From a virus (Duplodnaviria; Heunggongvirae; Uroviricota; Caudoviricetes), in the IMG/VR virus record IMGVR_UViG_3300037466_001997, positions 1-64,000 of that record: 64,000 nt of DNA; one strand, given 5' to 3'. Both the position numbers and the translations under genes were made by a program. The notes under the pieces were generated by a model. It was not told the origin of the DNA. It worked only from the letters and a program-made list of their open reading frames with translations, and ran no database searches. Shown here piece by piece: positions 1 to 64,000 of this stretch. Each line of letters starts with the position of its first letter. Positions within the stretch are counted from its first letter, which is position 1.

Positions 1-387
1 GACGCCGGGGCGATCTTCAAACGCCATGAATACCGGACCGAACATAGCTTCGATTTCATCAAGCATTTCCGACTTGACTTCCCAGTCAGGACGATTGTCT
101 TTCGACTTGCGCATGAACATAGGATCAGAACGAAGTCCCTGCTTGCTAAGCCAATTTGCCGTTAGTTCCCGTTCATCCTCGGAACGGGCCGTCATCTTGA
201 CCATCAAAGCATCAGGCATGGCGTCCAATGCGTGATAGATGTACTTGGTCTGCGCAATCGGTTCGTCATGCTGCGAAGCCTTGATGAAGGCTGGCCAGTT
301 CTTGGGCTTTTCTTTGATCATGTGTAACCGCCAAGCGGTATCGGATAGCGTACCGTCGATATCCCAAACGATAATTTTCTTTTCCAA
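1..387 (-). CDS. HAD-superfamily phosphatase/nucleotidase, 3' end cut by window edge
   Basis: Minus-strand translation gives LEKKIIVWDIDGTL (HAD motif I DxDGT). TTG start about 387 follows an AGAGGAAA RBS. No stop inside window. Confidence 0.5.
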   Translation of the reverse strand, partial: MEKKIIVWDIDGTLSDTAWRLHMIKEKPKNWPAFIKASQHDEPIAQTKYIYHALDAMPDALMVKMTARSEDERELTANWLSKQGLRSDPMFMRKSKDNRPDWEVKSEMLDEIEAMFGPVFMAFEDRPGV

Positions 388-397
388 AAATTTCCTC

Positions 398-424
398 TAA
401 AAAATTTGGGGACCGGAGTCCCCG
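398..424 (-). terminator. rho-independent terminator for the 425..1051 gene
   Basis: Hairpin GGGGACCGGAGTCCCC followed on minus strand by AAATTTTTT. Confidence 0.5.
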
Positions 425-1051
425 TTAGTCAACGATTTCGTAGTGCTTATCGAGCGTGTAGTTCTTCAAGTTCAACTGGACATGGCCGATGCCATGTGCC
501 CAGAAGACATTGTGCTTCTTGCGACCACGGCTTTCCCAGTCAACCTTGGTGAAGGTATCGGCCTTGCCGTGCTTGCCAAAGCCCAAAGCTTCCTTGAACT
601 TGATCTTGGTCCCGGCGACGATCTTCGGTCCCTTGGTCTTCGCCTTGTCAAGCAGGCAGTTTTCCCGCCACTTCTTGGCATTTTCAGCCGCCTGTCCACC
701 ACCAACAACCGGCGAGAGCATGGCGATCAGCTTGGCAGGCGCATCGAAGTAGTACGGCAGAGCCGACTCATCCATGTCCTTCCACATGAATTCACCCTTG
801 CTGGTCTTGGTGAGAATGACCGTACCAAACGTAACAGCGCCGTCAGCGTCCGGCTGAAAAACATCAGCCATGGGCTTGGCATTCTTGTACTTCTGTTTGA
901 CGGCGGCATAGACCGTGGTTCCACGCTTGGTCGCATAGACCACTTCGGACTTGACATTCTCGTTTTCGAATTCCCAGTCCTTCAAGACATAAGCCTTGGG
1001 ATCAGCAGGCTTGTGGTAAATTCCAGTCCAACCCATCAACGTGTTCTCCAA
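425..1051 (-). CDS. hypothetical protein; ATG at 1036 with GGAGAA RBS is the likelier start than the TTG at 1051
   Basis: 208-aa ORF with protein-like composition. Conserved promoter immediately upstream. Confidence 0.6.
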   Translation of the reverse strand: MENTLMGWTGIYHKPADPKAYVLKDWEFENENVKSEVVYATKRGTTVYAAVKQKYKNAKPMADVFQPDADGAVTFGTVILTKTSKGEFMWKDMDESALPYYFDAPAKLIAMLSPVVGGGQAAENAKKWRENCLLDKAKTKGPKIVAGTKIKFKEALGFGKHGKADTFTKVDWESRGRKKHNVFWAHGIGHVQLNLKNYTLDKHYEIVD

Positions 1052-1062
1052 TTTCTGATTTC

Positions 1063-1091
1063 TATATAATCAGAATATTCGAGAATGTCAA
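1063..1091 (-). promoter_or_regulatory. sigma70-like promoter, TTGACA-17-TATATA
   Basis: Minus strand reads TTGACATTCTCGAATATTCTGATTATATA. Member of the recurring cassette. Confidence 0.5.
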
Positions 1092-1290
1092 CCTTCTATC
1101 AGAACATAATCCCTATCTTTTTCGAAGGTAATGTAATGTACCGACTTGGAATAGTCCCGAACAACCATGAAACCAGTAGGTAGCATGGCGGTCGCTATCG
1201 CCATGCGGATTCGCTTGAACATATTCATTAGGTTCCTATTTCTCCGAACTCGACCAATACTAGAGCATTATCCAGTGATTGTCAACCACT

Positions 1291-2082
1291 TCAATTGACA
1301 GCACAATGAAAATTTCCGGCATCCGTCTTGCACACGTCCGGAAGGTTATCAACAAGCCATTTATCGATCAATGCGTGGTCAACAAGCTGACTTGTTCCAT
1401 CATAGAACAAAATCTTTTTGCCGCCGATGACGGCGGTATTCAGGGTCATCACGACAGGCCGCTTGTCGATATATCCAACGGTTTCCATCAGCCCGACATT
1501 GTTCGATTCCCAACTGATTTGGCGACCTTCCTTGCTGTAATGCCACTTTTCCCAGAGCATAAAGCGCTCATTGCTGGTCGCCTCGACCATATATTCCACA
1601 TCTTTCAGGAAAGCGACCATCTGTTCATCGGTTCGCTTCAAAGACGGTTCCTGCTTGGGCGGCTTTCTGTTTTTGGAAGGCCCTTTGCGATATTTGGCAT
1701 CGATCTTGCCGAAATATACCAAGCACCGATGGAATTCACCATCTTTGTATATGTCAACATTGTCGTCCAGATAGAAAGCGTTGATGTCGGGTTCATCCTC
1801 CGGAAGCCACGCCAGAACTTCGGCCACAGAAGGCTTGAACAATCCATAATAGGCGCACGGAAAATCGACGTGGAACACCCGGATATGTTCAAATTTGGCT
1901 TCGGGAATAGGGGCACCATAAAAACTTGGTTCCCAGAGCATCGATTGTTTTCGAGGATGTACCGGATCGAACTTCCGCAATTGACCATTCTTCATGATCA
2001 GCGGTGTGATCTTCGGAATCAGGCTCATTAGCCGATCTTCGGAAATTTTTGTGGCAGTTCCCTTGCCTTCAATCCAGTTCAT
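1291..2082 (-). CDS. hypothetical protein
   Basis: 263-aa ORF with AGAGG-type RBS. No recognisable motifs. Confidence 0.55.
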   Translation of the reverse strand: MNWIEGKGTATKISEDRLMSLIPKITPLIMKNGQLRKFDPVHPRKQSMLWEPSFYGAPIPEAKFEHIRVFHVDFPCAYYGLFKPSVAEVLAWLPEDEPDINAFYLDDNVDIYKDGEFHRCLVYFGKIDAKYRKGPSKNRKPPKQEPSLKRTDEQMVAFLKDVEYMVEATSNERFMLWEKWHYSKEGRQISWESNNVGLMETVGYIDKRPVVMTLNTAVIGGKKILFYDGTSQLVDHALIDKWLVDNLPDVCKTDAGNFHCAVN

Positions 2083-2146
2083 GCGAACCTCTATGCGATT
2101 CTAACAAAATGGGGAGACAGTCAACCTATCTCCCCTGTGCCGGGTT

Positions 2147-2320
2147 GTGTTTCAGGCTAGCCTGTTACATCAGCTAATCAAAACCATTTACAAACATGGG
2201 GCAAACGCCTTTCACCGTGCGGTATTCGACCGCTTCAAATCAAAAATCTCTTGCGTCGGGTTTTCGGAACGTTTCAGGCAGTGCCTGTTACGTCAGCTAA
2301 GTGAAACCATTTACGAACAT
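2147..2320. repeat. two ~50-bp imperfect direct repeats (2147-2196 and 2270-2320), each with a CAGGC..GCCTG palindrome
   Basis: gtttcaggctagcctgttacatcagctaatcaaaaccatttacaaacat versus gtttcaggcagtgcctgttacgtcagctaagtgaaaccatttacgaacat. Confidence 0.6.
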
Positions 2321-2428
2321 TTCCGTACCTCTTTAGAAGAATTTTTAGGTCAATTTTTCTTTAAGGCGCTAAACTCGACGGGAATGATCTTCGCTACATG
2401 GCCGTTCTCTCTTAACTCGCTGTTGTGG

Positions 2429-2529
2429 AAGGGTGACTAAAAGGTTTCAAACACTTCTTTCCCAAGGTGCCCACCGGCAAATGGATTTGGTTGCCGCCAA
2501 ACTTGAAACCTTTTAGTCACCCTTCCCTT
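2429..2529. repeat. perfect 24-bp inverted repeat ggaagggtgactaaaaggtttcaa around a 53-nt loop
   Basis: 2429-2452 is the exact reverse complement of 2506-2529. Confidence 0.7.
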
Positions 2530-2660
2530 TCCTAGTCAAAGACAGGCGATAATTGGCGGTCATAGCCGACTGGCTGTTCACCATTATTCGCTGCTCGCAC
2601 CGGTCGTCACCGTCTGGCTGTTCAGTGCTTCGCTCTTTCTGTCTCCTTCCTACATTTACG

Positions 2661-2688
2661 AATATATACACATTCTAGAGGATGTCAA
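2661..2688 (-). promoter_or_regulatory. sigma70-like promoter cassette copy firing leftward into the 2100-2650 noncoding region
   Basis: tacatttacgaatatatacacattctagaggatgtcaa; minus strand TTGACA-16-TATATT. Confidence 0.5.
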
Positions 2689-2698
2689 CAGCCTTTTT

Positions 2699-3247
2699 TC
2701 AAAAAGATACGATTTCTTCGATAATGCTCCAAATTTCTTCATCAGACATTTTTTTGGAAAACGGGCATACCGATGGCGCTTCCTTGTGTTTGATGACATG
2801 GGCGAATTCCTTGACGATTTCACCACGGGTTAGCAGCGTGATCGTTGGAACCGGATATCTGATTTTGTGGAACATGTAGTGAGGGAGTGCATAGGAATCG
2901 CCAGCCGAGCATGAGAAGCTACAAACTTTGTATGGCTCGACTTCATGAAGGTATTGCGGCGGTTTGCCAGCGTCTTCCTTTTTACAGGAAACCTCCACCA
3001 GTTCATAATCGGCAAAAAACAGACGCTGGTAATCGTAAATTTCGTTTTCCAAACGACCTTTGATGATTTTTGAGACAAAATCATATCTGTGATCGTGGAT
3101 TTCGTCTTCATCCAAAATTGGCATAATTTCCGGATGATAGAAATGAAGTCTTGTTTCGGGAGTTATTTTCAACTGGATAAAACCAAGACCAAAATAGTAT
3201 GGTGTTCCCAGTGTTTTCAGAGTGTTGATATCGAGATAATCTGTCAT
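2699..3247 (-). CDS. hypothetical protein with His/Asp cluster (HFYHPE...HDHRYD), possible metal-dependent enzyme
   Basis: 182-aa ORF; no confident family. Confidence 0.5.
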   Translation of the reverse strand: MTDYLDINTLKTLGTPYYFGLGFIQLKITPETRLHFYHPEIMPILDEDEIHDHRYDFVSKIIKGRLENEIYDYQRLFFADYELVEVSCKKEDAGKPPQYLHEVEPYKVCSFSCSAGDSYALPHYMFHKIRYPVPTITLLTRGEIVKEFAHVIKHKEAPSVCPFSKKMSDEEIWSIIEEIVSF

Positions 3248-3370
3248 TAGTTTATCAAAAATGCTAAGAGAATTAACCAGCCATATCCGCTAACTTGTGG
3301 AGCTAATATTCCCCAAACTGTAGCACAAACAACAAGTATTATAGTAAGTATTAATCTGTCTTCTTTTTCC
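3248..3370 (-). CDS. small hydrophobic membrane peptide, 40 aa (MEKEDRLILTIILVVCATVWGILAPQVSGYGWLILLAFLIN)
   Basis: AGGAAA RBS, single predicted TM. Below track size cutoff. Confidence 0.3.
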
Positions 3371-3387
3371 ATTTATTTCCTTAAAAG

Positions 3388-3420
3388 TTAATGTGGCGAG
3401 ATTTCTCCCGCCACATTTTT
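3388..3420. terminator. hairpin terminator AATGTGGCGAGATTTCTCCCGCCACATT plus TTTTT; first copy of a duplicated terminator
   Basis: Perfect stem with T-run. 22-nt core is identical to the hairpin at 43925-43950. Confidence 0.5.
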
Positions 3421-4063
3421 AGTTGTTCACTACCAACTTTAAATCCGGAACATTTGAGTTTGCTGCCGGATTCTTCGGTTTCTGTATGATCAGTTTATCC
3501 TCTGTAAAGTGAGGTAGAAACTGAACCCATGACTCGTCGTCAATGATCATTGGATGCCGTGAACGGATATCCAACATCTGGTAGAACGTTGGTTCGAAAA
3601 TTTTCTTCTTCGGCTTCCAACGACCGACCGGCAACGAGTCCTTCTTGATGGCGTTACAATCCGCACAAGAAGCCACGATGTTTTCCCATTTCGTTGCACC
3701 ACCCTTAGAGATTGGTACAACATGGTCCCTTGTGACGCTGTTTGGCTGATGTTCCTTGGTAGTCAAAGGCATATCACACCAGAAGCACATACCGCCTTCA
3801 CGGTAGTACAGGGTATCGTCGGTCAGTTTGACCTTATCCATGAACTTTTTGCCATTTCCTCTACGGATGGCAACCACAGAAGGCCAGTAAAGATCGGTTC
3901 TTGATGGTGTTAAGATTGGTCGATCATAACAACTGACAATGTTGTATTTGCCAAGAAAATAGCCATGGATAGCCTTTGTCGCATTGACACAGGACAGCGG
4001 GAATACCGATTCCGGCATATAGTTCTTGTTCAATACCAGTGTACGCAACTCAATCTGTGACAC
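3419..4063 (-). CDS. HNH homing endonuclease
   Basis: RDHVVPISKGGATKWENIVASCADCNAIK is a canonical HNH motif. Confidence 0.75.
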   Translation of the reverse strand: MSQIELRTLVLNKNYMPESVFPLSCVNATKAIHGYFLGKYNIVSCYDRPILTPSRTDLYWPSVVAIRRGNGKKFMDKVKLTDDTLYYREGGMCFWCDMPLTTKEHQPNSVTRDHVVPISKGGATKWENIVASCADCNAIKKDSLPVGRWKPKKKIFEPTFYQMLDIRSRHPMIIDDESWVQFLPHFTEDKLIIQKPKNPAANSNVPDLKLVVNN

Positions 4064-4380
4064 GACTTCAATCCTTCCTTTTGTGTCAATACCCCTACCA
4101 TAATAAAGAAACTAATAGAATCAGTCAAGTAGCAAATTGTTACAATTTGTGAATTGACACTACCAGCCGGAACATGTTAGGGTCGTCTTTATATCCCATA
4201 GTGATTCATAGAGTCTTTTAAGGACTCATGGTTCTTCGCTCATTTCATTCGCTTCGAATGATCTTCGATCAAACTTAGTTATTTTACTCTATAGAGTCTC
4301 TGTAACCAGTTTGGTTTTTGGTGATAAGTCCGTTTTCTTATAAATACGATGATATCCCACACCGTATTTAGAAAGCTAAA

Positions 4381-6219
4381 ATGGCCTCTTTCCGAAAATT
4401 TCTTACAGAAGCTTCATTCAAAGAAACCGATATGCCGGAAATCATCAAGAAGGTTTCCAGTATCGTATCCAAACGCCTTGGTCAAGAACTTTTTCCATGG
4501 AATAAGAACGGTTTACAAGAGCTACAGGCTGACGGCAAAACCTACAAGTGCTACCTGTTTTTCCTGAAATCCACCAAGGCTGTCCGCTTCAACACCATCA
4601 ACGGAACCTTCGATTCTATAGAAGTTTGGAAGAAATATCGAATCAGCCCATCGAACCTTCTACCAAAATCAGATTTCACCATCCGCCTCGATGGAATGAA
4701 TATCATGAAAGTTATAGATTCTGTCGTGGACCTTATTGACAAACCACAGGAGGGAACCCATAAAGTACCTGTGAATGAAGAACTTTTGATGGAGTCAAGA
4801 GCGGCGGACGAAGCGGCAAGAATGGGTTTAGACAATCTTGGTTACGGTCGCTATGGTCGCCGTGGTCCAGATGGTGAAGAACACGTAACCCATAAGGTCG
4901 ATAAGGTTCATGACCGCCTAGTGGAATTTGAGCCTGTGTCACAGATAGAGCGCAAGCGTCATATTAAAGACCCTCATGAATGGCACCGCATGGCCATTCA
5001 GACCTTTGGCGATCATAAAAATCTTGCTCGCCTGTCATGGTCTGATGTGGAAGTGATCGCTGCCAAGCATGGTGTGTCGATTCCGGGTTGGGTTCGTGCT
5101 TCTGGCACGGGCAAGGGCAAGAACAAAACGTTCACGTCCATCCCTTCGGCACACTTGAAGCCAGCGCAATCGGTGAATGATGCTGCCAAGGCCAAGGGAA
5201 CCGATTATTTCATCAAGGTTTCTCCCCGTGATCCTGTGACCAACAAATTTTCGTCGGTCAAGGATGACGAAGAAGGCTTGCGCATCCTCGCCACGATGAA
5301 AGCGCATCTGGAATCGCCATCACGTGATGTGATGGAAGACGAAATGCTTGATCCGAATACCAAGTTCGGACGCATGTCGGACCTTATCAATCTGGTGGTG
5401 AAGGGCGTTTCGCCTTCGCTGTTCATTTATGGCGGTCCCGGCATCGGTAAGTCGTTCGTCACCAACAAGACGTTGAAAGACGCCGGGTTGAAAAAGAACA
5501 AAGATTATTACGTCATCAAGGGTAAGATCACCCCGATTGCGCTGTACAATACGCTGTACACGCACCGTAACGATAATACCATGCTGGTATTCGATGATGC
5601 TGACTCCGTGTTCAGAAATGAAGATGGTGCCAACATGTTGAAAGCCGCTCTGGACTCGTATGAAGAACGTGAAATTTCGTGGTCTTCACGTAACACTGTC
5701 AATGTGGACAAGTGGACCATGGAAAAGCGTGAAAAGTACGAAAACCAGATCGATACCCGCTTGGCTTCGATTGGTGATGATGTGCCAGACGAAGAAGAAG
5801 ACGATGATGTCAAGGATGACGATTCAGACGAAGATTCTGGCGGCAAGAGAAAGAAAAAGAATAAGGAAAAAGAGCTACCTACCAAGTTGCCGGGCAAGTT
5901 CCTGTTCAATGGTAAGGTCATCTTTATTTCCAACCTTGCCAGAGAAGATGTTGAAGACGCTATTCTAGATCGTTCATATAAGATAAATATGGACTTGACG
6001 GCGCAACAGCGCTTCAAGCGCATGGAATCGCTTCTTGATGACATCGTTCCGGAAGTTCAGGATAAGGAATTGAAGGTTCGTGTTCTGAATGCGATCAAGG
6101 CCCACTTCAAGGCTGGCACGTTCGGTAACTCACTGCCTTCGATGCGTATGTTCGAATCGGGTATCAAGATTGCCAACTCTGGTATGCCTAATTGGACCGA
6201 GCTTCTTGAGTACGTCTAA
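4381..6219 (+). CDS. AAA+ ATPase with large N-terminal domain of unknown function and acidic/lysine-rich insert
   Basis: Walker A GGPGIGKSF, Walker B VFDDADSV, AILDRSYKI sensor-like. Only long plus-strand gene in this region. Confidence 0.7.
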   Translation: MASFRKFLTEASFKETDMPEIIKKVSSIVSKRLGQELFPWNKNGLQELQADGKTYKCYLFFLKSTKAVRFNTINGTFDSIEVWKKYRISPSNLLPKSDFTIRLDGMNIMKVIDSVVDLIDKPQEGTHKVPVNEELLMESRAADEAARMGLDNLGYGRYGRRGPDGEEHVTHKVDKVHDRLVEFEPVSQIERKRHIKDPHEWHRMAIQTFGDHKNLARLSWSDVEVIAAKHGVSIPGWVRASGTGKGKNKTFTSIPSAHLKPAQSVNDAAKAKGTDYFIKVSPRDPVTNKFSSVKDDEEGLRILATMKAHLESPSRDVMEDEMLDPNTKFGRMSDLINLVVKGVSPSLFIYGGPGIGKSFVTNKTLKDAGLKKNKDYYVIKGKITPIALYNTLYTHRNDNTMLVFDDADSVFRNEDGANMLKAALDSYEEREISWSSRNTVNVDKWTMEKREKYENQIDTRLASIGDDVPDEEEDDDVKDDDSDEDSGGKRKKKNKEKELPTKLPGKFLFNGKVIFISNLAREDVEDAILDRSYKINMDLTAQQRFKRMESLLDDIVPEVQDKELKVRVLNAIKAHFKAGTFGNSLPSMRMFESGIKIANSGMPNWTELLEYV

Positions 6220-6229
6220 AGGGACCAGA

Positions 6230-6263
6230 AAAGGGCCGGGAAATTTCCCGGCCCAATTTTTTC
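6230..6263. terminator. bidirectional rho-independent terminator
   Basis: GGGCCGGGAAATTTCCCGGCCC followed by TTTTTT, with A-run on the other side. Confidence 0.65.
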
Positions 6264-6276
6264 AAGAGTAAAAAAT

Positions 6277-6522
6277 TTACGGCTTCTTTTTCTCTGCCTC
6301 TCGAATGACCGCTTTGGCATATCCCAGACAGCCGCCGATATAGAAGGCACCATCGGGGTCTTTCTTTATCCACAAGCGCATGGCGGTATCCATCACGGCA
6401 CCATAACCAAGCCGTTCGCACATTTCCCTGATTTCTGCATCACGGGAATCGTTGACTCGCCGTGTGCGAAGTTCAGCTTCCGCCACGGCGATTCGGATGT
6501 GTTCAAGCGGTGTGTCTGTCAT
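6277..6522 (-). CDS. hypothetical protein (track ORF 6277..6561; internal ATG with AAAGGA RBS preferred)
   Basis: Protein-like composition, coupled to upstream gene. Confidence 0.45.
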   Translation of the reverse strand: MTDTPLEHIRIAVAEAELRTRRVNDSRDAEIREMCERLGYGAVMDTAMRLWIKKDPDGAFYIGGCLGYAKAVIREAEKKKP

Positions 6523-6523
6523 G

Positions 6524-6736
6524 CTATGTCCTTTGCCTTCGGTAATATGCCAGAATTTCATCCCGATTGATGTTCAGAAATTCCATAAATCCATCCAGCC
6601 CAAGACCGCCCGGCCTGCCGTTCATATATCGTTTGTAAGCAGCTTTAAGGTCCAAAACTACTTGATGTTCGTTTGCTTCCTCGGAAGTAACAAACACTTC
6701 GCCATCATCGGTCTGGAAAACAGTCTTAACCGGCAT
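6524..6736 (-). CDS. hypothetical protein, about 71 aa (C-terminal part of track ORF 6524..6928, starting MPVKTVFQTDDGEVFV)
   Basis: Start abuts the stop of the 6738..6938 ORF. Confidence 0.4.
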   Translation of the reverse strand: MPVKTVFQTDDGEVFVTSEEANEHQVVLDLKAAYKRYMNGRPGGLGLDGFMEFLNINRDEILAYYRRQRT

Positions 6737-6737
6737 T

Positions 6738-6938
6738 TTAGTTACTTTTCGAACACTTTGGGCAATATGCCTTCGTTTTGTCTCTGTTAAATTTCCAGCC
6801 ACGCTCACGGGCTTGCTTGATGCAATCGCCTTCCGTGTGACCGGTAAACTGCGAAACTTTTGTATAACCAGCCGCATCGGACTTTTCACAAGGTCCGTCG
6901 CAATACAAATCCAACGTATAACAACCAACGACAGCCAT
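6738..6938 (-). CDS. small Cys-rich putative zinc-ribbon protein
   Basis: CDGPC...C...CPKC cysteine pattern, 66 aa. Confidence 0.45.
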   Translation of the reverse strand: MAVVGCYTLDLYCDGPCEKSDAAGYTKVSQFTGHTEGDCIKQARERGWKFNRDKTKAYCPKCSKSN

Positions 6939-6940
6939 GT

Positions 6941-7159
6941 TTATCCCTTCGCCATTTCGTCATGAATTTCCTGATTGATCTTCTGGATTTCTTTGAAAGC
7001 CTCCAAAGCCAATCCTTGAAGATTGTCGGGATGGACATTTGTGGTCATGGCGATGGCTTTCAGGTATTTTTCAGCCACAGTCAGCTTGCGTTCGATTTCG
7101 TCGCCTCTATGGCAGACCGGGCAAACTTCGCCGTTATGAATGTCGTCACCGTACTTCAT
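6941..7159 (-). CDS. small CxxC protein (CPVCHRGDE), hypothetical
   Basis: 72-aa ORF. Confidence 0.5.
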   Translation of the reverse strand: MKYGDDIHNGEVCPVCHRGDEIERKLTVAEKYLKAIAMTTNVHPDNLQGLALEAFKEIQKINQEIHDEMAKG

Positions 7160-7320
7160 TCTTCTGTCCTTTAATTATCTCATTGATCTTGTCACGGTTT
7201 TCCAGAAACCAGATGCAAGCATCAAGATTGTTTTTCACAAAATCCGTGTCACTCTCGGAATACATAAACCCATAGGTTGAGTGATCGTAAAGTCGCCGCT
7301 TCTTAACCTTTGGGATTCGC
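7146..7320 (-). CDS. hypothetical 57-aa protein (MRIPKVKKRRLYDHSTYGF...)
   Basis: Found by manual translation. Below track size cutoff. Confidence 0.3.
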
Positions 7321-7488
7321 ATCTTCCCTCCGTTTCAAACCTTTTTCCGCCAACTTGAACCCACCTTCGATTTCTTTCAGGCGATTCGTTGACAAGGCAG
7401 AGTAGGTTTCCCACAGTTTCAGCCACTTCCATGGCTCTGGGTCGCTGTATTCCATCAAGCGATGGATTATGGCGTTTCTATCTACCAT
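7303..7488 (-). CDS. hypothetical protein, 61 aa
   Basis: Sits directly downstream of promoter 7495-7522. Confidence 0.45.
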   Translation of the reverse strand: MVDRNAIIHRLMEYSDPEPWKWLKLWETYSALSTNRLKEIEGGFKLAEKGLKRREDANPKG

Positions 7489-7494
7489 AACCCC

Positions 7495-7522
7495 AATATA
7501 ACGAAAATGTAGAGAATGTCAA
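7495..7522 (-). promoter_or_regulatory. sigma70-like promoter TTGACA-16-TATATT
   Basis: aatataacgaaaatgtagagaatgtcaa. Confidence 0.55.
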
Positions 7523-7523
7523 G

Positions 7524-7895
7524 TCACCATGCACCGTTAAGAAAAATTTCCCACGATGCAACTTGATTGTTCAGAAAATTATTGAAATCCACTTCGACCA
7601 TCCGGTTGCGTCTAATAATTTCGTTGGCTTCGCCAACGTTATCGCAAACTAGTCTAATGGACTTAGCCAGAATGTAGCCTTCGTCCTCTTTCTTTTCGTT
7701 ATAGATGATGTGAACTTTTTCATCATCTTTCCAAATTGTCTTCAAGCTTGCCAGAAACACTCGGCTATGTGCCAAACTTGTAATCAGGCGGGGCTTTACA
7801 TAGGTTGGAAAAATAAAGGGACCATCCTGAAAACATATCTTTCCGATATGATCTTCTGTCAGGCGCTCGACTGGCTTTTTGAATACTTGTACCAT
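7524..7895 (-). CDS. hypothetical protein
   Basis: 123-aa ORF. Confidence 0.55.
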   Translation of the reverse strand: MVQVFKKPVERLTEDHIGKICFQDGPFIFPTYVKPRLITSLAHSRVFLASLKTIWKDDEKVHIIYNEKKEDEGYILAKSIRLVCDNVGEANEIIRRNRMVEVDFNNFLNNQVASWEIFLNGAW

Positions 7896-7901
7896 GATGC
7901 T

Positions 7902-7930
7902 AACATAATGAAAAATGTATAGTTTGTCAA
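7902..7930 (-). promoter_or_regulatory. promoter-like TTGACA-17-TATGTT
   Basis: aacataatgaaaaatgtatagtttgtcaa. Confidence 0.4.
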
Positions 7931-7957
7931 GCCCTTTGAGTTATGGGTGGTTAATCG

Positions 7958-8398
7958 TCACCTGATACAATTTTTCAAGGATTCGAACCACTGAGACACG
8001 GCGGCATCACACTGCTTGGCTACCTTGTCTGGTTTTGTGTTTCCATATCGCCATTCTCTGGCTTCCGTGTGCCGCCACAGCGCAAGCGACCTATCATAGG
8101 CCACAGCTTTGGACCAGTGAATGAAGAACACAGGTGACCAGTGATAGGTTGCGGCTTTGTCCAGATTGTAGATATATTCTGGAAATATACCATCGGGACT
8201 ATTGCCGAAAAATTCTATCCAATTGAACAAAGCACCATCTGCCCGAACAAAAGTCCAAAGCTTCTGCTGTTCATTGAAGACCGGCTTCCACCATGGAAAC
8301 GTCTTGGTTTCCAGAAGTTTCCGTTCTTTCTCGGAACTGAAATGATAGAACAATTGTTCTTCATCAAAGGCGTATCTGGGGCGATCATATAATTTCAT
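7958..8398 (-). CDS. hypothetical protein
   Basis: 146-aa ORF. Confidence 0.55.
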   Translation of the reverse strand: MKLYDRPRYAFDEEQLFYHFSSEKERKLLETKTFPWWKPVFNEQQKLWTFVRADGALFNWIEFFGNSPDGIFPEYIYNLDKAATYHWSPVFFIHWSKAVAYDRSLALWRHTEAREWRYGNTKPDKVAKQCDAAVSQWFESLKNCIR

Positions 8399-8598
8399 GT
8401 CGATGCATACAGGATAGCTCTGGAAACCTGTGCTTCCAATTGCAATTTCAAGGCAAGTTTGAGCTTCACCGACAATGTGTCGGTTCTGTCTATGACCTTA
8501 TCCAGTTCATTGAGATTGCTGCGCATACAAATCAGCAATTCCAAAATCCTGTCATCTTTGGTCATTTCATCAGTGATGTTGGCTACTCTAACACTCAT
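8395..8598 (-). CDS. hypothetical protein, 67 aa
   Basis: Overlaps neighbour by 4 nt (coupled). Confidence 0.45.
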   Translation of the reverse strand: MSVRVANITDEMTKDDRILELLICMRSNLNELDKVIDRTDTLSVKLKLALKLQLEAQVSRAILYAST

Positions 8599-9023
8599 AG
8601 TTTAGTACCCCACCGTTTGTAGTAAGGAATTTTATGATCATTGGCTTTCAGAAACTGAATACCGGCTTCCGTGACTGGACGATATGTGCGTGGTGCGTGA
8701 CCATTGATGGAACTGCCATTTTTGTTGAGGGAGCCATCCCAATCTTTCCATCGAAAAAATTCCAAAAATTTGCCGATGAACTTTTTCGATGGAGTCCTTT
8801 GCCTTATTGGACCCAAATGGCCATCCTCTAGAAGGCGCTGAATGTCTGGATCATCCATCGACATACCGCCTTCACAATGGAAATAAACACCACCAGACAA
8901 AGGCTTAATGCGAGCAAGAGCCTCAATAGTTACATATTGTTCTACATAATGCGAATAACATCCCACCGCACCACGTAAAATTTGTATGCGTCTGGCAAGA
9001 GATTTTTGTTTGTCGGCACTCAT
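8595..9023 (-). CDS. hypothetical protein
   Basis: 142-aa ORF. Confidence 0.55.
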   Translation of the reverse strand: MSADKQKSLARRIQILRGAVGCYSHYVEQYVTIEALARIKPLSGGVYFHCEGGMSMDDPDIQRLLEDGHLGPIRQRTPSKKFIGKFLEFFRWKDWDGSLNKNGSSINGHAPRTYRPVTEAGIQFLKANDHKIPYYKRWGTKL

Positions 9024-9445
9024 GACTGCATTTTCCTAAACTCAAGATCGATTTCGTGTGTCGGCCTATTCCAATCGAAAGACGGCATACCGGCAAGATG
9101 TTTATCGCCGTTATCTTCTCGAAATCGCCAACTTGGATGATCCCAACGAATCAATATGTCGGTATCGTGATCGCTGGAATTTTCTTCGAAAAATTTGATA
9201 GCGGCTTTTTCCACATCATCCGTTGTGTTGAAACGAATCGTCGTGTCGCCAGCTTCCCATGGGTAATCACCAACGCCGTCTTTTTGGGACAAGTATTCCG
9301 CTTCTACAGCATCAATCTCTCGGCGCAATTCACGTTGTTCACCAAAGCCATTCCTGCCTTGACCATTACAAATTCTAATATTTCCGTAGTAGTGTTCACC
9401 ACCAATAGCAGAGCGATAGTGAGAAATTGACAAAATATACAGCAT
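9020..9445 (-). CDS. hypothetical protein
   Basis: 141-aa ORF. Confidence 0.55.
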   Translation of the reverse strand: MLYILSISHYRSAIGGEHYYGNIRICNGQGRNGFGEQRELRREIDAVEAEYLSQKDGVGDYPWEAGDTTIRFNTTDDVEKAAIKFFEENSSDHDTDILIRWDHPSWRFREDNGDKHLAGMPSFDWNRPTHEIDLEFRKMQS

Positions 9446-9460
9446 TTTCCCCTCGAAAAT

Positions 9461-9492
9461 TTTGGGGTTCCAACTTTCGCCAGAACCCCAAT
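9461..9492 (-). terminator. hairpin GGGGTTC..GAACCCC plus T-run on minus strand
   Basis: Downstream of the 9505..9918 gene. Confidence 0.45.
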
Positions 9493-9504
9493 GGTTCAGC
9501 GAAA

Positions 9505-9918
9505 TCAGCCGATCTTGCGAACGGCTTCCGGACGCTGCACAGGCTTGGTGGCGGCATCCTGCATCATCTGCATATCTGCCGTCATCTTGGCCATGCTGGT
9601 TTCCAGCGTTCCGATACGCCCAAAGGCATCGTCCAGCCGCTGCATCAACGCCTGATACGCTTCCTGTGTCAGTTTGGGAGCCTTCACCTTGGTAGAATAG
9701 TTGCCGAAAATCTGGCGGCGATTGTATGCCACCGTACCTTCGTTCATCTTGAATTCGGCGGCGATCTTGGCGTCATTCCATCCGGCTTTGTAGTCCGCCG
9801 TGTGGTTTTCCGCATTGATGTTCATCACCGATTCGAGACGATTTGCCAACTTGTGGCGTTCACGCATCGTCAGACGATTGATGGTTTTTTCTGCCTTTGG
9901 CTTGGTAGCTGTTGCCAT
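9505..9918 (-). CDS. hypothetical protein
   Basis: 137-aa ORF under promoter 9964-9993. Confidence 0.55.
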   Translation of the reverse strand: MATATKPKAEKTINRLTMRERHKLANRLESVMNINAENHTADYKAGWNDAKIAAEFKMNEGTVAYNRRQIFGNYSTKVKAPKLTQEAYQALMQRLDDAFGRIGTLETSMAKMTADMQMMQDAATKPVQRPEAVRKIG

Positions 9919-9963
9919 GTTCTCATGTTCTCCGGTGTCTGGAAGGTTGGTATTTACAATTTC

Positions 9964-9993
9964 CGAATATAATCAATAAATTCGGTATGTCAA
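9964..9993 (-). promoter_or_regulatory. sigma70-like promoter TTGACA-16-TATATT (cassette copy)
   Basis: ccgaatataatcaataaattcggtatgtcaa. Confidence 0.55.
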
Positions 9994-9994
9994 T

Positions 9995-10022
9995 AGAAAA
10001 AGGCCGGGAGTGAACCCGGCCA
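9995..10022 (-). terminator. rho-independent terminator GGCCGGG-TTCACT-CCCGGCC plus TTTTT
   Basis: Directly after the stop of the 10035..11000 gene. Confidence 0.6.
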
Positions 10023-10034
10023 ATTCGTTAATTT

Positions 10035-11000
10035 TTAAGCCTTTTCGGCATATTCCAGAGCAAGGTTCATGGCCTTGATCTTGAGAGTCTTGCCAGTGCC
10101 GAACCAAGCCTTGTTCAGGCGGGTTTCCGGCGTCCTGCCAAGCCTGTGGTCAGTCAGGAAGGTAACGGCATTGTAAGCCTGCCACCATGATCCTTCACCC
10201 AGTTCAGCGCCCGGCTGTGTTTCCAGCGTTTCGTAAGCCAGCACGGCATTTCGATGCTGTTTCTTTTCCTCGCCTTCCTCGACCTTGGCAACCGATGGGA
10301 AAAGCTGACCGAAGTATTCCTTGACCAAATCCTTTTTGTATTTCTTGGTCACCAGAAATTCAGCCCGTTCCCGATACTCGACCATGTTTTCGTGAGCGGC
10401 GAACATGGCTTCCTTCACCACTTCCGGATCGAACTTGGTAGAGTGCGAAACCTTCACCATGCGGGCCGATGCCTTCTGCAAGGCCATGGTGAGCGTGTTG
10501 TTGCACACCACACGAACCGCCGTTTGGTCCACACCGATTGACCAGCCATAGTCATGCGGGTTGTGAAGCAGAAGATAGTTTTCGATCACATCCTCGCCTT
10601 TGCCCTTGAAACGGAGCCGGAACTTTTCCTTGGTCTTGGCCAGTGCCCATACCCGCTTGCCATTCTGCAAAGAGCCTGCGGTGTGCATTTCCATTTCGCC
10701 CGCTTCGACAAATTCACAGAAGAACTGGAATGCATCCTTGTTCTGCAAAGGCTGCCAGTCGTCGGGCACGAACGTCAGGATGGAATTGTCGGAATCCCGC
10801 AACAGAGCGGTGTAGGTCGTCTTTCGAAGATCGAAGCCGTCTTCATCCTGTTTGAGATAGAGCGGATGCTTTGAAACGGTCCAATCCAGACCAGCCGCTT
10901 TCAGCATCTGATCCGGCGTCAAATCATTTGATACCGGCCTGCCCAAGCCATGCCACGGCGTTTCGCCTGCATAAGCCATCGTTTCAACGTTGTGTGCCAT
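10035..11000 (-). CDS. DUF932 / TIGR03299-like phage/plasmid-related protein
   Basis: N-terminus MAHNVETMAYAGETPWHGLG matches the conserved start of this family. AAAGGGAAA RBS. Confidence 0.6.
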   Translation of the reverse strand: MAHNVETMAYAGETPWHGLGRPVSNDLTPDQMLKAAGLDWTVSKHPLYLKQDEDGFDLRKTTYTALLRDSDNSILTFVPDDWQPLQNKDAFQFFCEFVEAGEMEMHTAGSLQNGKRVWALAKTKEKFRLRFKGKGEDVIENYLLLHNPHDYGWSIGVDQTAVRVVCNNTLTMALQKASARMVKVSHSTKFDPEVVKEAMFAAHENMVEYRERAEFLVTKKYKKDLVKEYFGQLFPSVAKVEEGEEKKQHRNAVLAYETLETQPGAELGEGSWWQAYNAVTFLTDHRLGRTPETRLNKAWFGTGKTLKIKAMNLALEYAEKA

Positions 11001-11036
11001 GCGATTTCCCTTTCGTTTCAGAGACTTAATGCCTCT

Positions 11037-11064
11037 TAGATAATCGAATTATTTTATTTGTCAA
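11037..11064 (-). promoter_or_regulatory. weaker promoter TTGACA-16-TATCTA for the DUF932 gene
   Basis: tagataatcgaattattttatttgtcaa. Confidence 0.3.
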
Positions 11065-11104
11065 GCACGAAAATGAAATCATTTGATTTTTTTCGAAAAA
11101 AAGT

Positions 11105-11160
11105 TGTGTTGACGGGGTTGACCACAAGTGTTGAAGGGGGTATCAACACCGCCACCACGA
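11105..11160 (+). promoter_or_regulatory. divergent regulatory region with inverted repeat GTGTTGA..TCAACAC and TTGAC repeats; possible plus-strand promoter
   Basis: gtgttgacggggttgaccacaagtgttgaagggggtatcaacac. Confidence 0.3.
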
Positions 11161-11190
11161 CAAAGGGTCGTGTGTTTTCAAGGAGTTAAC

Positions 11191-11514
11191 ATGACTGCTA
11201 AGATGAATGACGCCACGTTGGCGGCAGCAATGGCCGACTTTGCGATTGCCATGATGGCGATGGCTGATGTGAAGAAGAAGGCCGAAACGGCGTTGAACAC
11301 GATGAACCAGATCATCGGTCCGACTCTGAAACTCACCAACGAAAACGGGTGGTTGACGGAAGCCGGGCGGGCTGCATTGAGCAATTATTGGATGGCTGGA
11401 GTCCCGGCTACCGTGGCAGCGAAGATGATCGGCATTTCTGGCGGCGGCGCATGGCGCTGGTACAACCGCTGGAATAAGGAATGGAACGAACAGAACAAGG
11501 AAGCTTCGGCCTAG
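11191..11514 (+). CDS. hypothetical small protein with possible HTH (GVPATVAAKMIGISGGGAW)
   Basis: ATG at 11191 is preceded by perfect AAGGAG. Track ORF starts earlier at 11128. Confidence 0.5.
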   Translation: MTAKMNDATLAAAMADFAIAMMAMADVKKKAETALNTMNQIIGPTLKLTNENGWLTEAGRAALSNYWMAGVPATVAAKMIGISGGGAWRWYNRWNKEWNEQNKEASA

Positions 11515-11520
11515 TACAAA

Positions 11521-11553
11521 CAAAAAAAGACCCGGTTCAGAGGGAACCGGGCC
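11521..11553 (-). terminator. minus-strand terminator
   Basis: CCCGGTTC-AGAG-GGAACCGGG followed by T7 on minus strand. Confidence 0.5.
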
Positions 11554-11564
11554 AGAAAGTCACA

Positions 11565-11604
11565 GAAGCCGTGTGACGGACCAAAGTCACACGGCTATTT
11601 TTCT
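11565..11604 (+). terminator. plus-strand terminator
   Basis: AGCCGTGTGAC..GTCACACGGCT followed by ATTTTTCT. Confidence 0.5.
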
Positions 11605-11624
11605 ATCCGACAGTTTGAGCCTTG

Positions 11625-11996
11625 TCAACGGAAAGAAGCAAACTTCCAGCAAAAATTGGCCAGCCGAACGAATGAAGATCGCTGTTGCTTGGCCTTGGTT
11701 TCGAACACTTCCGAACCAGCCTGAGTGGACTCCACAATCTGAACGATCAGTCGGGCACTGTTCAAATCGACCAGAAGCGGTTCATAACCGGAAAAATTTT
11801 CAAAAAACTGAAAATTTCCTTTGGCGTCGAATTTTCCTTCGTTTTCCCAGACCAGATAGCCATGGCCGGTCCAGTTTTTCAGAAGGTCCAGACTTGGAAA
11901 ATGGCAGTTCTTCCATTTCTTGCCGACTGCCACTTGCATATCTCGATTTTCTTCAAGATACGTGCCGTACTCGACAGGATCAAGAACTTCTGTCAT
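11625..11996 (-). CDS. hypothetical protein (internal ATG with AAGGAAAAG RBS preferred over track TTG start at 12077)
   Basis: Protein-like C-terminal 123 aa. Confidence 0.5.
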   Translation of the reverse strand: MTEVLDPVEYGTYLEENRDMQVAVGKKWKNCHFPSLDLLKNWTGHGYLVWENEGKFDAKGNFQFFENFSGYEPLLVDLNSARLIVQIVESTQAGSEVFETKAKQQRSSFVRLANFCWKFASFR

Positions 11997-12126
11997 TTTG
12001 CTTTTCCTTGCGAGCCTCGGCGTCTTTGGCGTCTTCACGATCATAAAATTTGACCATTTCTGCCCGAAATTCTTCAAGGCTTATCCAGCCACGAACGTAC
12101 CGATTCCTAATCTGTTCCTCGGTCAT
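11980..12126 (-). CDS. hypothetical 48-aa protein (MTEEQIRNRYVRGWISLEEFRAEMVKFYD...)
   Basis: ATGA start/stop overlap with upstream gene. Found manually. Confidence 0.3.
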   Translation of the reverse strand: MTEEQIRNRYVRGWISLEEFRAEMVKFYDREDAKDAEARKEKQNDRSS

Positions 12127-12326
12127 TCTTCGTCATCCTTGAAGGTGGCATCCCATTCCTCTGGTGTGATGCCAGATTTGTAGAATTCTCGTTCTGCATT
12201 AGACAGATTCGGGAAGGCATTCTGTAGCAGAACGCCAGAATTGTATGCAGCAATCTGCATTAGCGTGATCGGCAGGAACATGGTGTGGACCTTGCCGGAA
12301 ATCATGGATTTGCGAGTGACTAACAT
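12123..12326 (-). CDS. hypothetical protein, 67 aa
   Basis: ORF. Confidence 0.45.
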   Translation of the reverse strand: MLVTRKSMISGKVHTMFLPITLMQIAAYNSGVLLQNAFPNLSNAEREFYKSGITPEEWDATFKDDEE

Positions 12327-12619
12327 CAGTAATACTCCACCAGCTTGGCCTTGATGACCGTGCTAGTCTTGTTCTTGAACGACCAAACCGAAATGCAATC
12401 CGGAAGTTCCGCATAGGGATGCTTTTCAGCGATGGTCACTTCGTTCTTGCTGAACGCCAATCCCATCTTGGTCTTAACATCCTTCTTGATCTTCACCAGC
12501 ACATAATCATTGAACTTGCCCGCATACTGGGGATACTGCGCCATCGAAGCCGCTGCATCGGACTTCAAACTTTCAAGAACATGATCAAGCACGGGAAAAC
12601 CTTTCATTTCCAGAACCAC
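12326..12619 (-). CDS. hypothetical protein, 97 aa
   Basis: ORF under promoter 12627-12654. Confidence 0.55.
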   Translation of the reverse strand: MVLEMKGFPVLDHVLESLKSDAAASMAQYPQYAGKFNDYVLVKIKKDVKTKMGLAFSKNEVTIAEKHPYAELPDCISVWSFKNKTSTVIKAKLVEYY

Positions 12620-12626
12620 ATTCTCT

Positions 12627-12654
12627 ACATATGCTAGCTATTAGATAATGTCAA
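12627..12654 (-). promoter_or_regulatory. promoter-like TTGACA-16-TATGTA
   Basis: tacatatgctagctattagataatgtcaa. Confidence 0.4.
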
Positions 12655-13221
12655 GCCCATTCTAGCACGTGTTTCATCCATGGCGTTCATGGCCGATGTG
12701 AAAGCATATAGATTGTAGTTTGCCTTGTGCTTTTTGGCACTCTTGCTGGTTTTGCCGGTTTTCAGATTTTTATGTTCCCCGCCGTCAAGCACCCAGTAAG
12801 CCTCTGCCATCATATTCCAATATCTGCGACCACGCTTTTCGTGGCAAGTTCCGGTTTTAGCGAGAATGCCAAACTTGGAATTTAGATGATTTTTGACGAT
12901 TTCATGAAACAATTCGAATTCCTTGGAACCCCGCTTGTTGTTGCATCGGGCACAAGAGATTTTCAAATTGTCGAGAATGTCTTTCCCGCCATGGGATTTA
13001 GGAACAACATGTTCCCTTGTTGCCAGCAATCCACTGATGCAATGTGCGGAATCAAGAAACATTTTGCGTTTACAGAAGCAACATAAGCCTCTCTGTTGAA
13101 GGTATAGCCTTCTCTTACGCTTGTGCTTTCGAGCCTGTTTCTTGTCACCCTCGGCTCTTAACTGGGCAACTCTGGCTTTATTCGCTAGCAGGCTTTTCCG
13201 GTACGAAAACGGTTGGGTCAT
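12634..13221 (-). CDS. HNH homing endonuclease (track ORF 12634..13422; start probably internal at MTQPFSYRK)
   Basis: CCFCKRKM...REHVVPKSHGGKDILDNLKISCARCNNKRG is an HNH motif. Confidence 0.7.
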   Translation of the reverse strand: MTQPFSYRKSLLANKARVAQLRAEGDKKQARKHKRKRRLYLQQRGLCCFCKRKMFLDSAHCISGLLATREHVVPKSHGGKDILDNLKISCARCNNKRGSKEFELFHEIVKNHLNSKFGILAKTGTCHEKRGRRYWNMMAEAYWVLDGGEHKNLKTGKTSKSAKKHKANYNLYAFTSAMNAMDETRARMGLTLSNS

Positions 13222-13531
13222 TATCGCTCTGTTTATATCGCATAAAATGTAGGATAGCTTTGGTCGGCTGAATACCAAAATGAGTGTCGAATTTACCTCT
13301 GGCCCGGAATACTTGTTGCAATGTCGATAGTGAGTTTCTGTCGTTGGTGTCTTGCCAGAGCGCTTCAATGGCCTTGTCCAAGAGCGCATTAAAATCTGAT
13401 GTGATGGCAGCGTACCGATCATTATCAGTTACGTCACTGACCATGGCCCAATACTCTGCTTCTGCCTTTTGCACTTCCGGCAAAATGGCTAGCGTATGTT
13501 CCCAAGTCAACTCTCTTACCATCATGTTCAT
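13178..13531 (-). CDS. hypothetical protein
   Basis: 117-aa ORF. Confidence 0.55.
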   Translation of the reverse strand: MNMMVRELTWEHTLAILPEVQKAEAEYWAMVSDVTDNDRYAAITSDFNALLDKAIEALWQDTNDRNSLSTLQQVFRARGKFDTHFGIQPTKAILHFMRYKQSDNDPTVFVPEKPASE

Positions 13532-13574
13532 GTCCTAGCTCCGGTTCCCGAACCATACCCCTTTCCATATAGAT

Positions 13575-13602
13575 CATATAGGCTAACTTATTGAAATGTC
13601 AA
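13575..13602 (-). promoter_or_regulatory. sigma70-like promoter TTGACA-16-TATATG
   Basis: catataggctaacttattgaaatgtcaa. Confidence 0.5.
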
Positions 13603-13604
13603 TA

Positions 13605-13633
13605 GTAAAAGAAAAAGGGGCACTAGGCCCCTT
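13605..13633 (-). terminator. rho-independent terminator
   Basis: AGGGGCACTAGGCCCCT followed by TTTTTCTTTT on minus strand. Confidence 0.5.
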
Positions 13634-13650
13634 TACCTACGTCTTTCGAC

Positions 13651-13911
13651 TTAGGCCATTCCGATTGCCGCCTTATAAAGGTCGAGGATGCTTTCTTCCT
13701 CTTGGCGTTCAGCCTGATCTTTCTTGCGCAGACGAATGATCGTTCGAATGGCCTTGGTGTCAAACCCGGTTCCCTTGGCCTCGGCGTAAACGTCCTTAAT
13801 GTCCTCTGCAATCGTAGTCTTTTCTTCTTCCAAGCGCTCGATACGTTCGATGAGCGCCTTAAGCTGGCCAGCAGCTACGGTCTGGCTGGTTTCTGTAGCG
13901 GTATCTGTCAA
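13651..13911 (-). CDS. gapR: GapR-like nucleoid-associated protein (DUF2312/UPF0335)
   Basis: [49 protein letters not shown] is near-identical in pattern to Caulobacter GapR. TTG start after GAGGAA RBS. Confidence 0.8.
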
Positions 13912-14063
13912 TTATTCCTCAATGATTCTCTGGCTATTCGATAGATATCAGAGCGTGAAATTCCGATGTCTGATAGTTCCTTGTTCGAAAGGCCGCTTAA
14001 TTCGTTAACTGTTTGTCTGTAAATGCTGCGATATTTCAGGTAATTCTTGATTCTGTTAATCAT
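13908..14063 (-). CDS. DUF1127 small protein ([46 protein letters not shown]...)
   Basis: [15 protein letters not shown] motif typical of alphaproteobacterial DUF1127 (YjiS-like). 51 aa, below track cutoff. Confidence 0.55.
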
Positions 14064-14146
14064 GTAGTTGTTTATCTCTTAGTGTTGCGATGCACTATAT
14101 TTACACTGCACTGCAACATGAGTCAAACTACATTTGTGCATAGCTC

Positions 14147-14764
14147 CTATGTTCTATTTTTAATTTGTTCAATAGCGGAATGAAGTGGACTACTCTTGCC
14201 AATGATATCCCAATGATCAAGATTGGCAGTGCGCCACGATTTAAATTTGTTGTTGGCGCTCAAACCATCGGTAATTCCTCTACCCATGGCACGGATAGAG
14301 TTTTCAGGTGAAATGCCACCAACACCAGTTCCCATTCCCGAGAAACAGATTGAAACGATACCTTGCCACACAGCCTCACGGATTGCGGCACGTGTCGCTA
14401 GATAGACATTAGAGGCATCCGGCAAACGCATTGGAACACGCATGGTTGGTGCTACAACTAGATAGGGAATTGTTTTGTGGGTTGATTCCACGACCAATGC
14501 ATTCCCCACCAGCAATTCATTGAATTCCGTACATGCTGCGATTCCGTCCTGTACAATGTTTTGGATGTTTGGCATGTTTTCGGCAAAGTGATAATCAATA
14601 CCACCATCCATGAAGCCGAAGCTGTTGGCCGGGCTAACAACGGCATCAACCGGCGTATCCAAGGGAGAACCGATCCCTATATCAACTTCGGCTTTAAGGA
14701 AATCTTCGTTTGTTGCCGCTCTATCAACCAATGCCTGATTGCGATCACGAAAATAAATTTTCAT
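14147..14764 (-). CDS. macro domain protein (ADP-ribose binding/processing)
   Basis: VVSPANSFGFMDGGID and CFSGMGTGVGGISPE match the macrodomain NAAN..GGGVD and G-I-Y-G signature regions. Confidence 0.7.
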   Translation of the reverse strand: MKIYFRDRNQALVDRAATNEDFLKAEVDIGIGSPLDTPVDAVVSPANSFGFMDGGIDYHFAENMPNIQNIVQDGIAACTEFNELLVGNALVVESTHKTIPYLVVAPTMRVPMRLPDASNVYLATRAAIREAVWQGIVSICFSGMGTGVGGISPENSIRAMGRGITDGLSANNKFKSWRTANLDHWDIIGKSSPLHSAIEQIKNRT

Positions 14765-14962
14765 TTAATACCTTGGATAAAAAGATTGCATTGAAATGGG
14801 TGCACCCACGATCATTGTACAGCGGATGCAATGGTGAAGGTCTTCTTCATGGGAATATAAAGAAGCCGGGATAAAACTATTCGACGTTTTTGAAGATGGC
14901 CGCATGAACTTACCGCAATTGTGGCACTGAATCTGGTTAGAACACCGAATAAAACGACGCAT
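14765..14962 (-). CDS. small Cys-containing ORF, possible zinc ribbon (CHNCGKF...CIRC)
   Basis: 65-aa ORF; weak support. Confidence 0.3.
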   Translation of the reverse strand: MRRFIRCSNQIQCHNCGKFMRPSSKTSNSFIPASLYSHEEDLHHCIRCTMIVGAPISMQSFYPRY

Positions 14963-15043
14963 TTAGAAAAACTCCTGCTTTTAGTGGAAGCAAGAGTAGA
15001 TCATATAGATACTTATGTCAAGTTGTATTTTTGCACTATACTT

Positions 15044-15553
15044 TTATACATCTAGATCAATTATGTTATTATGTTTGATATTGAAGATATCTAGAGCTTT
15101 AAAATATTCTTTGATAGTCAAACCATCGTCATATTTCGTCAGAATCAAACGTTCATTGCTGAATGTGAAGGCGAAATCGTCAAAACAAATCCAGTCGCAT
15201 TCTTCATCCCGAGCAAGGTTCCCGGCAATCCACTCATTGATGGCATCATACCGGTTTCCCCAGTCCACCTTGCCATATGTGGTGCGCCAGTTTTTGTGGA
15301 ACAGTTCCTCTGGAAACCCAGAATTGATCATGGCTGAACGAAGGCTGGAAGCCGGAAAATGTGGGTAGCCTTCGTCTTCCAAATAATTGTGGCTGGTATT
15401 CATCACCACCTTGGAACCCGTCTTCTTGGCGAGATTTGCCAAGATGGCCAGAGCCGATGGTGAGAAAACACGCTTGAAGGCGGCGTTACGGTCTACAAAA
15501 AACATCGATCCGGGGATAAGCACCCCGTCAACGTCACAAAAAATAATTCTCAT
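15044..15553 (-). CDS. HAD-superfamily hydrolase (phosphatase/nucleotidase)
   Basis: MRIIFCDVDGVL motif I. Start at internal ATG with GGAAAAG RBS. Confidence 0.65.
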   Translation of the reverse strand: MRIIFCDVDGVLIPGSMFFVDRNAAFKRVFSPSALAILANLAKKTGSKVVMNTSHNYLEDEGYPHFPASSLRSAMINSGFPEELFHKNWRTTYGKVDWGNRYDAINEWIAGNLARDEECDWICFDDFAFTFSNERLILTKYDDGLTIKEYFKALDIFNIKHNNIIDLDV

Positions 15554-15791
15554 CACTTTTCCATCTTTCCTTCCATGCTTCCTCATCAATCCGCTGTGAA
15601 ATCAAAAGGGCTTCCACTGCGGCTTGTGCGCATTCTTTTTCATAGTCAGTGTTAGGGAAAATTTTCCCCGCTCTATAGCATGTTTCGACTCGATCAGTGG
15701 CGATATCGAAACATCGCTTGCGTTCATCGGCAACACCTTTGTCATATGCGCTTTGTGTCAATTTAACTAAATCAGACTCTTTTTCAGTCAT
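15534..15791 (-). CDS. hypothetical protein, 85 aa
   Basis: ORF. Confidence 0.5.
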   Translation of the reverse strand: MTEKESDLVKLTQSAYDKGVADERKRCFDIATDRVETCYRAGKIFPNTDYEKECAQAAVEALLISQRIDEEAWKERWKSDENYFL

Positions 15792-16258
15792 GCGAACATC
15801 CTAATTTCATGGCGTTCTGCCATTATAATTTTTCCGAGTTTATTCTTGCCAACACCATTGCAGACTCCCCAATAGGTGTCGCCCCATGTGTTGCCTTCAA
15901 TCAATTCGGCATCGTCGGTTGCCAGAAGCTTTTCCCGCATATCGGGAGCTTTGTATTTTATCTTTGTGAGACGTGCCATAACAGGGTCTCTGATTATGTC
16001 CCAGTTTCGACGAAGCTCAATCGTCTGGCCCCACGCTTTAACCTCTGATGGTTTAGCGTGTAGAAACGGAACATCGCCCCTTTTGAACGTCTTCACCGTC
16101 ATGTATTTGACTAGATGCAGCGTGACTTCGGCATTTGGCAGTTTATAGAACTGGTAGCCATGCTCCACCGTTGGCCAGATGACTTCACCATCTGGTACGG
16201 GCGAATACCAGAAATTGGATAGCCAGCGATATTCGCCGGAAAAACTATCAATCTTCAT
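15788..16258 (-). CDS. NADAR (YbiA/DUF1768) domain protein
   Basis: FSGEYRWLSNF...VEHGYQ...GDTYWGVCNGVGKNKLGKIIM matches NADAR family hallmarks. Confidence 0.75.
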   Translation of the reverse strand: MKIDSFSGEYRWLSNFWYSPVPDGEVIWPTVEHGYQFYKLPNAEVTLHLVKYMTVKTFKRGDVPFLHAKPSEVKAWGQTIELRRNWDIIRDPVMARLTKIKYKAPDMREKLLATDDAELIEGNTWGDTYWGVCNGVGKNKLGKIIMAERHEIRMFA

Positions 16259-17466
16259 GCGTCAGCCATGGTGTTGGTTTCGTCGGCGTTTCCGTGGAAC
16301 CAATGGGTAGCAGTTCGAACATGGTCCGCCCGCACATACTTCCCGACATTATTACGAAAATCTCGCCAACCGAAATTCCTCCGGTTTCGCATAACGAATC
16401 CTTCAACTCGTTCTGTGTCCATATTTTTAATGATGTCTTGGACGACTCGTTCGTCATAAATTCCCTCATACAGGACAGGCACTGATTTGATTCCGAGTAA
16501 GTTGAACCACTCTATCGTGTCGTCCCACGACAAGCATTCCAGACCATTCCAGACCGAAAAACCAAGGAAAAAAGAAGGAAGATTTCCATAGGCTATCGAG
16601 TGTTTGGCAAACAAATTTTCACCACAAACCCGCCAGTCTTCCGGCAAGTCATATGCAAAATTCTGTGCAAAATTTTTCGCCCAATCCCGTGACCAATGAT
16701 TGCGGCCATCGATGGAACGGGCGTGTAGATAACCATCCGAATAGATCGTTGTGTTTTCGCCGTCCATCTTTTCAGTGATAACCACTTGATTTCCCTCGAA
16801 AATCTGCATCGAAGAAATCATGCGGTCATCATCATTCATGCCGGGCGAAAACGGCAGATGGTAGGTTCTCGGATATTTCATGCGGTTGGTGTATAGGTCG
16901 AGAACACCACCTTCCCGCAAAATTTTTTGAACTGATTCGTCGCTGAACAATTCGCCACGGAGTCGCTGTCCGTTCTCTAGGACTATATCACCCCATTTGG
17001 TGTACACGACATCGGAATAGAAATGTTCGGGCAGGACCGGTTTGGTGATACCGGCATATTCACGAATTTGCTCTACCGATATAAGGGTCTTCTCGCACTC
17101 GATATGGTGAACACCGCAAACGGTAGCGCCATTGTCAAGGTAATAACCGCCATCAGCGAAAAGCCTTCGCTCTAGGATGTGATGTGCGTCTTGACCAACA
17201 CCACCACACACGACACATGCATGACGGTCCCTCGCAAAAACGCCTTCACGGAATTCATCCCTTGTTAACAGCTTTGACATGACTTTATCCAAAATAGATG
17301 GAAGGCGGATTTCTAGCGAATCAGAATGCCATCCTATCGCCGTACTTTCCGCCTTCCACTTCTTGTACTGGCATGTACAAGAAGGTTCTTTCGAGGAACG
17401 ATAAATCACCCACGACTCTATGTAGTGCCATGAGAGACATGGACATGTGTCGAACCCTCTAGACAA
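16255..17466 (-). CDS. fusion protein: N-terminal Cys cluster, HNH nuclease motif, ligase/capping-type nucleotidyltransferase domain (motif I KMDGEN)
   Basis: HACVVCGGVGQDAHHILER...CGVHH is HNH. KYPRTYHLPFSPG and TEKMDGENTTIY are the NTase motif I region. Track start is TTG; first in-frame ATG (MSKLLTRDEF) lies at about 17280. Confidence 0.55.
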   Translation of the reverse strand: MSRGFDTCPCLSWHYIESWVIYRSSKEPSCTCQYKKWKAESTAIGWHSDSLEIRLPSILDKVMSKLLTRDEFREGVFARDRHACVVCGGVGQDAHHILERRLFADGGYYLDNGATVCGVHHIECEKTLISVEQIREYAGITKPVLPEHFYSDVVYTKWGDIVLENGQRLRGELFSDESVQKILREGGVLDLYTNRMKYPRTYHLPFSPGMNDDDRMISSMQIFEGNQVVITEKMDGENTTIYSDGYLHARSIDGRNHWSRDWAKNFAQNFAYDLPEDWRVCGENLFAKHSIAYGNLPSFFLGFSVWNGLECLSWDDTIEWFNLLGIKSVPVLYEGIYDERVVQDIIKNMDTERVEGFVMRNRRNFGWRDFRNNVGKYVRADHVRTATHWFHGNADETNTMADA

Positions 17467-17513
17467 CTATTTGAGGCACTTTTTCGTTGTCCTTCCGTCA
17501 ATATGGCGGATAT

Positions 17514-17993
17514 TTAATAAGAAGTCAAGGGCTTAATTTTCTTCAATTGTTCAAGACTGGATTTGGCGCTGGTGTGAACAATGAAGATACCGCCTGCATC
17601 TTCCCACAATTTTTGATATTTGGTTCTGTCATCGATCAGAACATCACCCGGTAAGCAATACAGATGCTTTTCCTTGGCCTTGGTGACTACCATCGGCACA
17701 GAAGGTATCCACAGATGACCCCATTTCCATTTCTGGATATCAGCCCAGTGGACAGGGGAGCCGGTTAGGATAGCCGGATCATATCCGTTGGCTTTCAGAC
17801 CATCTATCAGGTCCAGCGCATCAGGCATCAGTTCCAAGCGTTCGAAGAAATAAGGATCGACTTGGCGAACCTTCTCCCACAGCTTTTCTTTGCCTAGCTG
17901 TTCCCGCATGGTGTGTGGGTCTTTATCAAAAACCCAGAACCACCGCTTATTGAAATCCGCTACGACTCCATCGGAGTCAACATATATTCTCAC
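17514..17993 (-). CDS. 5'(3')-deoxyribonucleotidase-like HAD enzyme (NT5C family)
   Basis: MRIYVDSDGVVADF motif I, size 159 aa. Confidence 0.7.
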   Translation of the reverse strand: MRIYVDSDGVVADFNKRWFWVFDKDPHTMREQLGKEKLWEKVRQVDPYFFERLELMPDALDLIDGLKANGYDPAILTGSPVHWADIQKWKWGHLWIPSVPMVVTKAKEKHLYCLPGDVLIDDRTKYQKLWEDAGGIFIVHTSAKSSLEQLKKIKPLTSY

Positions 17994-18154
17994 TAGTCTT
18001 CACCTAAAGTGTTTGTGCCTTTGATCAATCCTTTGTATATAAGGATTTTGAGAACGATATCTTCAACCTCATATTCTTTCATGAGTTGTTCACGAAGATT
18101 CTCGACTTGGTTTTCTAGTTGTTCGATACGATATAGCAGAGCGTCTGTATCCAT
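17993..18154 (-). CDS. hypothetical 54-aa coiled-coil peptide (MDTDALLYRIEQLENQVENLREQL...)
   Basis: AGGATAA RBS. Below track cutoff. Confidence 0.3.
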   Translation of the reverse strand: MDTDALLYRIEQLENQVENLREQLMKEYEVEDIVLKILIYKGLIKGTNTLGED

Positions 18155-18236
18155 GGTTATCCTGCCTGTTACCTAATGTATCTATAGGTATTATCTGATT
18201 GGAATTCAAGGGGAAATTTTTAGAAAGGTTAAGGAA

Positions 18237-18346
18237 TGGTGCGAGGGGTAGGACTTGAACCTACAAACGACCGGCTCTAGCTAGAAGCCTTTTAAAGGTC
18301 GCACCAGCATCCCGGCTGGCGTGGCTACCAATTTCACCACCCTCGC
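18237..18346 (-). tRNA. tRNA-like gene, 110 nt, Leu-like acceptor/D-arm but irregular anticodon loop (6 or 8 nt) and a ~39-nt variable region containing palindrome TCTAGCTAGA
   Basis: Acceptor GCGAGGG/CCCTCGC with ACCA; T-arm GTAGGTTCAAGTCCTAC. Confidence 0.35.
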
Positions 18347-18354
18347 AAAGGTTT

Positions 18355-18446
18355 TGGCGGAAGCGGTTGGATTTGAACCAACGGAACTTTTGAGGGTTCG
18401 CCTGTTTTCGAGACAGGTACAATAAACCAGACTCTGCCACGCTTCC
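18355..18446 (-). tRNA. tRNA-Ser (anticodon CGA), type II
   Basis: Acceptor GGAAGCG/CGCTTCC, anticodon stem CCTGT/ACAGG, loop CTCGAAA, long variable arm, T-arm GGTTCAAATCC, CCA encoded. Confidence 0.65.
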
Positions 18447-18453
18447 TAAACTT

Positions 18454-18531
18454 TGGTGCCGCCCCACGGGATCGAACCGATGAACCTTCTGTGCTTCAAA
18501 CAGATGTGCAGACCAACTACACCAAGGCGGC
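18454..18531 (-). tRNA. tRNA-Phe (anticodon GAA)
   Basis: Acceptor GCCGCCT/GGGCGGC, loop TTGAAGC. T-stem is imperfect in manual fold. Confidence 0.55.
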
Positions 18532-18589
18532 AGGCGTGTTATCAGCATCAAACACAGTAGCTCACCACTAAACTAGGTGACAGTAACTT

Positions 18590-18665
18590 TGGTGCCGGTT
18601 GCAGGAATCGAACCCACGACATCCTGATTACAAAACAGGCGCTCTACCGTCTGAGCTAAACCGGC
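18590..18665 (-). tRNA. tRNA-Thr (anticodon UGU)
   Basis: Acceptor GCCGGTT/AACCGGC, D-arm TAGCTCAGACGGTAGAGC, loop TTTGTAA with U-U at 31-39. Confidence 0.55.
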
Positions 18666-18678
18666 GACAGTGATACTA

Positions 18679-18706
18679 TTTATACACTAACTAGATATAA
18701 TGTCAA
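18679..18706 (-). promoter_or_regulatory. promoter for the tRNA cluster, TTGACA-16-TATAAA
   Basis: tttatacactaactagatataatgtcaa. Confidence 0.5.
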
Positions 18707-18708
18707 CA

Positions 18709-18752
18709 GAAAAAACAAAAAGGCCGAACTTTTTATCGCCCGGCCTTTTTGT
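18709..18752. terminator. bidirectional terminator
   Basis: AGGCCG..13nt..CGGCCT flanked by A-run and T-run. Confidence 0.5.
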
Positions 18753-18764
18753 TATAGGAACGGC

Positions 18765-19333
18765 TTAGTTCTTGCCGTGTCCGTTGCCGCCAGCGTTGCC
18801 ACCAGCGTTGCCACCGTGCGATGGGCCGGGAGCGCCATCGTGGTTTCCACCAGCGTTTTCAGCGTTGTTGTGATCTTCCGAATGGCCCGGCGCATTCTGA
18901 TCACCATTGCCATAACCATTGTTGTTGTGGCCGGTATCTCCACCGGAGCCACCACCATTGTTGTGGCCGGTATCTCCACCGGAGCCACCACCATCACCAC
19001 CAGAGCCATCGCCGCCGCCATCGGAACCACCACCGCCGTCACCACCGCCAGAGTCGCCTCCACCAGAGCTTCCGCCACCGCCGCCAGTGTTTCCACCGCC
19101 ACCACCAGTGTTTCCACCGCCACCACCAGTGTTTCCACCGCCACCACCAGTGTTGCCACCGGAATGATCGGAAACAGAATGCGTGTTGTTAGCGCCGCAT
19201 TGGGTCCAGATTGTTGATTGTGTGGTATTGTATTCACAATGTCGGAATGGTGCCGCATGAGCGACCCCATAGCCGTTCGAAAGAAGGATCAGCACAGATG
19301 CACTGGCCCTTAGCGCTAGATATAGATTTTTCA
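18765..19333 (-). CDS. secreted glycine-rich tandem-repeat protein (signal peptide, then GGNTGGGGG repeats)
   Basis: MKNLYLALRASASVLILLSNGYGVAHA is a signal peptide. Four or more exact 18-nt tandem repeats encode NTGGGG. ATG at 19333 follows AAGGGG RBS; track TTG extension overlaps the promoter. Confidence 0.55.
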
Positions 19334-19372
19334 TCCAAAGCACCCCTTGTGCGTTGCCTAAGTTACCACTCA

Positions 19373-19400
19373 CATATAAGTGATTCCTACGGAAAGTCAA
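19373..19400 (-). promoter_or_regulatory. promoter TTGACT-16-TATATG
   Basis: catataagtgattcctacggaaagtcaa. Confidence 0.4.
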
Positions 19401-19432
19401 TAGGGGCTTGGAATTATTAGAATATTAGCGAA

Positions 19433-19729
19433 TTACCATAGACCGTAATTGGTGAGATTGAATTCCTCACCACGGGTATGTTTGACGATATACACGTTGC
19501 CAAGCGAAGTCGGCGTGATGCAGTAGGTGAATTCACCACCAATAGCGCCCAATTCTTCATCAGGCAGGGAAACACGCTTGACCCATTCCTTGAAATTGAC
19601 CAGTGTGTCCTTATCAACCTCGATTTCGAACCCACAAAAATCCATCGTGGTTTCATTCTTCATAAGATTTTCGACTTTCAGGCGATGTTGGTCGAAAATA
19701 TCCTGCAATTGTTTCGAATCGATGTTCAT
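19433..19729 (-). CDS. hypothetical protein, 98 aa
   Basis: ORF. Confidence 0.55.
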   Translation of the reverse strand: MNIDSKQLQDIFDQHRLKVENLMKNETTMDFCGFEIEVDKDTLVNFKEWVKRVSLPDEELGAIGGEFTYCITPTSLGNVYIVKHTRGEEFNLTNYGLW

Positions 19730-19740
19730 AACAAAGCTCC

Positions 19741-19773
19741 ATAAAACAAAAGAGGACAGCGAACTATCCTCTC
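19741..19773 (-). terminator. hairpin AGAGGA..TCCTCT plus TTTTGTTTTAT on minus strand, downstream of tRNA-Gly genes
   Basis: Stem-loop with U-run. Confidence 0.4.
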
Positions 19774-19895
19774 TATCAGTGAATTTGTGAGCCTTTCGGT
19801 TGGAATTCTCTTAGACCATCCCGATTGGACTCTTTCTATCGCTCTATCCCAGTTTCTTAGTAATCGGAGGGACCGAACGATAGAAATCTAAACTT

Positions 19896-19970
19896 TGGAG
19901 CGGGAAACGGGATTCGAACCCGTACTTTTACCATGGCAAGGTAATGTGCTACCGTTAACACCATACACGC
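19896..19970 (-). tRNA. tRNA-Gly (anticodon GCC), possibly a pseudogene: two acceptor-stem mismatches
   Basis: Anticodon stem TTACC/GGTAA, loop TTGCCAT, T-arm ACGGGTTCGAATCCCGT. 5' GCGTGTA does not fully pair with 3' TTCCCGC. Confidence 0.4.
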
Positions 19971-19978
19971 TTAAGCTT

Positions 19979-20054
19979 TGGAGCGGGTAGCCGGACATCG
20001 AACCGGTCATCTTCTGCTTGGAAGGCAGTGGCTCTACCTTTGAGCTATACCCGC
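19979..20054 (-). tRNA. tRNA-Gly (anticodon UCC)
   Basis: Acceptor GCGGGTA/TACCCGC, D-arm TAGCTCAAAGGTAGAGC, loop CTTCCAA, CCA encoded. Confidence 0.6.
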
Positions 20055-20074
20055 TTACAAAGCTTATTTATACA

Positions 20075-20103
20075 TATTTAGATCATTTTAGGTTTCTTGT
20101 CAA
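20075..20103 (-). promoter_or_regulatory. tRNA promoter TTGACA-17-TAAATA
   Basis: tatttagatcattttaggtttcttgtcaa. Confidence 0.45.
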
Positions 20104-20108
20104 GAACT

Positions 20109-20300
20109 TTATTGATCGCCGGGCCAAATTAATGCATCGGCCCGGCCTGTAAAGACCAACCATGCGGCCTTGATCCGGTATCGAAGTGATGGATATCCTT
20201 CACATCTGGCCGGATGCCATGTCACCGAATCCTTGGATTTGTGTACATGGTTCACAGAATACACCACATCATCAACAGTTATGATGGAAGGGTATTTCAT
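20109..20300 (-). CDS. hypothetical protein, 63 aa
   Basis: ORF. Confidence 0.4.
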   Translation of the reverse strand: MKYPSIITVDDVVYSVNHVHKSKDSVTWHPARCEGYPSLRYRIKAAWLVFTGRADALIWPGDQ

Positions 20301-20524
20301 TCTGTTTTATCAATAAACGCTGCGTAAAGGTTAAGGATTGCGCCAATAACGCATAGGACAGTTGTCACGAATGGAAGTGACCCAAGCAGGAAAATACCGG
20401 CTAGGATAACACTATTCAAAACAAGATATCTCTTATCCTTTGAAAGTGATTTAAAATATGCGATAATAGGATCAAGCATTTGATACAAATTCCTCTGCTT
20501 CTTCTTTGGTGTGGAATACACCAA
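20297..20524 (-). CDS. small membrane protein, 75 aa
   Basis: Two hydrophobic segments. Confidence 0.45.
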   Translation of the reverse strand: MVYSTPKKKQRNLYQMLDPIIAYFKSLSKDKRYLVLNSVILAGIFLLGSLPFVTTVLCVIGAILNLYAAFIDKTE

Positions 20525-20660
20525 CTACTTGCCACTTCAAATCGATTTCTTCATCGATCTTGACGGCTGTCATGCTCCAAACATTGAACTTTCCATCGTG
20601 ACGTTCTGCAATGTCCATTGGAAGGTTGTCTGTAAACCAATTTGATTGAATGTTACTCAT
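20472..20660 (-). CDS. hypothetical protein, 62 aa
   Basis: ORF. Confidence 0.45.
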   Translation of the reverse strand: MSNIQSNWFTDNLPMDIAERHDGKFNVWSMTAVKIDEEIDLKWQVVGVFHTKEEAEEFVSNA

Positions 20661-21859
20661 TGGTATTCGGTAGTCTCGCCTTTTCTATTCAGATAATCTT
20701 CGGATACGTATTTTAGAATGATACGACCCAGTTCAGGATGACTTCCCTCATGCGAGGGAGTCGCTACCAGACCTTCACGGATGTTCGAACCTTCACCCAA
20801 ACTGGTGCGGCCATCAATGTAGGGCAGGATTTCGTCTTCTTTTTCCACCACGGCTATGACGGGCACCGTCTGGAAATTGGCATTCTCTAAAAATTCATAT
20901 TTGCCTAGGGCGAACACATATTCGCCACCGAATTTCACGTCAAAGGCACGGAATTCCGGCTTTTCCAGACCGTAATGCAAATCCTGAACGCCCTTGCCGA
21001 AAATTTCACCGAAAACATAATATTTTTTCTCACGCTCTATGTTTTCGGAGTACATGGAAATTTCGGTAATCAGATACGCCAGCTTTTCAAATAGCTTGTT
21101 TTCCATGACCGTGCGAACATAGAGATTGTTCCTGATGTTGCCTTGGTTATGTTTGAACACCAATCCCTTGGCACCCAGACCTTTGGAAAATACGATGAAT
21201 GAACCATCAAAATCCGGTAGCGTGAATAGTTCCGGATGTTTGAAACCCTGAACGAACCCGATGCCGCAAAACGTGCCATGCAGCTTTTCTGTCAGAAAAA
21301 TGGAACGGCCTGTGCCATTCAACACACCCGGAAATTTTTTGGCATTCTCGATATCGTAGTGACCAATCTTGTCCTGTCCGATGTACAGAAGATCGCCAGC
21401 CATGTTGGCCGGAAGAACCGGTTCATATTTCGTGATACCAAGGAATTCCGAGACATCATCACCCAGACAGAAACAATCGGTGTCCGTCTCATTCTGGACG
21501 ATGCAATCCATTTCGAAATAATCAACATTCCGAATGGTCGGGTGACCAAACATGATGCCTTCGGAAGTGATGCCACGCAATTTGATTGGCTTCACTCTAT
21601 CGCCATGTTTACCAGAAAGAATGCCCATGCCCTTGTTATCATCCCAGAAACCTTGTCTTAGAAGATATTCCGGAACGATAGAGTCGGACTGAACATAGAT
21701 TACCCAGTCGTTCTTTTTGTAGCGATGCGAGCCGTCTTCAAGTTTGGCGGATACAATCTTGTAGTCGTATCCTTTGAGCTTGACGATTGACAGACGGTCG
21801 GCGTTAGGGTGGTCGGTAGATGACTCCACCGCCATAATACGAGATTCAAATTTTGACAC
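20657..21859 (-). CDS. ATP-dependent RNA ligase (Rnl2/Rnl5-like motifs) with N-terminal OB/tRNA-binding-like domain
   Basis: Motif I KLHGTF, motif III FGEIFGKG, motif IV REGLV, motif V ILKYV. N-terminal HPNADRLSIVKL resembles the Myf/EMAP tRNA-binding fold. Confidence 0.6.
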   Translation of the reverse strand: MSKFESRIMAVESSTDHPNADRLSIVKLKGYDYKIVSAKLEDGSHRYKKNDWVIYVQSDSIVPEYLLRQGFWDDNKGMGILSGKHGDRVKPIKLRGITSEGIMFGHPTIRNVDYFEMDCIVQNETDTDCFCLGDDVSEFLGITKYEPVLPANMAGDLLYIGQDKIGHYDIENAKKFPGVLNGTGRSIFLTEKLHGTFCGIGFVQGFKHPELFTLPDFDGSFIVFSKGLGAKGLVFKHNQGNIRNNLYVRTVMENKLFEKLAYLITEISMYSENIEREKKYYVFGEIFGKGVQDLHYGLEKPEFRAFDVKFGGEYVFALGKYEFLENANFQTVPVIAVVEKEDEILPYIDGRTSLGEGSNIREGLVATPSHEGSHPELGRIILKYVSEDYLNRKGETTEYQ

Positions 21860-21861
21860 AA

Positions 21862-22095
21862 TTACTTTTTTCTAAGACTACGCTTACGTTCGTTAATTTC
21901 CATTGAAGCAATGCATTGAATATATTCTTCTTCGCTCTTGAAACGGAGCCAAGATAAAAATTGTTCTTTGGTTTTAACTTGATAGTTGATAATAGGATCG
22001 AATAAAAAATCAGTATGTTGTAGAACTGCTCGAATTTCAGGCTTTACTAATTTGTCATACGTCCGGAGAATGTACGCTGGATGACTCGAACCCAC
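21862..22095 (-). CDS. hypothetical protein, 77 aa
   Basis: ORF. Confidence 0.45.
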   Translation of the reverse strand: MGSSHPAYILRTYDKLVKPEIRAVLQHTDFLFDPIINYQVKTKEQFLSWLRFKSEEEYIQCIASMEINERKRSLRKK

Positions 22096-22634
22096 TAGAT
22101 TTCCAAAAATTTCCTTACACTTGTTACAACGTCTCTGTTCATTAATATTTCAAAATGATTTGAGGGTACTTCTATATAGTTGGCTTTTTCGATGGCTTTC
22201 TGACTGGTTACAGATATTATTCCATCGTTTTGTATCAACAGCCACGGATTGTTTCCGCCCGTTGAAATGTAGCACTGATGTTCTACACTGATGGTCTTTG
22301 TCAGCCGATTCAGTGTTCTGATTTCAGCGCCTAAAGTCTTTGGCGGCCACCATGGTCCAAGCCCGCCGAACGGGGAAGACATGGTGACTATTTTGTTGGT
22401 TGGCAGACCAATATTGGACAGAGCGACGGCTATCACCCCGCCAAGCGAGTGGCCGATTATATTAACCGGCTCTTTCGTTCTTCTCTGTATTCGGCTCTTG
22501 ATTTCTTCGGTAATTTTTACCAAATCACCATTTGCATCATATTCTATTATTACTTCCGCTCCCCAATCACGGGAGCTTCTGAAAAAATTGAACGAATCAC
22601 GTGCCGAATATGCTCCCGGTAGCCATACGATCAT
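22095..22634 (-). CDS. alpha/beta hydrolase (lipase/esterase-like)
   Basis: GHSLGG nucleophile elbow. Confidence 0.6.
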   Translation of the reverse strand: MIVWLPGAYSARDSFNFFRSSRDWGAEVIIEYDANGDLVKITEEIKSRIQRRTKEPVNIIGHSLGGVIAVALSNIGLPTNKIVTMSSPFGGLGPWWPPKTLGAEIRTLNRLTKTISVEHQCYISTGGNNPWLLIQNDGIISVTSQKAIEKANYIEVPSNHFEILMNRDVVTSVRKFLEI

Positions 22635-23690
22635 CTAGTATTTAGGCGTCGGGATCATGTTCTGAATTATACGCTCTGCCTGTGTTTGACGAACATCAAA
22701 ATCCGCATTTAGGATGCATTCGAAGTTCTTGCCGTATTCCTTTAACTTGCCGACAAGCTTGTCATAGAATTGCCAGCGAGTTTCTTCCACTTCCATAACA
22801 CGAAATCCATCCTGAATCCATGGTACAGATGGGGCTAGAACAATGTATTTGTCGATATGTTGTTCTTTTGCAACATCATAGAATTCCGAATTATCTTCAC
22901 CCGGAAACCAGATATCGGCATACATGGCAGTAATCAGCGCTTCCGTGTCCGAGACGATGATTGGAAAATTTGCGTTTTCCTTCGTCTGGTCAATCAGGAA
23001 TTGCTGTGTGCGCTGGATAATCCGGAAGTCTTCCCGGTCCAGTTCGTTCTTGCGATTCACAGACAGGATGCGACCGTATTCGGGGAGTGTGTCATAGAGC
23101 TTGGACAGCTTCTTGATCATGGTGGACTTGCCACAGGATTCCGGCCCGACAATCGCCACCGTCTGCACCAAGTCGTGCTTGGTGTATTCGGGCAGAGATT
23201 TGAACATGGAATAAAAATTATTTCGGACCATCGTGCCCGAAATCGACTTCATTTCCCTGTCCGGATCAACCGGAACCCAACGTGCGTGAAGCTCTTTGGC
23301 GATACGTTCACCGTAAAGATCGGATGTGAACACAATATCGATTTTTTCGAGCGTTGATGGCCCAAATTCATTGGTCAAAATTTCACGAGTGGAGGCAAGC
23401 CAAGCCTGCCAATATGATTCATCCGTGATTGTACCGTTTTCATCCTTGTCGGCGTGTTTGTCCAATTCCGGCTGTGGTAAAATGAACAGGGTACAAAATT
23501 CTTCCTGTTCGCCAATTGCCTTTTCAACCCATTCTTTTCTTTGTTCGAAAGAGAACGGATCATCTGGCGTTGTGCCAATCAGCACAATCAATTCATCGCA
23601 GTTTTTGGCGGCAACTTTAAGCAGAAGTTCATGCCCCTTATGCAGGGGCAAAAACTTTCCTAGCGTAAAACCAGTTCTATAATAATCCAC
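22635..23690 (-). CDS. nadR: NadR-like bifunctional NMN adenylyltransferase / ribosylnicotinamide kinase (no HTH domain)
   Basis: N-terminal GFTLGKFLPLHKGHELLL (HxGH nucleotidyltransferase); C-terminal VAIVGPESCGKSTM Walker A. Confidence 0.75.
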   Translation of the reverse strand: MDYYRTGFTLGKFLPLHKGHELLLKVAAKNCDELIVLIGTTPDDPFSFEQRKEWVEKAIGEQEEFCTLFILPQPELDKHADKDENGTITDESYWQAWLASTREILTNEFGPSTLEKIDIVFTSDLYGERIAKELHARWVPVDPDREMKSISGTMVRNNFYSMFKSLPEYTKHDLVQTVAIVGPESCGKSTMIKKLSKLYDTLPEYGRILSVNRKNELDREDFRIIQRTQQFLIDQTKENANFPIIVSDTEALITAMYADIWFPGEDNSEFYDVAKEQHIDKYIVLAPSVPWIQDGFRVMEVEETRWQFYDKLVGKLKEYGKNFECILNADFDVRQTQAERIIQNMIPTPKY

Positions 23691-23692
23691 AA

Positions 23693-24412
23693 TTACCGTC
23701 CGTAATGAATGGGTTCAGCTTTCCGCTGTCTATCGAGATACCAGAGGGTATAACCATAGACCACGTTACACAGGAACAAGGCGTACTGTGCGGCCCATAG
23801 GAAGAAGCCTGACTTGTAGTACACATAGACCGAAATCACGTTCACAGCGGCCCAGAATACCCAACTGATAGGCTTTTTCTGGTTACATAGATACTGTGCA
23901 ATGATTGACAGCATCAGAATGCCGACATCGAACGTTGTGTAGGAGGATTGGAAGTAATTGTACACCTGAACGATGATATACCACGATACAACACCAACAA
24001 TGGCCATCATGATATATTCGAATGGTTCAAGCGTTCGTGAAACTGGAAGATCGGTTCTGCCTTCGCCACCAAATTTCCAGTTATACCAACCCACGAATTG
24101 TGCCGGGATAAAGTATGCCCATTGCAGGGTCATTGAGGCTTTCAGATTGCCATGATAGGCGAGCGCACCAAGGAAGACAACGGCAACGATGCCGAGCGGC
24201 CAATTGGCGTTCTTCTGTCTCGATACGAGATACACACAGGCATAGTTCAGGACCACGCCAATGACTTCCACACCTAGCCAGAGTGGTGAGTCGGTATAGG
24301 CTTTTGCGAAATCCCACCAACCAAATTCTTGGCCGACGAAATAACTTGCGAATGTCAGCACTATACCGACAAGAAGACCCTCACAGGTATCGAGAAAAAA
24401 TTTCATTATCAA
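23693..24412 (-). CDS. pnuC: PnuC-like nicotinamide riboside transporter
   Basis: 239-aa multi-TM protein with Trp-rich helices immediately upstream of nadR (classic pnuC-nadR pairing). Confidence 0.6.
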   Translation of the reverse strand: MIMKFFLDTCEGLLVGIVLTFASYFVGQEFGWWDFAKAYTDSPLWLGVEVIGVVLNYACVYLVSRQKNANWPLGIVAVVFLGALAYHGNLKASMTLQWAYFIPAQFVGWYNWKFGGEGRTDLPVSRTLEPFEYIMMAIVGVVSWYIIVQVYNYFQSSYTTFDVGILMLSIIAQYLCNQKKPISWVFWAAVNVISVYVYYKSGFFLWAAQYALFLCNVVYGYTLWYLDRQRKAEPIHYGR

Positions 24413-24463
24413 TCACCATTCTTATCCAGTTTCTTCTCATATAATCATGGGGTTGGAGAAAAG

Positions 24464-24910
24464 TCAAGGGTAAAGATTGAATGTTCCCGTGATGGAAGTC
24501 ACATCAAACTTGTTCTTGTCCCCAAATACAAAGCCTGTGGTAACGAGTGGAACAAGATGTGTGATTGAACCATCCTTAACCGGATAGGAAGGATCAAGGA
24601 TGGCACCATAGACAATCGGACGACTGTCTTCCCAGTTGAAGCGATGATCGCCTTGCTCGATATTCAGCTTTTCCAGCACATAGGCTGGCACTTCAAGTGT
24701 GATCGTGACGCCGAAACCACGGTCGCCAGCCCAATCAGCCCAAAGTTCCCGTAGCTTGGTAAAGCGCTTGGAATCGGGACCATTGGCGATGAAGGTCTGT
24801 GCGGCATTGGCAGCGTGTGCCGCCTGTGCCGCCAGCTTGCCCGGATTAAGCGATTCTAGATCGTTTCGAGCAAGAATATACAGATATGGTTGCGGCAATC
24901 TTTTTGTCAT
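24464..24910 (-). CDS. peptidyl-tRNA hydrolase, PTH2 family
   Basis: LNPGKLAAQAAHAANAA motif, size 148 aa. Confidence 0.7.
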   Translation of the reverse strand: MTKRLPQPYLYILARNDLESLNPGKLAAQAAHAANAAQTFIANGPDSKRFTKLRELWADWAGDRGFGVTITLEVPAYVLEKLNIEQGDHRFNWEDSRPIVYGAILDPSYPVKDGSITHLVPLVTTGFVFGDKNKFDVTSITGTFNLYP

Positions 24911-25872
24911 CTAAAACCAACTTTTTGTGTTTCTGGTTTTACATAGTTCGGATTTGTCAGTTTGGCAAGGGTAATAGTTTCTGATCTATCCATTTCTGGC
25001 ATTGGCAGACCCATGGCCTGTGCGGCGGCTTCTGCCTCGGTTTTCGTGAAAGCCCGGAAATCCAGAACGTCAAAGCAGCGACCGGGGCGGATAAGAGCGT
25101 GGTCGGTCTGGTTAAGCGTGTTGTATTCCAGATTGGCTGTAAAAATAATTTTTTTCGTATTTTTCATCAAGCCGTCTGAAATGTTCAGAAGCTTCGACAT
25201 GGTTTTGTTTCCAGCCTGTTCACGGGAAAGCAGCATTGTATCAGCATCTTCCATGATCAGAATATCTTGGTCATCCGTAATCAAGTCGATATAGAGCTTG
25301 TCGGAATTCATCAGATGTTCTTCATAGGTGATCATTGCCTCTAGGTTGTTACGAACCAGAAGTTCACGAATGAATGTGGTCTTTCCAGTTCCCGGCTCAC
25401 CCAGAAGAATCAGGATATTGGCTTCCGATTCCAGATAGCGCTTGAAATATGCTTGAACACCATCGTTAATCCACGGATACATCGCATCATGGACAGGATG
25501 TTTTTGTTCGATATCGATAGTCTTGGTTTCGGTTCGGCCTTCGTTCAGGAAGTACCACTTGATAGTTGGATTGTTTTTGATTGGCTGGCGAAGTGCATCG
25601 CAAATGGCAGAGACTTCTGCCTGTGCACCAGAAATGCGGATATAGAATCCGGCTTTGGTTGGTTCAAAGATGTCGCCGGAATAGTTTACCCGTCGAGAGA
25701 TACGGGCGAATACCAGAGCAACCATCTTACTCAAAGAAGTATCATATACTTCAATGTAGAAGGCGTTGTTTTCGAAATGTTCAATGATTGTTTTATAGCC
25801 AAGATCACGGATTGTCCGTGCGATCTTCATTTCTTCTTCAATCTGCTTGCCATCGTAATTGTATTCAAGCAT
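24907..25872 (-). CDS. classic-clade AAA ATPase (track ORF 24907..26085; its N-terminal extension would overlap tRNA-Glu, so internal start assumed)
   Basis: Walker A LLGEPGTGKTTF, Walker B IMEDAD, second region of homology ALIRPGRCFDV. Confidence 0.6.
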   Translation of the reverse strand: MLEYNYDGKQIEEEMKIARTIRDLGYKTIIEHFENNAFYIEVYDTSLSKMVALVFARISRRVNYSGDIFEPTKAGFYIRISGAQAEVSAICDALRQPIKNNPTIKWYFLNEGRTETKTIDIEQKHPVHDAMYPWINDGVQAYFKRYLESEANILILLGEPGTGKTTFIRELLVRNNLEAMITYEEHLMNSDKLYIDLITDDQDILIMEDADTMLLSREQAGNKTMSKLLNISDGLMKNTKKIIFTANLEYNTLNQTDHALIRPGRCFDVLDFRAFTKTEAEAAAQAMGLPMPEMDRSETITLAKLTNPNYVKPETQKVGFR

Positions 25873-26024
25873 TGAAACAAAGAAATCTTGCTTGATGGTC
25901 TTGGAAAATTCTGTAAGTTTTAGTCCATAGTGTGAAAAGTCATCGTCCGAAACGTGATAGTTCAGATTATGCTGCAAAATCAAAGCCTTGATAATAGTAA
26001 AACGAAAGGGTGAAGGGTGAAAAT

Positions 26025-26099
26025 TGGTACTCCCGAACGGTATCGATCCGTCTTCTCCGCCTTGAAAGGGCAGCGTTCTAGCCACTAAACTACGGGAGC
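26025..26099 (-). tRNA. tRNA-Glu (anticodon UUC)
   Basis: Acceptor GCTCCCG/CGGGAGT plus ACCA, loop CTTTCAA. T-loop is atypical (ATCGATA). Confidence 0.5.
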
Positions 26100-26164
26100 T
26101 TAAAGTCTAGTTGTTTAGACTAGACTGGCCTTCATTTGATATCCCGCAAAGCCAATGCGTGTTT

Positions 26165-26250
26165 TGGTGGGCGCAGAAGGAGTCGAACCTCCACAGCCGA
26201 AGCCGCTGGTTTACAGCCAGTTAGTCTCGCCACATGACTAGTGTGCGCCC
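26165..26250 (-). tRNA. tRNA-Tyr (anticodon GUA), type II
   Basis: Acceptor GGGCGCA/TGCGCCC, loop CTGTAAA, long variable arm, T-arm GGAGGTTCGACTCCTTC, CCA. Confidence 0.65.
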
Positions 26251-26306
26251 AAATTGGTTGAACGATGTTTCAAGCGGGCACACCGTTCAAAGCCCTACAT
26301 GGTTTA

Positions 26307-26335
26307 TATTTATACCAGATATCTGGTAAAGTCAA
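26307..26335 (-). promoter_or_regulatory. tRNA promoter TTGACT-17-TAAATA
   Basis: tatttataccagatatctggtaaagtcaa. Confidence 0.4.
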
Positions 26336-26342
26336 CAACTTT

Positions 26343-27281
26343 TTACGAAAAAGTTGAAGTTTCTGTGTTTGCCGAAACTTCTGGTGCTGCGGCAGGAACA
26401 GTGATCTTCACAACCGGAACCATAGCAGTACCATCCCACTGTGTCAATACACCAGCGATGTGTCCTTCCACAGAAGGAACGGCAGATGCATCAACAGTTG
26501 TTTCATCAACAACTTCTGATGTGTGTGCTGGTGTGTAATCCACAGGTGTTACAGGAACAACCGGTGCTGGTGTTGGTTCAGCTACAGGCGCTGGCGCTTC
26601 CACAGGTGCTGGCGCATCGACCGGAGCCGGATCAGCAACTACAGGGGCGTCAACTGGTGCCGGTGCTGGTGCGTCAACCGGAGCTTCCACAGGGGCAGGG
26701 TCCGCAACTACCGGCGCATCAACTGGCGCAGGCGCATCAACTGGTGTTTCAGGTGCTGGCGCTGGTGCGTCAACAACTGGTGTTTCGACCGGTGCCGGTG
26801 TTTCTGGGGCAGGGTCTGCTACAGGCGCTGGTGCATCAACTGGTGCTGGTGCTGGTGCATCAACTGGGGCTGGTGTTTCTACCGGAGCCGGGTCAGCAAC
26901 TACAGGGGCAGGATCAGCAACTGGGGCAGGATCAGCGGCTGGCGCTGGTGTTTCTGCCGGTGCAGGATCAGCTACGGGTGCCGGGTCAGCGGCTGGCGCT
27001 GGTGTAGGGTCTACAGGTTCTGGGGCTGGCGCTGGTGCGTCTTCCACAGGTGTTGGTGCAGGCTCTGCCGGTGTTTCTACCGGTGCCGGTGCATCTTGTG
27101 CTGGCGCTGGTGCGTCTACCGGTGCTGGTGCATCGACAGGGGTTTCTACTGGTGCTGGTGCGTCAACTGGCGCAACAACTTCGTCAGCGAAGAATTTTTC
27201 AATATCTTCGACTACTTCTTTTTCGATTTCTTCGAATTTTTCAACGATATCATCGATGATTTCTTTTGGGTTCTTGGCCAA
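26343..27281 (-). CDS. Pro/Ala-rich tandem-repeat protein (DAPAPV/ETPAPV repeats) with ordered N- and C-terminal ends
   Basis: Over 200 aa of (D/E)(A/T)PAPV-type repeats; highly repetitive DNA. Confidence 0.5.
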   Translation of the reverse strand: MAKNPKEIIDDIVEKFEEIEKEVVEDIEKFFADEVVAPVDAPAPVETPVDAPAPVDAPAPAQDAPAPVETPAEPAPTPVEDAPAPAPEPVDPTPAPAADPAPVADPAPAETPAPAADPAPVADPAPVVADPAPVETPAPVDAPAPAPVDAPAPVADPAPETPAPVETPVVDAPAPAPETPVDAPAPVDAPVVADPAPVEAPVDAPAPAPVDAPVVADPAPVDAPAPVEAPAPVAEPTPAPVVPVTPVDYTPAHTSEVVDETTVDASAVPSVEGHIAGVLTQWDGTAMVPVVKITVPAAAPEVSANTETSTFS

Positions 27282-27383
27282 TATAGTGTCCTCAAGGAAT
27301 AGGGGGTGAACTTCACAGTCCTATTTATAAATCCCGATTCCTATAAAGGCCCTAGTTTAGCCAATTCTAACATTACAAATTTT

Positions 27384-27683
27384 TTATTTTTTGATTTTGT
27401 CTGCTAGAGACTTCAACTTTTCTTTACCGGCTTCTGTCAAAGCATCCAAGTCCGGCTTGTGTGCCTGAACTGATGTCGTGATCGCTTCGCCGGTTTCTTT
27501 GGCTTTCTCTTTGGCGGCTTCTGCCGCTTCCTTGGTCTTCTCGTAGAGATTGCCGCCAAGTTCAGCCGCTTTGTCGAGAATCTTGGATTCCTCGATCTTG
27601 TCTTTCATGGCCTCGCCAGCTACAGAAGCCTTTTCCTTGGTCCAATCCCAAGCATTCTTCCAGTCAGATATCTTGAAGCTCAT
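27384..27683 (-). CDS. hypothetical helical Lys/Glu-rich protein (CsbD/YtxH-like composition)
   Basis: 99-aa ORF. Confidence 0.5.
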   Translation of the reverse strand: MSFKISDWKNAWDWTKEKASVAGEAMKDKIEESKILDKAAELGGNLYEKTKEAAEAAKEKAKETGEAITTSVQAHKPDLDALTEAGKEKLKSLADKIKK

Positions 27684-27693
27684 AATATATTCC

Positions 27694-27936
27694 TTAGTTC
27701 AAGCGTTTTCTATAGCCAGCAAACGACCGACCAAGACGATAAATTGAATTTAATGTCTCGATTGTGTCGTCATTGATCTTCACGATAAGTGAAGTGAGTT
27801 GAAGTTTCCCATTGGTACAGTTAGGATGATCCTTGATGTTACCCATGAGAAACAAGGTTCCTTTGGCATCTGGTGGCTGGAAAAAACCTCTTTTGTCAAC
27901 TATCGCCCAATTCTCTATCTTGTACTCTGGTTTCAT
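27694..27936 (-). CDS. hypothetical protein, 80 aa
   Basis: ORF. Confidence 0.45.
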   Translation of the reverse strand: MKPEYKIENWAIVDKRGFFQPPDAKGTLFLMGNIKDHPNCTNGKLQLTSLIVKINDDTIETLNSIYRLGRSFAGYRKRLN

Positions 27937-28189
27937 TGGGCAAATTTTTCCTTAGCTCTATAAGGTCACTGGCTTTCCATTTAAGGCGTTGTATATTTTG
28001 AACTTGACCGGCTGTCAAGCGTTTTCCACGATACTTTTCATTAAGCCAATTCACTTCGGCGTAAATTTTGTCAATTTGTTCCGTTAATTCTTGCCGGGTC
28101 ATCGCATGTATGTCTTTAACCGCTTTGTTGAAGGCATCAACAACTCGTTTGTTTTTGGCTAATTCGACAGCCTTTTTAGGGTCCATCAT
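27896..28189 (-). CDS. hypothetical protein, 97 aa
   Basis: ORF. Confidence 0.5.
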   Translation of the reverse strand: MMDPKKAVELAKNKRVVDAFNKAVKDIHAMTRQELTEQIDKIYAEVNWLNEKYRGKRLTAGQVQNIQRLKWKASDLIELRKNLPNETRVQDRELGDS

Positions 28190-28209
28190 CCTAATTCCTC
28201 GGCCCGGAT

Positions 28210-28245
28210 GTACAAAAGAAAATCCCCGACACAGTGGCCGGGGAG
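28210..28245 (-). terminator. terminator downstream of tRNA-Val
   Basis: CCCCGACACAGTGGCCGGGG followed by ATTTTCTTTTG on minus strand. Confidence 0.45.
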
Positions 28246-28277
28246 GGACATGAATAAATTCATGTCGTTGAAGATTT

Positions 28278-28352
28278 TGGTAGGCGATGATGGAATCGAA
28301 CCACCGACATTCTCCGTGTAAAGGAGGCGTTCTACCGCTGAACTAATCGCCC
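28278..28352 (-). tRNA. tRNA-Val (anticodon UAC)
   Basis: Acceptor GGGCGAT/ATCGCCT, D-arm TAGTTCAGCGGTAGAAC, loop TTTACAC, T-arm GGTGGTTCGATTCCATC, CCA. Confidence 0.6.
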
Positions 28353-28362
28353 ATCAATCTAT

Positions 28363-28650
28363 TTAGTCGAGAATACCAAGAATATCATCTTCTGTCAAGA
28401 TAAAATATTCATTTCCTTCAACAGAAATCTTGGTAGCTGAATTTGGAGCAATCAAAACTTGATCGCCAACCGTGACATTCATCAAAATTGGCTGGCCTGA
28501 TTTGTTTGTTCCGCCCGGCCCAACCGCTACAACTTCGCCTTCAAGAGGCTTGCGCTGTGCATTTTCTGGTAGAAGAATGCCGCCCGGCGTTCTGGTGGCG
28601 GCTTCCTTTTGCTTGACCAATACTCGATTGCCAAGTGGTGTAAAGTTCAT
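28363..28650 (-). CDS. groES: GroES co-chaperonin (Hsp10)
   Basis: Full-length match to GroES pattern: PLGNRVLVK...GGILLPE...GEVVAVGPG...GDQVL. Confidence 0.85.
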   Translation of the reverse strand: MNFTPLGNRVLVKQKEAATRTPGGILLPENAQRKPLEGEVVAVGPGGTNKSGQPILMNVTVGDQVLIAPNSATKISVEGNEYFILTEDDILGILD

Positions 28651-28668
28651 GTGTGTTCCCTGTGTCTG

Positions 28669-28744
28669 TGGCGACCCCGGCTGGATTCGAACCAGCGACC
28701 TCTAGCTTAGAAGGCTATTGCTCTATCCTCTGAGCTACGGAGCC
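28669..28744 (-). tRNA. tRNA-Arg (anticodon UCU)
   Basis: Acceptor GGCTCCG/CGGGGTC, D-arm TAGCTCAGAGGATAGAGC, loop CTTCTAA, T-arm GCTGGTTCGAATCCAGC, CCA. Confidence 0.6.
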
Positions 28745-28797
28745 GAGATTATTTAGACAGGATATATGAAAAGGTTCAAAAAGTCTAGCGAAATCTA

Positions 28798-29025
28798 TCA
28801 ATAACCATCAAGTTTCACGAATTGAGACTTCGCCACGGTTTGCAGATAGACGCCGCATCTGTACCATGCACGGGAAACAAGCCTATCGGTTCGATTCGCC
28901 TGCACCGATTCGGCCTTCGACATGGCGACATCGGAAACGCCTTCCATAAAATTCACCAGACCGACTTCATTGATGATGGCTTCGATGGTAAATTTTTCCT
29001 CGACAGTCATTTTTCGATTATTCAT
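28798..29025 (-). CDS. hypothetical protein, 75 aa
   Basis: ORF. Confidence 0.45.
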   Translation of the reverse strand: MNNRKMTVEEKFTIEAIINEVGLVNFMEGVSDVAMSKAESVQANRTDRLVSRAWYRCGVYLQTVAKSQFVKLDGY

Positions 29026-29285
29026 TCATCCATCCCCAGTGCGTTACGAATCACCCGTTGAGTCGAAGTGATCCCGTAGTCCATACCAGCGTCATAAATC
29101 TTTTTGACGGCCCATTCAACCGCCTTATCAAGAGCGATTGCTGAAAAGTCGATTTCGACGTGATGCACGGGATGGTAGAATTCCGCATCAGAATCCTTGA
29201 TATGGGAAAAGCCGAGCGGTTTCAGCACAGCGTTCAGTTGCCGAAGCTGCATTTCCTTCATGGCTTCCGTGCGAGTGTCCTTCAT
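29022..29285 (-). CDS. hypothetical protein (ATG with AGGAGAAG RBS; track ORF extends to 29333)
   Basis: ORF. Confidence 0.5.
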   Translation of the reverse strand: MKDTRTEAMKEMQLRQLNAVLKPLGFSHIKDSDAEFYHPVHHVEIDFSAIALDKAVEWAVKKIYDAGMDYGITSTQRVIRNALGMDE

Positions 29286-29295
29286 GCTTCTTCTC

Positions 29296-29544
29296 CTATA
29301 CCTGAACCTGAACTTCCCTATAACGAACAACACATTCCTGATAATCGTTCGTAGCGTCGTTGGGTATCCAACGTTCCTTCACATACTGATGTTCGTGAGC
29401 GACCAAAGCCCTATAGTTCAGTGCTTCTTCTCTGGTCGGAAATGGTTCGAATTTGTATTCATCCACTTCCTGTCCATACTGATCCACATTTATCCAACAT
29501 ACCCGCCATTCACAACGATACGTCTTAAAAGTGAAACCAGTCAT
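29296..29544 (-). CDS. hypothetical protein, 82 aa
   Basis: Sits under promoter 29569-29596. Confidence 0.5.
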   Translation of the reverse strand: MTGFTFKTYRCEWRVCWINVDQYGQEVDEYKFEPFPTREEALNYRALVAHEHQYVKERWIPNDATNDYQECVVRYREVQVQV

Positions 29545-29568
29545 CGGTCAAACTCCAATTACAAATCG

Positions 29569-29596
29569 AATATAATCGAAATCTAGAGAATGTCAA
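29569..29596 (-). promoter_or_regulatory. sigma70-like promoter TTGACA-16-TATATT (cassette copy)
   Basis: aaatcgaatataatcgaaatctagagaatgtcaa. Confidence 0.55.
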
Positions 29597-29597
29597 G

Positions 29598-29625
29598 CAG
29601 AAAAAAGGGAGCCGAAGCTCCCTTG
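29598..29625 (-). terminator. rho-independent terminator
   Basis: GGGAGCCGAAGCTCCC followed by TTTTTTCTG on minus strand. Confidence 0.55.
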
Positions 29626-29642
29626 ATTCTAAGTTTTTAAAT

Positions 29643-30536
29643 TTATTGTGCCGGTTTTGGCTGTTCTTTGAGCATGTCGCCGGTATTGAGTAGGAACCCA
29701 AGCCCGCCATTGCCGCTGGTGATCTTGGACAGGATACCATCCCACTTCTGAACAAGCTGGTACTGGATAAGCTCCGGTGAAATCGATTGGGCAAGAACCT
29801 TGTTGGCTTCTGCCTGTGCCTGTGCCTGTAGTCTGGTCGATTCTGCAAAGCCCTTGGCTTCCTCGACTTTCTTTTGTGCTTCCGCTCTTGCGGTCGCCAC
29901 TTCGTTTTCACGCTGTTGCGCCATCTGGGTAGCCTGTAGCTTGGCGTTTATGGCGGCGGTCACTTGTTCGGGCAAGCGGAGCGGCCCAATCCAGTAGAGC
30001 TTTTCGACAATGATTCCGATAGGCTCGACTTGTTTCTTCACATCTTCCGTGACACGGTTCATCAGGTCGGCCCGCTTCTCACCATACACGTCATCGACAC
30101 GCAAGGTGGAGCTTTCCGTAACCAGAGCATCACGAACCATGTTGCGAAGATAAATGTCCGTGATTTCTTCCACACCACGACGATATTTCTGGAATACCAA
30201 GGAAACCTTGTCGGGTTCGATGTGATAAGAAATACCAACATCGGCAGAAATAGTCATGCCTTCCGATGATTGGAATTGCAATTCTTCATCATTTGGCGAA
30301 CCCTCTGTAGAAGCTTTCGTCCAGCTATAGTTCTGGGTGAAAGTCGGGAATACAAACAAGTCCTGATTCCACGTGATCATATACCGGCCCGGTCCTAGCA
30401 CGTCATGATCAACGCCCTTGGAACCACCAAGCAGATTGACACGGATGCCAACATTGCCAGCGGGCACCTTTCCACATGCGGACACACCAAATGCCATAAG
30501 GCAGAGCGCCGCAAACATTACAAATTTTCTGAACAT
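29643..30536 (-). CDS. SPFH/band-7 (prohibitin/HflK-like) lipoprotein
   Basis: Signal peptide with lipobox (AFGVSAC); Ala/Gln/Glu-rich SPFH C-terminal helix. Confidence 0.65.
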   Translation of the reverse strand: MFRKFVMFAALCLMAFGVSACGKVPAGNVGIRVNLLGGSKGVDHDVLGPGRYMITWNQDLFVFPTFTQNYSWTKASTEGSPNDEELQFQSSEGMTISADVGISYHIEPDKVSLVFQKYRRGVEEITDIYLRNMVRDALVTESSTLRVDDVYGEKRADLMNRVTEDVKKQVEPIGIIVEKLYWIGPLRLPEQVTAAINAKLQATQMAQQRENEVATARAEAQKKVEEAKGFAESTRLQAQAQAEANKVLAQSISPELIQYQLVQKWDGILSKITSGNGGLGFLLNTGDMLKEQPKPAQ

Positions 30537-30539
30537 AAT

Positions 30540-30758
30540 TTATGCAGTTTCCTTGAATTTGTTGATGACCGTCTGGCCTTCAACGGTTGTGGTCCATTTC
30601 TTGATGATCCTATAAACCGCATAGATCGTGAACGGGAATACAAGGAAACCCACCACAACCGATACGGAAGAAGTTGCGGATACGAGTGTTGGACCTAGAA
30701 GACCGCAACCCGCAACGAATACGAATACGACAGCAATGCCGTACAAAAGCGAAGTCAT
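30540..30758 (-). CDS. small two-TM membrane protein
   Basis: 72-aa hydrophobic ORF. Confidence 0.5.
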   Translation of the reverse strand: MTSLLYGIAVVFVFVAGCGLLGPTLVSATSSVSVVVGFLVFPFTIYAVYRIIKKWTTTVEGQTVINKFKETA

Positions 30759-30791
30759 GTTTTTAAACCCTCAATTAAAATTTGAATGAAT

Positions 30792-31970
30792 CTACAGAGT
30801 GGCTATCAGATTGTCAATCCACTCTGAACGTCTTTTCTTAAGTTCTTTTCCCAGTTCTGGGCCGGGCTTAAAACCTTCTGTCATTAGATCACTAGCATTG
30901 ACTGGCCAAGGACGAATTTCCCAACTTGCTGTTTTGCCGGGGAAATCGGAAGTGAAAAATTTATCCCACTTTTCCCAATCCTTGGTTCTTTTCAGTTTAA
31001 CAAGGTCCATCACGAACATGCACAGGAAATCATTCTTGTAGCAGTGTGACAGGATTTCGAAATTTGTTGTTCTCGAATGGTTCATCATGAAATAGGTCTT
31101 GACAAACTCTATCTCATAGGATGGTGCACGAAACCGATTCGTCATCGCATTCAGGATACGATGTTCGTTGTAGTCAAACAGTGCAATCAGTTTCAGCATC
31201 CACCATTCCTCATGGTTGAAATCCTTCACCATGGGATGATGCGGCACCGGAATGCCCAGTTGCGGCCCGATGTAATTTACCAGAAGGCGAGCAATGGTGA
31301 TGCACTTTGGCTGTGACAGAATTTTGTGCAGTTCTGCCCAAATGCGTTCGCCGGAAATTTTATCCAGACCGTGGCAAGTATCCTGAATCACCTTCATGTT
31401 TGCGTCGAAGGTGGCATCAAAGTTCACTGTTTTCATGCGACCAAGGAAGCGAAAATAGCGAAGGATTCGCAGATAGTCTTCCTCGATACGATCACGGGCA
31501 TTGCCGACAAACCGCACAACGCAATTTTTCAGATCGTCCGCACCGTTGAAATAGTCATAGACCGTGCCATCCTTGTCCATGAACATGGCATTAAACGTGA
31601 AGTCACGCCGGGCTGCATCCAATTCCCAGTCAGTATGGAATTCGACTTCGGCGTGACGACCGTTCGTTTCCTTGTCGATTCGGAGAGTCGTGATTTCGAA
31701 TGGTTCACGGCCCACCATGACCGTAACCGTGCCATGTTGTAGGCCAGTCGGAATGACGTTATATCCAAGAGCTTCAAACTCCTGAATGGTCTGTCCCGGC
31801 CTTGCCGTAGTGGCAATGTCTATGTCTTTTGGGTCTTTGCCAAGTAGAAAGTCACGAACAGCACCACCAGCGATGCGAGCTTCGAAGCCTGCATCCTCTA
31901 GAATCGTCATAACTTTCGTGGCGTTCTCATTCATATTATCTGAAATACCAAAAGAAATAGGAAATGTCAA
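30792..31970 (-). CDS. cca: tRNA nucleotidyltransferase (CCA-adding enzyme), class II
   Basis: GGAVRDFLLGKDPKDIDIATTARP head motif plus HD-like body, 392 aa. Confidence 0.8.
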   Translation of the reverse strand: MTFPISFGISDNMNENATKVMTILEDAGFEARIAGGAVRDFLLGKDPKDIDIATTARPGQTIQEFEALGYNVIPTGLQHGTVTVMVGREPFEITTLRIDKETNGRHAEVEFHTDWELDAARRDFTFNAMFMDKDGTVYDYFNGADDLKNCVVRFVGNARDRIEEDYLRILRYFRFLGRMKTVNFDATFDANMKVIQDTCHGLDKISGERIWAELHKILSQPKCITIARLLVNYIGPQLGIPVPHHPMVKDFNHEEWWMLKLIALFDYNEHRILNAMTNRFRAPSYEIEFVKTYFMMNHSRTTNFEILSHCYKNDFLCMFVMDLVKLKRTKDWEKWDKFFTSDFPGKTASWEIRPWPVNASDLMTEGFKPGPELGKELKKRRSEWIDNLIATL

Positions 31971-32249
31971 TCATGCATATTCCTGTAGATCGTCATTAAA
32001 ATGGGTTACAAGAATTTTCATCAAATCGGTAAAGGTTGGAGCATGGATGGTGTAGAAACCAACTGGCGTTCTGGGATAGCATTGCAACGACCACAGTTCA
32101 TCCTCAACACAGGCTTTCAGATAATCGTCTTGTGAAGCCCATTCGTGGGGATCAAACTCCCCAACAAATTGTTCTACCGTGTCATAATACATCTTATGAT
32201 CGTTATGACTGATGGTAATTCCCAGATGTTTTGGTAGAATTACACTCAT
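31971..32249 (-). CDS. hypothetical protein, 92 aa
   Basis: ORF. Confidence 0.5.
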   Translation of the reverse strand: MSVILPKHLGITISHNDHKMYYDTVEQFVGEFDPHEWASQDDYLKACVEDELWSLQCYPRTPVGFYTIHAPTFTDLMKILVTHFNDDLQEYA

Positions 32250-32605
32250 TCTGATACTTCCATTTCTTCAATTATGGGAATTTTACAGGGAACCAAGTCT
32301 TTTCGAAGATCGATACGAACGTTTTCGGGAGTGCTTGACAGGATAATAACTAGGGTTATTCCTCTGCCTCTTGCTTTTCGAGCTTCACTGAAACAATGAA
32401 TAGTCGCTCTACTTTTCGTTCGGAATCTACCGAGTCCGATTTTCTCTATGCCAACATAATCCGGAATTTTTTGTGCCATTTCAGAAAAGAAATCAGCACC
32501 TTCACGAACCGTCTCGGCGAAAATTACAAAATGACATCTGTCTGGCTTAGTACAGAGCAAAACCGACAGGTAGTCGATAATTGTCTGTCTAGTCATGTTT
32601 GTCAT
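32246..32605 (-). CDS. hypothetical protein, 119 aa
   Basis: ORF. Confidence 0.5.
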   Translation of the reverse strand: MTNMTRQTIIDYLSVLLCTKPDRCHFVIFAETVREGADFFSEMAQKIPDYVGIEKIGLGRFRTKSRATIHCFSEARKARGRGITLVIILSSTPENVRIDLRKDLVPCKIPIIEEMEVSE

Positions 32606-32856
32606 TTATCGGCCCAAGACTTGCCACGATATTCCACCTTGGAACAACGCCACTGGCTGACATGACTGGAATACTTTTCATCTTCAATTTGAGTGTTCCA
32701 CTCTAGATCGAAAATGTATTCGCCATCATCAGCAGTGCGAATATTAGCGATCTTGCCACGTCTTCCATGTGCACCAATGATTTTATCATTGAGTTTGATT
32801 GTGGAGGGATCGATTTCAGAAAGAAATTTCTTGGCTTTTGGAAGTGTTCTTTGCAT
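32602..32856 (-). CDS. hypothetical protein, 84 aa
   Basis: ORF. Confidence 0.5.
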   Translation of the reverse strand: MQRTLPKAKKFLSEIDPSTIKLNDKIIGAHGRRGKIANIRTADDGEYIFDLEWNTQIEDEKYSSHVSQWRCSKVEYRGKSWADK

Positions 32857-32866
32857 TTAATTACCT

Positions 32867-33208
32867 TTATTGTTTACAGTTTTCTACCCAAATGATGTTA
32901 CGGAACCATGAGAAGAATGGGATACGCCACCCGGCAACCAAGACCTTTTCACAGGTTGTGCCCTTGGTAATCTGTCTGTGCACGTCGCCCGTGTCGAACT
33001 TCAAGAACGACCATTCATCGACATTTTCAAAGGTTTCGTCGGATGCGTATTCTAGGAACCGACAATCAGTGCCTTCGGTGTTACAGCGTTCCTCGCCATC
33101 TTTGATGAAATGAACATTCACCAGAGTTTCAGACCATACAACCCGGTAGACCTTGACGCCGCCCCACAGCACAGCAAGAACACCAGCGGCAATCAGAAAT
33201 TTTTTCAT
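32867..33208 (-). CDS. secreted or membrane-anchored hypothetical protein (start at MKKFLIAAGVLAVLWGG)
   Basis: N-terminal signal/anchor. Track ORF extends to 33355. Confidence 0.45.
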   Translation of the reverse strand: MKKFLIAAGVLAVLWGGVKVYRVVWSETLVNVHFIKDGEERCNTEGTDCRFLEYASDETFENVDEWSFLKFDTGDVHRQITKGTTCEKVLVAGWRIPFFSWFRNIIWVENCKQ

Positions 33209-33209
33209 G

Positions 33210-33710
33210 TCAAAGTCCCTGTAGAAAATCCGATAGATTCTTTCTATCGGTATCGTTGAAAAGATTGTAGATAGGAATTTCTTTTTCCATGGCCAGACGC
33301 ATGGCTTGACCGGTTCCACCAGAAGCCTTGCCGTCAGAAGTCCAGCATATGACAAATTTTACTGGAATTTGCAAGCCTTTTCCTAAGATTTGATGGCAGT
33401 TTCGAGCATGTAGCTTTCTGGCACCCTCTTTTAAATTTCTCCAATTTGGGTGAAGGCGCTTTGCCAGAATATAAGCGTCGTCTTCAATGGGAAGAAATGG
33501 AACAGTGGAATTGTTGAAACCCGGCCATGGTAGCCAAATTTCCTTCAAACCGCCAGCACCCTTTTCGAAAGCCATATCGGCACCATCGGCACCGCCCGAG
33601 CGTAAAATATATTTTTTTGTTCTAAGAAAAGATGCAATGCGTGTAAATTGCTGACAGATGGGTTCGGGAGTCTCTCGACTCCCTATTCCCGCATAATATT
33701 CATTCTGCAA
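33210..33710 (-). CDS. DprA/Smf-like Rossmann-fold (SLOG superfamily) protein
   Basis: YAGIGSRETP...ILRSGGADGADMAFEKGA pattern. Confidence 0.5.
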   Translation of the reverse strand: MQNEYYAGIGSRETPEPICQQFTRIASFLRTKKYILRSGGADGADMAFEKGAGGLKEIWLPWPGFNNSTVPFLPIEDDAYILAKRLHPNWRNLKEGARKLHARNCHQILGKGLQIPVKFVICWTSDGKASGGTGQAMRLAMEKEIPIYNLFNDTDRKNLSDFLQGL

Positions 33711-34065
33711 AGTGGTCTTCTAGCCTATCGATAATTGCACCAGAAAAATTGTCGGGATGAAACACGGAGTCCGGGGTGGAACCATTGTCCACCCATGGTG
33801 ACATGGTGTGGGGATTGTCTTCATTCCACAGACCATAGGAATTGCGAATCCAGCGACCCAGTTCCCAACGGGAAAATGCGTTTGGGTCGAACCCTGTCGC
33901 CTTGATCGCTTCTTGATCGCTTTCCTTGGCGGCAAATTTATTTTTCAACAATTCCCGCACATCATCAGTGAGACGATTTGCGATCATATCGGCAAGGATT
34001 TGTTTATTATCCATATAGGAACCGTCTGGATTACGGTTGATGTTCGGATTGTTAGGCATGTTCAT
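33700..34065 (-). CDS. hypothetical protein, 121 aa
   Basis: ORF. Confidence 0.5.
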   Translation of the reverse strand: MNMPNNPNINRNPDGSYMDNKQILADMIANRLTDDVRELLKNKFAAKESDQEAIKATGFDPNAFSRWELGRWIRNSYGLWNEDNPHTMSPWVDNGSTPDSVFHPDNFSGAIIDRLEDHFAE

Positions 34066-34504
34066 ACTCTATTGTGTTGACATCGGGCAGCTTTGCCCAG
34101 AATCTACGTTTACAGCCCTTTGGGAGCGTTCCGCCATCTTTTTTGTGCATGAGTGCCAGATTTGGGCTTGATACTAGCTGAAAGGTCACAGACGAATAGT
34201 CGTCGGCACCTTTACGGATGTAAATCCTATCGATTTTCAGGACAGTGCCAGAGACAAGCTGAACCGGAAAATTTACAGTCGAATCATTCGGATATGTATC
34301 GTAATCCGAATTCGGATTATCCCGCCATTCTCGGAGAAGCTTCCAATGTTTTTCCCACTTGGCTTCCAACACCTTTTCGATATTGGGGTATATGCCTTTC
34401 ATCGCCTCGATAAAATCCGAATTGCGACGTTCGGAATAGAGCGGAAAATTCCAATCTTTGGTGAGTAGGATTGCATCACCGATTTCAGGGATGTATAATT
34501 TCAT
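34052..34504 (-). CDS. hypothetical protein, 150 aa
   Basis: ORF. Confidence 0.5.
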   Translation of the reverse strand: MKLYIPEIGDAILLTKDWNFPLYSERRNSDFIEAMKGIYPNIEKVLEAKWEKHWKLLREWRDNPNSDYDTYPNDSTVNFPVQLVSGTVLKIDRIYIRKGADDYSSVTFQLVSSPNLALMHKKDGGTLPKGCKRRFWAKLPDVNTIEYEHA

Positions 34505-34868
34505 TTTTCGCTTTCTTCATGGCGTAAAGTTCACGGCGACGTGCATTCACCTTATCACGTTTTCGTTGTGCAGCGCCAGCAAACCATGCTTTTCTCAATT
34601 CTGGTGCATCACATGGTTCTTTGGTGCCGGGCTTGTATCCATGAACCTCTTGCTGGTAGACTTTCCATGCTACTCCACAGTAAATGCATTTATATGCATA
34701 TCGAGTGACATCGGCTCTATAATAGGTTCTGGTAAATTTACCTTCTGTATATTTTGTGTCGGTTTCCGGGTCTACAGGAAGTTTGTCATAAATGCGTCTG
34801 TTTTTCTCTAACCGACGATAATCACGCCGTCTGGCATTTCTGATAGATCGCAGAAATGAGTCAGTCAT
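34485..34868 (-). CDS. hypothetical basic protein, 127 aa
   Basis: ORF. Confidence 0.5.
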   Translation of the reverse strand: MTDSFLRSIRNARRRDYRRLEKNRRIYDKLPVDPETDTKYTEGKFTRTYYRADVTRYAYKCIYCGVAWKVYQQEVHGYKPGTKEPCDAPELRKAWFAGAAQRKRDKVNARRRELYAMKKAKNEIIHP

Positions 34869-35188
34869 TCCGAAACTTTCTTGTAGTTGGCACAGACGAT
34901 ATCAACCCACGTTTCGATGATTTCGTTTCTGATATCTTCATCGATATTGTACCATTCGCCACTGAGTCCTCTGCGGTCGGTCAAGTCATCAATGATGCCG
35001 TCCACGGCCAAACGGGCACGTTGTTCTATGGTAAACGTCTCTGCCATGGTATCGGCCTTACTGGTAGCGTGTTGAAAATGTTCTGAAAGTTGTTCCGCCA
35101 CCATTCGTGCGTGTGGCGTCATTGATTGTTCAAGCTGTTTCAGGCGCTTCTTGGCCTGTCGCTTGTAGCCTTCACTGTACTCAACCAT
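34865..35188 (-). CDS. hypothetical protein (start MVEYSEGYK with AAGGA RBS; track extension would overlap tRNA-Ser)
   Basis: ORF. Confidence 0.5.
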   Translation of the reverse strand: MVEYSEGYKRQAKKRLKQLEQSMTPHARMVAEQLSEHFQHATSKADTMAETFTIEQRARLAVDGIIDDLTDRRGLSGEWYNIDEDIRNEIIETWVDIVCANYKKVSE

Positions 35189-35200
35189 AATAATCCTTTT

Positions 35201-35292
35201 TGGCGGAAACGGGAGGATTCGAACCTCCGGACCCCTTTCGGGGTCGCTGCGATAGCAATGCAGTGCAATAAGCCAGACTCTGCCACGTTTCC
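35201..35292 (-). tRNA. tRNA-Ser (anticodon GCU), type II
   Basis: Acceptor GGAAACG/CGTTTCC, D-arm TGGCAGAGTCTGG, loop TTGCTAT, T-arm GGAGGTTCGAATCCTCC, CCA. Confidence 0.6.
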
Positions 35293-35304
35293 TGCTTAAC
35301 AATT

Positions 35305-35391
35305 TGGTACGGGTGAGAGGAGTCGAACCTCCACGCTACTAAGAGCGTCGGAACCTAAATCCGGTGCGTCTACCAGTTTCGCCACACCCGC
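35305..35391 (-). tRNA. tRNA-Leu (anticodon UAG), type II
   Basis: Acceptor GCGGGTG/CACCCGT, D-arm TGGCGAAACTGGTAGA, loop TTTAGGT, CCA. Confidence 0.55.
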
Positions 35392-35398
35392 ACACTAG

Positions 35399-35614
35399 CT
35401 AACCAATCTTCTTGTTAGCTATAAACCTACCAACAACAGAAGTCAATAGACCACCTGAACCAAACAGCAACAATATGAGATTGACAATCGTATCAATCTT
35501 TCCCGCATCAAGCATTTGTCCGAAACCGAGCAAATACATTAGCAGCGATATTGCAGTTACGACAGAACCCCAAATAGTTTTGGACTGCCACCAAGGTTTT
35601 GTATCTTCTTCCAT
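35399..35614 (-). CDS. small two-TM membrane protein (possible holin-like)
   Basis: 71 aa with two hydrophobic helices and a charged C-terminus. Confidence 0.4.
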   Translation of the reverse strand: MEEDTKPWWQSKTIWGSVVTAISLLMYLLGFGQMLDAGKIDTIVNLILLLFGSGGLLTSVVGRFIANKKIG

Positions 35615-35654
35615 TGTTCAACTCCCTAAACAGACTTATCTATTTAGGAAATTT

Positions 35655-35731
35655 TGGTGCCCGGAGAGGGACTCGAACCCCCAACATTCGGAGTTTGAAA
35701 CCGACGACTCTACCAATTGGCCTATCCGGGC
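35655..35731 (-). tRNA. Trp-like tRNA with anticodon loop TTTCAAA (anticodon UCA, opal-reading) in one fold, or CAA in an alternative fold
   Basis: Aligns closely to E. coli tRNA-Trp (AATTGGTAGAG, TGTTGGGGGTTCGAGTCC) but loop reads UUUCAAA instead of CUCCAAA. Anticodon/D stems are imperfect. Confidence 0.4.
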
Positions 35732-35739
35732 ATTGTGTA

Positions 35740-35768
35740 TATTTAGCAAAGTTCTAGAAGGAAGTCAA
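35740..35768 (-). promoter_or_regulatory. tRNA promoter TTGACT-17-TAAATA
   Basis: tatttagcaaagttctagaaggaagtcaa. Confidence 0.45.
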
Positions 35769-35771
35769 GAA

Positions 35772-36053
35772 TTAATTTCCTTCTAGATATCCTAGCATGA
35801 TACCCATCAGGAGTATGAAACCCAGAACGAAAAGGGCAGCACCCCAAGCGGCACCAACGGTGGCATAGCTACCGACTAGCAGACCCATACCCAAGGCAAA
35901 AATTATGCTTGCAATTAAAAACCACATGTTCGCCTCAATAGAAAATTGTGGAAAGACCCATGGAGTCGATGTTCCGGGGAAGTTCACGGGAAGCGTCGAA
36001 ATCGTGTAGCGCTTCTTCACCCGATTGATCGGAAATGGCCAAGGCCAGTGCAA
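35772..36053 (-). CDS. membrane protein (hydrophobic C-terminal half)
   Basis: ORF; start may be the internal MWFLIAS. Confidence 0.45.
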   Translation of the reverse strand: MHWPWPFPINRVKKRYTISTLPVNFPGTSTPWVFPQFSIEANMWFLIASIIFALGMGLLVGSYATVGAAWGAALFVLGFILLMGIMLGYLEGN

Positions 36054-36231
36054 ACCCGATCATCGGCCCATTTTTGCCGTCCGTGACGATGCCAGCGGTG
36101 ATCTTGCCGAACATGCCACGACCGGAATAATCATCCCGCAATTCAGCCTCGATACCCATGTTCTGTAGCTGATCGACAATCATTTCTGCGATTTCAAGCT
36201 TCATTTCAACCTCCGTCAATGGCAGATTCAT
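35935..36231 (-). CDS. hypothetical protein, 98 aa
   Basis: ORF. Confidence 0.45.
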   Translation of the reverse strand: MNLPLTEVEMKLEIAEMIVDQLQNMGIEAELRDDYSGRGMFGKITAGIVTDGKNGPMIGFALALAISDQSGEEALHDFDASRELPRNIDSMGLSTIFY

Positions 36232-36457
36232 GCATCACGGTAAAACCGGACGCCTTTTCCATGGTTTTGATGACCGTATTGGCATCTTCACAAAGCATTT
36301 GCCGTAGTCCAGCCGAATAGCGGTCGAAGCTCTTAGCGGTCGCCTTATGGCGAACCATGTAGAGCGCCCGAGCAAGCTCATAGGCGGGTTCATTCGGTTC
36401 GAAATACAGTTCCCTGCTCATAGATGCGTGTCCAATCCGGTCTGTGCCGTGAAGCAC
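36206..36457 (-). CDS. hypothetical protein, 83 aa
   Basis: ORF. Confidence 0.45.
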   Translation of the reverse strand: MLHGTDRIGHASMSRELYFEPNEPAYELARALYMVRHKATAKSFDRYSAGLRQMLCEDANTVIKTMEKASGFTVMHESAIDGG

Positions 36458-36729
36458 TCTTGCAACATGTCATCATAAATGTTGTCGTCGGTGGCAACGA
36501 TCTTGTATTCGAGCTTCCGCATCTTGCCGTACTCGACATCGTAAAGGTCCAGTCCGTTCAGCGTGATCTTGACCTTGTTGATGCCGTTCTTGGCCTTGGG
36601 AAGCTGGAACGCCAGCCCATTGGGCAGACTGATGAAGTTCTTGGCACCCGTCATAGCGATGAACTTGTTTCCGCCAAGCTGTTGAAGGATGGTCAGTGCA
36701 ACGGGCGGGATCGGTTTCTGTGCGGCCAT
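36418..36729 (-). CDS. hypothetical protein, 103 aa
   Basis: Sits under promoter 36760-36788. Confidence 0.5.
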   Translation of the reverse strand: MAAQKPIPPVALTILQQLGGNKFIAMTGAKNFISLPNGLAFQLPKAKNGINKVKITLNGLDLYDVEYGKMRKLEYKIVATDDNIYDDMLQECFTAQTGLDTHL

Positions 36730-36759
36730 TTCCGGTTCCTCTCAATCTCTACATTTACG

Positions 36760-36788
36760 AATATAATCGAAATCTAGAGAATGTCAAC
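36760..36788 (-). promoter_or_regulatory. sigma70-like promoter TTGACA-17-TATATT (cassette copy, overlaps stop of the HD-domain gene)
   Basis: catttacgaatataatcgaaatctagagaatgtcaa. Confidence 0.55.
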
Positions 36789-37247
36789 AGCTTTTAATGC
36801 GGTATCGATTTTATGGTAGGTTTTAACGTATTTTTCTATACGTTTCATATCCTTATCGGTCACGCCTTTGAGCCTGCGAAGGTCCATATTATGACGAAGA
36901 TCGATCTTTTTCGCCCGCATGGCATCGATGTTTCCCATAATTCCATCGATATATTCATCATATGGAATTTCTTTTTTTCTGGTGAGAAGTCGAACCGCCG
37001 TGATGATTCGTGGTGTCATACCGATAGCATGAAGCGCTGCAAACCCGGCTTCATGGTCGTTCGGGAAACAATCCTCCACCACATCATGAAGAACGGCGAT
37101 TGCCATCAATTCTTCGTCATCGGTTTTCATAAGGTACATGACCTTCAACGGATGAAGAATATAGGCATGGCCAGCTTTGTCGAACTGGCCATAATGATGC
37201 TTGACGGCGAACGCCAGAGCGTTTGATAAAATTTCTTGTTTTTTCAA
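36774..37247 (-). CDS. small alarmone hydrolase: SpoT/RelA-type HD domain, (p)ppGpp hydrolase-like
   Basis: HHYGQFDKAGHAYILHP...AIAVLHDVVED matches the RelA/SpoT HD hydrolase signature. Confidence 0.7.
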   Translation of the reverse strand: MKKQEILSNALAFAVKHHYGQFDKAGHAYILHPLKVMYLMKTDDEELMAIAVLHDVVEDCFPNDHEAGFAALHAIGMTPRIITAVRLLTRKKEIPYDEYIDGIMGNIDAMRAKKIDLRHNMDLRRLKGVTDKDMKRIEKYVKTYHKIDTALKAVDIL

Positions 37248-37552
37248 TCAACTGGTTCCTGTGGTCTGTGTGGTTCAATAGCGGCAAGGGCCATTTCGAG
37301 CGTTTCGTATGACCCAAAAACTGGTGCTGGCTTGCCATCCCTGAAATGCTGATCGCCAGCGGCTTCAACATCCCGTACCCGGTAATACACATCTGCATTC
37401 CGGTCTTTGTCGTACATGCGAACGGAAATGATTGCGAAGCGATGTCGGAACCCCTCCGGAAAACAACGCTCCAATTCAGTACCCTTGACCCAACGCTTGG
37501 GATCATTGCCGGAAACAAGCGTGTACCAATCAAGCATTAAAGCTTTTCCCAT
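37244..37552 (-). CDS. hypothetical protein, 102 aa
   Basis: ORF. Confidence 0.5.
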   Translation of the reverse strand: MGKALMLDWYTLVSGNDPKRWVKGTELERCFPEGFRHRFAIISVRMYDKDRNADVYYRVRDVEAAGDQHFRDGKPAPVFGSYETLEMALAAIEPHRPQEPVD

Positions 37553-37749
37553 TCCTTGTATTTTTCTTCGGCCTTAGCCAGAAGCTTATAGTATTCGGCT
37601 GAATACCCATACTTGTGGAATTCGAAGTCGGCTTCTAGAATAATGTCCGCATATTCGTTGTATTTGTCGTTCTTGATGCGAGCTTGCTTATCCATCAGTC
37701 GAACACCTTGGCGATCTTGCCTTCGGCCTTGTCCCAACCGTCCTGCCAA
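37537..37749 (-). CDS. hypothetical protein, 70 aa
   Basis: ORF. Confidence 0.4.
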   Translation of the reverse strand: MAGRLGQGRRQDRQGVRLMDKQARIKNDKYNEYADIILEADFEFHKYGYSAEYYKLLAKAEEKYKEWEKL

Positions 37750-37898
37750 GCCTGATACTTTTCCAGAAGATCAAGAGCCGGTAAAGGATGTTGCGCAAAT
37801 ATCTGGGCTTCATAGGGATTGGTGGCCTGCCCTTTGTTCCGGGCATGAATACCATCCGTGTAGACTTCCCAGAGCGCCGTTCCAATCTGATACTTCAT
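37695..37898 (-). CDS. hypothetical protein, 67 aa
   Basis: ORF. Confidence 0.45.
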   Translation of the reverse strand: MKYQIGTALWEVYTDGIHARNKGQATNPYEAQIFAQHPLPALDLLEKYQAWQDGWDKAEGKIAKVFD

Positions 37899-37923
37899 GT
37901 CTCAATCCCCTGATTACATTTCG

Positions 37924-37951
37924 AATATAATTGATTCCTACGATATGTCAA
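37924..37951 (-). promoter_or_regulatory. sigma70-like promoter TTGACA-16-TATATT
   Basis: gaatataattgattcctacgatatgtcaa. Confidence 0.55.
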
Positions 37952-37952
37952 G

Positions 37953-37984
37953 CAAAAAGAAAGGCGGGGATTTCTCCCCGCCCG
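37953..37984 (-). terminator. rho-independent terminator
   Basis: GGCGGGGATTTCTCCCCGCC followed by TTTCTTTTTG on minus strand. Confidence 0.55.
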
Positions 37985-38006
37985 GCACGACTACACGATA
38001 GCGGCC

Positions 38007-38897
38007 TTACTTTCCGAACTTGTCTTGGATGCCCGACTTGGCACGGTTGACGTAGGTCACAAGATCGTCATATGCCTTGTCGTCAATGCGATCCGGATTG
38101 ACATACACACCAGCGAGCCACGATACCGACTCACGCTTGCCGCCGAAGAACCCCTGCAAATTCTTGTAGGTGCGAGGAATGTCCACGAATTCGTAAAGCG
38201 GCTTGCCACGGATATCCAGAGCGTTGTTGAAGCTCCAATCCGATGCTTCCGCCATGACCAGTGTGTCGGAATAGTTGTCGTTGGCTTCCTGCATGGTGGA
38301 ATTGTTCAAACCAGCCGCCACCAACATGCATGTGGTGTCACCAGAGGAAACGGAAGACAGCGCCCGCTTGTCGGATTCATTCTTGGTTGGCACAGAAGCG
38401 TACTTCTGCTTTCCCTGAATGAAGTTCTGCCAAATCACCCATGCGCCGGAACCTTCCTTGCCGACATTGAGCGAATAAGCGCCGCCAGCATCCTTGCCGC
38501 CCGGAAGCTGCTTCAAGTCGGTGACGCCAGACTCCTTGTTGCACAGAATTTGCAGATATTCACGGTGCAACTGGCCGATCTGTTTGAGCGGCAAGGATGG
38601 ATTCTTGCGCTTGGCGAATACCAAGGCATCCGGTTGGCCGATGAAAGCCTGACAGGCAGTCGGGTCGTTTGCGTCAACCTCGACCGTGCGGCGGATATTA
38701 TCCACCGAACCCGTCGATTCATCGACCACGATGTTGACATTTGGCGAACCCTTGGACGCATCGGCAATCATATGGCCAGCGACGTTGTAGGGGAACCCGG
38801 CAGAGCCTGTGCACAAATGCACAGTCTGTGCACCGGCCATTGCAGGGAATGCCAGTGCCATCGAGGCAGCGGCCATCAGGAAGATACGCTTGATCAT
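38007..38897 (-). CDS. secreted periplasmic solute-binding-protein-like protein (TAXI/PhnD-like pattern)
   Basis: Signal peptide MIKRIFLMAAASMALAFPAMAGA; TGSAGFPYNVAGHMIAD resembles TAXI-family SBPs. Confidence 0.45.
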   Translation of the reverse strand: MIKRIFLMAAASMALAFPAMAGAQTVHLCTGSAGFPYNVAGHMIADASKGSPNVNIVVDESTGSVDNIRRTVEVDANDPTACQAFIGQPDALVFAKRKNPSLPLKQIGQLHREYLQILCNKESGVTDLKQLPGGKDAGGAYSLNVGKEGSGAWVIWQNFIQGKQKYASVPTKNESDKRALSSVSSGDTTCMLVAAGLNNSTMQEANDNYSDTLVMAEASDWSFNNALDIRGKPLYEFVDIPRTYKNLQGFFGGKRESVSWLAGVYVNPDRIDDKAYDDLVTYVNRAKSGIQDKFGK

Positions 38898-39349
38898 GTT
38901 GTTTCCTTTGTCAGAAGGGTTTTGGCGATGCTGGAAGCGATTGCGCCGTCATAAAGGTTCGGGTGATTCTTTTTGAGAACACCCATGATACCACCCATGT
39001 TGGCATGACCATCATCAATCGCATCTTGAATGATTTTGGTCAATTCTTCATTGGAAAGCATTTGAGGAAGGTATGCTGATAGCACAACTTTCTCGTTCTG
39101 CAATTTGGTGTCATCTGGCACAATTGCAAGGCTTTCGTCAATACCTTTTATAAATTTTTTGATGGTAGACAAAGCCAGTTCATTGGAAATCACCTTTTGG
39201 CCGTCCACCATGACAGCTTTGGATGACATTTCGCCCAATGCGGTTGAGAGAATGAGAGCTTTTGCGTTGTCTCTTTCCTTACGGGCTGTGGTAAGGTCGG
39301 ACTTCATTTGATCGAAGATCATCACGGGTTCCATAATTTTGGCGGACAA
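38894..39349 (-). CDS. GatB/YqeY domain protein
   Basis: C-terminal GGIMGVLKKNHPNLYDGAIASSIAK is typical of the GatB_Yqey family. Confidence 0.65.
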   Translation of the reverse strand: MSAKIMEPVMIFDQMKSDLTTARKERDNAKALILSTALGEMSSKAVMVDGQKVISNELALSTIKKFIKGIDESLAIVPDDTKLQNEKVVLSAYLPQMLSNEELTKIIQDAIDDGHANMGGIMGVLKKNHPNLYDGAIASSIAKTLLTKETT

Positions 39350-39414
39350 GACGGGAATTGAACCCGCTCAAACTGCTCGACAGGCAGGTATGCTAACCAT
39401 TACATCACATGTCC
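39340..39414 (-). tRNA. tRNA-Asp (anticodon GUC)
   Basis: Resembles E. coli tRNA-Asp (CCTGCCTGTC..GCAG, GCGGGTTCAATTCCCGT). One acceptor mismatch. Confidence 0.55.
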
Positions 39415-39469
39415 AGAGTAAGTGGCATGGTGCGCTGAAAACCAGCGTTGCCACTATTGTTGCACTTAT

Positions 39470-39928
39470 TTAGACATAATATGCGAATTTTCTGGAAACG
39501 TCAACAGATTTTTGAAGGATTCCAATGGTTAAATGAAATTTTTCGAAATCCGGTAGACCCAGAGATTTACGAATTTCTCGAATGTCATCGGAGTACACGT
39601 CGATGAACCAAAACAATCCTTTTTTCCGTTCCCAATTTTCGGTAGGATTGGGGATTGGGTTATCGCCAGAATATCGAATCAATCCTTCGTAGTGGAAGGT
39701 GATTTCCTTTTTGTCGAATTCCATTGGAACAAATGGATTAATTTTGGAAATCGTGATGTGCGCATTCCAAGATGGTTTCAACAATCCGATGTGGAGCGCC
39801 TGATTGGCGACATGCCGATAATACCGGGCAAGTTCTTCGTCCGCTGTAGCGGTGATCAAACAAGTCGTCTCGGAATTAATTTTTATAGGATTGGGAATGA
39901 CGTGAACCGTCGCTGTGGATGTAAACAT
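39470..39928 (-). CDS. 2H phosphoesterase superfamily protein (LigT/CPDase-like)
   Basis: Two HxT/S motifs, AHITISK and FHLTIGI, at the expected spacing. Confidence 0.65.
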   Translation of the reverse strand: MFTSTATVHVIPNPIKINSETTCLITATADEELARYYRHVANQALHIGLLKPSWNAHITISKINPFVPMEFDKKEITFHYEGLIRYSGDNPIPNPTENWERKKGLFWFIDVYSDDIREIRKSLGLPDFEKFHLTIGILQKSVDVSRKFAYYV

Positions 39929-40090
39929 GTGAAAAAATATTAGGTCTGTAGCCGGTACTTAACTGCCATACTGTATGTCTCGAACGAATCTCAATACAGC
40001 GTAAACAGGTGCAACCATCACTGCGGGGTATCAGGAAACCCATTCAATCGGTTTCTTCATCCTATTCGCTACAGACCCAATTTCTAAATT

Positions 40091-40181
40091 TTGGCGGAGA
40101 GTGAGGGATTCGAACCCCCGGACCTGTGACGGTCTTCCGCTTTCAAGGCGGACGCAATAAACCGGACTCTACCAACTCTCC
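40091..40181 (-). tRNA. tRNA-Ser (anticodon UGA), type II
   Basis: Acceptor GGAGAGT/ACTCTCC, loop CTTGAAA, long variable arm, T-arm GGGGGTTCGAATCCC, CCA. Confidence 0.6.
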
Positions 40182-40216
40182 AATCAGTTCTATTTAGCAG
40201 ACCTTTGATGAAAAGT

Positions 40217-40555
40217 CTACTTCTTTTCTTCTTTTTCTTTCAGCGGCGGGGTCAAACCGAGAAGATCGATGATGTAGAGAATGCCCAGACAAGCACAAAA
40301 CACCAGAGCGGCGACAGCAAACCCAAAAAACGGCCCGTGTTTGTCGATAGCATCCAAGAACATGAGCATCAGTTTACCACCAGCGATGATGGCCATGACA
40401 CACAAAGCCACACAACCAATGAACGCCGTCAAACCATAGATAAACTTAATCACTCCACACTCCCCGTCATTGCGAGCCAAAAGAGGCGAAACGCATGACC
40501 AGTCTGTGCGGGATAATAGATGATCATCACCGCAAGGAATAACCAGACTACCCAA
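40217..40555 (-). CDS. multi-TM membrane protein, 112 aa
   Basis: Hydrophobic ORF. Confidence 0.5.
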   Translation of the reverse strand: MGSLVIPCGDDHLLSRTDWSCVSPLLARNDGECGVIKFIYGLTAFIGCVALCVMAIIAGGKLMLMFLDAIDKHGPFFGFAVAALVFCACLGILYIIDLLGLTPPLKEKEEKK

Positions 40556-40592
40556 CCCATCTTCGGCATGTTCTGCCTCCTATCTGGGTTCT

Positions 40593-40620
40593 ATATAATC
40601 TAATTATTCGAAAATGTCAA
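40593..40620 (-). promoter_or_regulatory. sigma70-like promoter TTGACA-16-TATATA
   Basis: tatataatctaattattcgaaaatgtcaa. Confidence 0.5.
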
Positions 40621-40894
40621 TAGGCGTCACTTCGAATTCCAAACCGCAAGGTGTTCCAAGCAAAGTTCTCAAATCCCGGCATTCGTAGCGAACGCCTTCA
40701 TAGACGGTATCGACTGGCGGATCATCATTTTCCAGTTCGATTTCGTTGCCATTTTCGTCAAGAAATTTGTTCAGTTCACCAGTAAAAAGGCAAGATTCGC
40801 AGATGTGCTTGCGAAGTTCCGTGACCAATTCTGCCTCTGTCTGGAATTCCTTTTTCCAGCCGGGAACCGAACACTTATGCAAAGTGATAATCAT
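40604..40894 (-). CDS. hypothetical protein, 96 aa
   Basis: ORF. Confidence 0.5.
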   Translation of the reverse strand: MIITLHKCSVPGWKKEFQTEAELVTELRKHICESCLFTGELNKFLDENGNEIELENDDPPVDTVYEGVRYECRDLRTLLGTPCGLEFEVTPIDIFE

Positions 40895-41184
40895 GCGTCG
40901 TCTTCTGATCCGAAAATTTCGCTGTTCATATCGATCACTTCCATGTCGTGGATATCAAAATGTTTTGTCACCTTGATATATTTCCCCAGAAGATCGAATT
41001 TGCATTGCTCACACAAATCCAGAGTCAGGCTATCCATATCTCGGAAGTGTTTACCGAAATACCCAACCTGATCCTGATAGGTCAACCATTCGTCAAGATA
41101 TTCTTGACGGTCTTCCTTCTTTTCACAGGAGTCGCAAATTCGTGCGACTACTGCATCAATTGTTTTCTTGCCCCAGATGCGCAA
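40891..41184 (-). CDS. hypothetical protein, 97 aa (CxxC..CxxC)
   Basis: ORF. Confidence 0.5.
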   Translation of the reverse strand: MRIWGKKTIDAVVARICDSCEKKEDRQEYLDEWLTYQDQVGYFGKHFRDMDSLTLDLCEQCKFDLLGKYIKVTKHFDIHDMEVIDMNSEIFGSEDDA

Positions 41185-41386
41185 CGCAAATATCCAATAT
41201 TTTTTGAGCGATTTCTAGTTCCATGCGGCGGGCTTCGATTATGCCGGGCTTCGTTCTTTGCATATAGGCTTGCTCGATACGGGCGTAACCGAATGAAAAT
41301 TCTTGGCGAATTTTATTCAGGACCGACTCGGATTGCAACTCTGCAACCACTTCGGAGTCTGTGAGTGTTTTAATGTTCCGTGTCAT
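41156..41386 (-). CDS. hypothetical protein, 76 aa
   Basis: ORF. Confidence 0.45.
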   Translation of the reverse strand: MTRNIKTLTDSEVVAELQSESVLNKIRQEFSFGYARIEQAYMQRTKPGIIEARRMELEIAQKILDICVAHLGQENN

Positions 41387-41630
41387 ATCGAGTTTTGAAC
41401 CTTCTGCCTATCAACATTTCCGTTCGTGTCGGTCTTAGAGATTCTGTAAAAGAGCCGTCACCCCGATAAATTTTCAGCGGAACGTATGGATGGAAAACCT
41501 CTAGACCAGACTTGTATCGGAGGTATGTGCCGATAAACCGGTCATCCGAATCAAAATGTTCAACTCTGGATTCAACACTGTTCACGATGGTTTCGAACAG
41601 GTTCAATAGATCGTCAACATCATCGGTCAT
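41370..41630 (-). CDS. hypothetical protein, 86 aa
   Basis: ORF. Confidence 0.45.
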   Translation of the reverse strand: MTDDVDDLLNLFETIVNSVESRVEHFDSDDRFIGTYLRYKSGLEVFHPYVPLKIYRGDGSFTESLRPTRTEMLIGRRFKTRYDTEH

Positions 41631-41656
41631 TGGGTTGTTTCAAAAAAAGAGGGAAT

Positions 41657-41732
41657 TGGAGCCTCATGATGGATTCGAACCACCGACCAATTGCTTCGTA
41701 GGCAAATGCTCTGTCCACTGAGCTAATGAGGC
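41657..41732 (-). tRNA. tRNA-Arg (anticodon ACG)
   Basis: Acceptor GCCTCAT/ATGAGGC, D-arm TAGCTCAGTGGACAGAGC, loop CTACGAA, T-arm GGTGGTTCGAATCCATC, CCA. Confidence 0.65.
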
Positions 41733-41741
41733 ATTACCAAT

Positions 41742-41942
41742 CTATTTAGCAGCTTCGTCCGTCTTTGTCAACATATTTTTAATTTGTTCGATTGGCCATG
41801 TGATAGGCCGGAAGAACAACCATACGACAAGGCAAACTATGTCCACAAATTTTTCACCATATGCCGCAATCAGAGCGGGCAAGAGCATTAGCGCAATTGC
41901 CGGGACAATGATGGCAATCGACGTGAGAACAGACATCAACAT
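41742..41942 (-). CDS. small membrane protein, 66 aa
   Basis: Hydrophobic ORF. Confidence 0.4.
   Translation of the reverse strand: MLMSVLTSIAIIVPAIALMLLPALIAAYGEKFVDIVCLVVWLFFRPITWPIEQIKNMLTKTDEAAK
41743..41771 (-). promoter_or_regulatory. tRNA promoter TTGACA-17-TAAATA
   Basis: tatttagcagcttcgtccgtctttgtcaa. Confidence 0.5.
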
Positions 41943-41957
41943 TTTAAATATTTCCTG

Positions 41958-42254
41958 TTAAGAATAGTTCACGTAAGAATGAAATTTCATAAATCCAGCG
42001 CCGTTTTTTAGCCGCCGAAAATAATCAACGATCAATGGTGGCGTATCTTCGGTTATAGTGTCGAAGATGTCAATACCTATTTGAAAATATTCATCGATTT
42101 GACAATCTTCGATCATTTCAGCTTTGAATGATTCTTCATTCTCGGCCCAACCGACATAAAAAATTTGTGTGAAACCTTCACCAGTAGCAAAGTAGTCCAT
42201 AATACCGTAGTATCGTTTATACTCGCTTTCTGTTTCAGACATTACCGCTTCCAA
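41958..42254 (-). CDS. hypothetical protein, 98 aa
   Basis: ORF. Confidence 0.5.
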   Translation of the reverse strand: MEAVMSETESEYKRYYGIMDYFATGEGFTQIFYVGWAENEESFKAEMIEDCQIDEYFQIGIDIFDTITEDTPPLIVDYFRRLKNGAGFMKFHSYVNYS

Positions 42255-42697
42255 ACCATTGTGAACTTGACTGGTGGCTTTTCAACCTTAACCAGATATG
42301 CGAGAGGGAAGATACCCCAGACAGTTTCTGGATTGATTTCCAGACGATTGGCAACTTCTGTCTTGGCTTCCTTTTCGGAAGTGTACTGCATAGCGCCAGC
42401 TTCCAGATTGATTTTATGACTACCATCAGCATCTGGAATCATTGCAAATACAAGAAAAATATCGTTCTTACCGTTCACGGTAGACCCTTCTTCAATTACA
42501 AAAAAATTTTTAGCATTAAACCAAGCGTTCTGGGAAAAGCCATACATGTTATCATGATTACGGATTTTCTTCAAACGAATATATGTGGTTCCACCGCTAA
42601 CTTTAAGGTCAATTACTTCTAATTTATCGTTGAACCCGACAGTCTGATGTTGCGAATATACATCTGGGTTCTTTTTTACAATATCGCCAATTTCCAA
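42242..42697 (-). CDS. hypothetical protein, 151 aa
   Basis: ORF. Confidence 0.5.
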   Translation of the reverse strand: MEIGDIVKKNPDVYSQHQTVGFNDKLEVIDLKVSGGTTYIRLKKIRNHDNMYGFSQNAWFNAKNFFVIEEGSTVNGKNDIFLVFAMIPDADGSHKINLEAGAMQYTSEKEAKTEVANRLEINPETVWGIFPLAYLVKVEKPPVKFTMVWKR

Positions 42698-42714
42698 ATT
42701 TTATTTCCTGTGGA

Positions 42715-42791
42715 TGGTAGGCCCGGTCGGATTTGAACCGACGACCTTCCGCTTAAGAGGCGGCTGCTCTTACCGCTGTAGCTACGGGCCT
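42715..42791 (-). tRNA. tRNA-Lys (anticodon CUU)
   Basis: Acceptor AGGCCCG/CGGGCCT, loop CTCTTAA, T-arm GTCGGTTCAAATCCGAC, CCA. Confidence 0.55.
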
Positions 42792-42819
42792 ATGGGTTGT
42801 ATTTATACTTCATTTATAT

Positions 42820-42909
42820 TGGAGGACCGGGTGGGATTTGAACCCACGTGGAGCTTGCGGCTCGTTCGATTAAAAGTCGAATCCCTTCGACCAACTTGGA
42901 TACCGGTCC
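42820..42909 (-). tRNA. type-II (long variable arm, Tyr-like D-arm) tRNA with anticodon loop CUUUUAA, i.e. anticodon UUU: non-canonical body/anticodon combination
   Basis: Acceptor GGACCGG/CCGGTCC, anticodon stem TTCGA/TCGAA perfect, variable arm GAGCCGCAAGCTC hairpin, T-arm GTGGGTTCAAATCCCAC, CCA. Confidence 0.45.
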
Positions 42910-42913
42910 TTTT

Positions 42914-42990
42914 TGGTAGACTCTCCGGGACTCGAACCCGGAACCCCCGACTTAAAAGGCCGGTGCTCTAACCAATTGAGCTAAGAGTCC
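42914..42990 (-). tRNA. tRNA-Lys (anticodon UUU)
   Basis: Acceptor GGACTCT/AGAGTCT, D-arm TAGCTCAATTGGTTAGAGC, loop CTTTTAA, T-arm CCGGGTTCGAGTCCCGG, CCA. Confidence 0.6.
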
Positions 42991-43271
42991 TAAACGAATA
43001 TTTCATGCGGCGCAGTGGCTACCAATCCAAGACAAGCATTGGTTAATGCAATGCATGAATACGAATAGCCGTGCGATTCCAGAATTTCACGTGTTTTTCG
43101 CCTTGTGTCAAGCTCGACAATATAAGCGACAAACCCGATTGGTACATCCTTCCCGATTAAATCTACCGGACCGGGAGCGGCGGCGATACCACGAATAGTA
43201 CCATGCAAATGGTCAAGAGTGGAATTGGTTCCATAAATCTCAACAATATCGCCTTCTTGAAAATGTCGCAT
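42990..43271 (-). CDS. hypothetical protein, 93 aa
   Basis: ORF. Confidence 0.45.
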   Translation of the reverse strand: MRHFQEGDIVEIYGTNSTLDHLHGTIRGIAAAPGPVDLIGKDVPIGFVAYIVELDTRRKTREILESHGYSYSCIALTNACLGLVATAPHEIFV

Positions 43272-43453
43272 CAGAATGACCTACACCATGTTTCGTTCAG
43301 AACCCAACCAAGCTCGATCAATTCTTTCGCTTGCTCTGATTCTATCGGTATCTCTTTATCCGAGACATTAGACCGAACGATTCCACATTGCAAGCGATAT
43401 TTGGCGTCTGGTTTAAATTTTTCGATAATGTAAAAAGATTTTTCGTATTTCAT
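43271..43453 (-). CDS. hypothetical protein, 60 aa
   Basis: ORF. Confidence 0.4.
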   Translation of the reverse strand: MKYEKSFYIIEKFKPDAKYRLQCGIVRSNVSDKEIPIESEQAKELIELGWVLNETWCRSF

Positions 43454-43497
43454 GTTGGAATCTCCGCTCTGTACACGGATAATTCACCATGAAATGC

Positions 43498-43908
43498 TTA
43501 ATTTTTCCTTAACGTCTGCCAAATGACGTAGCGCATACGAAGGATACCGACGAAATAGACCAAGGAAACGCCTAGCAGGCAATACATGCGGAATGCGAAA
43601 GTTTCGAAGCCGTTGAACTGGAAAATTTGAGCGGCACCGACAAGACAAACCCAATCACCCAAATTATAGAAAATCCAAGTTTTGCCTTCTTTGTCAAGTT
43701 CATCTTTCTTGTTAAGAATGGCTGTTCGAAGATAGCTAGACCAAAGTGTTACGGATAGAAGAATTAGAAAGACAGCAACAAGGTACGAACCAACCATCAC
43801 AGATAAAGGAATAACTGAAAGCATACCTACTGTATCGTAACCATATACCACGGCATAGATCGACAAAAAGAACAATGCACGTGATAAAAGGTATTGAGAA
43901 CTAAACAA
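43498..43908 (-). CDS. multi-TM membrane protein, 136 aa
   Basis: Hydrophobic ORF. Confidence 0.5.
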   Translation of the reverse strand: MFSSQYLLSRALFFLSIYAVVYGYDTVGMLSVIPLSVMVGSYLVAVFLILLSVTLWSSYLRTAILNKKDELDKEGKTWIFYNLGDWVCLVGAAQIFQFNGFETFAFRMYCLLGVSLVYFVGILRMRYVIWQTLRKN

Positions 43909-43924
43909 ATTTATACTCCAAAAA

Positions 43925-43950
43925 GCGGTGGCGAGATTTCTCCCGCCACC
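43925..43950. terminator. second copy of conserved terminator hairpin (GTGGCGAGATTTCTCCCGCCAC)
   Basis: 22-nt core identical to the 3391-3417 hairpin. Confidence 0.45.
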
Positions 43951-43959
43951 AAAGTTAGA

Positions 43960-44634
43960 CTACTTGATACTCATTTTTTCAGTATCAAGAAAATTCGCTG
44001 ATACCGAATCGTTTGTAGAATAATATCTCATTGTCGAACTAGCCATAGCAACCGCTGTCTGTTGGAACTTGTTCGGGTCGTAGCTATTCAACGTTCCCTT
44101 TGACGACACGATCTTAGCGCCACCCTTGAATGCCTCGATATTGGCACCAAGGTAGACAACCGGCCAATTTTTCTTCGCAAATTTTGCAAGAATTTTTTTG
44201 GCATCGTTCAAATCATTGGATATCGATGTGTTTTCGTCGCCATCCGTGAGAATGATGAACTGAACCAAATCGTCCTTTTTCAGTCCGTGCGCCTTTGGCA
44301 GGGAACCGAACTGAACAATAGCATCATACAGGGGAGTGGAGCCACGGGGCGCAATCGAAACATCTGATGCCGATAACGGGGTCCATTCACTCGATTTCAC
44401 ATAGCGATGCTGCAAAATGGAATCATGGTAGGCGGTCGTGGCAAACGTGCCAGAAAATACGTTCGTAAAAGGCTGTGATTCTCTGTCAAAGAATGCGAGG
44501 TTAACCTTGAACGGAACCTTTTCTTTGTTGAGTCTGGCAACATATTGATTCAGTGTGCTGATCGTTTCGGACCAGTGTGCCAGCATTGAGTATGAACGGT
44601 CTACAAGAATGTAAAGATGAAGTAATTTATCCAT
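43960..44634 (-). CDS. von Willebrand factor A (vWA) domain protein
   Basis: MIDAS motif ILVDRSYSM, GSTPLYDAI and ILTDGDEN segments. Confidence 0.65.
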   Translation of the reverse strand: MDKLLHLYILVDRSYSMLAHWSETISTLNQYVARLNKEKVPFKVNLAFFDRESQPFTNVFSGTFATTAYHDSILQHRYVKSSEWTPLSASDVSIAPRGSTPLYDAIVQFGSLPKAHGLKKDDLVQFIILTDGDENTSISNDLNDAKKILAKFAKKNWPVVYLGANIEAFKGGAKIVSSKGTLNSYDPNKFQQTAVAMASSTMRYYSTNDSVSANFLDTEKMSIK

Positions 44635-44671
44635 GCGGTAGTTATAAAAATCCTTAATGTAATAGAAAATT

Positions 44672-44709
44672 AGACAAAAATAAAGGGAGGGGCTAGATTC
44701 ACCCCTCCC
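44672..44709 (-). terminator. strong rho-independent terminator at the 3' end of the ORF-free transcript
   Basis: GGGAGGGG-TGAATCTAG-CCCCTCCC followed by TTTATTTTTG on minus strand. Confidence 0.6.
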
Positions 44710-46045
44710 GTGACAGTCTTTGATTGGATTATGGTTTGGGTGCTAGCCAAACTTTCCCAACGTATCCACTTCCTTTTGGGAAGTAACTGCTAAGACTTCT
44801 TTGTATTCGACATTTGCAACTTACTCGGCACATTCTTTTCTGAATGAACTAGCTAGGCTCACACTAGAACTTCCTGTACCAAACCAACGTACCTTGCGGG
44901 CTTGCTGGCACCAGATTACCTTTCGGTTCTGGCATTAAGTCCCTTCGTTGCAAACCGGAACGGTCTTTGCGTTTTTTGTGACATCGCAGGAATTGCACCT
45001 ACACTGTCAGCTCCTGAAAGCTGATGCCCTACTATTAGGCAAGATGAACCCACTAAGACGTGCCGTTCCAGTTGTTTCATTACCTTTTGGGTAACGAAAT
45101 GCAACACGCCTCTTGCTTTCGACTTGCGGTCTACTCACCGATTTTCAGGATTCTGTCCCTTTCGGTCCAGTGCCCTTCATTCTGGATATAGCTCTTGCCT
45201 GCCGGGCTTGAACCATATTCCTATACGTTGACATTCGCCCCTCTGTTAGTTGCATTGGCTGCATTGGATTTGCGGTCCAATTTAGGTGGCAATGCTTATC
45301 CACCATATCGCCCTTTCGGGGACGACAACCTCTAACATTAAGGACTAGCTCCGGTTCCACCGAAGCACCCTCGACAAGGGTTAGTCCGTACTTGCTTGGC
45401 TTCATCCATCTTGCGATGAACGGGGAGTCTTATGGGAAGAACATCCCTCTGCTACCGGTTGCCCGATGCAGTGCCCCAAGCGGCAATTCGTTAAACTGGC
45501 TACCGGGGTTGGATTCGATACCAACATACACCCTCTAAACGAGGGTGGCTTTAACTTAAGCTACCCGATAATAGAACTTTCAGGACAGGTGTCTTATCCG
45601 TTTGACGGGATTGTTAGACGACGATGTTTTTCGACGTGGACCGATTAGGGACGAACCTTTGTCTCTACCAGCATCTACTTATCGGATGGACATTTAAGCC
45701 TAGTTGTTCTTTTCAATGGGTTCCAACGCCACTGCTAGTTTACAACACTCATTTCCTGTTATCAGTTTGGGAAAGGAACTTGGTGAAGTTCATTACCGAA
45801 GCTGATTTTTGTACTCTACTCTTTTATATATCTCCTGTCAACACTTTTTTTCGTTTTCTTCGAACTTTTTCTAAGGAACTACCGAAAGAATTTCGAACTT
45901 CTTTCCCCCTGTTCCCCGCTCACTTCCGAACGCCAGAAATGAACTGTTCAAACGATACCTTTATGATCTATTATCGGTTCAAAAAGGTTGTCAAGCCTTT
46001 TCTTTGGGGATATAGACTGTGGTTGACCGCCACCGGTTCGTTGTT
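44710..46045 (-). ncRNA. candidate large (~1.3 kb) structured noncoding RNA with its own promoter and terminator
   Basis: No ORF of convincing quality in any frame over 1.35 kb in an otherwise gene-dense genome. Consensus promoter at 46050-46078 and terminator at 44672-44709 on the minus strand. Several GAAA-loop hairpins, e.g. ACC-GAAA-GGT. Confidence 0.45.
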
Positions 46046-46049
46046 TGAA

Positions 46050-46078
46050 TATATAGGCGGCTCACGATTTCCCGTCAA
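46050..46078 (-). promoter_or_regulatory. sigma70-like promoter TTGACG-17-TATATA driving the ORF-free transcript
   Basis: Minus strand reads gcTTGACGggaaatcgtgagccgccTATATAttc. Confidence 0.5.
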
Positions 46079-46120
46079 GCCGTCTTTTCGTATTTTTAGG
46101 ACTTTTTTTCCTGTGGATAA

Positions 46121-46558
46121 CTAGGTCATCCGGCTTGCGGTATAGCAATCGATACCGGCTTCACGCATGACGGCGGCAAAAGCGTGGCAGTAGGCTTCCT
46201 TCTTCTGCATCGATTGCGAATTCTCCCGTGCGCTCATGTAGTGGCAACGCCGGTAGTCGTCGTAACGACCGTAGCCGTTTTCCTTCATCCAAGTAGCGAT
46301 ACCGCCACGGGAAGGACGAATCTCGACCCAAGCAAGACCGCAAACGCCATCCTCGACGTAATATGTGGGCCTCGAATAGTCGATTTCGTTGGAAAACAGA
46401 CCCTTTGCATCACCGACGATCATCGGAGTCGGGCGACATGCCGCAATCGCAGCCTGTCCAGCCGCATCGGCCTTGGCAAACAGAGCCTTGCACTCACGCT
46501 TGCCCATCGGCACAGCCTTGGCCCGTGCCTTCTTGCCGAACTTGTCCATATCAATCAT
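46121..46558 (-). CDS. hypothetical protein, 145 aa
   Basis: ORF. Confidence 0.5.
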   Translation of the reverse strand: MIDMDKFGKKARAKAVPMGKRECKALFAKADAAGQAAIAACRPTPMIVGDAKGLFSNEIDYSRPTYYVEDGVCGLAWVEIRPSRGGIATWMKENGYGRYDDYRRCHYMSARENSQSMQKKEAYCHAFAAVMREAGIDCYTASRMT

Positions 46559-46586
46559 TCCAGAACTCCCTTGTTCCTACTTTTCG

Positions 46587-46615
46587 AATATATGAAAAAT
46601 GTAGGATAATGTCAA
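46587..46615 (-). promoter_or_regulatory. sigma70-like promoter TTGACA-17-TATATT
   Basis: aatatatgaaaaatgtaggataatgtcaa. Confidence 0.5.
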
Positions 46616-46624
46616 TGGGAGATT

Positions 46625-46957
46625 TTAATCATCCCAATTTTTTCGTAGGGAGCCTGTCTGGAAATAGGTTTCCGGTAGGAAGGATACAACCTGATGTCGC
46701 TGGTTATCATAGACAACCGGCATAGAACAGTTATTCATCGTCACCGAAAAGACAGACACTCGATTGGTCTGTCTTTCCATAAATTGCGCTGTGCCTTCCT
46801 GAATCTGGTTCTTGATACCGTTCAAGTCGGAATTGGATAGGTGCAGTCCGTAGCGTTCTTCCGCCCGCAATTTTGCATGGTGCCGTTGCGCTACTTCCTT
46901 GCTCTTAAGCTTTTTGGATTTCTTGCGAGGATTGCCCGATTTCTTCATAAGGATCAT
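46625..46957 (-). CDS. hypothetical protein, 110 aa
   Basis: ORF. Confidence 0.5.
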   Translation of the reverse strand: MILMKKSGNPRKKSKKLKSKEVAQRHHAKLRAEERYGLHLSNSDLNGIKNQIQEGTAQFMERQTNRVSVFSVTMNNCSMPVVYDNQRHQVVSFLPETYFQTGSLRKNWDD

Positions 46958-47363
46958 TCTTTCCAGACAACGTTAGCATAGCTGAATGACAGCCTTCCAG
47001 AACGTCATCTTCTGACATCTTGAATTTATCACACAAATAAGCGACGAATTGGCTAGAACTGAAAGAATTGTATTTGTATTTCCACAACTCGTATTCAATA
47101 TAGCATTTCAACGGAAAAGGATCGTTGGAATAGTAAAGAAAATCAGTTCTTACGTCTCTGAGTCGAAGGTATTCAAAAAATGGAAACCAACGCCACTTAA
47201 TACTAACCACATCTACCATACGTCCGTCAAGAGCTTTTTCAAACTTGGTTCTAACTTTAGACCCAAAGAATGGAAGTTTTACCCAACGGTATTTACGGAA
47301 TACGGAAAATGAGAATATTAGAAATAATGTAGAGTTTCGCAGCGGAATTTTAATCTGTTTCAT
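46905..47363 (-). CDS. hypothetical protein, 152 aa
   Basis: ORF. Confidence 0.5.
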   Translation of the reverse strand: MKQIKIPLRNSTLFLIFSFSVFRKYRWVKLPFFGSKVRTKFEKALDGRMVDVVSIKWRWFPFFEYLRLRDVRTDFLYYSNDPFPLKCYIEYELWKYKYNSFSSSQFVAYLCDKFKMSEDDVLEGCHSAMLTLSGKNDPYEEIGQSSQEIQKA

Positions 47364-47653
47364 GTCACCTTTTTGAATTTACGAATGAAGGTTTCTTCAT
47401 CGTATATATCAATCCGGCCATTTTCATCACGAACAAGCCATCCTGTCGGTTCAACTTTTTCGATGACCGAACCATCAGCCGAAAAATACCAAATGCAATC
47501 GTCTTCCACTCGGATACAATCCCGTGGCGTGTAATCGAAGCCACCAGTCAACAGATCGAGTAGCCATTTTGGTGTGGACGAAAAATCTCTCACACCATCC
47601 ACAATATTGTATTGAACGGCTTCAACCGTGTCGGGACGCTTTTCGTAAATCAT
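47360..47653 (-). CDS. hypothetical protein, 97 aa
   Basis: ORF. Confidence 0.5.
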   Translation of the reverse strand: MIYEKRPDTVEAVQYNIVDGVRDFSSTPKWLLDLLTGGFDYTPRDCIRVEDDCIWYFSADGSVIEKVEPTGWLVRDENGRIDIYDEETFIRKFKKVT

Positions 47654-48057
47654 TTCTTATTCTTTGGATTGTTAGGACATGATGTGACATGCAAGCGAAC
47701 GCCATCCCGTGCGCCGCAACGTTCGCAACGCTTTTTCAGAAATGATGAACTTTTCATTTGCCGGTAAACCAAGGTCTGGATGTTGCGCTCTGCCTCGATA
47801 TCGGTTAGGCCATGCACAATCAGGACGCCTTGGATGAAACCAAGCCAGCGAGATTTCTTGTCAATCGAGTGGTGAGCCTGTGCCGGATGCATCTGGTGTT
47901 GTGCCATCCATCGGCAATGTGAGAGTTGAGAGTATTTTGGAAGTTTCGAAAAATTCTGATCAGAAAAATTTCCGGGTGGGATGCCTTTAGCGGCAATCAT
48001 ATTGTTGTAGCGAGCAAAGGCAGCTTGTGTAGCTTCGTCAATCGTTAGGTGTGTCAT
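47650..48057 (-). CDS. hypothetical protein, 135 aa
   Basis: ORF. Confidence 0.5.
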   Translation of the reverse strand: MTHLTIDEATQAAFARYNNMIAAKGIPPGNFSDQNFSKLPKYSQLSHCRWMAQHQMHPAQAHHSIDKKSRWLGFIQGVLIVHGLTDIEAERNIQTLVYRQMKSSSFLKKRCERCGARDGVRLHVTSCPNNPKNKK

Positions 48058-48174
48058 TCAAAGGGTGCAACTTCGTCCTAATGGAAATGAATTATTGCGT
48101 AAGCTATAAAAAGAAAAGAGCCTGCAAATACTAGGCCGGGAATTATCCATTTTAGCATTTGCAAGCTCTTGTGT

Positions 48175-48251
48175 TGGTCTGGGTGGCAGGCTACGACCCT
48201 GCGACCCCCTGCTCCCAAGGCAGGTGCGCTACCAGACTGCGCTACACCCAG
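48175..48251 (-). tRNA. tRNA-Pro (anticodon UGG)
   Basis: Acceptor CTGGGTG/CACCCAG, D-arm TAGCGCAGTCTGGTAGCGC, anticodon stem CCTGC/GCAGG, loop CTTGGGA, CCA. T-loop is atypical (GTCGTAG). Confidence 0.6.
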
Positions 48252-48300
48252 ATACTTTGTCTAAATACGTTTGGATATCAATTAGGAACCCAAACTGTTT

Positions 48301-48741
48301 ATGCATACTACGAAAATTTGTACCAAATGTCAAGCAGAAAAATCAATGACCGAATTCAGAAATCGCAAAGATTCAAAAGACGGTAAAGTTTCATGGTGTA
48401 AACCCTGTTTCCGTCAACATGAAAAAGATTATTGGAAATCAAATTCAGAGAGACGGCAGAAATCAAGAGAAAGAAGCATAGCAACAGCACAGAAAGTTCG
48501 TAACTTTGTATTTAGTTATCTTCTAGAACATCCTTGCGAAAAATGTGCAGAAAATGATCCAGTAGTATTAGAATTTGATCATCTAGACCCAACCGACAAG
48601 TTATTCAACATATCAGAGGGATTGACTCGCAACGGTCTAGCGACAGTACAGAAAGAAATAGCCAAATGTCGTGTGCTGTGTGCAAACTGTCATCGTCGGC
48701 ACACAGCACAGCAACAAGGTTGGTGGATAGCTAGTCAATAA
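48301..48741 (+). CDS. HNH homing endonuclease
   Basis: CTKCQ...CKPC zinc cluster plus EFDHLDP...CANCHRRHT is an HNH motif. Confidence 0.7.
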   Translation: MHTTKICTKCQAEKSMTEFRNRKDSKDGKVSWCKPCFRQHEKDYWKSNSERRQKSRERSIATAQKVRNFVFSYLLEHPCEKCAENDPVVLEFDHLDPTDKLFNISEGLTRNGLATVQKEIAKCRVLCANCHRRHTAQQQGWWIASQ

Positions 48742-48745
48742 CCCT

Positions 48746-49336
48746 CTACCAAAAATTATCCGGTTTGTGGTTCACAAATTCATTACGCAACTGGCGATAT
48801 GTGTATTGCCATTGTACGCCATGATGTTTTCTTTCAGTTGCAAATGAACTTCGGATGAAATCCACAGAGTAAGAATGGTATGTCTCTGGGATCGTCACCG
48901 CTCCACCGTGTTTCTTGGTGCACTCATGCATGTTCACCACCGCATGAGCCATTTCATGGCAGAGAACAACCGCCATGACATGTTTCCAAGAAATCGGATG
49001 TTCAATCGAACCAATTTCAACGTCTTTGTAGATATGGTCGTATTCGTGGAAGCCGGTTAGTGTGTATTCCGTGATATAGGGAATAGAGATATCTACGCAC
49101 GGAATGTATTCATCATTGATTCTTCTTACGCCACCTTTACATCCTGAGTTTTTCGTAGTCACTGAAAGTTTTGTTACTGGAAAGTCTCGGTATATTGCAG
49201 TTTCGTCAATAAAGACCGCCATTTGCTTAATTGACGATTTTGCATAGCCCCGTACTATCCAATCCGCTAGGGATTGAACGCCCATTTCTCCTGCCTCATT
49301 ATTTGCCTCTATGTAACCAAGAGTCATGTCTCGCAC
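48746..49336 (-). CDS. putative zinc metallopeptidase (HEMAH motif, SprT/Wss1-like?)
   Basis: VVLCHEMAHAV is an HExxH motif. Confidence 0.45.
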   Translation of the reverse strand: MRDMTLGYIEANNEAGEMGVQSLADWIVRGYAKSSIKQMAVFIDETAIYRDFPVTKLSVTTKNSGCKGGVRRINDEYIPCVDISIPYITEYTLTGFHEYDHIYKDVEIGSIEHPISWKHVMAVVLCHEMAHAVVNMHECTKKHGGAVTIPETYHSYSVDFIRSSFATERKHHGVQWQYTYRQLRNEFVNHKPDNFW

Positions 49337-49504
49337 ATCAAGCTCTTGGTTACAGCTATTAGTTTAGCTGAACGTTTGTGCCTGTCAAACCGATTTTGGT
49401 AGGACCAACGACAAAAATGACGGTTTCGTAACAATTTTTTGGTTGACAGGATAAATTAGACACACCGACTCGAAGTCTATTAGCTGTCCCTAATTAACTT
49501 TTGT

Positions 49505-50620
49505 TTAAACGTCTCTTTTTCCACCATAGAGATGTTTAATGACGCCAAACCTAGGAATTCCGTCCGGCGTGTAGTTCTGGAATCGACAGAGCGCATCGCC
49601 GCCGATAAACTTTTCCTTGGTCGCCAGCCGTTCCCGGTTTTTATCCATGGAACCGTCAATGCCGGATTTGAATGTTCGACCATCGGGTAGGCGCAACACA
49701 ACCTTCTTGGCGATGCCTTCCCAGTTGCCGATACCCGACTCGATATCGACCACTTCGAATTCCTCTGTCTGAAAGCTCTTGTGCTTCATAAGGTGTTTCG
49801 AACGCTTATGCTCGTATGGGCCTTCCGGAGTGCGAAGCATGATGCCTTCGTAGCCAGCTTCCGCATATGCGCCATGGGCTTCGTCCAGTTCAGCAAGCGA
49901 ATCCATGAATCCAGTCGGGACAAGCTTGATATTGTCACCGATGAAAGCGCCCTTGGCGTTCAAATCGGTTAACAGAGCGTGACGCTGAACGAATGTCAGT
50001 TCCGGGCGGGCGGGCACGAACACATCGTAAATGTGATACTCGACCTTCTCTCGGATTTCCGATTTCTCTGCCTCGGAAAGCTCGTCATATTTCTGTTGCC
50101 GGATCATCGACACCAGCTTGTCGAAATCCTCTTTCAGGTCGTGATTGTAAAGCTCACCATCAAAGATCACGTCATCAGACGATAGCTGTTCCTGAATATG
50201 TCCGGTCGTGAAGAACGGCTTCCCCTCACGGGAAAATGCGCCTTCCGGTTTCAGGATGCAGCGAACGCCGTCCAGCTTGGGCTGATGAAAATATTGTCCG
50301 TCTTTGGTGTTGCCGGGCTTGTAGGTCGCCGCTAGCATGGGTTGGAAGATATTGGAGCGGGAAGCCGTTTCGAGCGTGTCAGAATATTTTCTGGCCAGCT
50401 TTTTTTCGTATTGCGCCAGCACTTCGGCTAGGGCTTGCTGTTCCGGCGTCGTGGCATTGGCCTTGCCAATATTTTTACCTTCAACCGTAGTCCACTCCGA
50501 TGTGACCAGATTTCCGTCCAAGATACCGGATGTGGTTCGATACCGGTTGTTTTCGGTTTCCATGTACCAGACACGAATCTTTCCCTTGGAATCGATGTTA
50601 TAGAGTTGTTTATGAAGCAA
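49505..50620 (-). CDS. ATP-dependent DNA ligase
   Basis: Motif I KLDGVRCIL, about 370 aa, typical phage ligase size. Confidence 0.75.
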   Translation of the reverse strand: MLHKQLYNIDSKGKIRVWYMETENNRYRTTSGILDGNLVTSEWTTVEGKNIGKANATTPEQQALAEVLAQYEKKLARKYSDTLETASRSNIFQPMLAATYKPGNTKDGQYFHQPKLDGVRCILKPEGAFSREGKPFFTTGHIQEQLSSDDVIFDGELYNHDLKEDFDKLVSMIRQQKYDELSEAEKSEIREKVEYHIYDVFVPARPELTFVQRHALLTDLNAKGAFIGDNIKLVPTGFMDSLAELDEAHGAYAEAGYEGIMLRTPEGPYEHKRSKHLMKHKSFQTEEFEVVDIESGIGNWEGIAKKVVLRLPDGRTFKSGIDGSMDKNRERLATKEKFIGGDALCRFQNYTPDGIPRFGVIKHLYGGKRDV

Positions 50621-50771
50621 AAATTAACTTTCTGTTAGCAAAGTCCATCACAAGGAAGGCCCATAATGTGACCTTGCAAAAGTAATAGAAAAAAGAATGA
50701 ATATGGAAGTGCAAGAAGGAATGCTATGACCGACATGCCAAATACACCAATGAGTATTCCATAAAATATTT

Positions 50772-51473
50772 TCATGGTTTCTTATAGATCATAAGCGCCG
50801 AATTGGAAATTTTGGATTCAACGCCTTCTGAACTTGTGACAATCGTCCAAATTTCCGTTCGACGTGAGTCCACGGAAGCTTTGAATTCCTTGATCGTGCC
50901 GTGGCAAAGTTCCATGCCGGAACCATAGCGGGCATTGATGTAGATTACCGGATCACCAATTGACAAAAGTTCGCCGTCAATATCGTATTGATCAGGATTT
51001 TTTAGAACTTCGGTTTTGGCGGCTTTGTGATCGAATAAGGCCCATACGGTCGGACCAGTGTAGTTGGGAAGGAAAACCGTGTCTCTGTGAGGGAGATTAA
51101 CCTGAACTTGGTTCTTGCGCTTGATATCAGTCCACGTGGCGAACGTATAGAAACGGTCATTCTCGATATAATATGGTGCGTCTCTGTTCCAAGAATTGTA
51201 TCGACAATAAACTTTCGCTTTCCTAGCGGCATTGTCACCAAAAGTTTTCCTGTTTGGAACTACCTTGGCAATTGCGCCCTTTCTATCACCATCAATCCAT
51301 TTGATGTATAGAGTACCTTCAAGCAACTTATCGATTAGTGTGTGTTGTGCTTCAATATATTCTAATACTTTAGGGTCGTTTTCATCTGCGAAACCATTAT
51401 AATATGGTGCTTTTAGTTGAAATTCATCTGGTAGAGTCGTCAATATAAATCCAGTCTTCTGTAAGATGTTCAA
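50772..51473 (-). CDS. hypothetical protein, 233 aa
   Basis: ORF. Confidence 0.5.
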   Translation of the reverse strand: MNILQKTGFILTTLPDEFQLKAPYYNGFADENDPKVLEYIEAQHTLIDKLLEGTLYIKWIDGDRKGAIAKVVPNRKTFGDNAARKAKVYCRYNSWNRDAPYYIENDRFYTFATWTDIKRKNQVQVNLPHRDTVFLPNYTGPTVWALFDHKAAKTEVLKNPDQYDIDGELLSIGDPVIYINARYGSGMELCHGTIKEFKASVDSRRTEIWTIVTSSEGVESKISNSALMIYKKP

Positions 51474-51717
51474 CGAAATCTTGGTCCAATTCCATCAGAT
51501 AGATATCCACACCGACAAGACCCAATTCTTCATCCTCTGCATATTCTTGGTACAGAGCAAGAAAATCTTCATCGGTAGGCTTTTTCCAATAGGCGGTCCA
51601 AGCCAGCATAGGGCGGGGCCATTCGCTGTTATCATCAGGAACGGCAGCAATGCCAAACGTTGGCTTTTCAGGCATCGTCAGAATTTTTTGGTGTGTCGTG
51701 AATACTGCCATTGGCAA
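51424..51717 (-). CDS. hypothetical protein, 97 aa
   Basis: ORF. Confidence 0.45.
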   Translation of the reverse strand: MPMAVFTTHQKILTMPEKPTFGIAAVPDDNSEWPRPMLAWTAYWKKPTDEDFLALYQEYAEDEELGLVGVDIYLMELDQDFVEHLTEDWIYIDDSTR

Positions 51718-51843
51718 TGATGTCAGCCGACTCGGCGTCTGACTTCTGGATTAGATGGCGAAAATAGAGGAAGGCGGCAGTAAGAATGGCGATAGCGCCA
51801 ATGATAACAATGATATCCATAATTAATTTTCCAAAAAAGGGGA

Positions 51844-51972
51844 TGGTCGATAGGGTTGGAATTGAACCAACTTGGGAGTTTTCTTAGTTTTTATCCGGCT
51901 ATTACACTAATACTAGCTTGATCCACTGACACCCCTTCTGTAGGGCCGCTTCACCAGTAAGCTACACTATCG
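51844..51972 (-). ncRNA. tRNA-like element, 129 nt, with CCA end and T-arm but about 50 extra nt (irregular tRNA or tRNA-derived ncRNA)
   Basis: T-arm GTTGGTTCAATTCCAAC, acceptor 3' CCTATCG-A-CCA, 5' CGATAGT, D-arm-like TAGCTTACTGGTGAAGC. Confidence 0.3.
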
Positions 51973-51985
51973 ATATTAAAAATGT

Positions 51986-52077
51986 TGGCTGGATTGGGAG
52001 GGATCGAACCTCCGCCACACTTTCGTATGGGCCTCCGGTTAACAGCCGGGCGCAAATTACCACTCTGCCACAATCCA
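51986..52077 (-). tRNA. type-II tRNA (Ser-like GCAGAGTGG D-arm) with anticodon loop CUGUUAA, i.e. anticodon GUU: non-canonical combination
   Basis: Acceptor TGGATTG/CAATCCA, T-arm GGAGGTTCGATCCCTCC, CCA encoded, long variable arm. Confidence 0.4.
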
Positions 52078-52290
52078 ACACTCCGGTTTAGGGGACCGCA
52101 CCTGTCTTAGCGATCTACCGGCTTAGGGTTTAAACGGACTCCCTCACCTGTGACTCTGGCGATGCTTGTTACCTCGGCTACATGCCCTTTCCATGGATTC
52201 GGGCAGCGGTTCGTTCAGGCTCTACCAGTTACACAATCGTCTCTTTCGAGACAGTCACGAATGCAATATGTTCTATTTAGTCAGGAATGT
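52078..52290 (-). other. structured noncoding segment adjacent to irregular tRNAs (hairpins GACTGTCTCGAAAGAGACGATTGTG etc.), function unknown
   Basis: No ORF; stem-loops; TGTCAA plus TAAATA elements at 52271-52293 with non-canonical spacing. Confidence 0.25.
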
Positions 52291-52432
52291 CAAGGCTAAA
52301 TGTGGAACAGATGCAAAAATATTGCAGTGAAAATGCTGATATCAATTCCAACGATGCCAGCGATGATCATAGGATCAACCCACCAATATGGGTCTGGTAT
52401 ATACAGATTAGTTCCCTTGAAGTACCGTGGTT

Positions 52433-53140
52433 TCATGCGAACGATTCCCTAGCTTCCCTTCTCATGTCTTCAATTGTGTATGGTCGATAATTGGCAAAAT
52501 AGCTATGGTATACAGCCACATATGAAAGGAAGCTAAGTTGCCTCCCCGGCGCATATGGATGATGCCACCAATGATGCCAATCAGAGTCCGACCATTCTAA
52601 CGGAGGTTGTTGTTGATACATGTGAAGTTCGGATAAGTCTGCATCAACCCATCGCAACGCTACCGGAATATATATCGCCAAATTTACTTCTGACTTATAG
52701 TGTTCCATCATTTTTTGGCGTCTGAACCGCATCCGTTCGGCAATAGAATCCACAACAAATATTTGGGACTCTCGTGACATTCCTATGATACCATTATCGT
52801 GAACAATCCCACGTGGATAAATCTTATGCCGCCATCGATCTGAAGTCACCCCAACTTTATCAGAACCACCCGGCTTTATCCGCATTTCTGTTCTGTTCGA
52901 ATACGGAGCCGTGACAAACAAATCCGGGTGGCGATCAATGAACATATTGTTCAATCTTCGATACAGATTTGCTCCAACTTTCGAATGCAATCTAATATCG
53001 TCACCAAACATCATCTTGCGCCACTCTGGCACAGAAGGATGCATCTGTATTTGCGGTTTCGGAAAGGCGATTGCGGGTATGGGTAGAGTCGTGGCGGCAA
53101 CCGTCGCCGTAGCCCCTACCAGAAAATCACGGCGTTTCAT
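52433..53140 (-). CDS. Tat-signal secreted protein (paralog of the 53866..54480 gene)
   Basis: MKRRDFLVGATATVAATTLPIPAIA is a twin-arginine signal; AGGTGGA RBS. Confidence 0.6.
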   Translation of the reverse strand: MKRRDFLVGATATVAATTLPIPAIAFPKPQIQMHPSVPEWRKMMFGDDIRLHSKVGANLYRRLNNMFIDRHPDLFVTAPYSNRTEMRIKPGGSDKVGVTSDRWRHKIYPRGIVHDNGIIGMSRESQIFVVDSIAERMRFRRQKMMEHYKSEVNLAIYIPVALRWVDADLSELHMYQQQPPLEWSDSDWHHWWHHPYAPGRQLSFLSYVAVYHSYFANYRPYTIEDMRREARESFA

Positions 53141-53450
53141 ACTTCTTCATCCACCTAGAAGCTTGTTCTTCGATAAATTTCGGTAAATCATTTTCCAGAG
53201 CATCCAATGCATTCAGCATGGCTTCTGGAATCGTGTCACCCCAAGCACCGTTCGTATATTTTCCGTGATCCGGTCGGAATGAGACGAAAGGGCAAACGGG
53301 TTCAGTCATGCAATATGAAATATTCATATTCCAATCGGTGTGTGTTCTTTCCCACATACCGCCCATGACTTCCTGAACCCGTTTGAACGCTTCTTCAAAC
53401 GGCACATCTTTGTGCGGTTGTTGGGTCAAGCCGGTAACCCCTTGGCCCAT
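53127..53450 (-). CDS. hypothetical cytoplasmic protein, 107 aa
   Basis: ORF between Tat-protein genes. Confidence 0.5.
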   Translation of the reverse strand: MGQGVTGLTQQPHKDVPFEEAFKRVQEVMGGMWERTHTDWNMNISYCMTEPVCPFVSFRPDHGKYTNGAWGDTIPEAMLNALDALENDLPKFIEEQASRWMKKYETP

Positions 53451-53851
53451 CTGTCAAGCAAGCGAGCGGTCTTCAACATTTCATCCATGTTATCTGCACA
53501 TGGTATGTTGTTGTACATCAGCTTATCAACCTGTGCCGCTGTTCTGCGAACGATACGGGCACTCACTTCGTTTTCGTTGGACCCCATTTTCGGAATTTCC
53601 GGGTCGGCGTCTTCTCTGATCAAATAATTTCTTGACCATTGCGACTTCAACAGAGAACCCTTTTTCGTATCTGTTTCGGCACTCATGACACGCATCACGG
53701 CAAATCCATGCGCCAGTTTCATGAACAGAACGAAAATTTTCTTTTCTGCTACAACTGGCTTGGCCACTGGCATTGCGATAGCCGGTAGAGCCGGGACCAC
53801 GGAAGCAACTGCCAGAGCCGCCGCACCAGTCAAAACATCACGCCGTTTCAT
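53426..53851 (-). CDS. Tat-signal secreted protein
   Basis: MKRRDVLTGAAALAVASVVPALPAIA; AAAGGAAA RBS before the ATG at 53851. Confidence 0.55.
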   Translation of the reverse strand: MKRRDVLTGAAALAVASVVPALPAIAMPVAKPVVAEKKIFVLFMKLAHGFAVMRVMSAETDTKKGSLLKSQWSRNYLIREDADPEIPKMGSNENEVSARIVRRTAAQVDKLMYNNIPCADNMDEMLKTARLLDRWAKGLPA

Positions 53852-53865
53852 GATCAGATTTCCTT

Positions 53866-54480
53866 TCAAACGATTTCGGTTATAGGCCGAAAGCCTTGTT
53901 GCTTGGCGGTTCCTTGGCAGACCACTGGATAACGATCATTGCCGAATCGGCTTTTGAACCCGATGGTTGGAATAAACGTTGCCGGATCGACATAGCGCAC
54001 CGGCATGAGCGGTACATAGAATACCATGTCAATATCCGGCTTGGATTTCTGAAATTTTTCGAATTCTAAACCGGCTTCTACCGCCAGAATGTTGACCATT
54101 TCAGCTTTGCTATCCAAACCACAGACAGCGGCTAAATCTTGTGCCAATTCATAATTATATGTCATGTGCATAGCCTTGGAATGCGCAACAACGGTATAAG
54201 GACCGTGTTCCGGATGTTCCCGGCGCTCCACATAATGGAACATCTGCTTGTGTCTGAACAGATGTGGGTAATCTCGTATCAGACGAGCATTCACGTCCTT
54301 CGCCGTATCGAGAATACCGCCTTCTGCACTTGGATAATAACTCGGCAAAATTTTATCCATCAGATGGTCTTGCCAATCCCGCAAAGTGGGTTCGGCTGGA
54401 CGCATGAAGGCGAGAGACGGTTTCGCCAGAATGGTTGCGAACGCTGCTACAGCCGTTGTCAGAAAGGTGCGGCGCTTCAT
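53866..54480 (-). CDS. Tat-signal secreted protein
   Basis: MKRRTFLTTAVAAFATILAKPSLAF; AAAGAGGA RBS. Shares the YVPLxxRYVD segment with the 52433 gene. Confidence 0.55.
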   Translation of the reverse strand: MKRRTFLTTAVAAFATILAKPSLAFMRPAEPTLRDWQDHLMDKILPSYYPSAEGGILDTAKDVNARLIRDYPHLFRHKQMFHYVERREHPEHGPYTVVAHSKAMHMTYNYELAQDLAAVCGLDSKAEMVNILAVEAGLEFEKFQKSKPDIDMVFYVPLMPVRYVDPATFIPTIGFKSRFGNDRYPVVCQGTAKQQGFRPITEIV

Positions 54481-54594
54481 GGTATCCTCTTTAGCTAAAC
54501 AAGGCCACAATCTTTGGCCCATGGACTATCAATTGGCCAACCACGACACCCATTAGTGTCCAGAACCACCACCATTTGTCTTTCCAAAATGGGG

Positions 54595-55443
54595 TCATCG
54601 GCGCACCGGGTATTCTTCGGCACCCAAGGCGTTCAACCGACTCGGATGCTTATCGAATGCATATTCCAAGGCAATGACCAACTTTTGCACATCCCCGGCA
54701 TAAAATCCAGAGGAATTTATCGTGTTGATTTCCACAATTTTCATTCCTTCCGGAGTTTCACACACGTCGATTACAAAGGCATCATCTGGTTTCCATCCCG
54801 CAAGACGTTCGGGAAAGCCACCAAAGATTGTATAGCCGAAATCAATGAAGCGTCTATCAACATTGTTTGAATAGACCACTCTAGAGCCGACTTTATAGAC
54901 CGACGCCGTAACAATGTGTCTGTTCACGACCCATAGTCGCACTTCCTGATAGATTGTTTTGGGTTCGCAAATCTGTATCAGCGTGTCTGGCGACAGGGAA
55001 CTGCCGAAATCAAGATTCAGGTCGCAAACATCGGTCTGCCACTTGTGGAATTCATCCGGATCGAACACCTTGCCAGCAAAATATTTCGAATCATCGATTG
55101 GTCTGATGAACTTCGGTTCAGTCAGCTTGGCATCCTTGAACGCCACGATTGTTGAATCATAGTTCAACATCCGGTCGCCCCAGTGCTTCTTCTGCACCAG
55201 AAAATTTTTGTCGAAAAGGTCGAACACACCCGGATACCAGTTCTTGGCCTTGGCGGCGTGACGCATGGAATAGGAACCGAAACAGATTACCGGTCCTTCC
55301 GGATTGATGTCCGGTTGAAGCTCCCCGATGAACGGCACGACTTTATGTGTGGAATACGGGATAGATAGTCGGTCAAGCGTGTCAACCAACCGGTTCCAAC
55401 CATCTTCCTGAAAAATATTTTCTTGCAAAACCCAATGCATCAA
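54595..55443 (-). CDS. ATP-grasp-like enzyme (tentative)
   Basis: C-terminal FVIDVCETPEGMKIVEINTINSSGFY resembles ATP-grasp strand-loop motifs. Confidence 0.4.
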   Translation of the reverse strand: MMHWVLQENIFQEDGWNRLVDTLDRLSIPYSTHKVVPFIGELQPDINPEGPVICFGSYSMRHAAKAKNWYPGVFDLFDKNFLVQKKHWGDRMLNYDSTIVAFKDAKLTEPKFIRPIDDSKYFAGKVFDPDEFHKWQTDVCDLNLDFGSSLSPDTLIQICEPKTIYQEVRLWVVNRHIVTASVYKVGSRVVYSNNVDRRFIDFGYTIFGGFPERLAGWKPDDAFVIDVCETPEGMKIVEINTINSSGFYAGDVQKLVIALEYAFDKHPSRLNALGAEEYPVRR

Positions 55444-55868
55444 TCAGCCTTGTCGAAATAAAATTGACCATCATCATACCGTTTCAGGAATTCCGTTTCG
55501 TCTTCCGGATTCTTGAAACGAAAATAATGCCATGGCCAATCGTCTGATGTAGTATATGCCGAAGTAGTTTTCAGCCATGCATAAAAGGCATCATAATCAA
55601 GTCCGATGCCTCTGCACCCATATGTAGGCAAGCCATCTTTGGTGAAAACGCCGTTAATGATGGTGCCAAAATGTCGTGAAAATCCTATTGTCATCATGGC
55701 ACCCAGAATGGATGGTGTGAAAAGATGGAACATGTCATGGCGACATGAAAAACAAAAATTTTTGCCGAGAAAACCAGCATCATTTGTGAAATAATCTCTT
55801 GTATTCTGAATTTGGGAGATAGTGCCAATCACCAGATGGCGTTTCAAAACGCCAAGCAGGATAGCCAA
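55440..55868 (-). CDS. hypothetical protein, 142 aa
   Basis: ORF. Confidence 0.5.
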   Translation of the reverse strand: MAILLGVLKRHLVIGTISQIQNTRDYFTNDAGFLGKNFCFSCRHDMFHLFTPSILGAMMTIGFSRHFGTIINGVFTKDGLPTYGCRGIGLDYDAFYAWLKTTSAYTTSDDWPWHYFRFKNPEDETEFLKRYDDGQFYFDKAD

Positions 55869-56019
55869 GAAGCTGCAAATACCACGGAACCGGCCATAGA
55901 GCCAAAGGTGAGGGATATTTCATTTCCTGATCCTTGATTGCTTGATCACGCAAGGCGATCATCTGTTCATGATTCATAAATCCAGTTGCCGGGTCAGGTC
56001 TGTTGTGCGGGTCCAGCAT
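55780..56019 (-). CDS. hypothetical protein, 79 aa
   Basis: ORF. Confidence 0.4.
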   Translation of the reverse strand: MLDPHNRPDPATGFMNHEQMIALRDQAIKDQEMKYPSPLALWPVPWYLQLLGYPAWRFETPSGDWHYLPNSEYKRLFHK

Positions 56020-56272
56020 TTTCTTTTTCTTTTTCTCTGGCTATTCGAAGTGCGGCCCGAAGAACTTGAAGACTGTTGAACACTCTGTCTTCCTCTTTCT
56101 GTGCCTCAAAGCTCTGTTCATTGATCCTGTAAAGGTCCATCTGATAACCACTTAGAGCATCCAAACGTCTGGCAATCTCTTTGGCAGTATAGATGCTTGC
56201 CAGATATTCCGACCTTTGGGCATTTGTGAAGTTATTGTATTCTTCACGTGAAATTGTTGGCTTATTTTCCAT
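55994..56272 (-). CDS. hypothetical protein, 92 aa
   Basis: ORF. Confidence 0.45.
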   Translation of the reverse strand: MENKPTISREEYNNFTNAQRSEYLASIYTAKEIARRLDALSGYQMDLYRINEQSFEAQKEEDRVFNSLQVLRAALRIAREKEKENAGPAQQT

Positions 56273-56681
56273 ACATTATCCAATGCGGTTCGATTGCAAG
56301 ATAGGCAGGGTGACCATAGGGTTCGATATGTCCCCAGTCTTCTGTATAGATTTTCCAGCCTTGACGAGTCGAACCATCGATATCTGGCGAACCGGGAAGA
56401 TTACGGTTCGCTTCAAGGTCTTTCATCCACATTTCGATGAAGACCGCCAAGAAATCTGGCGTGGCCTTGCCGGGAAATTTTGTCATCTTATCGTGAGGAT
56501 ATTGGAACAAGACCATGCGATGAACACGTTCATTGTCGTCTTCACGAATATCGAGCGCATAACCAATGGCAGGACCACCGGGCGCTAACGACAATGCCTT
56601 GATCAAGCGTTCTTTCGATTTGCCATTGATCTGGAAAATCGGCCAATCGCCCGTTTCAAGCGTATCGACAGTGAGTGTCAT
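56262..56681 (-). CDS. hypothetical protein (start at internal MTLTVDT; track extension would overlap tRNA-Trp)
   Basis: ORF. Confidence 0.5.
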   Translation of the reverse strand: MTLTVDTLETGDWPIFQINGKSKERLIKALSLAPGGPAIGYALDIREDDNERVHRMVLFQYPHDKMTKFPGKATPDFLAVFIEMWMKDLEANRNLPGSPDIDGSTRQGWKIYTEDWGHIEPYGHPAYLAIEPHWIMYGK

Positions 56682-56699
56682 TGGAAACTTTCTGGAATT

Positions 56700-56764
<65 letters not shown>

Positions 56765-56774
<10 letters not shown>

Positions 56775-57025
56775 AGATATGTGCCTTTGATGATTCTCAC
56801 GATATCCTGTGAACTAACCATCGTACATTTGGCTTCAATTTCCGATATCCTACGCTTTGGGATGTCGTAGTGATTTTTGTGAAACCAGCATCTTTTTATA
56901 TTTAGCATATCTGCCATTCGATGCAAGTTCTTTTTTGAGTAGGGAAGACAGACTAGGTGTCTTTTTCCGTCTGTGTAGAACGTGATGGATTCTTGATCCG
57001 GTCCATTTCCTGTCTCACATGCCAT
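56765..57025 (-). CDS. hypothetical protein, DUF4031-like (tentative)
   Basis: KRHLVCLPYSKKNLHRMADMLNIKRCWFHKNHYDIPKRRISE resembles the DUF4031 core. Confidence 0.35.
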
Positions 57026-57183
57026 CGAAATTCTTCATTGCCTTCCAAAAAATCAGCGACAATCTGTGTGACATACGGACCGGTTCCACCGATTAGACCG
57101 GAATCAAGCTCCCGCTGGCCATACGCCTTGATGTGCGTAATACATTCTTCGGCGGTAATCGGGTACTGTAGAATGTTTCTCAT
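56953..57183 (-). CDS. hypothetical protein, 76 aa
   Basis: ORF. Confidence 0.45.
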   Translation of the reverse strand: MRNILQYPITAEECITHIKAYGQRELDSGLIGGTGPYVTQIVADFLEGNEEFRWHVRQEMDRIKNPSRSTQTEKDT

Positions 57184-57194
57184 GTGTTCCTCGA

Positions 57195-57236
57195 ATCAAA
57201 TGGGCGGGTACGCACTACCTTTCCCGCCCATTTTTC
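57195..57236. terminator. hairpin GGGCGGG..CCCGCCC with flanking T-run, possibly bidirectional
   Basis: aatgggcgggtacgcactacctttcccgcccatttttc. Confidence 0.4.
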
Positions 57237-57238
57237 TT

Positions 57239-57267
57239 AACTTACACTAACTCTATGAAAATGTCAA
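57239..57267 (-). promoter_or_regulatory. promoter-like TTGACA-17-TAAGTT
   Basis: aacttacactaactctatgaaaatgtcaa. Confidence 0.4.
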
Positions 57268-57752
57268 GGTACAGTTATGTCTGTGTGTGGTTTTTCTTCA
57301 TCTTGTTGGTTCTGCAACGGGAAGGTTGATGGTGCGCCTTCCGAATACATTCCATGTCCGTTTGCCACACCCGGAATTTCCATTCCAAGTTGCATCTGTT
57401 GCTGTTGTGCCTCGACAAGCGCATTAGCCGTCTTGTCAGACCATGGGATATGGCATACACGGGTTCCACCGTAAGCCATATCGTTGAACATGATGTCGAT
57501 TTTTTTCAAAGGTTCTGGAAAAAAACCGAGAACCGTAAATTTTTTTGTTGGTGCCGTGATGCCCGGAACGCAAGGCGGTGATACGCCAGCGCCGACAAAG
57601 AGCGCTGCGAACGACAATGCTGATCCGAGAAAAAAGGCAACCACGGACAGAGTCCGTGGTCTATTGTTACCGGTTCTTGCCCAGATAGCAAAATGGGCAA
57701 GAGCGGCGAAAATGATCGTTAAAAGAAACCATGCGAAATAAACGTAAATCAT
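57264..57752 (-). CDS. membrane protein with N-terminal TM helices, 162 aa
   Basis: Hydrophobic N-terminal 60 aa. Confidence 0.5.
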   Translation of the reverse strand: MIYVYFAWFLLTIIFAALAHFAIWARTGNNRPRTLSVVAFFLGSALSFAALFVGAGVSPPCVPGITAPTKKFTVLGFFPEPLKKIDIMFNDMAYGGTRVCHIPWSDKTANALVEAQQQQMQLGMEIPGVANGHGMYSEGAPSTFPLQNQQDEEKPHTDITVP

Positions 57753-58312
57753 GGCAATTTATCCTTGTAGACCAGTGGTCGGTAAATTTTCAAAACCGAA
57801 CCGTCCACTAGATGTCCGTCCTTATCGAGCCGAAAGCTGATGGCGGTCACTTCTTCTTTCTGATGATGCAAAGTGACAGTTCCACTGGCGATCTTTATGA
57901 CTGTGCCAGAGGCAGTGTTCAGCCGGACTTCGTATTGAACATCCTTTGGGAACCCCGTGTTAATGTTGAAGGCAAACACATTAATGATATATTCGCCTTC
58001 TGGCGTACCACGGGTAAACGCATTTTCGTAGTTCAGGCCGGTTTCATCGGCGGCTGTTCCTAGATCGTCTCGCAACAAATTCCAGACTTCACCATCCTTG
58101 TTGGTGAAACCGATTGGCTTCTTTTCTTGCGGGCCGAAAAGCCACAAATCAACGTCATCATTACCTTGCGGCCATGTGATGGTGACGATGATGTTACCGG
58201 GCGGCTTGATAGCGTCCTGTGTTGTTACAGGATTTTGATTTGATATCATCACAATGCCTAGCAAAGTAAGCAAAAGTGCCAACATCAAATCTCGGAATAC
58301 CCATTGAATCAT
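57749..58312 (-). CDS. single-pass TM protein with periplasmic domain (ExbD/TolR/MotB-like partner candidate)
   Basis: N-terminal TM LMLALLLTLLGIVMI, then a soluble domain; sits downstream of the MotA/ExbB-like gene. Confidence 0.4.
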   Translation of the reverse strand: MIQWVFRDLMLALLLTLLGIVMISNQNPVTTQDAIKPPGNIIVTITWPQGNDDVDLWLFGPQEKKPIGFTNKDGEVWNLLRDDLGTAADETGLNYENAFTRGTPEGEYIINVFAFNINTGFPKDVQYEVRLNTASGTVIKIASGTVTLHHQKEEVTAISFRLDKDGHLVDGSVLKIYRPLVYKDKLP

Positions 58313-58827
58313 CCGTTAATATGCTTCACGTCTTCAAGATACGTGCTGGTAGCCGTTTCGATCATGGAAAAATTTATCCACAACCACAAACCGGTTACAG
58401 AGCCTACCAGAGTTGCGCCGAACGCAACGCCAAGGCCAGCAATGATGCTTTGGGCTAGTTGTGCAGTGTCAGCGCCAGCGGCGCTATTCAGCATGATAAA
58501 GAAACCAAGGATGTTTCCAATCAGGCCCAGAACTGCTAGGTATTCTGAAATTCTGTAAAGATGAAGGTTTTTAGCAGGCATCTTGAATGCCTTTAGTTTA
58601 TCCACGGGCTTACCCTCAATAAGCTCGTTTTTGGCCTTGCTTACTTTGTAAGCTCTGATACAAGATGATATCAGGCCAATAGCAAACAATGCTATGATGA
58701 CATAACAGAACCCTACAGGGTCACGATCAAAAACTTTGTGGATGAAGCCTATACTGTAGGCCCAAATAACCGCTATAAAACCCAAACCATTAGCAAGCAA
58801 GAATCGATACAGTAATAGATTGTCCAA
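58309..58827 (-). CDS. MotA/TolQ/ExbB-family proton-channel protein
   Basis: Three TMs with C-terminal AGLGVAFGATLVGSVTGLWLWINFSMI, characteristic of MotA_ExbB. Confidence 0.55.
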   Translation of the reverse strand: MDNLLLYRFLLANGLGFIAVIWAYSIGFIHKVFDRDPVGFCYVIIALFAIGLISSCIRAYKVSKAKNELIEGKPVDKLKAFKMPAKNLHLYRISEYLAVLGLIGNILGFFIMLNSAAGADTAQLAQSIIAGLGVAFGATLVGSVTGLWLWINFSMIETATSTYLEDVKHING

Positions 58828-58898
58828 ATAAATTCTTTCTAAAGTGGGTAATTCAAAGTATTATCGGTATGCAGTATTATATATTACACAAAAATTAC

Positions 58899-58977
58899 TG
58901 GTTGCGGAGGCAGGATTTGAACCTGCGTAGATCGCCTTATGAGGACGTGCTGGGACCGGACTCCAGTCTACTCCGCA
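58899..58977 (-). tRNA. tRNA with CAU anticodon (Met or Ile2)
   Basis: Acceptor TGCGGAG/CTCCGCA, loop CTCATAA, T-arm GCAGGTTCAAATCCTGC, CCA. D-arm is irregular. Confidence 0.5.
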
Positions 58978-59128
58978 ATATGTGGCATTAATACCACGTA
59001 ATTCCCCAGAGCCGTTCGAACCAATCGTCCGACGTGTTGTTGAAGATTGCGTTCTTCTTCGTATCGGGCTTCTTGACGGGTTGTGGCTTCTGTGTCTTCT
59101 TCATATTGTAGATATTACATGATAGTAT

Positions 59129-59602
59129 TTAGTCTGTCAATATCGATATGCCAAATTTTTCTGTAAGTTTTTCAATTGTTTTCTGTGCTTCCTCGATTTC
59201 TTTTTTGGCCTTGGCAAGCTCTTTCTCACGCCGCTTGCTTATAGCAGCCTTGGCGGAAGCCGAACGGCGCTCATAACCTTCGACACGGGCGGCATATTCC
59301 GTTTGATTTTCGGTTCGCAAACCCTGCCACGTCAAGGTCAATACAGGATCACCAAAACTATCAGCCCGAACCTTAACCCATAAACTGATAGTGTCTGGCT
59401 TGCATCCTCTAGCCACCATTTCGTTGTATTGGTTCTGAATCACTGCAAAATCGACAACTTCGTCCACAGAACCGTAGCGGGCACCTTCCTCGAAAACTTC
59501 GGAAAATTCGTGGATATCCTGAAACTCGTAAATTTTTTCTTTTTTAGTCGCAGCCATAATGTTCCGTCCAAGGCTTCGTTTTTGCCTGTTCCTTAGCAGC
59601 AT
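59129..59602 (-). CDS. hypothetical coiled-coil protein, 157 aa
   Basis: ORF. Confidence 0.5.
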   Translation of the reverse strand: MLLRNRQKRSLGRNIMAATKKEKIYEFQDIHEFSEVFEEGARYGSVDEVVDFAVIQNQYNEMVARGCKPDTISLWVKVRADSFGDPVLTLTWQGLRTENQTEYAARVEGYERRSASAKAAISKRREKELAKAKKEIEEAQKTIEKLTEKFGISILTD

Positions 59603-60254
59603 CCACGACTTCTTTCCAGTATATCGGGGAGTCTGTTGCTAAAAGAGAATTGATCGCAAACATGTGTGCGTCAAATTCTTGTGGCAATTCATTGTATTTG
59701 CGTGGGTTCTGATGCATCAAATTTACATTGGCTTTTCCGTCTTGAAACGAATGTTTCCAGTACGTCCCAACAGCGGTGAAGCGAAGCCAACCAAAATTGA
59801 TTTGCATGACGTGACGAAGCTCATGAAGAATGATGAACTGGAAGTCACCCCATGTCTCTGGACCGCCCATTCTATCGCCTCGATAATTGAGAGACTTCGT
59901 ATTAAAATACGGGTCACAGGTTACGCAATCAATTTTCGGATTGCGAAGTAATTCATACTTCGACACATCGATTCCGTAATAATCGATGGTTTCGATTAAG
60001 AATTGGGTAAACCTAGCCGAAAATGCTAACCTGACGGTTGAACAGACTTCCTTGAATTTTCCTCTAAGGTTCATATACTGTTCATGTCGCATCGGTTCAT
60101 AGTCTGGAAAGGACACGGGTTCGGTTTTGATGTCATATCTAGATAGAAGACGCTTTAAATCATCAAGCTTTTGCTTGATGTCTGTAGCGGTCTTTTCTTC
60201 CACCAAAGGATACGCATAATCTACAATTTTGATGTTACCGATTTCAAAAGCCAT
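59544..60254 (-). CDS. putative metallopeptidase (HELRH motif)
   Basis: FIILHELRHVMQ is an HExxH motif. Confidence 0.4.
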   Translation of the reverse strand: MAFEIGNIKIVDYAYPLVEEKTATDIKQKLDDLKRLLSRYDIKTEPVSFPDYEPMRHEQYMNLRGKFKEVCSTVRLAFSARFTQFLIETIDYYGIDVSKYELLRNPKIDCVTCDPYFNTKSLNYRGDRMGGPETWGDFQFIILHELRHVMQINFGWLRFTAVGTYWKHSFQDGKANVNLMHQNPRKYNELPQEFDAHMFAINSLLATDSPIYWKEVVDAAKEQAKTKPWTEHYGCD

Positions 60255-60804
60255 AATTTTTCGTCCCTTTACGGCACTTCACTTGCCAATCGGCGTTCAG
60301 CCCATCCTTGTAGCAGAACTTCAATGGCGCTTTCGGATTTTTCAACACGATACCTTCATCGATATCATCTGTCAAGCTGTCATAGAGCTTCTTGAACCCA
60401 CTGGTATAGGTTTCTGCAATGATGATACCCTTACCGGAAGGAAATTTGTGAATTTTTTCGAGACGGTCTGACAAGGAAACGCCCACGAAATCGTCGCCAG
60501 CCATTTCCAGAACGTCGAAGATATAGAGCGTATCCTTCACAGACACGTGCTTGTTGTGGAGCAATTCCGCCACGATGACAGAGCTTGGAAACTGGCGAAA
60601 ATATTTGATGATGTGGTCTGGTGCCGTCCAAGCCTTGTGCAATTCTTGGTGGCGATTCCAGAAGGTCGGTGTACCGTTTTCGTCCGTATCGATCACGGTA
60701 CACGAACCATTCTTTTTGATTTGAGCGATGTACCCCATCTTTTCAAAGGCAGGGATCATCACAGGCGGGATGGCCTTTTCCGGTCTAGGCGGAAACAGGA
60801 ACAT
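60244..60804 (-). CDS. minimal ligase-type nucleotidyltransferase domain protein (motif I KKNG)
   Basis: YIAQIKKNGSC is a KxNG adenylylation motif. 186 aa lacks an OB domain. Confidence 0.45.
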   Translation of the reverse strand: MFLFPPRPEKAIPPVMIPAFEKMGYIAQIKKNGSCTVIDTDENGTPTFWNRHQELHKAWTAPDHIIKYFRQFPSSVIVAELLHNKHVSVKDTLYIFDVLEMAGDDFVGVSLSDRLEKIHKFPSGKGIIIAETYTSGFKKLYDSLTDDIDEGIVLKNPKAPLKFCYKDGLNADWQVKCRKGTKNYGF

Positions 60805-61096
60805 TTTCCGCCTTCTGTTTTTCCATCAGCTTGCGGATGCCATCGATACCATAACAGATGACCAATTCAGCACGGCGCTTGGCGAGATTCCAAGCGTCTT
60901 CCTCGCTTTTGATGGTCTTGCCATCGGCACGAACATCCGCACCGGCAACAAATTTGCCGTTCTCATAGACAGACCAGCTAACGAAATCACCGTCGCAATC
61001 ATACAGTTTGGCGACGATTTCGACGCCGCCAACCGTTTCGGTGAATTTGGAAGCGTCGTAGTCGAAGTGACCTTTGATCCGTTTCCACCCCGCCAT
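60785..61096 (-). CDS. hypothetical protein (start MAGWKRIKGHFDYD; track N-terminal extension is out of frame with the overlapping basic tail of the 61098..61841 gene)
   Basis: ORF. Confidence 0.45.
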   Translation of the reverse strand: MAGWKRIKGHFDYDASKFTETVGGVEIVAKLYDCDGDFVSWSVYENGKFVAGADVRADGKTIKSEEDAWNLAKRRAELVICYGIDGIRKLMEKQKAENVPVSA

Positions 61097-61097
61097 G

Positions 61098-61841
61098 TTA
61101 CGCCGCCTTCGCTTTCTTGGCGTCCCGCTTGGCCTTTTCCTTCGCAGCCTTCTTGGCGGCTTCTTCCTTTTCCTTTTCTTCGGCCAGCTTCTGGCTTTCT
61201 TCGGCGGCAACCACGAACTGCTTGGCTTCTTCAAGCGCTTCGGCCAGCGTCCCCTTGTACTGTGCCTTGATGGCCAGCGTGGCGACGATATCGAGCAGCT
61301 TGTCAGCAAGGCCCTTGGCGAACACAGCCTCGACCGATTCGGTGGTGGCGACCGGAACCGACTCTTCCTCCTGATAAAGCAGGAAGTCTTCCGGAAGACC
61401 CTTCATCTTTTCGACCAGAGCATAGTGCTTCGGGTTGACGAAATAGCCTTCCTGCTTGGTGACACGGGTTCCATAAGGAATTTTGTGCCGATCAAGGATG
61501 GCGGTTTCTTCCGGTTCCAGAACCGAATTCCAGTTCCGCACCCGGATTTCGCACGATGCTTCGGCTTTGTTGCCGTCCGTACCCCGGAAGTTCGGTGGAC
61601 GCTTGGTGGTCATGTTGTCACGCTTCTTGGAAGCGTCGATAAACACCTTGACCATTTCGTTCTTGGCCAGTCCGGCGAACGTCTCTTTGAGAGCGCCATA
61701 GCCCTTCACAACGGCATCAACCATTGCGTAATTGGCAAGGCCCGGAACGGCAAAAGTCGGCTGTTCAGCCTGCTTTTTGGCTTCCTTGGTGGTTTTCGGA
61801 AGCTTTGGGGCGGTATCAAAAACTGACATCTTGTTCCTCAT
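61098..61841 (-). CDS. hypothetical protein with Lys/Ala-rich histone-H1-like C-terminal tail
   Basis: C-terminus EEKEKEEAAKKAAKEKAKRDAKKAKAA; sits under promoter 61859-61886. Confidence 0.55.
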   Translation of the reverse strand: MRNKMSVFDTAPKLPKTTKEAKKQAEQPTFAVPGLANYAMVDAVVKGYGALKETFAGLAKNEMVKVFIDASKKRDNMTTKRPPNFRGTDGNKAEASCEIRVRNWNSVLEPEETAILDRHKIPYGTRVTKQEGYFVNPKHYALVEKMKGLPEDFLLYQEEESVPVATTESVEAVFAKGLADKLLDIVATLAIKAQYKGTLAEALEEAKQFVVAAEESQKLAEEKEKEEAAKKAAKEKAKRDAKKAKAA

Positions 61842-61858
61842 TTCCTGATTACAAATCG

Positions 61859-61886
61859 AATATAATCAATCTGTAGGAAATGTCAA
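61859..61886 (-). promoter_or_regulatory. sigma70-like promoter TTGACA-16-TATATT (cassette copy)
   Basis: aaatcgaatataatcaatctgtaggaaatgtcaa. Confidence 0.55.
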
Positions 61887-62065
61887 CAAGGAATTTTCAG
61901 CCTAGCCGGGACAGGAAAGCGTCTGGAAACAGCACGGGCAGGACACTACCAGCACCTTTCCAGACTTGGTTTTGACGATTTCCGCTTCCGAGCGGAAAAA
62001 CTTGATGACCGAATCGCATGACTGGCAACGAATTCGGTACTCTTGAACTTGATTTTGATTTGGCA

Positions 62066-62608
62066 TTAAGCTTCGTTCGTTGATATCGGACCAGAAGAAT
62101 TCAACATAATTCGTCTGACATTGGTTGGCTGTGCATTATATGGTGGACGGCGAGCATCATATAGGCGGTTCTTGGCGATTCTGGTGATGTTGACAGAATC
62201 AGACTGATTGCCACCAAGACAATGGTAGTTTGCAGAATCTTCGCCAATGTACATGGTCACGTGACCACCGCCGTTGCGCTGGAATGTGAGAATGTCGCCA
62301 AGCATAGGTGTTGGTGTATGTGAACCGACTTTTGCCCAGTTCAGCGCCCACAACATATTATCGTTGCGAAGTCCGGCTGGTAGCGTCTTTCCAGCACGTG
62401 TGTAGATGGTTAGCATGAATAGACCACACCATGGCACGGAGTCATGTGTGTATACTCGATTCAGACCCAATTCCTTGGCCCATCCCAGAATGACCGGGGA
62501 ATCGGCATCGTTAGGCATTTCGAGCGTTCCATAGAGCTTCAAAGCCTCTTGAAGCATCTTTGGGCCGGGTTCGTTGTTAAGGAATTGATATTGTGTAGGA
62601 AGTGACAA
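62066..62608 (-). CDS. CHAP-like cysteine peptidase (TIGR02594-type cell-wall hydrolase candidate)
   Basis: Conserved Cys (PWCGLF) and His (GGHVTMYIG) spaced as in the CHAP/NlpC-P60 fold. Confidence 0.55.
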   Translation of the reverse strand: MSLPTQYQFLNNEPGPKMLQEALKLYGTLEMPNDADSPVILGWAKELGLNRVYTHDSVPWCGLFMLTIYTRAGKTLPAGLRNDNMLWALNWAKVGSHTPTPMLGDILTFQRNGGGHVTMYIGEDSANYHCLGGNQSDSVNITRIAKNRLYDARRPPYNAQPTNVRRIMLNSSGPISTNEA

Positions 62609-62655
62609 ATTTCTCTCCTGTGTGAGGTACAGGGGTATTTAGAGAAATTTGCCTC

Positions 62656-62683
62656 TTGACTTTTCGTAAGGAATGAATATATT
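62656..62683 (+). promoter_or_regulatory. plus-strand sigma70-like promoter TTGACT-16-TATATT
   Basis: cctcttgacttttcgtaaggaatgaatatattcgg. Confidence 0.45.
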
Positions 62684-62689
62684 CGGGGT

Positions 62690-62800
62690 GACTGGACGGC
62701 AGACAAGGCCGTCCCCCGTGTTGGAGCGGGACACTCCAACCCCCTAGTCTTGGGAGGGGAGGCACCCAAGACACCGAGTCGAAGCGGTAATCTTCGACAA
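62690..62800 (+). ncRNA. candidate small RNA (~110 nt) with 3-4 consecutive hairpins
   Basis: Hairpins GGACGGC..GCCGTCC, GTTGGAG..CTCCAAC, GTCGAAG..CTTCGAC downstream of the plus-strand promoter. No ORF; convergent with the 62804..63238 gene. Confidence 0.3.
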
Positions 62801-62803
62801 AAA

Positions 62804-63238
62804 CTATTTCAGTTTGGCTAGATCAACGCTTTCAGAGTAATAGCCGTTCGATGAACCAAACCAGCGGATATCAACGTATCCCTTGATGGTCGCCAGTTTG
62901 TAGAAAGTCCAAGTGTAGGACTCTGCATGGTATTCACGTTCTGGTGGCGGACCTAGATCGCTTTCCTCTTTGGTTCCGTCATAATCGTCTCTGCCGGAAG
63001 AAGACACTTCCTCTGCAACTAAAATCGGATTGCCAACAAGGTCTTCTAGATCACCAACAATATCCTCTACATTGACTGACTCACAACAATCTTGTGAATG
63101 ATACAACTTATAGTGTTCACCATCATCAGTTTCGAAATGAATTTCATCGTCGCCATTGTTACTGCACATGTAGACTTTAGTAAAAACTTTACCTAGTAGT
63201 GTATTAAATTCAAGACGTTCGTAATATTCGTAACCCAT
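62804..63238 (-). CDS. hypothetical acidic protein, 144 aa
   Basis: ORF. Confidence 0.5.
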   Translation of the reverse strand: MGYEYYERLEFNTLLGKVFTKVYMCSNNGDDEIHFETDDGEHYKLYHSQDCCESVNVEDIVGDLEDLVGNPILVAEEVSSSGRDDYDGTKEESDLGPPPEREYHAESYTWTFYKLATIKGYVDIRWFGSSNGYYSESVDLAKLK

Positions 63239-63822
63239 TATTTCTTCTCAAATGAATATGTCAATCTTGGTGGATTATTATCCCAGTTCGGACCCCATGT
63301 GTACCATGAATAGTTATGTCTTGGTGATCCTGTAGAATCGGCCACCCAACGTGGACGCCAAAGCAGGACACGCTTTTCCAGAAAGTTGGGACAATCTCTA
63401 AAAAATTTGGCACGACATTTTGCCGAATCCAGTTCATTACGGGCGAGCAATGAACAATGAACACCCTTCTTAACCCAGAACTGAACACGTTCCATGAATT
63501 TATCAATTTCGTCGCCATATGGCGGGTTGGTGATAATCCACGTGAAAAGTTCATCGGGTTCGTATGTGTAGAAATCGGCCTTGGTCGCACCTTCCATCAT
63601 TGGATGGATGTCAGTGCTAATGACCTTTGAAAAATGTTCGGCCAATACATTCGACATCGCACCGTCGCCGCAAGCGGGTTCCCAGACGGCTTGCAATGTT
63701 GGTGTACCAAACCAATCTACAGTCTCGAATATGGCTTCTGTAGCAGTGCGTGGTGTGGGGTAAAAATCACGTTCAATTCGATCATAACCAGAAGTACCCA
63801 ACATAGACGGGTCTTCTCTCAT
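63238..63822 (-). CDS. N6-adenine DNA methyltransferase
   Basis: Motif I EPACGDGAM and motif IV NPPYGD. Confidence 0.75.
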   Translation of the reverse strand: MREDPSMLGTSGYDRIERDFYPTPRTATEAIFETVDWFGTPTLQAVWEPACGDGAMSNVLAEHFSKVISTDIHPMMEGATKADFYTYEPDELFTWIITNPPYGDEIDKFMERVQFWVKKGVHCSLLARNELDSAKCRAKFFRDCPNFLEKRVLLWRPRWVADSTGSPRHNYSWYTWGPNWDNNPPRLTYSFEKK

Positions 63823-64000
63823 TCCGGGTATTGTCCCCTTCCGTATTTCGCACCTTTGCGAAATTTTCTCTTTTTCTTGTGTTTGCGATATTCCGCCAAA
63901 TCGACTGGCGGCAGATTTTTATACCGGTCACTGTTCAAGTCACGCCGAATCGCTGCGAAGCGCCATAGCTCGTCATTGCATACATGCATGATGACGTTGC
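63819..64000 (-). CDS. hypothetical protein, C-terminal part only (5' end beyond window)
   Basis: In-frame ORF ending with ATGA overlap onto the methyltransferase start; basic C-terminus. Confidence 0.4.
   Translation of the reverse strand, partial: NVIMHVCNDELWRFAAIRRDLNSDRYKNLPPVDLAEYRKHKKKRKFRKGAKYGRGQYPE

What the first reader, a model, noticed from the sequence alone, without database searches (positions are those of the whole stretch)
44672..46078. A 1.35-kb ORF-free transcription unit with consensus promoter and strong terminator: candidate large structured ncRNA
In a genome with almost no intergenic space, 44710-46045 has no credible ORF on either strand. The only ORFs above 60 aa are low-complexity, lack an RBS, or lie antisense. 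On the minus strand a canonical TTGACG-17-TATATA promoter (46050-46078) sits just past the stop of the upstream gene. A GC-rich hairpin plus U-run terminator (44672-44709) sits just before the vWA gene, so the unit is delimited like an independent gene. The sequence contains several GNRA-type GAAA-loop hairpins and lies within a tRNA-rich region. This is the genomic setting described for large phage ncRNAs such as GOLLD and ROOL, but at about 1.3 kb it is longer than those.
Basis: partly seen in the sequence, partly recalled or inferred. Interest (0 to 1): 0.8.

Follow-up and report, generated by a model that had tools for sequence, protein, structure and literature searches.

The report
Phage GOLLD RNA with structured leader
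The ORF-free 1.4-kb stretch is a real large structured RNA gene, but it belongs to the already known GOLLD family of phage RNAs (which form RNA-only nanocages), here preceded by tandem promoters and an unusual ~310-nt structured leader that explains the extra length.

Summary
Window 44635-46120 is non-coding on both strands, has sigma70-type promoters upstream and ends in a hairpin plus T-run. It is not a new RNA class. Rfam's GOLLD model (RF02032) matches 44689-45112 (minus strand) end to end at 158.8 bits (gathering score 150). Ten related jumbo-phage contigs carry the same RNA directly upstream of the same vWA-like gene. The universally conserved body is about 810 nt (45494-44685). It consists of a 5' domain of about 390 nt (35 of 58 pairs with compensatory changes) and the 3' domain (64 of 101), with a degenerate tRNA-like insert in the linker. 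All of these are known GOLLD traits. The extra length has two sources. One is a promoter region of about 270 nt with three conserved boxes; the proximal one (45841-45813) is conserved in every relative whose sequence covers that region. The other is a leader of about 310 nt. The leader contains a 175-nt domain with covariation support that is found in only a subset of relatives, and a cloverleaf tRNA-like element ending in GCCA that abuts the GOLLD body. The suggested recoded-ORF reading is rejected. Verdict: a new member of a known family, with a possibly new leader variant. Moderate interest.

The parts
46050..46078 (-).
   Evidence: Sequence. Both hexamers are conserved in L065, L002 and L061, with similar boxes in L067 and L084; not conserved in the closest relative L059.
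45965..45994 (-). P2, weaker promoter-like box (TTGACA-18-TAGATC)
   Evidence: Read from the sequence. The -35 hexamer and TAGAT are conserved in L002 and partly in L061 and L065. The 18-19 nt spacing and poor -10 hexamer make it the least convincing of the three.
45813..45841 (-). P3, proximal promoter (TTGACA-17-TAGAGT) preceded by an A-rich tract; predicted start near 45806
   Evidence: Scanner hit with 10 of 12 matches. GTTGACA-N17-TAnAnT is conserved in all 8 aligned sequences that reach it, and also in L063 and L084.
45761..45806 (-). Leader hairpin a
   Evidence: Folds alone at -11.2 kcal/mol, z = -2.6. Shared with L059 and L084.
45585..45759 (-). Accessory leader domain (175 nt) closed by the helix ACAGG/CCUGU; contains the conserved motif GUCGUCUAACAA-hairpin-UAAGACACC
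   Evidence: 38 pairs, 12 with compensatory changes; 99.3% of cells paired against 44% or less for slid registers; 0 of 500 shuffles reach the observed values. Covariance model R1 finds it only in the window, L065, L002 and L061, plus a truncated copy in L063. No Rfam family matches it.
45497..45570 (-). tRNA-like element: cloverleaf with 7-bp acceptor stem and encoded GCCA tail, 5-nt 'anticodon' loop and 8-nt T-loop. It directly abuts the GOLLD body.
   Evidence: MFE cloverleaf at -29.7 kcal/mol, z = -4.55. Called by ARAGORN only at relaxed threshold, not at default and not by Rfam. Acceptor and D stems covary across 6 genomes. A homolog is present in L084.
45113..45494 (-). GOLLD 5' domain
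   Evidence: Aligns in all 10 genomes at a near-constant length of 387-397 nt. 58 pairs, 35 compensatory; 91.7% paired against 44.7% or less for slid registers. A profile built from it also matches the region 5' of phiCbK's GOLLD core, E = 7e-14.
44689..45112 (-). GOLLD 3' domain (the part modelled by Rfam RF02032)
   Evidence: 158.8 bits against a gathering score of 150, model positions 1-416 of 416, E = 1e-42. 101 pairs, 64 compensatory, across 11 sequences including phiCbK.
44977..45049 (-). Degenerate tRNA-like insert in the GOLLD linker
   Evidence: Rfam tRNA 33.4 bits (gathering score 29). Not called by ARAGORN at default settings. Imperfect acceptor stem and no 7-nt anticodon loop. Relatives hold better tRNAs, or arm-deleted remnants, at the same position.
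44675..44709 (-). Terminal GOLLD hairpin (conserved loop UGAAUCUAG, covarying stem) that doubles as an intrinsic terminator with a T-run
   Evidence: Terminator scan. It corresponds to Rfam model positions about 404-416. The stem covaries and the loop is conserved in 11 sequences.

Best explanation
This is the GOLLD RNA gene of an uncultured jumbo phage. It sits in a tRNA/RNA-repair island. What is shown: host-type sigma70 promoter boxes lie upstream (P3 at 45841-45813, with P1 and P2 further upstream). No terminator-like site lies between them and the hairpin plus T-run at 44709-44675. So the predicted primary transcript is about 1.13 kb from P3, and up to about 1.4 kb from P1. Its 3' 810 nt (45494-44685) are a canonical two-domain GOLLD body with a degenerate tRNA-like module in the inter-domain linker. 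Its 5' ~310 nt are a structured leader made of a hairpin, an optional 175-nt domain and a tRNA-like cloverleaf ending in GCCA. What is inferred: like the solved GOLLD RNAs, the body assembles into a homo-oligomeric RNA nanocage, with the linker tRNA-like module facing the interior. The cloverleaf that abuts the body probably acts as a processing signal. RNase P would cut at its 5' side and a tRNA 3'-end nuclease at its 3' side, defining the mature GOLLD 5' end. This resembles GOLLD genes that lie directly downstream of true tRNAs. The biological role of GOLLD itself remains unknown.
For: Full-model Rfam GOLLD match above the gathering score. The same RNA sits directly upstream of the vWA-like gene in 10 related contigs, with full-model scores of 115-168 bits in the nine scanned with Rfam and a profile match in L084. 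Covariation supports the 3' domain, the 5' domain, the leader domain and the tRNA-like element. The body length is constant (387-397 nt plus 415-438 nt) while the leader varies from about 0 to 470 nt. The 5' domain is homologous to that of phiCbK's GOLLD, and phiCbK-family GOLLDs are in the published alignment. P3 is conserved in every relative whose sequence covers that region. No minus-strand terminator-like site lies between P1 and 44709. Promoter matches are strand-specific: 19 against 0. The literature reports a conserved 3' domain and variable 5' domain, location in tRNA arrays, a tRNA or pseudo-tRNA in the linker, env-38 lying downstream of tRNA-Met, and 10- to 14-mer cages (PMC12286853; PMC12990946; PMC6582537).
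Against: There are no expression data, so the start site, the processing step and whether the leader stays attached are all inferred. Only the window and L063 reach the Rfam gathering score; the other relatives score 115-150 bits, so this clade sits at the edge of the curated model. Two helices of the Rfam model are deleted or shortened here. The 175-nt domain lies upstream of the tRNA-like element in the window but downstream of it in L002, L061 and L065. Cleavage at the cloverleaf would therefore detach it here but not there, which makes a single role for it awkward. The structures tested for covariation were derived from the same alignments, which inflates the comparison with slid registers.
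Confidence: 0.87

Rival explanations
1. The unit is a multi-RNA precursor. The 175-nt leader domain is an independent small structured RNA, the cloverleaf is a separate tRNA-like RNA, and GOLLD is a third product. All three are released by tRNA-type processing. This differs from the best explanation only in giving the leader pieces roles of their own.
For: The 175-nt domain is closed by its own helix and has covariation support. It is present or absent independently of GOLLD, and it lies on either side of the tRNA-like element in different genomes. The cloverleaf has an encoded CCA and a stable fold. The window encodes a CCA-adding enzyme and RNA ligases.
Against: The domain was never found away from a GOLLD leader in 346 kb of searched loci. 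No separate promoter or terminator delimits it. There are only four full copies, so the statistics are thin. There are no expression data.
Confidence: 0.3
2. The leader is evolutionary debris with no function of its own: decayed tRNA genes and spacer between a promoter cluster and GOLLD.
For: Leader content is mosaic and dispensable. L067 has almost none, L059 and L084 lack the 175-nt domain, and in L063 an endonuclease-like gene occupies the junction. The tRNA-like element fails tRNA criteria.
Against: Compensatory changes maintain 12 pairs of the 175-nt domain and the acceptor and D stems of the cloverleaf. Blocks of 21-35 nt that are identical apart from one variable position each survive at about 65% overall identity. 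The encoded GCCA tail is kept in at least six genomes.
Confidence: 0.12
3. It is a new class of giant structured ncRNA, distinct from and longer than GOLLD and ROOL.
For: The ORF-free interval is 1.49 kb, longer than described GOLLDs. About 310 nt of the structured leader match no Rfam family.
Against: The 3' 424 nt match Rfam GOLLD end to end above the gathering score. The 5' domain is homologous to that of phiCbK's GOLLD. The body conserved across relatives is about 810 nt.
Confidence: 0.02
4. It is a protein-coding gene with stop-codon recoding, joining ORFs 45145-45405 and 44916-45107 across a TGA.
For: The two ORFs share a frame in the window.
Against: The 86-aa frame has 1-5 stops in every relative. 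Indels are of 1, 2 and 4 nt. Mismatches are spread about evenly over codon positions, for example 24/23/33 in L059. The longest stop-free stretch across the 86-aa segment is 27-64 aa in relatives. No Pfam match. The same bases form covarying RNA helices.
Confidence: 0.01

Closest known systems
GOLLD RNA (Rfam RF02032), e.g. env-38 (833 nt, 14-mer cage, PDB 9MEE) and Streptococcus agalactiae GOLLD (700 nt, 12-mer)
   Same: Full-length match to the 3'-domain model. Two-domain body of about 810 nt. Variable linker between the domains. Phage location inside a tRNA island. The last hairpin has a conserved loop.
   Different: Scores only just above the gathering score, with two model helices shortened or missing. 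The 5' domain shows no detectable sequence similarity to env-38, although the sequence-only test is uninformative. It carries a structured leader of about 310 nt and tandem promoters, which are not mentioned in the papers I could read.
GOLLD of phiCbK-like Caulobacter phages (already in the published GOLLD alignment)
   Same: The only cultured-phage DNA match. Rfam GOLLD 165 bits with a tRNA in the linker. Homologous 5' domain.
   Different: phiCbK has larger insertions in the 3' domain. A permuted tmRNA gene on the opposite strand lies where the window has its leader. Different flanking genes.
Mycobacterium GOLLD inside tRNA arrays, with a pseudo-tRNA or tRNA-Phe in J13/15
   Same: An embedded tRNA-like module in the linker that does not look like a working tRNA, and a location within a large tRNA gene cluster (PMC6582537, PMC12990946).
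   Different: A bacterial chromosomal or horizontally transferred cluster rather than a jumbo phage. No leader tRNA-like element or accessory domain is reported there.
tRNA-like processing signals (tRNA punctuation; MALAT1-mascRNA type). Named from my own knowledge.
   Same: A non-decoding cloverleaf with acceptor stem, T-arm and CCA sits at the exact boundary of a long ncRNA. That is where RNase P or RNase Z cleavage would create the long RNA's end.
   Different: Here it lies at the 5' boundary, in a phage, and cleavage is untested. This is a statement about how it may work, not about membership.
ROOL RNA (the other phage nanocage RNA)
   Same: Same genomic setting (phage tRNA islands) and probably the same kind of quaternary assembly.
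   Different: No Rfam ROOL match anywhere in the window. Unrelated sequence and fold.

Membership tests
GOLLD RNA (RF02032) | Covariance-model score at or above Rfam's gathering score over the whole model | tested here: met
   158.8 bits against 150, model positions 1-416 of 416, E = 1e-42.
GOLLD RNA (RF02032) | Conserved 3'-domain secondary structure maintained by compensatory changes | tested here: met
   101 consensus pairs, 64 with changes on both sides, in 11 sequences including phiCbK.
GOLLD RNA (RF02032) | A separate, less conserved, structured 5' domain of about 300-420 nt directly upstream | tested here: met
   382 nt. 58 pairs, 35 compensatory; 91.7% paired against 44.7% or less for slid registers. 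Homologous to phiCbK's 5' region.
GOLLD RNA (RF02032) | Variable linker between the domains that can hold a tRNA or pseudo-tRNA | tested here: met
   tRNA-like insert at 45049-44977, 33.4 bits. Relatives hold tRNAs of 46-55 bits at the same site.
GOLLD RNA (RF02032) | Phage or prophage location, near tRNA clusters | tested here: met
   22 tRNA genes in the window. Phage protein families. Relatives lie on viral contigs of 240-262 kb.
GOLLD RNA (RF02032) | RNA-only homo-oligomeric nanocage (10- to 14-mer) | not testable with these tools
   Needs mass photometry or cryo-EM of the transcript.
GOLLD RNA (RF02032) | Expression that rises during phage lytic growth | not testable with these tools
   The host is unknown and no transcriptome is available.
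tRNA (for the leader element 45570-45497) | Cloverleaf with 7-bp acceptor stem and 3' CCA | tested here: met
   MFE cloverleaf, z = -4.55, GCCA tail. The acceptor stem covaries.
tRNA (for the leader element 45570-45497) | 7-nt anticodon loop with U33, a canonical 7-nt T-loop, and detection by tRNA models at normal thresholds | tested here: not met
   5-nt loop on a 7-bp stem and an 8-nt T-loop. No ARAGORN call at default settings. No Rfam tRNA match at E of 1 or less. So it is tRNA-like, not a tRNA.
ROOL, HEARO, OLE, group I/II introns, RNase P RNA, tmRNA | Match to the Rfam model | tested here: not met
   No match at E of 1 or less in 44500-46250.
Protein-coding gene (with or without TGA recoding) | Reading frame conserved in relatives, codon-position bias, protein homologs | tested here: not met

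The most novel reading that the evidence does not exclude
This jumbo-phage clade carries an extended GOLLD variant. A covariation-supported 175-nt accessory domain and a CCA-ended tRNA-like cloverleaf are functional additions to the nanocage RNA. They could serve as maturation signals, as cargo or tethers, or as a separate new small RNA family co-expressed with GOLLD. If so, they link GOLLD mechanistically to tRNA processing and repair enzymes encoded in the same island.
Probability: 0.3. Interest if true: 0.55.

Novelty: new member of a known kind. Interest (0 to 1): 0.35.

Why it matters
GOLLD is one of the largest bacterial or phage ncRNAs. Its cage-like structure has been solved, but its function is unknown. 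This locus adds a well-delimited clade of 11 jumbo-phage genomes with fixed synteny (GOLLD directly upstream of a vWA-like gene). It also offers natural 'experiments'. The linker tRNA ranges from intact through degenerate to arm-deleted. The leader is present or absent, with or without the accessory domain. In one genome an endonuclease-like gene is inserted at the leader/body junction. All of this lies in an island that also encodes RNA ligases and a CCA-adding enzyme. These contrasts give testable handles on how GOLLD is matured and on whether its tRNA modules matter. The finding does not reveal a new RNA class.

Tried and rejected
(1) Near-identity search of 24 kb of the window against cultured phages found no match. 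(2) Two metagenome-contig scans both returned nothing: one with a two-block 5'-domain pattern and one with the 24-nt 3'-core motif. (3) A genome-contig scan with a degenerate 3'-core motif returned 14 loci, but none carries this 5' domain and only short 3'-motif matches were seen, so it gives no host clue. (4) Viral-contig scans with 15- to 18-nt 5'-domain blocks returned mostly chance hits; only L009 (the same contig as L002) was a real relative. (5) search for related loci with the vWA protein found nothing in viral contigs. The route that worked was protein homologs followed by their encoding contigs. (6) Comparison with the solved env-38 GOLLD: the sequence was taken from the paper's supplement. 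A sequence profile of the 5' domain gave no match, but the 3' profile barely detects env-38 (E = 0.007), so the test is uninformative. Only a short shared motif, GUGAGGGUAACAC, was seen by eye. (7) The original GOLLD paper and the Mycobacterium GOLLD paper are not held in the library. (8) I looked by eye for the published intermolecular kissing-loop pairings but could not map them without the published numbering, so I make no claim about them. (9) Y RNA-like (YrlA) and group I intron readings of the leader were considered, but there is no Rfam match at E of 1 or less.

Full report
OBSERVATION. On the minus strand, window 44635-46120 lies between a hypothetical gene (46121-46558) and a vWA-like gene (43960-44634). 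It contains only three ORFs of 60 aa or more: 86 aa, 63 aa and an antisense ORF of 166 aa. None survives comparison with relatives. The 86-aa and 166-aa frames carry 1-7 stops in every relative that aligns there. The 63-aa frame is stop-free in five of nine relatives, but none keeps the ORF. Indels are mostly not multiples of three, and substitutions are spread about evenly over codon positions. There is no Pfam match. The window carries 22 tRNA genes, all on the minus strand. It has 19 sigma70-type promoter matches on that strand, none on the other, and about one expected by chance.

IDENTITY. A whole-window Rfam scan finds GOLLD (RF02032) at 44689-45112, minus strand. The score is 158.8 bits against a gathering score of 150, E = 1e-42, and the match covers model positions 1-416 of 416. 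No other large-RNA family matches. Rfam models only the conserved 3' half of GOLLD, so the question became what the remaining ~950 nt are.

RELATIVES. Cultured phages give only one DNA match: phiCbK-like Caulobacter phages, over the start of the 3' domain and the linker. phiCbK itself has a 165-bit GOLLD with a tRNA in the linker, and it is already in the published GOLLD alignment. Homologs of the flanking vWA-like protein led, through their encoding contigs, to ten related metagenomic contigs, most of them from jumbo phages of 240-262 kb. All ten have a GOLLD directly upstream of the vWA-like gene. Nine gave full-model Rfam scores of 115-168 bits, and L084 was matched by profile. The synteny holds down to about 46% vWA identity and is lost at 39% and below. 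Neither the metagenome collection nor reference genomes hold further relatives.

ANATOMY. A ten-sequence alignment shows that everything from about 45494 to 44685 aligns in all genomes, with nearly constant lengths. The 5' domain is 387-397 nt and the 3' domain is 415-438 nt. That gives a body of about 810 nt, within the 700-833 nt of the structurally characterised GOLLDs.

Covariation supports both domains. In the 5' domain, 35 of 58 consensus pairs have compensatory changes, 91.7% of cells are paired against 44.7% or less in slid registers, and 0 of 500 shuffles reach the observed values. In the 3' domain, 64 of 101 pairs have compensatory changes. A profile of the 5' domain also matches the region 5' of phiCbK's core (E = 7e-14) and, weakly, two other viral GOLLD loci. 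So it is a shared GOLLD 5'-domain type.

The linker holds a degenerate tRNA-like module at 45049-44977. It scores 33.4 bits, is not called by ARAGORN, and has an imperfect acceptor stem and no 7-nt anticodon loop. At the same position relatives range from tRNAs that ARAGORN accepts to remnants lacking the anticodon arm. Embedded tRNAs and pseudo-tRNAs in this linker are a known GOLLD trait.

WHY THE INTERVAL IS LONGER. Upstream of the body lie two things. The first is a promoter region (46078-45806) with three conserved boxes. P3 (TTGACA-17-TAGAGT, 45841-45813, preceded by an A-rich tract) is conserved in every relative whose sequence covers that region. P1 is conserved in a subset, and P2 is weak. 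No minus-strand terminator-like site lies between P1 and 44709, so transcripts from these promoters would read through to the GOLLD terminator.

The second is a leader of about 310 nt (45806-45495), whose content is mosaic among relatives and ranges from about 0 to 470 nt. In the window it has three parts:
- a hairpin at 45806-45761;
- a 175-nt domain at 45759-45585, closed by its own helix. It has 38 pairs, 12 of them compensatory, and 99.3% of cells are paired against 44% or less in slid registers;
- a cloverleaf at 45570-45497. It has a 7-bp acceptor stem, a D arm, a 7-bp stem with a 5-nt loop, a T arm with an 8-nt loop and an encoded GCCA tail (-29.7 kcal/mol, z = -4.55). The GOLLD body follows two bases later.

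A covariance model of the 175-nt domain finds it only in the window, L065, L002 and L061, plus a truncated copy in L063. It lies upstream of the cloverleaf in the window but downstream of it in L002, L061 and L065. It is absent from L059, L066 and L084. The cloverleaf is present in at least seven genomes, and its acceptor and D stems covary. It fails normal tRNA detection, so it is tRNA-like and not a tRNA.

MECHANISM. Shown: this is a GOLLD family member with promoter boxes, a terminator, two covarying domains, a linker tRNA-like module and a structured leader. Inferred from the solved GOLLD structures (PMC12286853, PMC12990946): the body assembles into an RNA-only cage of 10-14 subunits, with the linker module inside. 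Also inferred: the cloverleaf at the leader/body junction serves as a tRNA-type processing signal (RNase P on its 5' side, a tRNA 3'-end nuclease on its 3' side) that sets the mature 5' end. This would parallel env-38, which lies just downstream of tRNA-Met, and GOLLDs that sit inside tRNA arrays. Whether the 175-nt domain stays attached, is a separate small RNA, or is dispensable cannot be decided here. GOLLD's biological role is unknown. The surrounding island encodes two RNA ligases, a CCA-adding enzyme and an NMN adenylyltransferase, which fits a link to tRNA metabolism but does not show one.

COMPARISON AND NOVELTY. Every testable defining feature of GOLLD is met, so I file this as a new member of a known family. 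The points not covered by Rfam or by the papers I could read are the tandem promoters, the junction cloverleaf with CCA, and the optional 175-nt domain. These may amount to a clade-specific variant, but they rest on four to seven sequences and no expression data.

SCORES. Interest is 0.35. It is a correct and well-delimited detection of a rare, structurally remarkable RNA, with some new comparative handles on its maturation, but it is not a new kind of element.

Noticed in passing
window 16255-17466(-), 20657-21859(-), 22635-23690(-), 30792-31970(-), 49505-50620(-): The window is a tRNA/RNA-repair island. It encodes two RNA ligases, an NMN adenylyltransferase, a tRNA nucleotidyltransferase (CCA-adding enzyme) and an ATP-dependent DNA ligase (PHROGs), interspersed with 22 tRNA genes that are all on the minus strand.
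   Followed up: partly
L063 2300-3044: In this relative a T5orf172 endonuclease-like gene (2511-3041) sits exactly between the GOLLD leader and the GOLLD 5' domain, which starts at 3044. The leader there has a promoter near 2308 and the GTCGTCTAATAA...TAAGACACC motif at about 2445-2480. This looks like a mobile-gene insertion inside the RNA's transcription unit.
   Followed up: partly
window 37951, 36787, 29596, 9993, 7522, 2688, 61886 (minus strand, -35 start): Near-identical promoter cassettes, TTGACAttctctagatttcgatTATATTcg, recur along the window. They look like one temporal class of phage promoters.
   Followed up: no
GOLLD linker in L063 3496-3567, L066, L069 445-515, L084 1016-1090, L002/L061/L065: The linker tRNA differs in apparent anticodon between relatives: Gln-UUG, Pro-UGG, and a UUA 'stop' call at relaxed threshold. 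In three genomes it has lost the anticodon arm. This suggests it is kept for its shape and not for decoding.
   Followed up: partly
window 26165-26248 and 58899-58977: ARAGORN calls tRNA-Tyr and tRNA-Ala here (the Ala call has its anticodon at the unusual position 27), but Rfam's tRNA model does not report either at the gathering score.
   Followed up: no
window 27282-29021: A 1.7-kb stretch with no ORF of 100 aa or more on either strand and only two tRNA genes. It is larger than the GOLLD gap by that criterion and was not examined.
   Followed up: no
L001 (phiCbK) 1714-2032, minus strand of the locus: A permuted tmRNA gene lies on the opposite strand directly upstream of phiCbK's GOLLD, in the place where the window has its leader.
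   Followed up: no
L084 about 420-470: The P3 region of this relative carries a tandem duplication of the -10 segment (AGAGTAGAGTACAA, twice).
   Followed up: no
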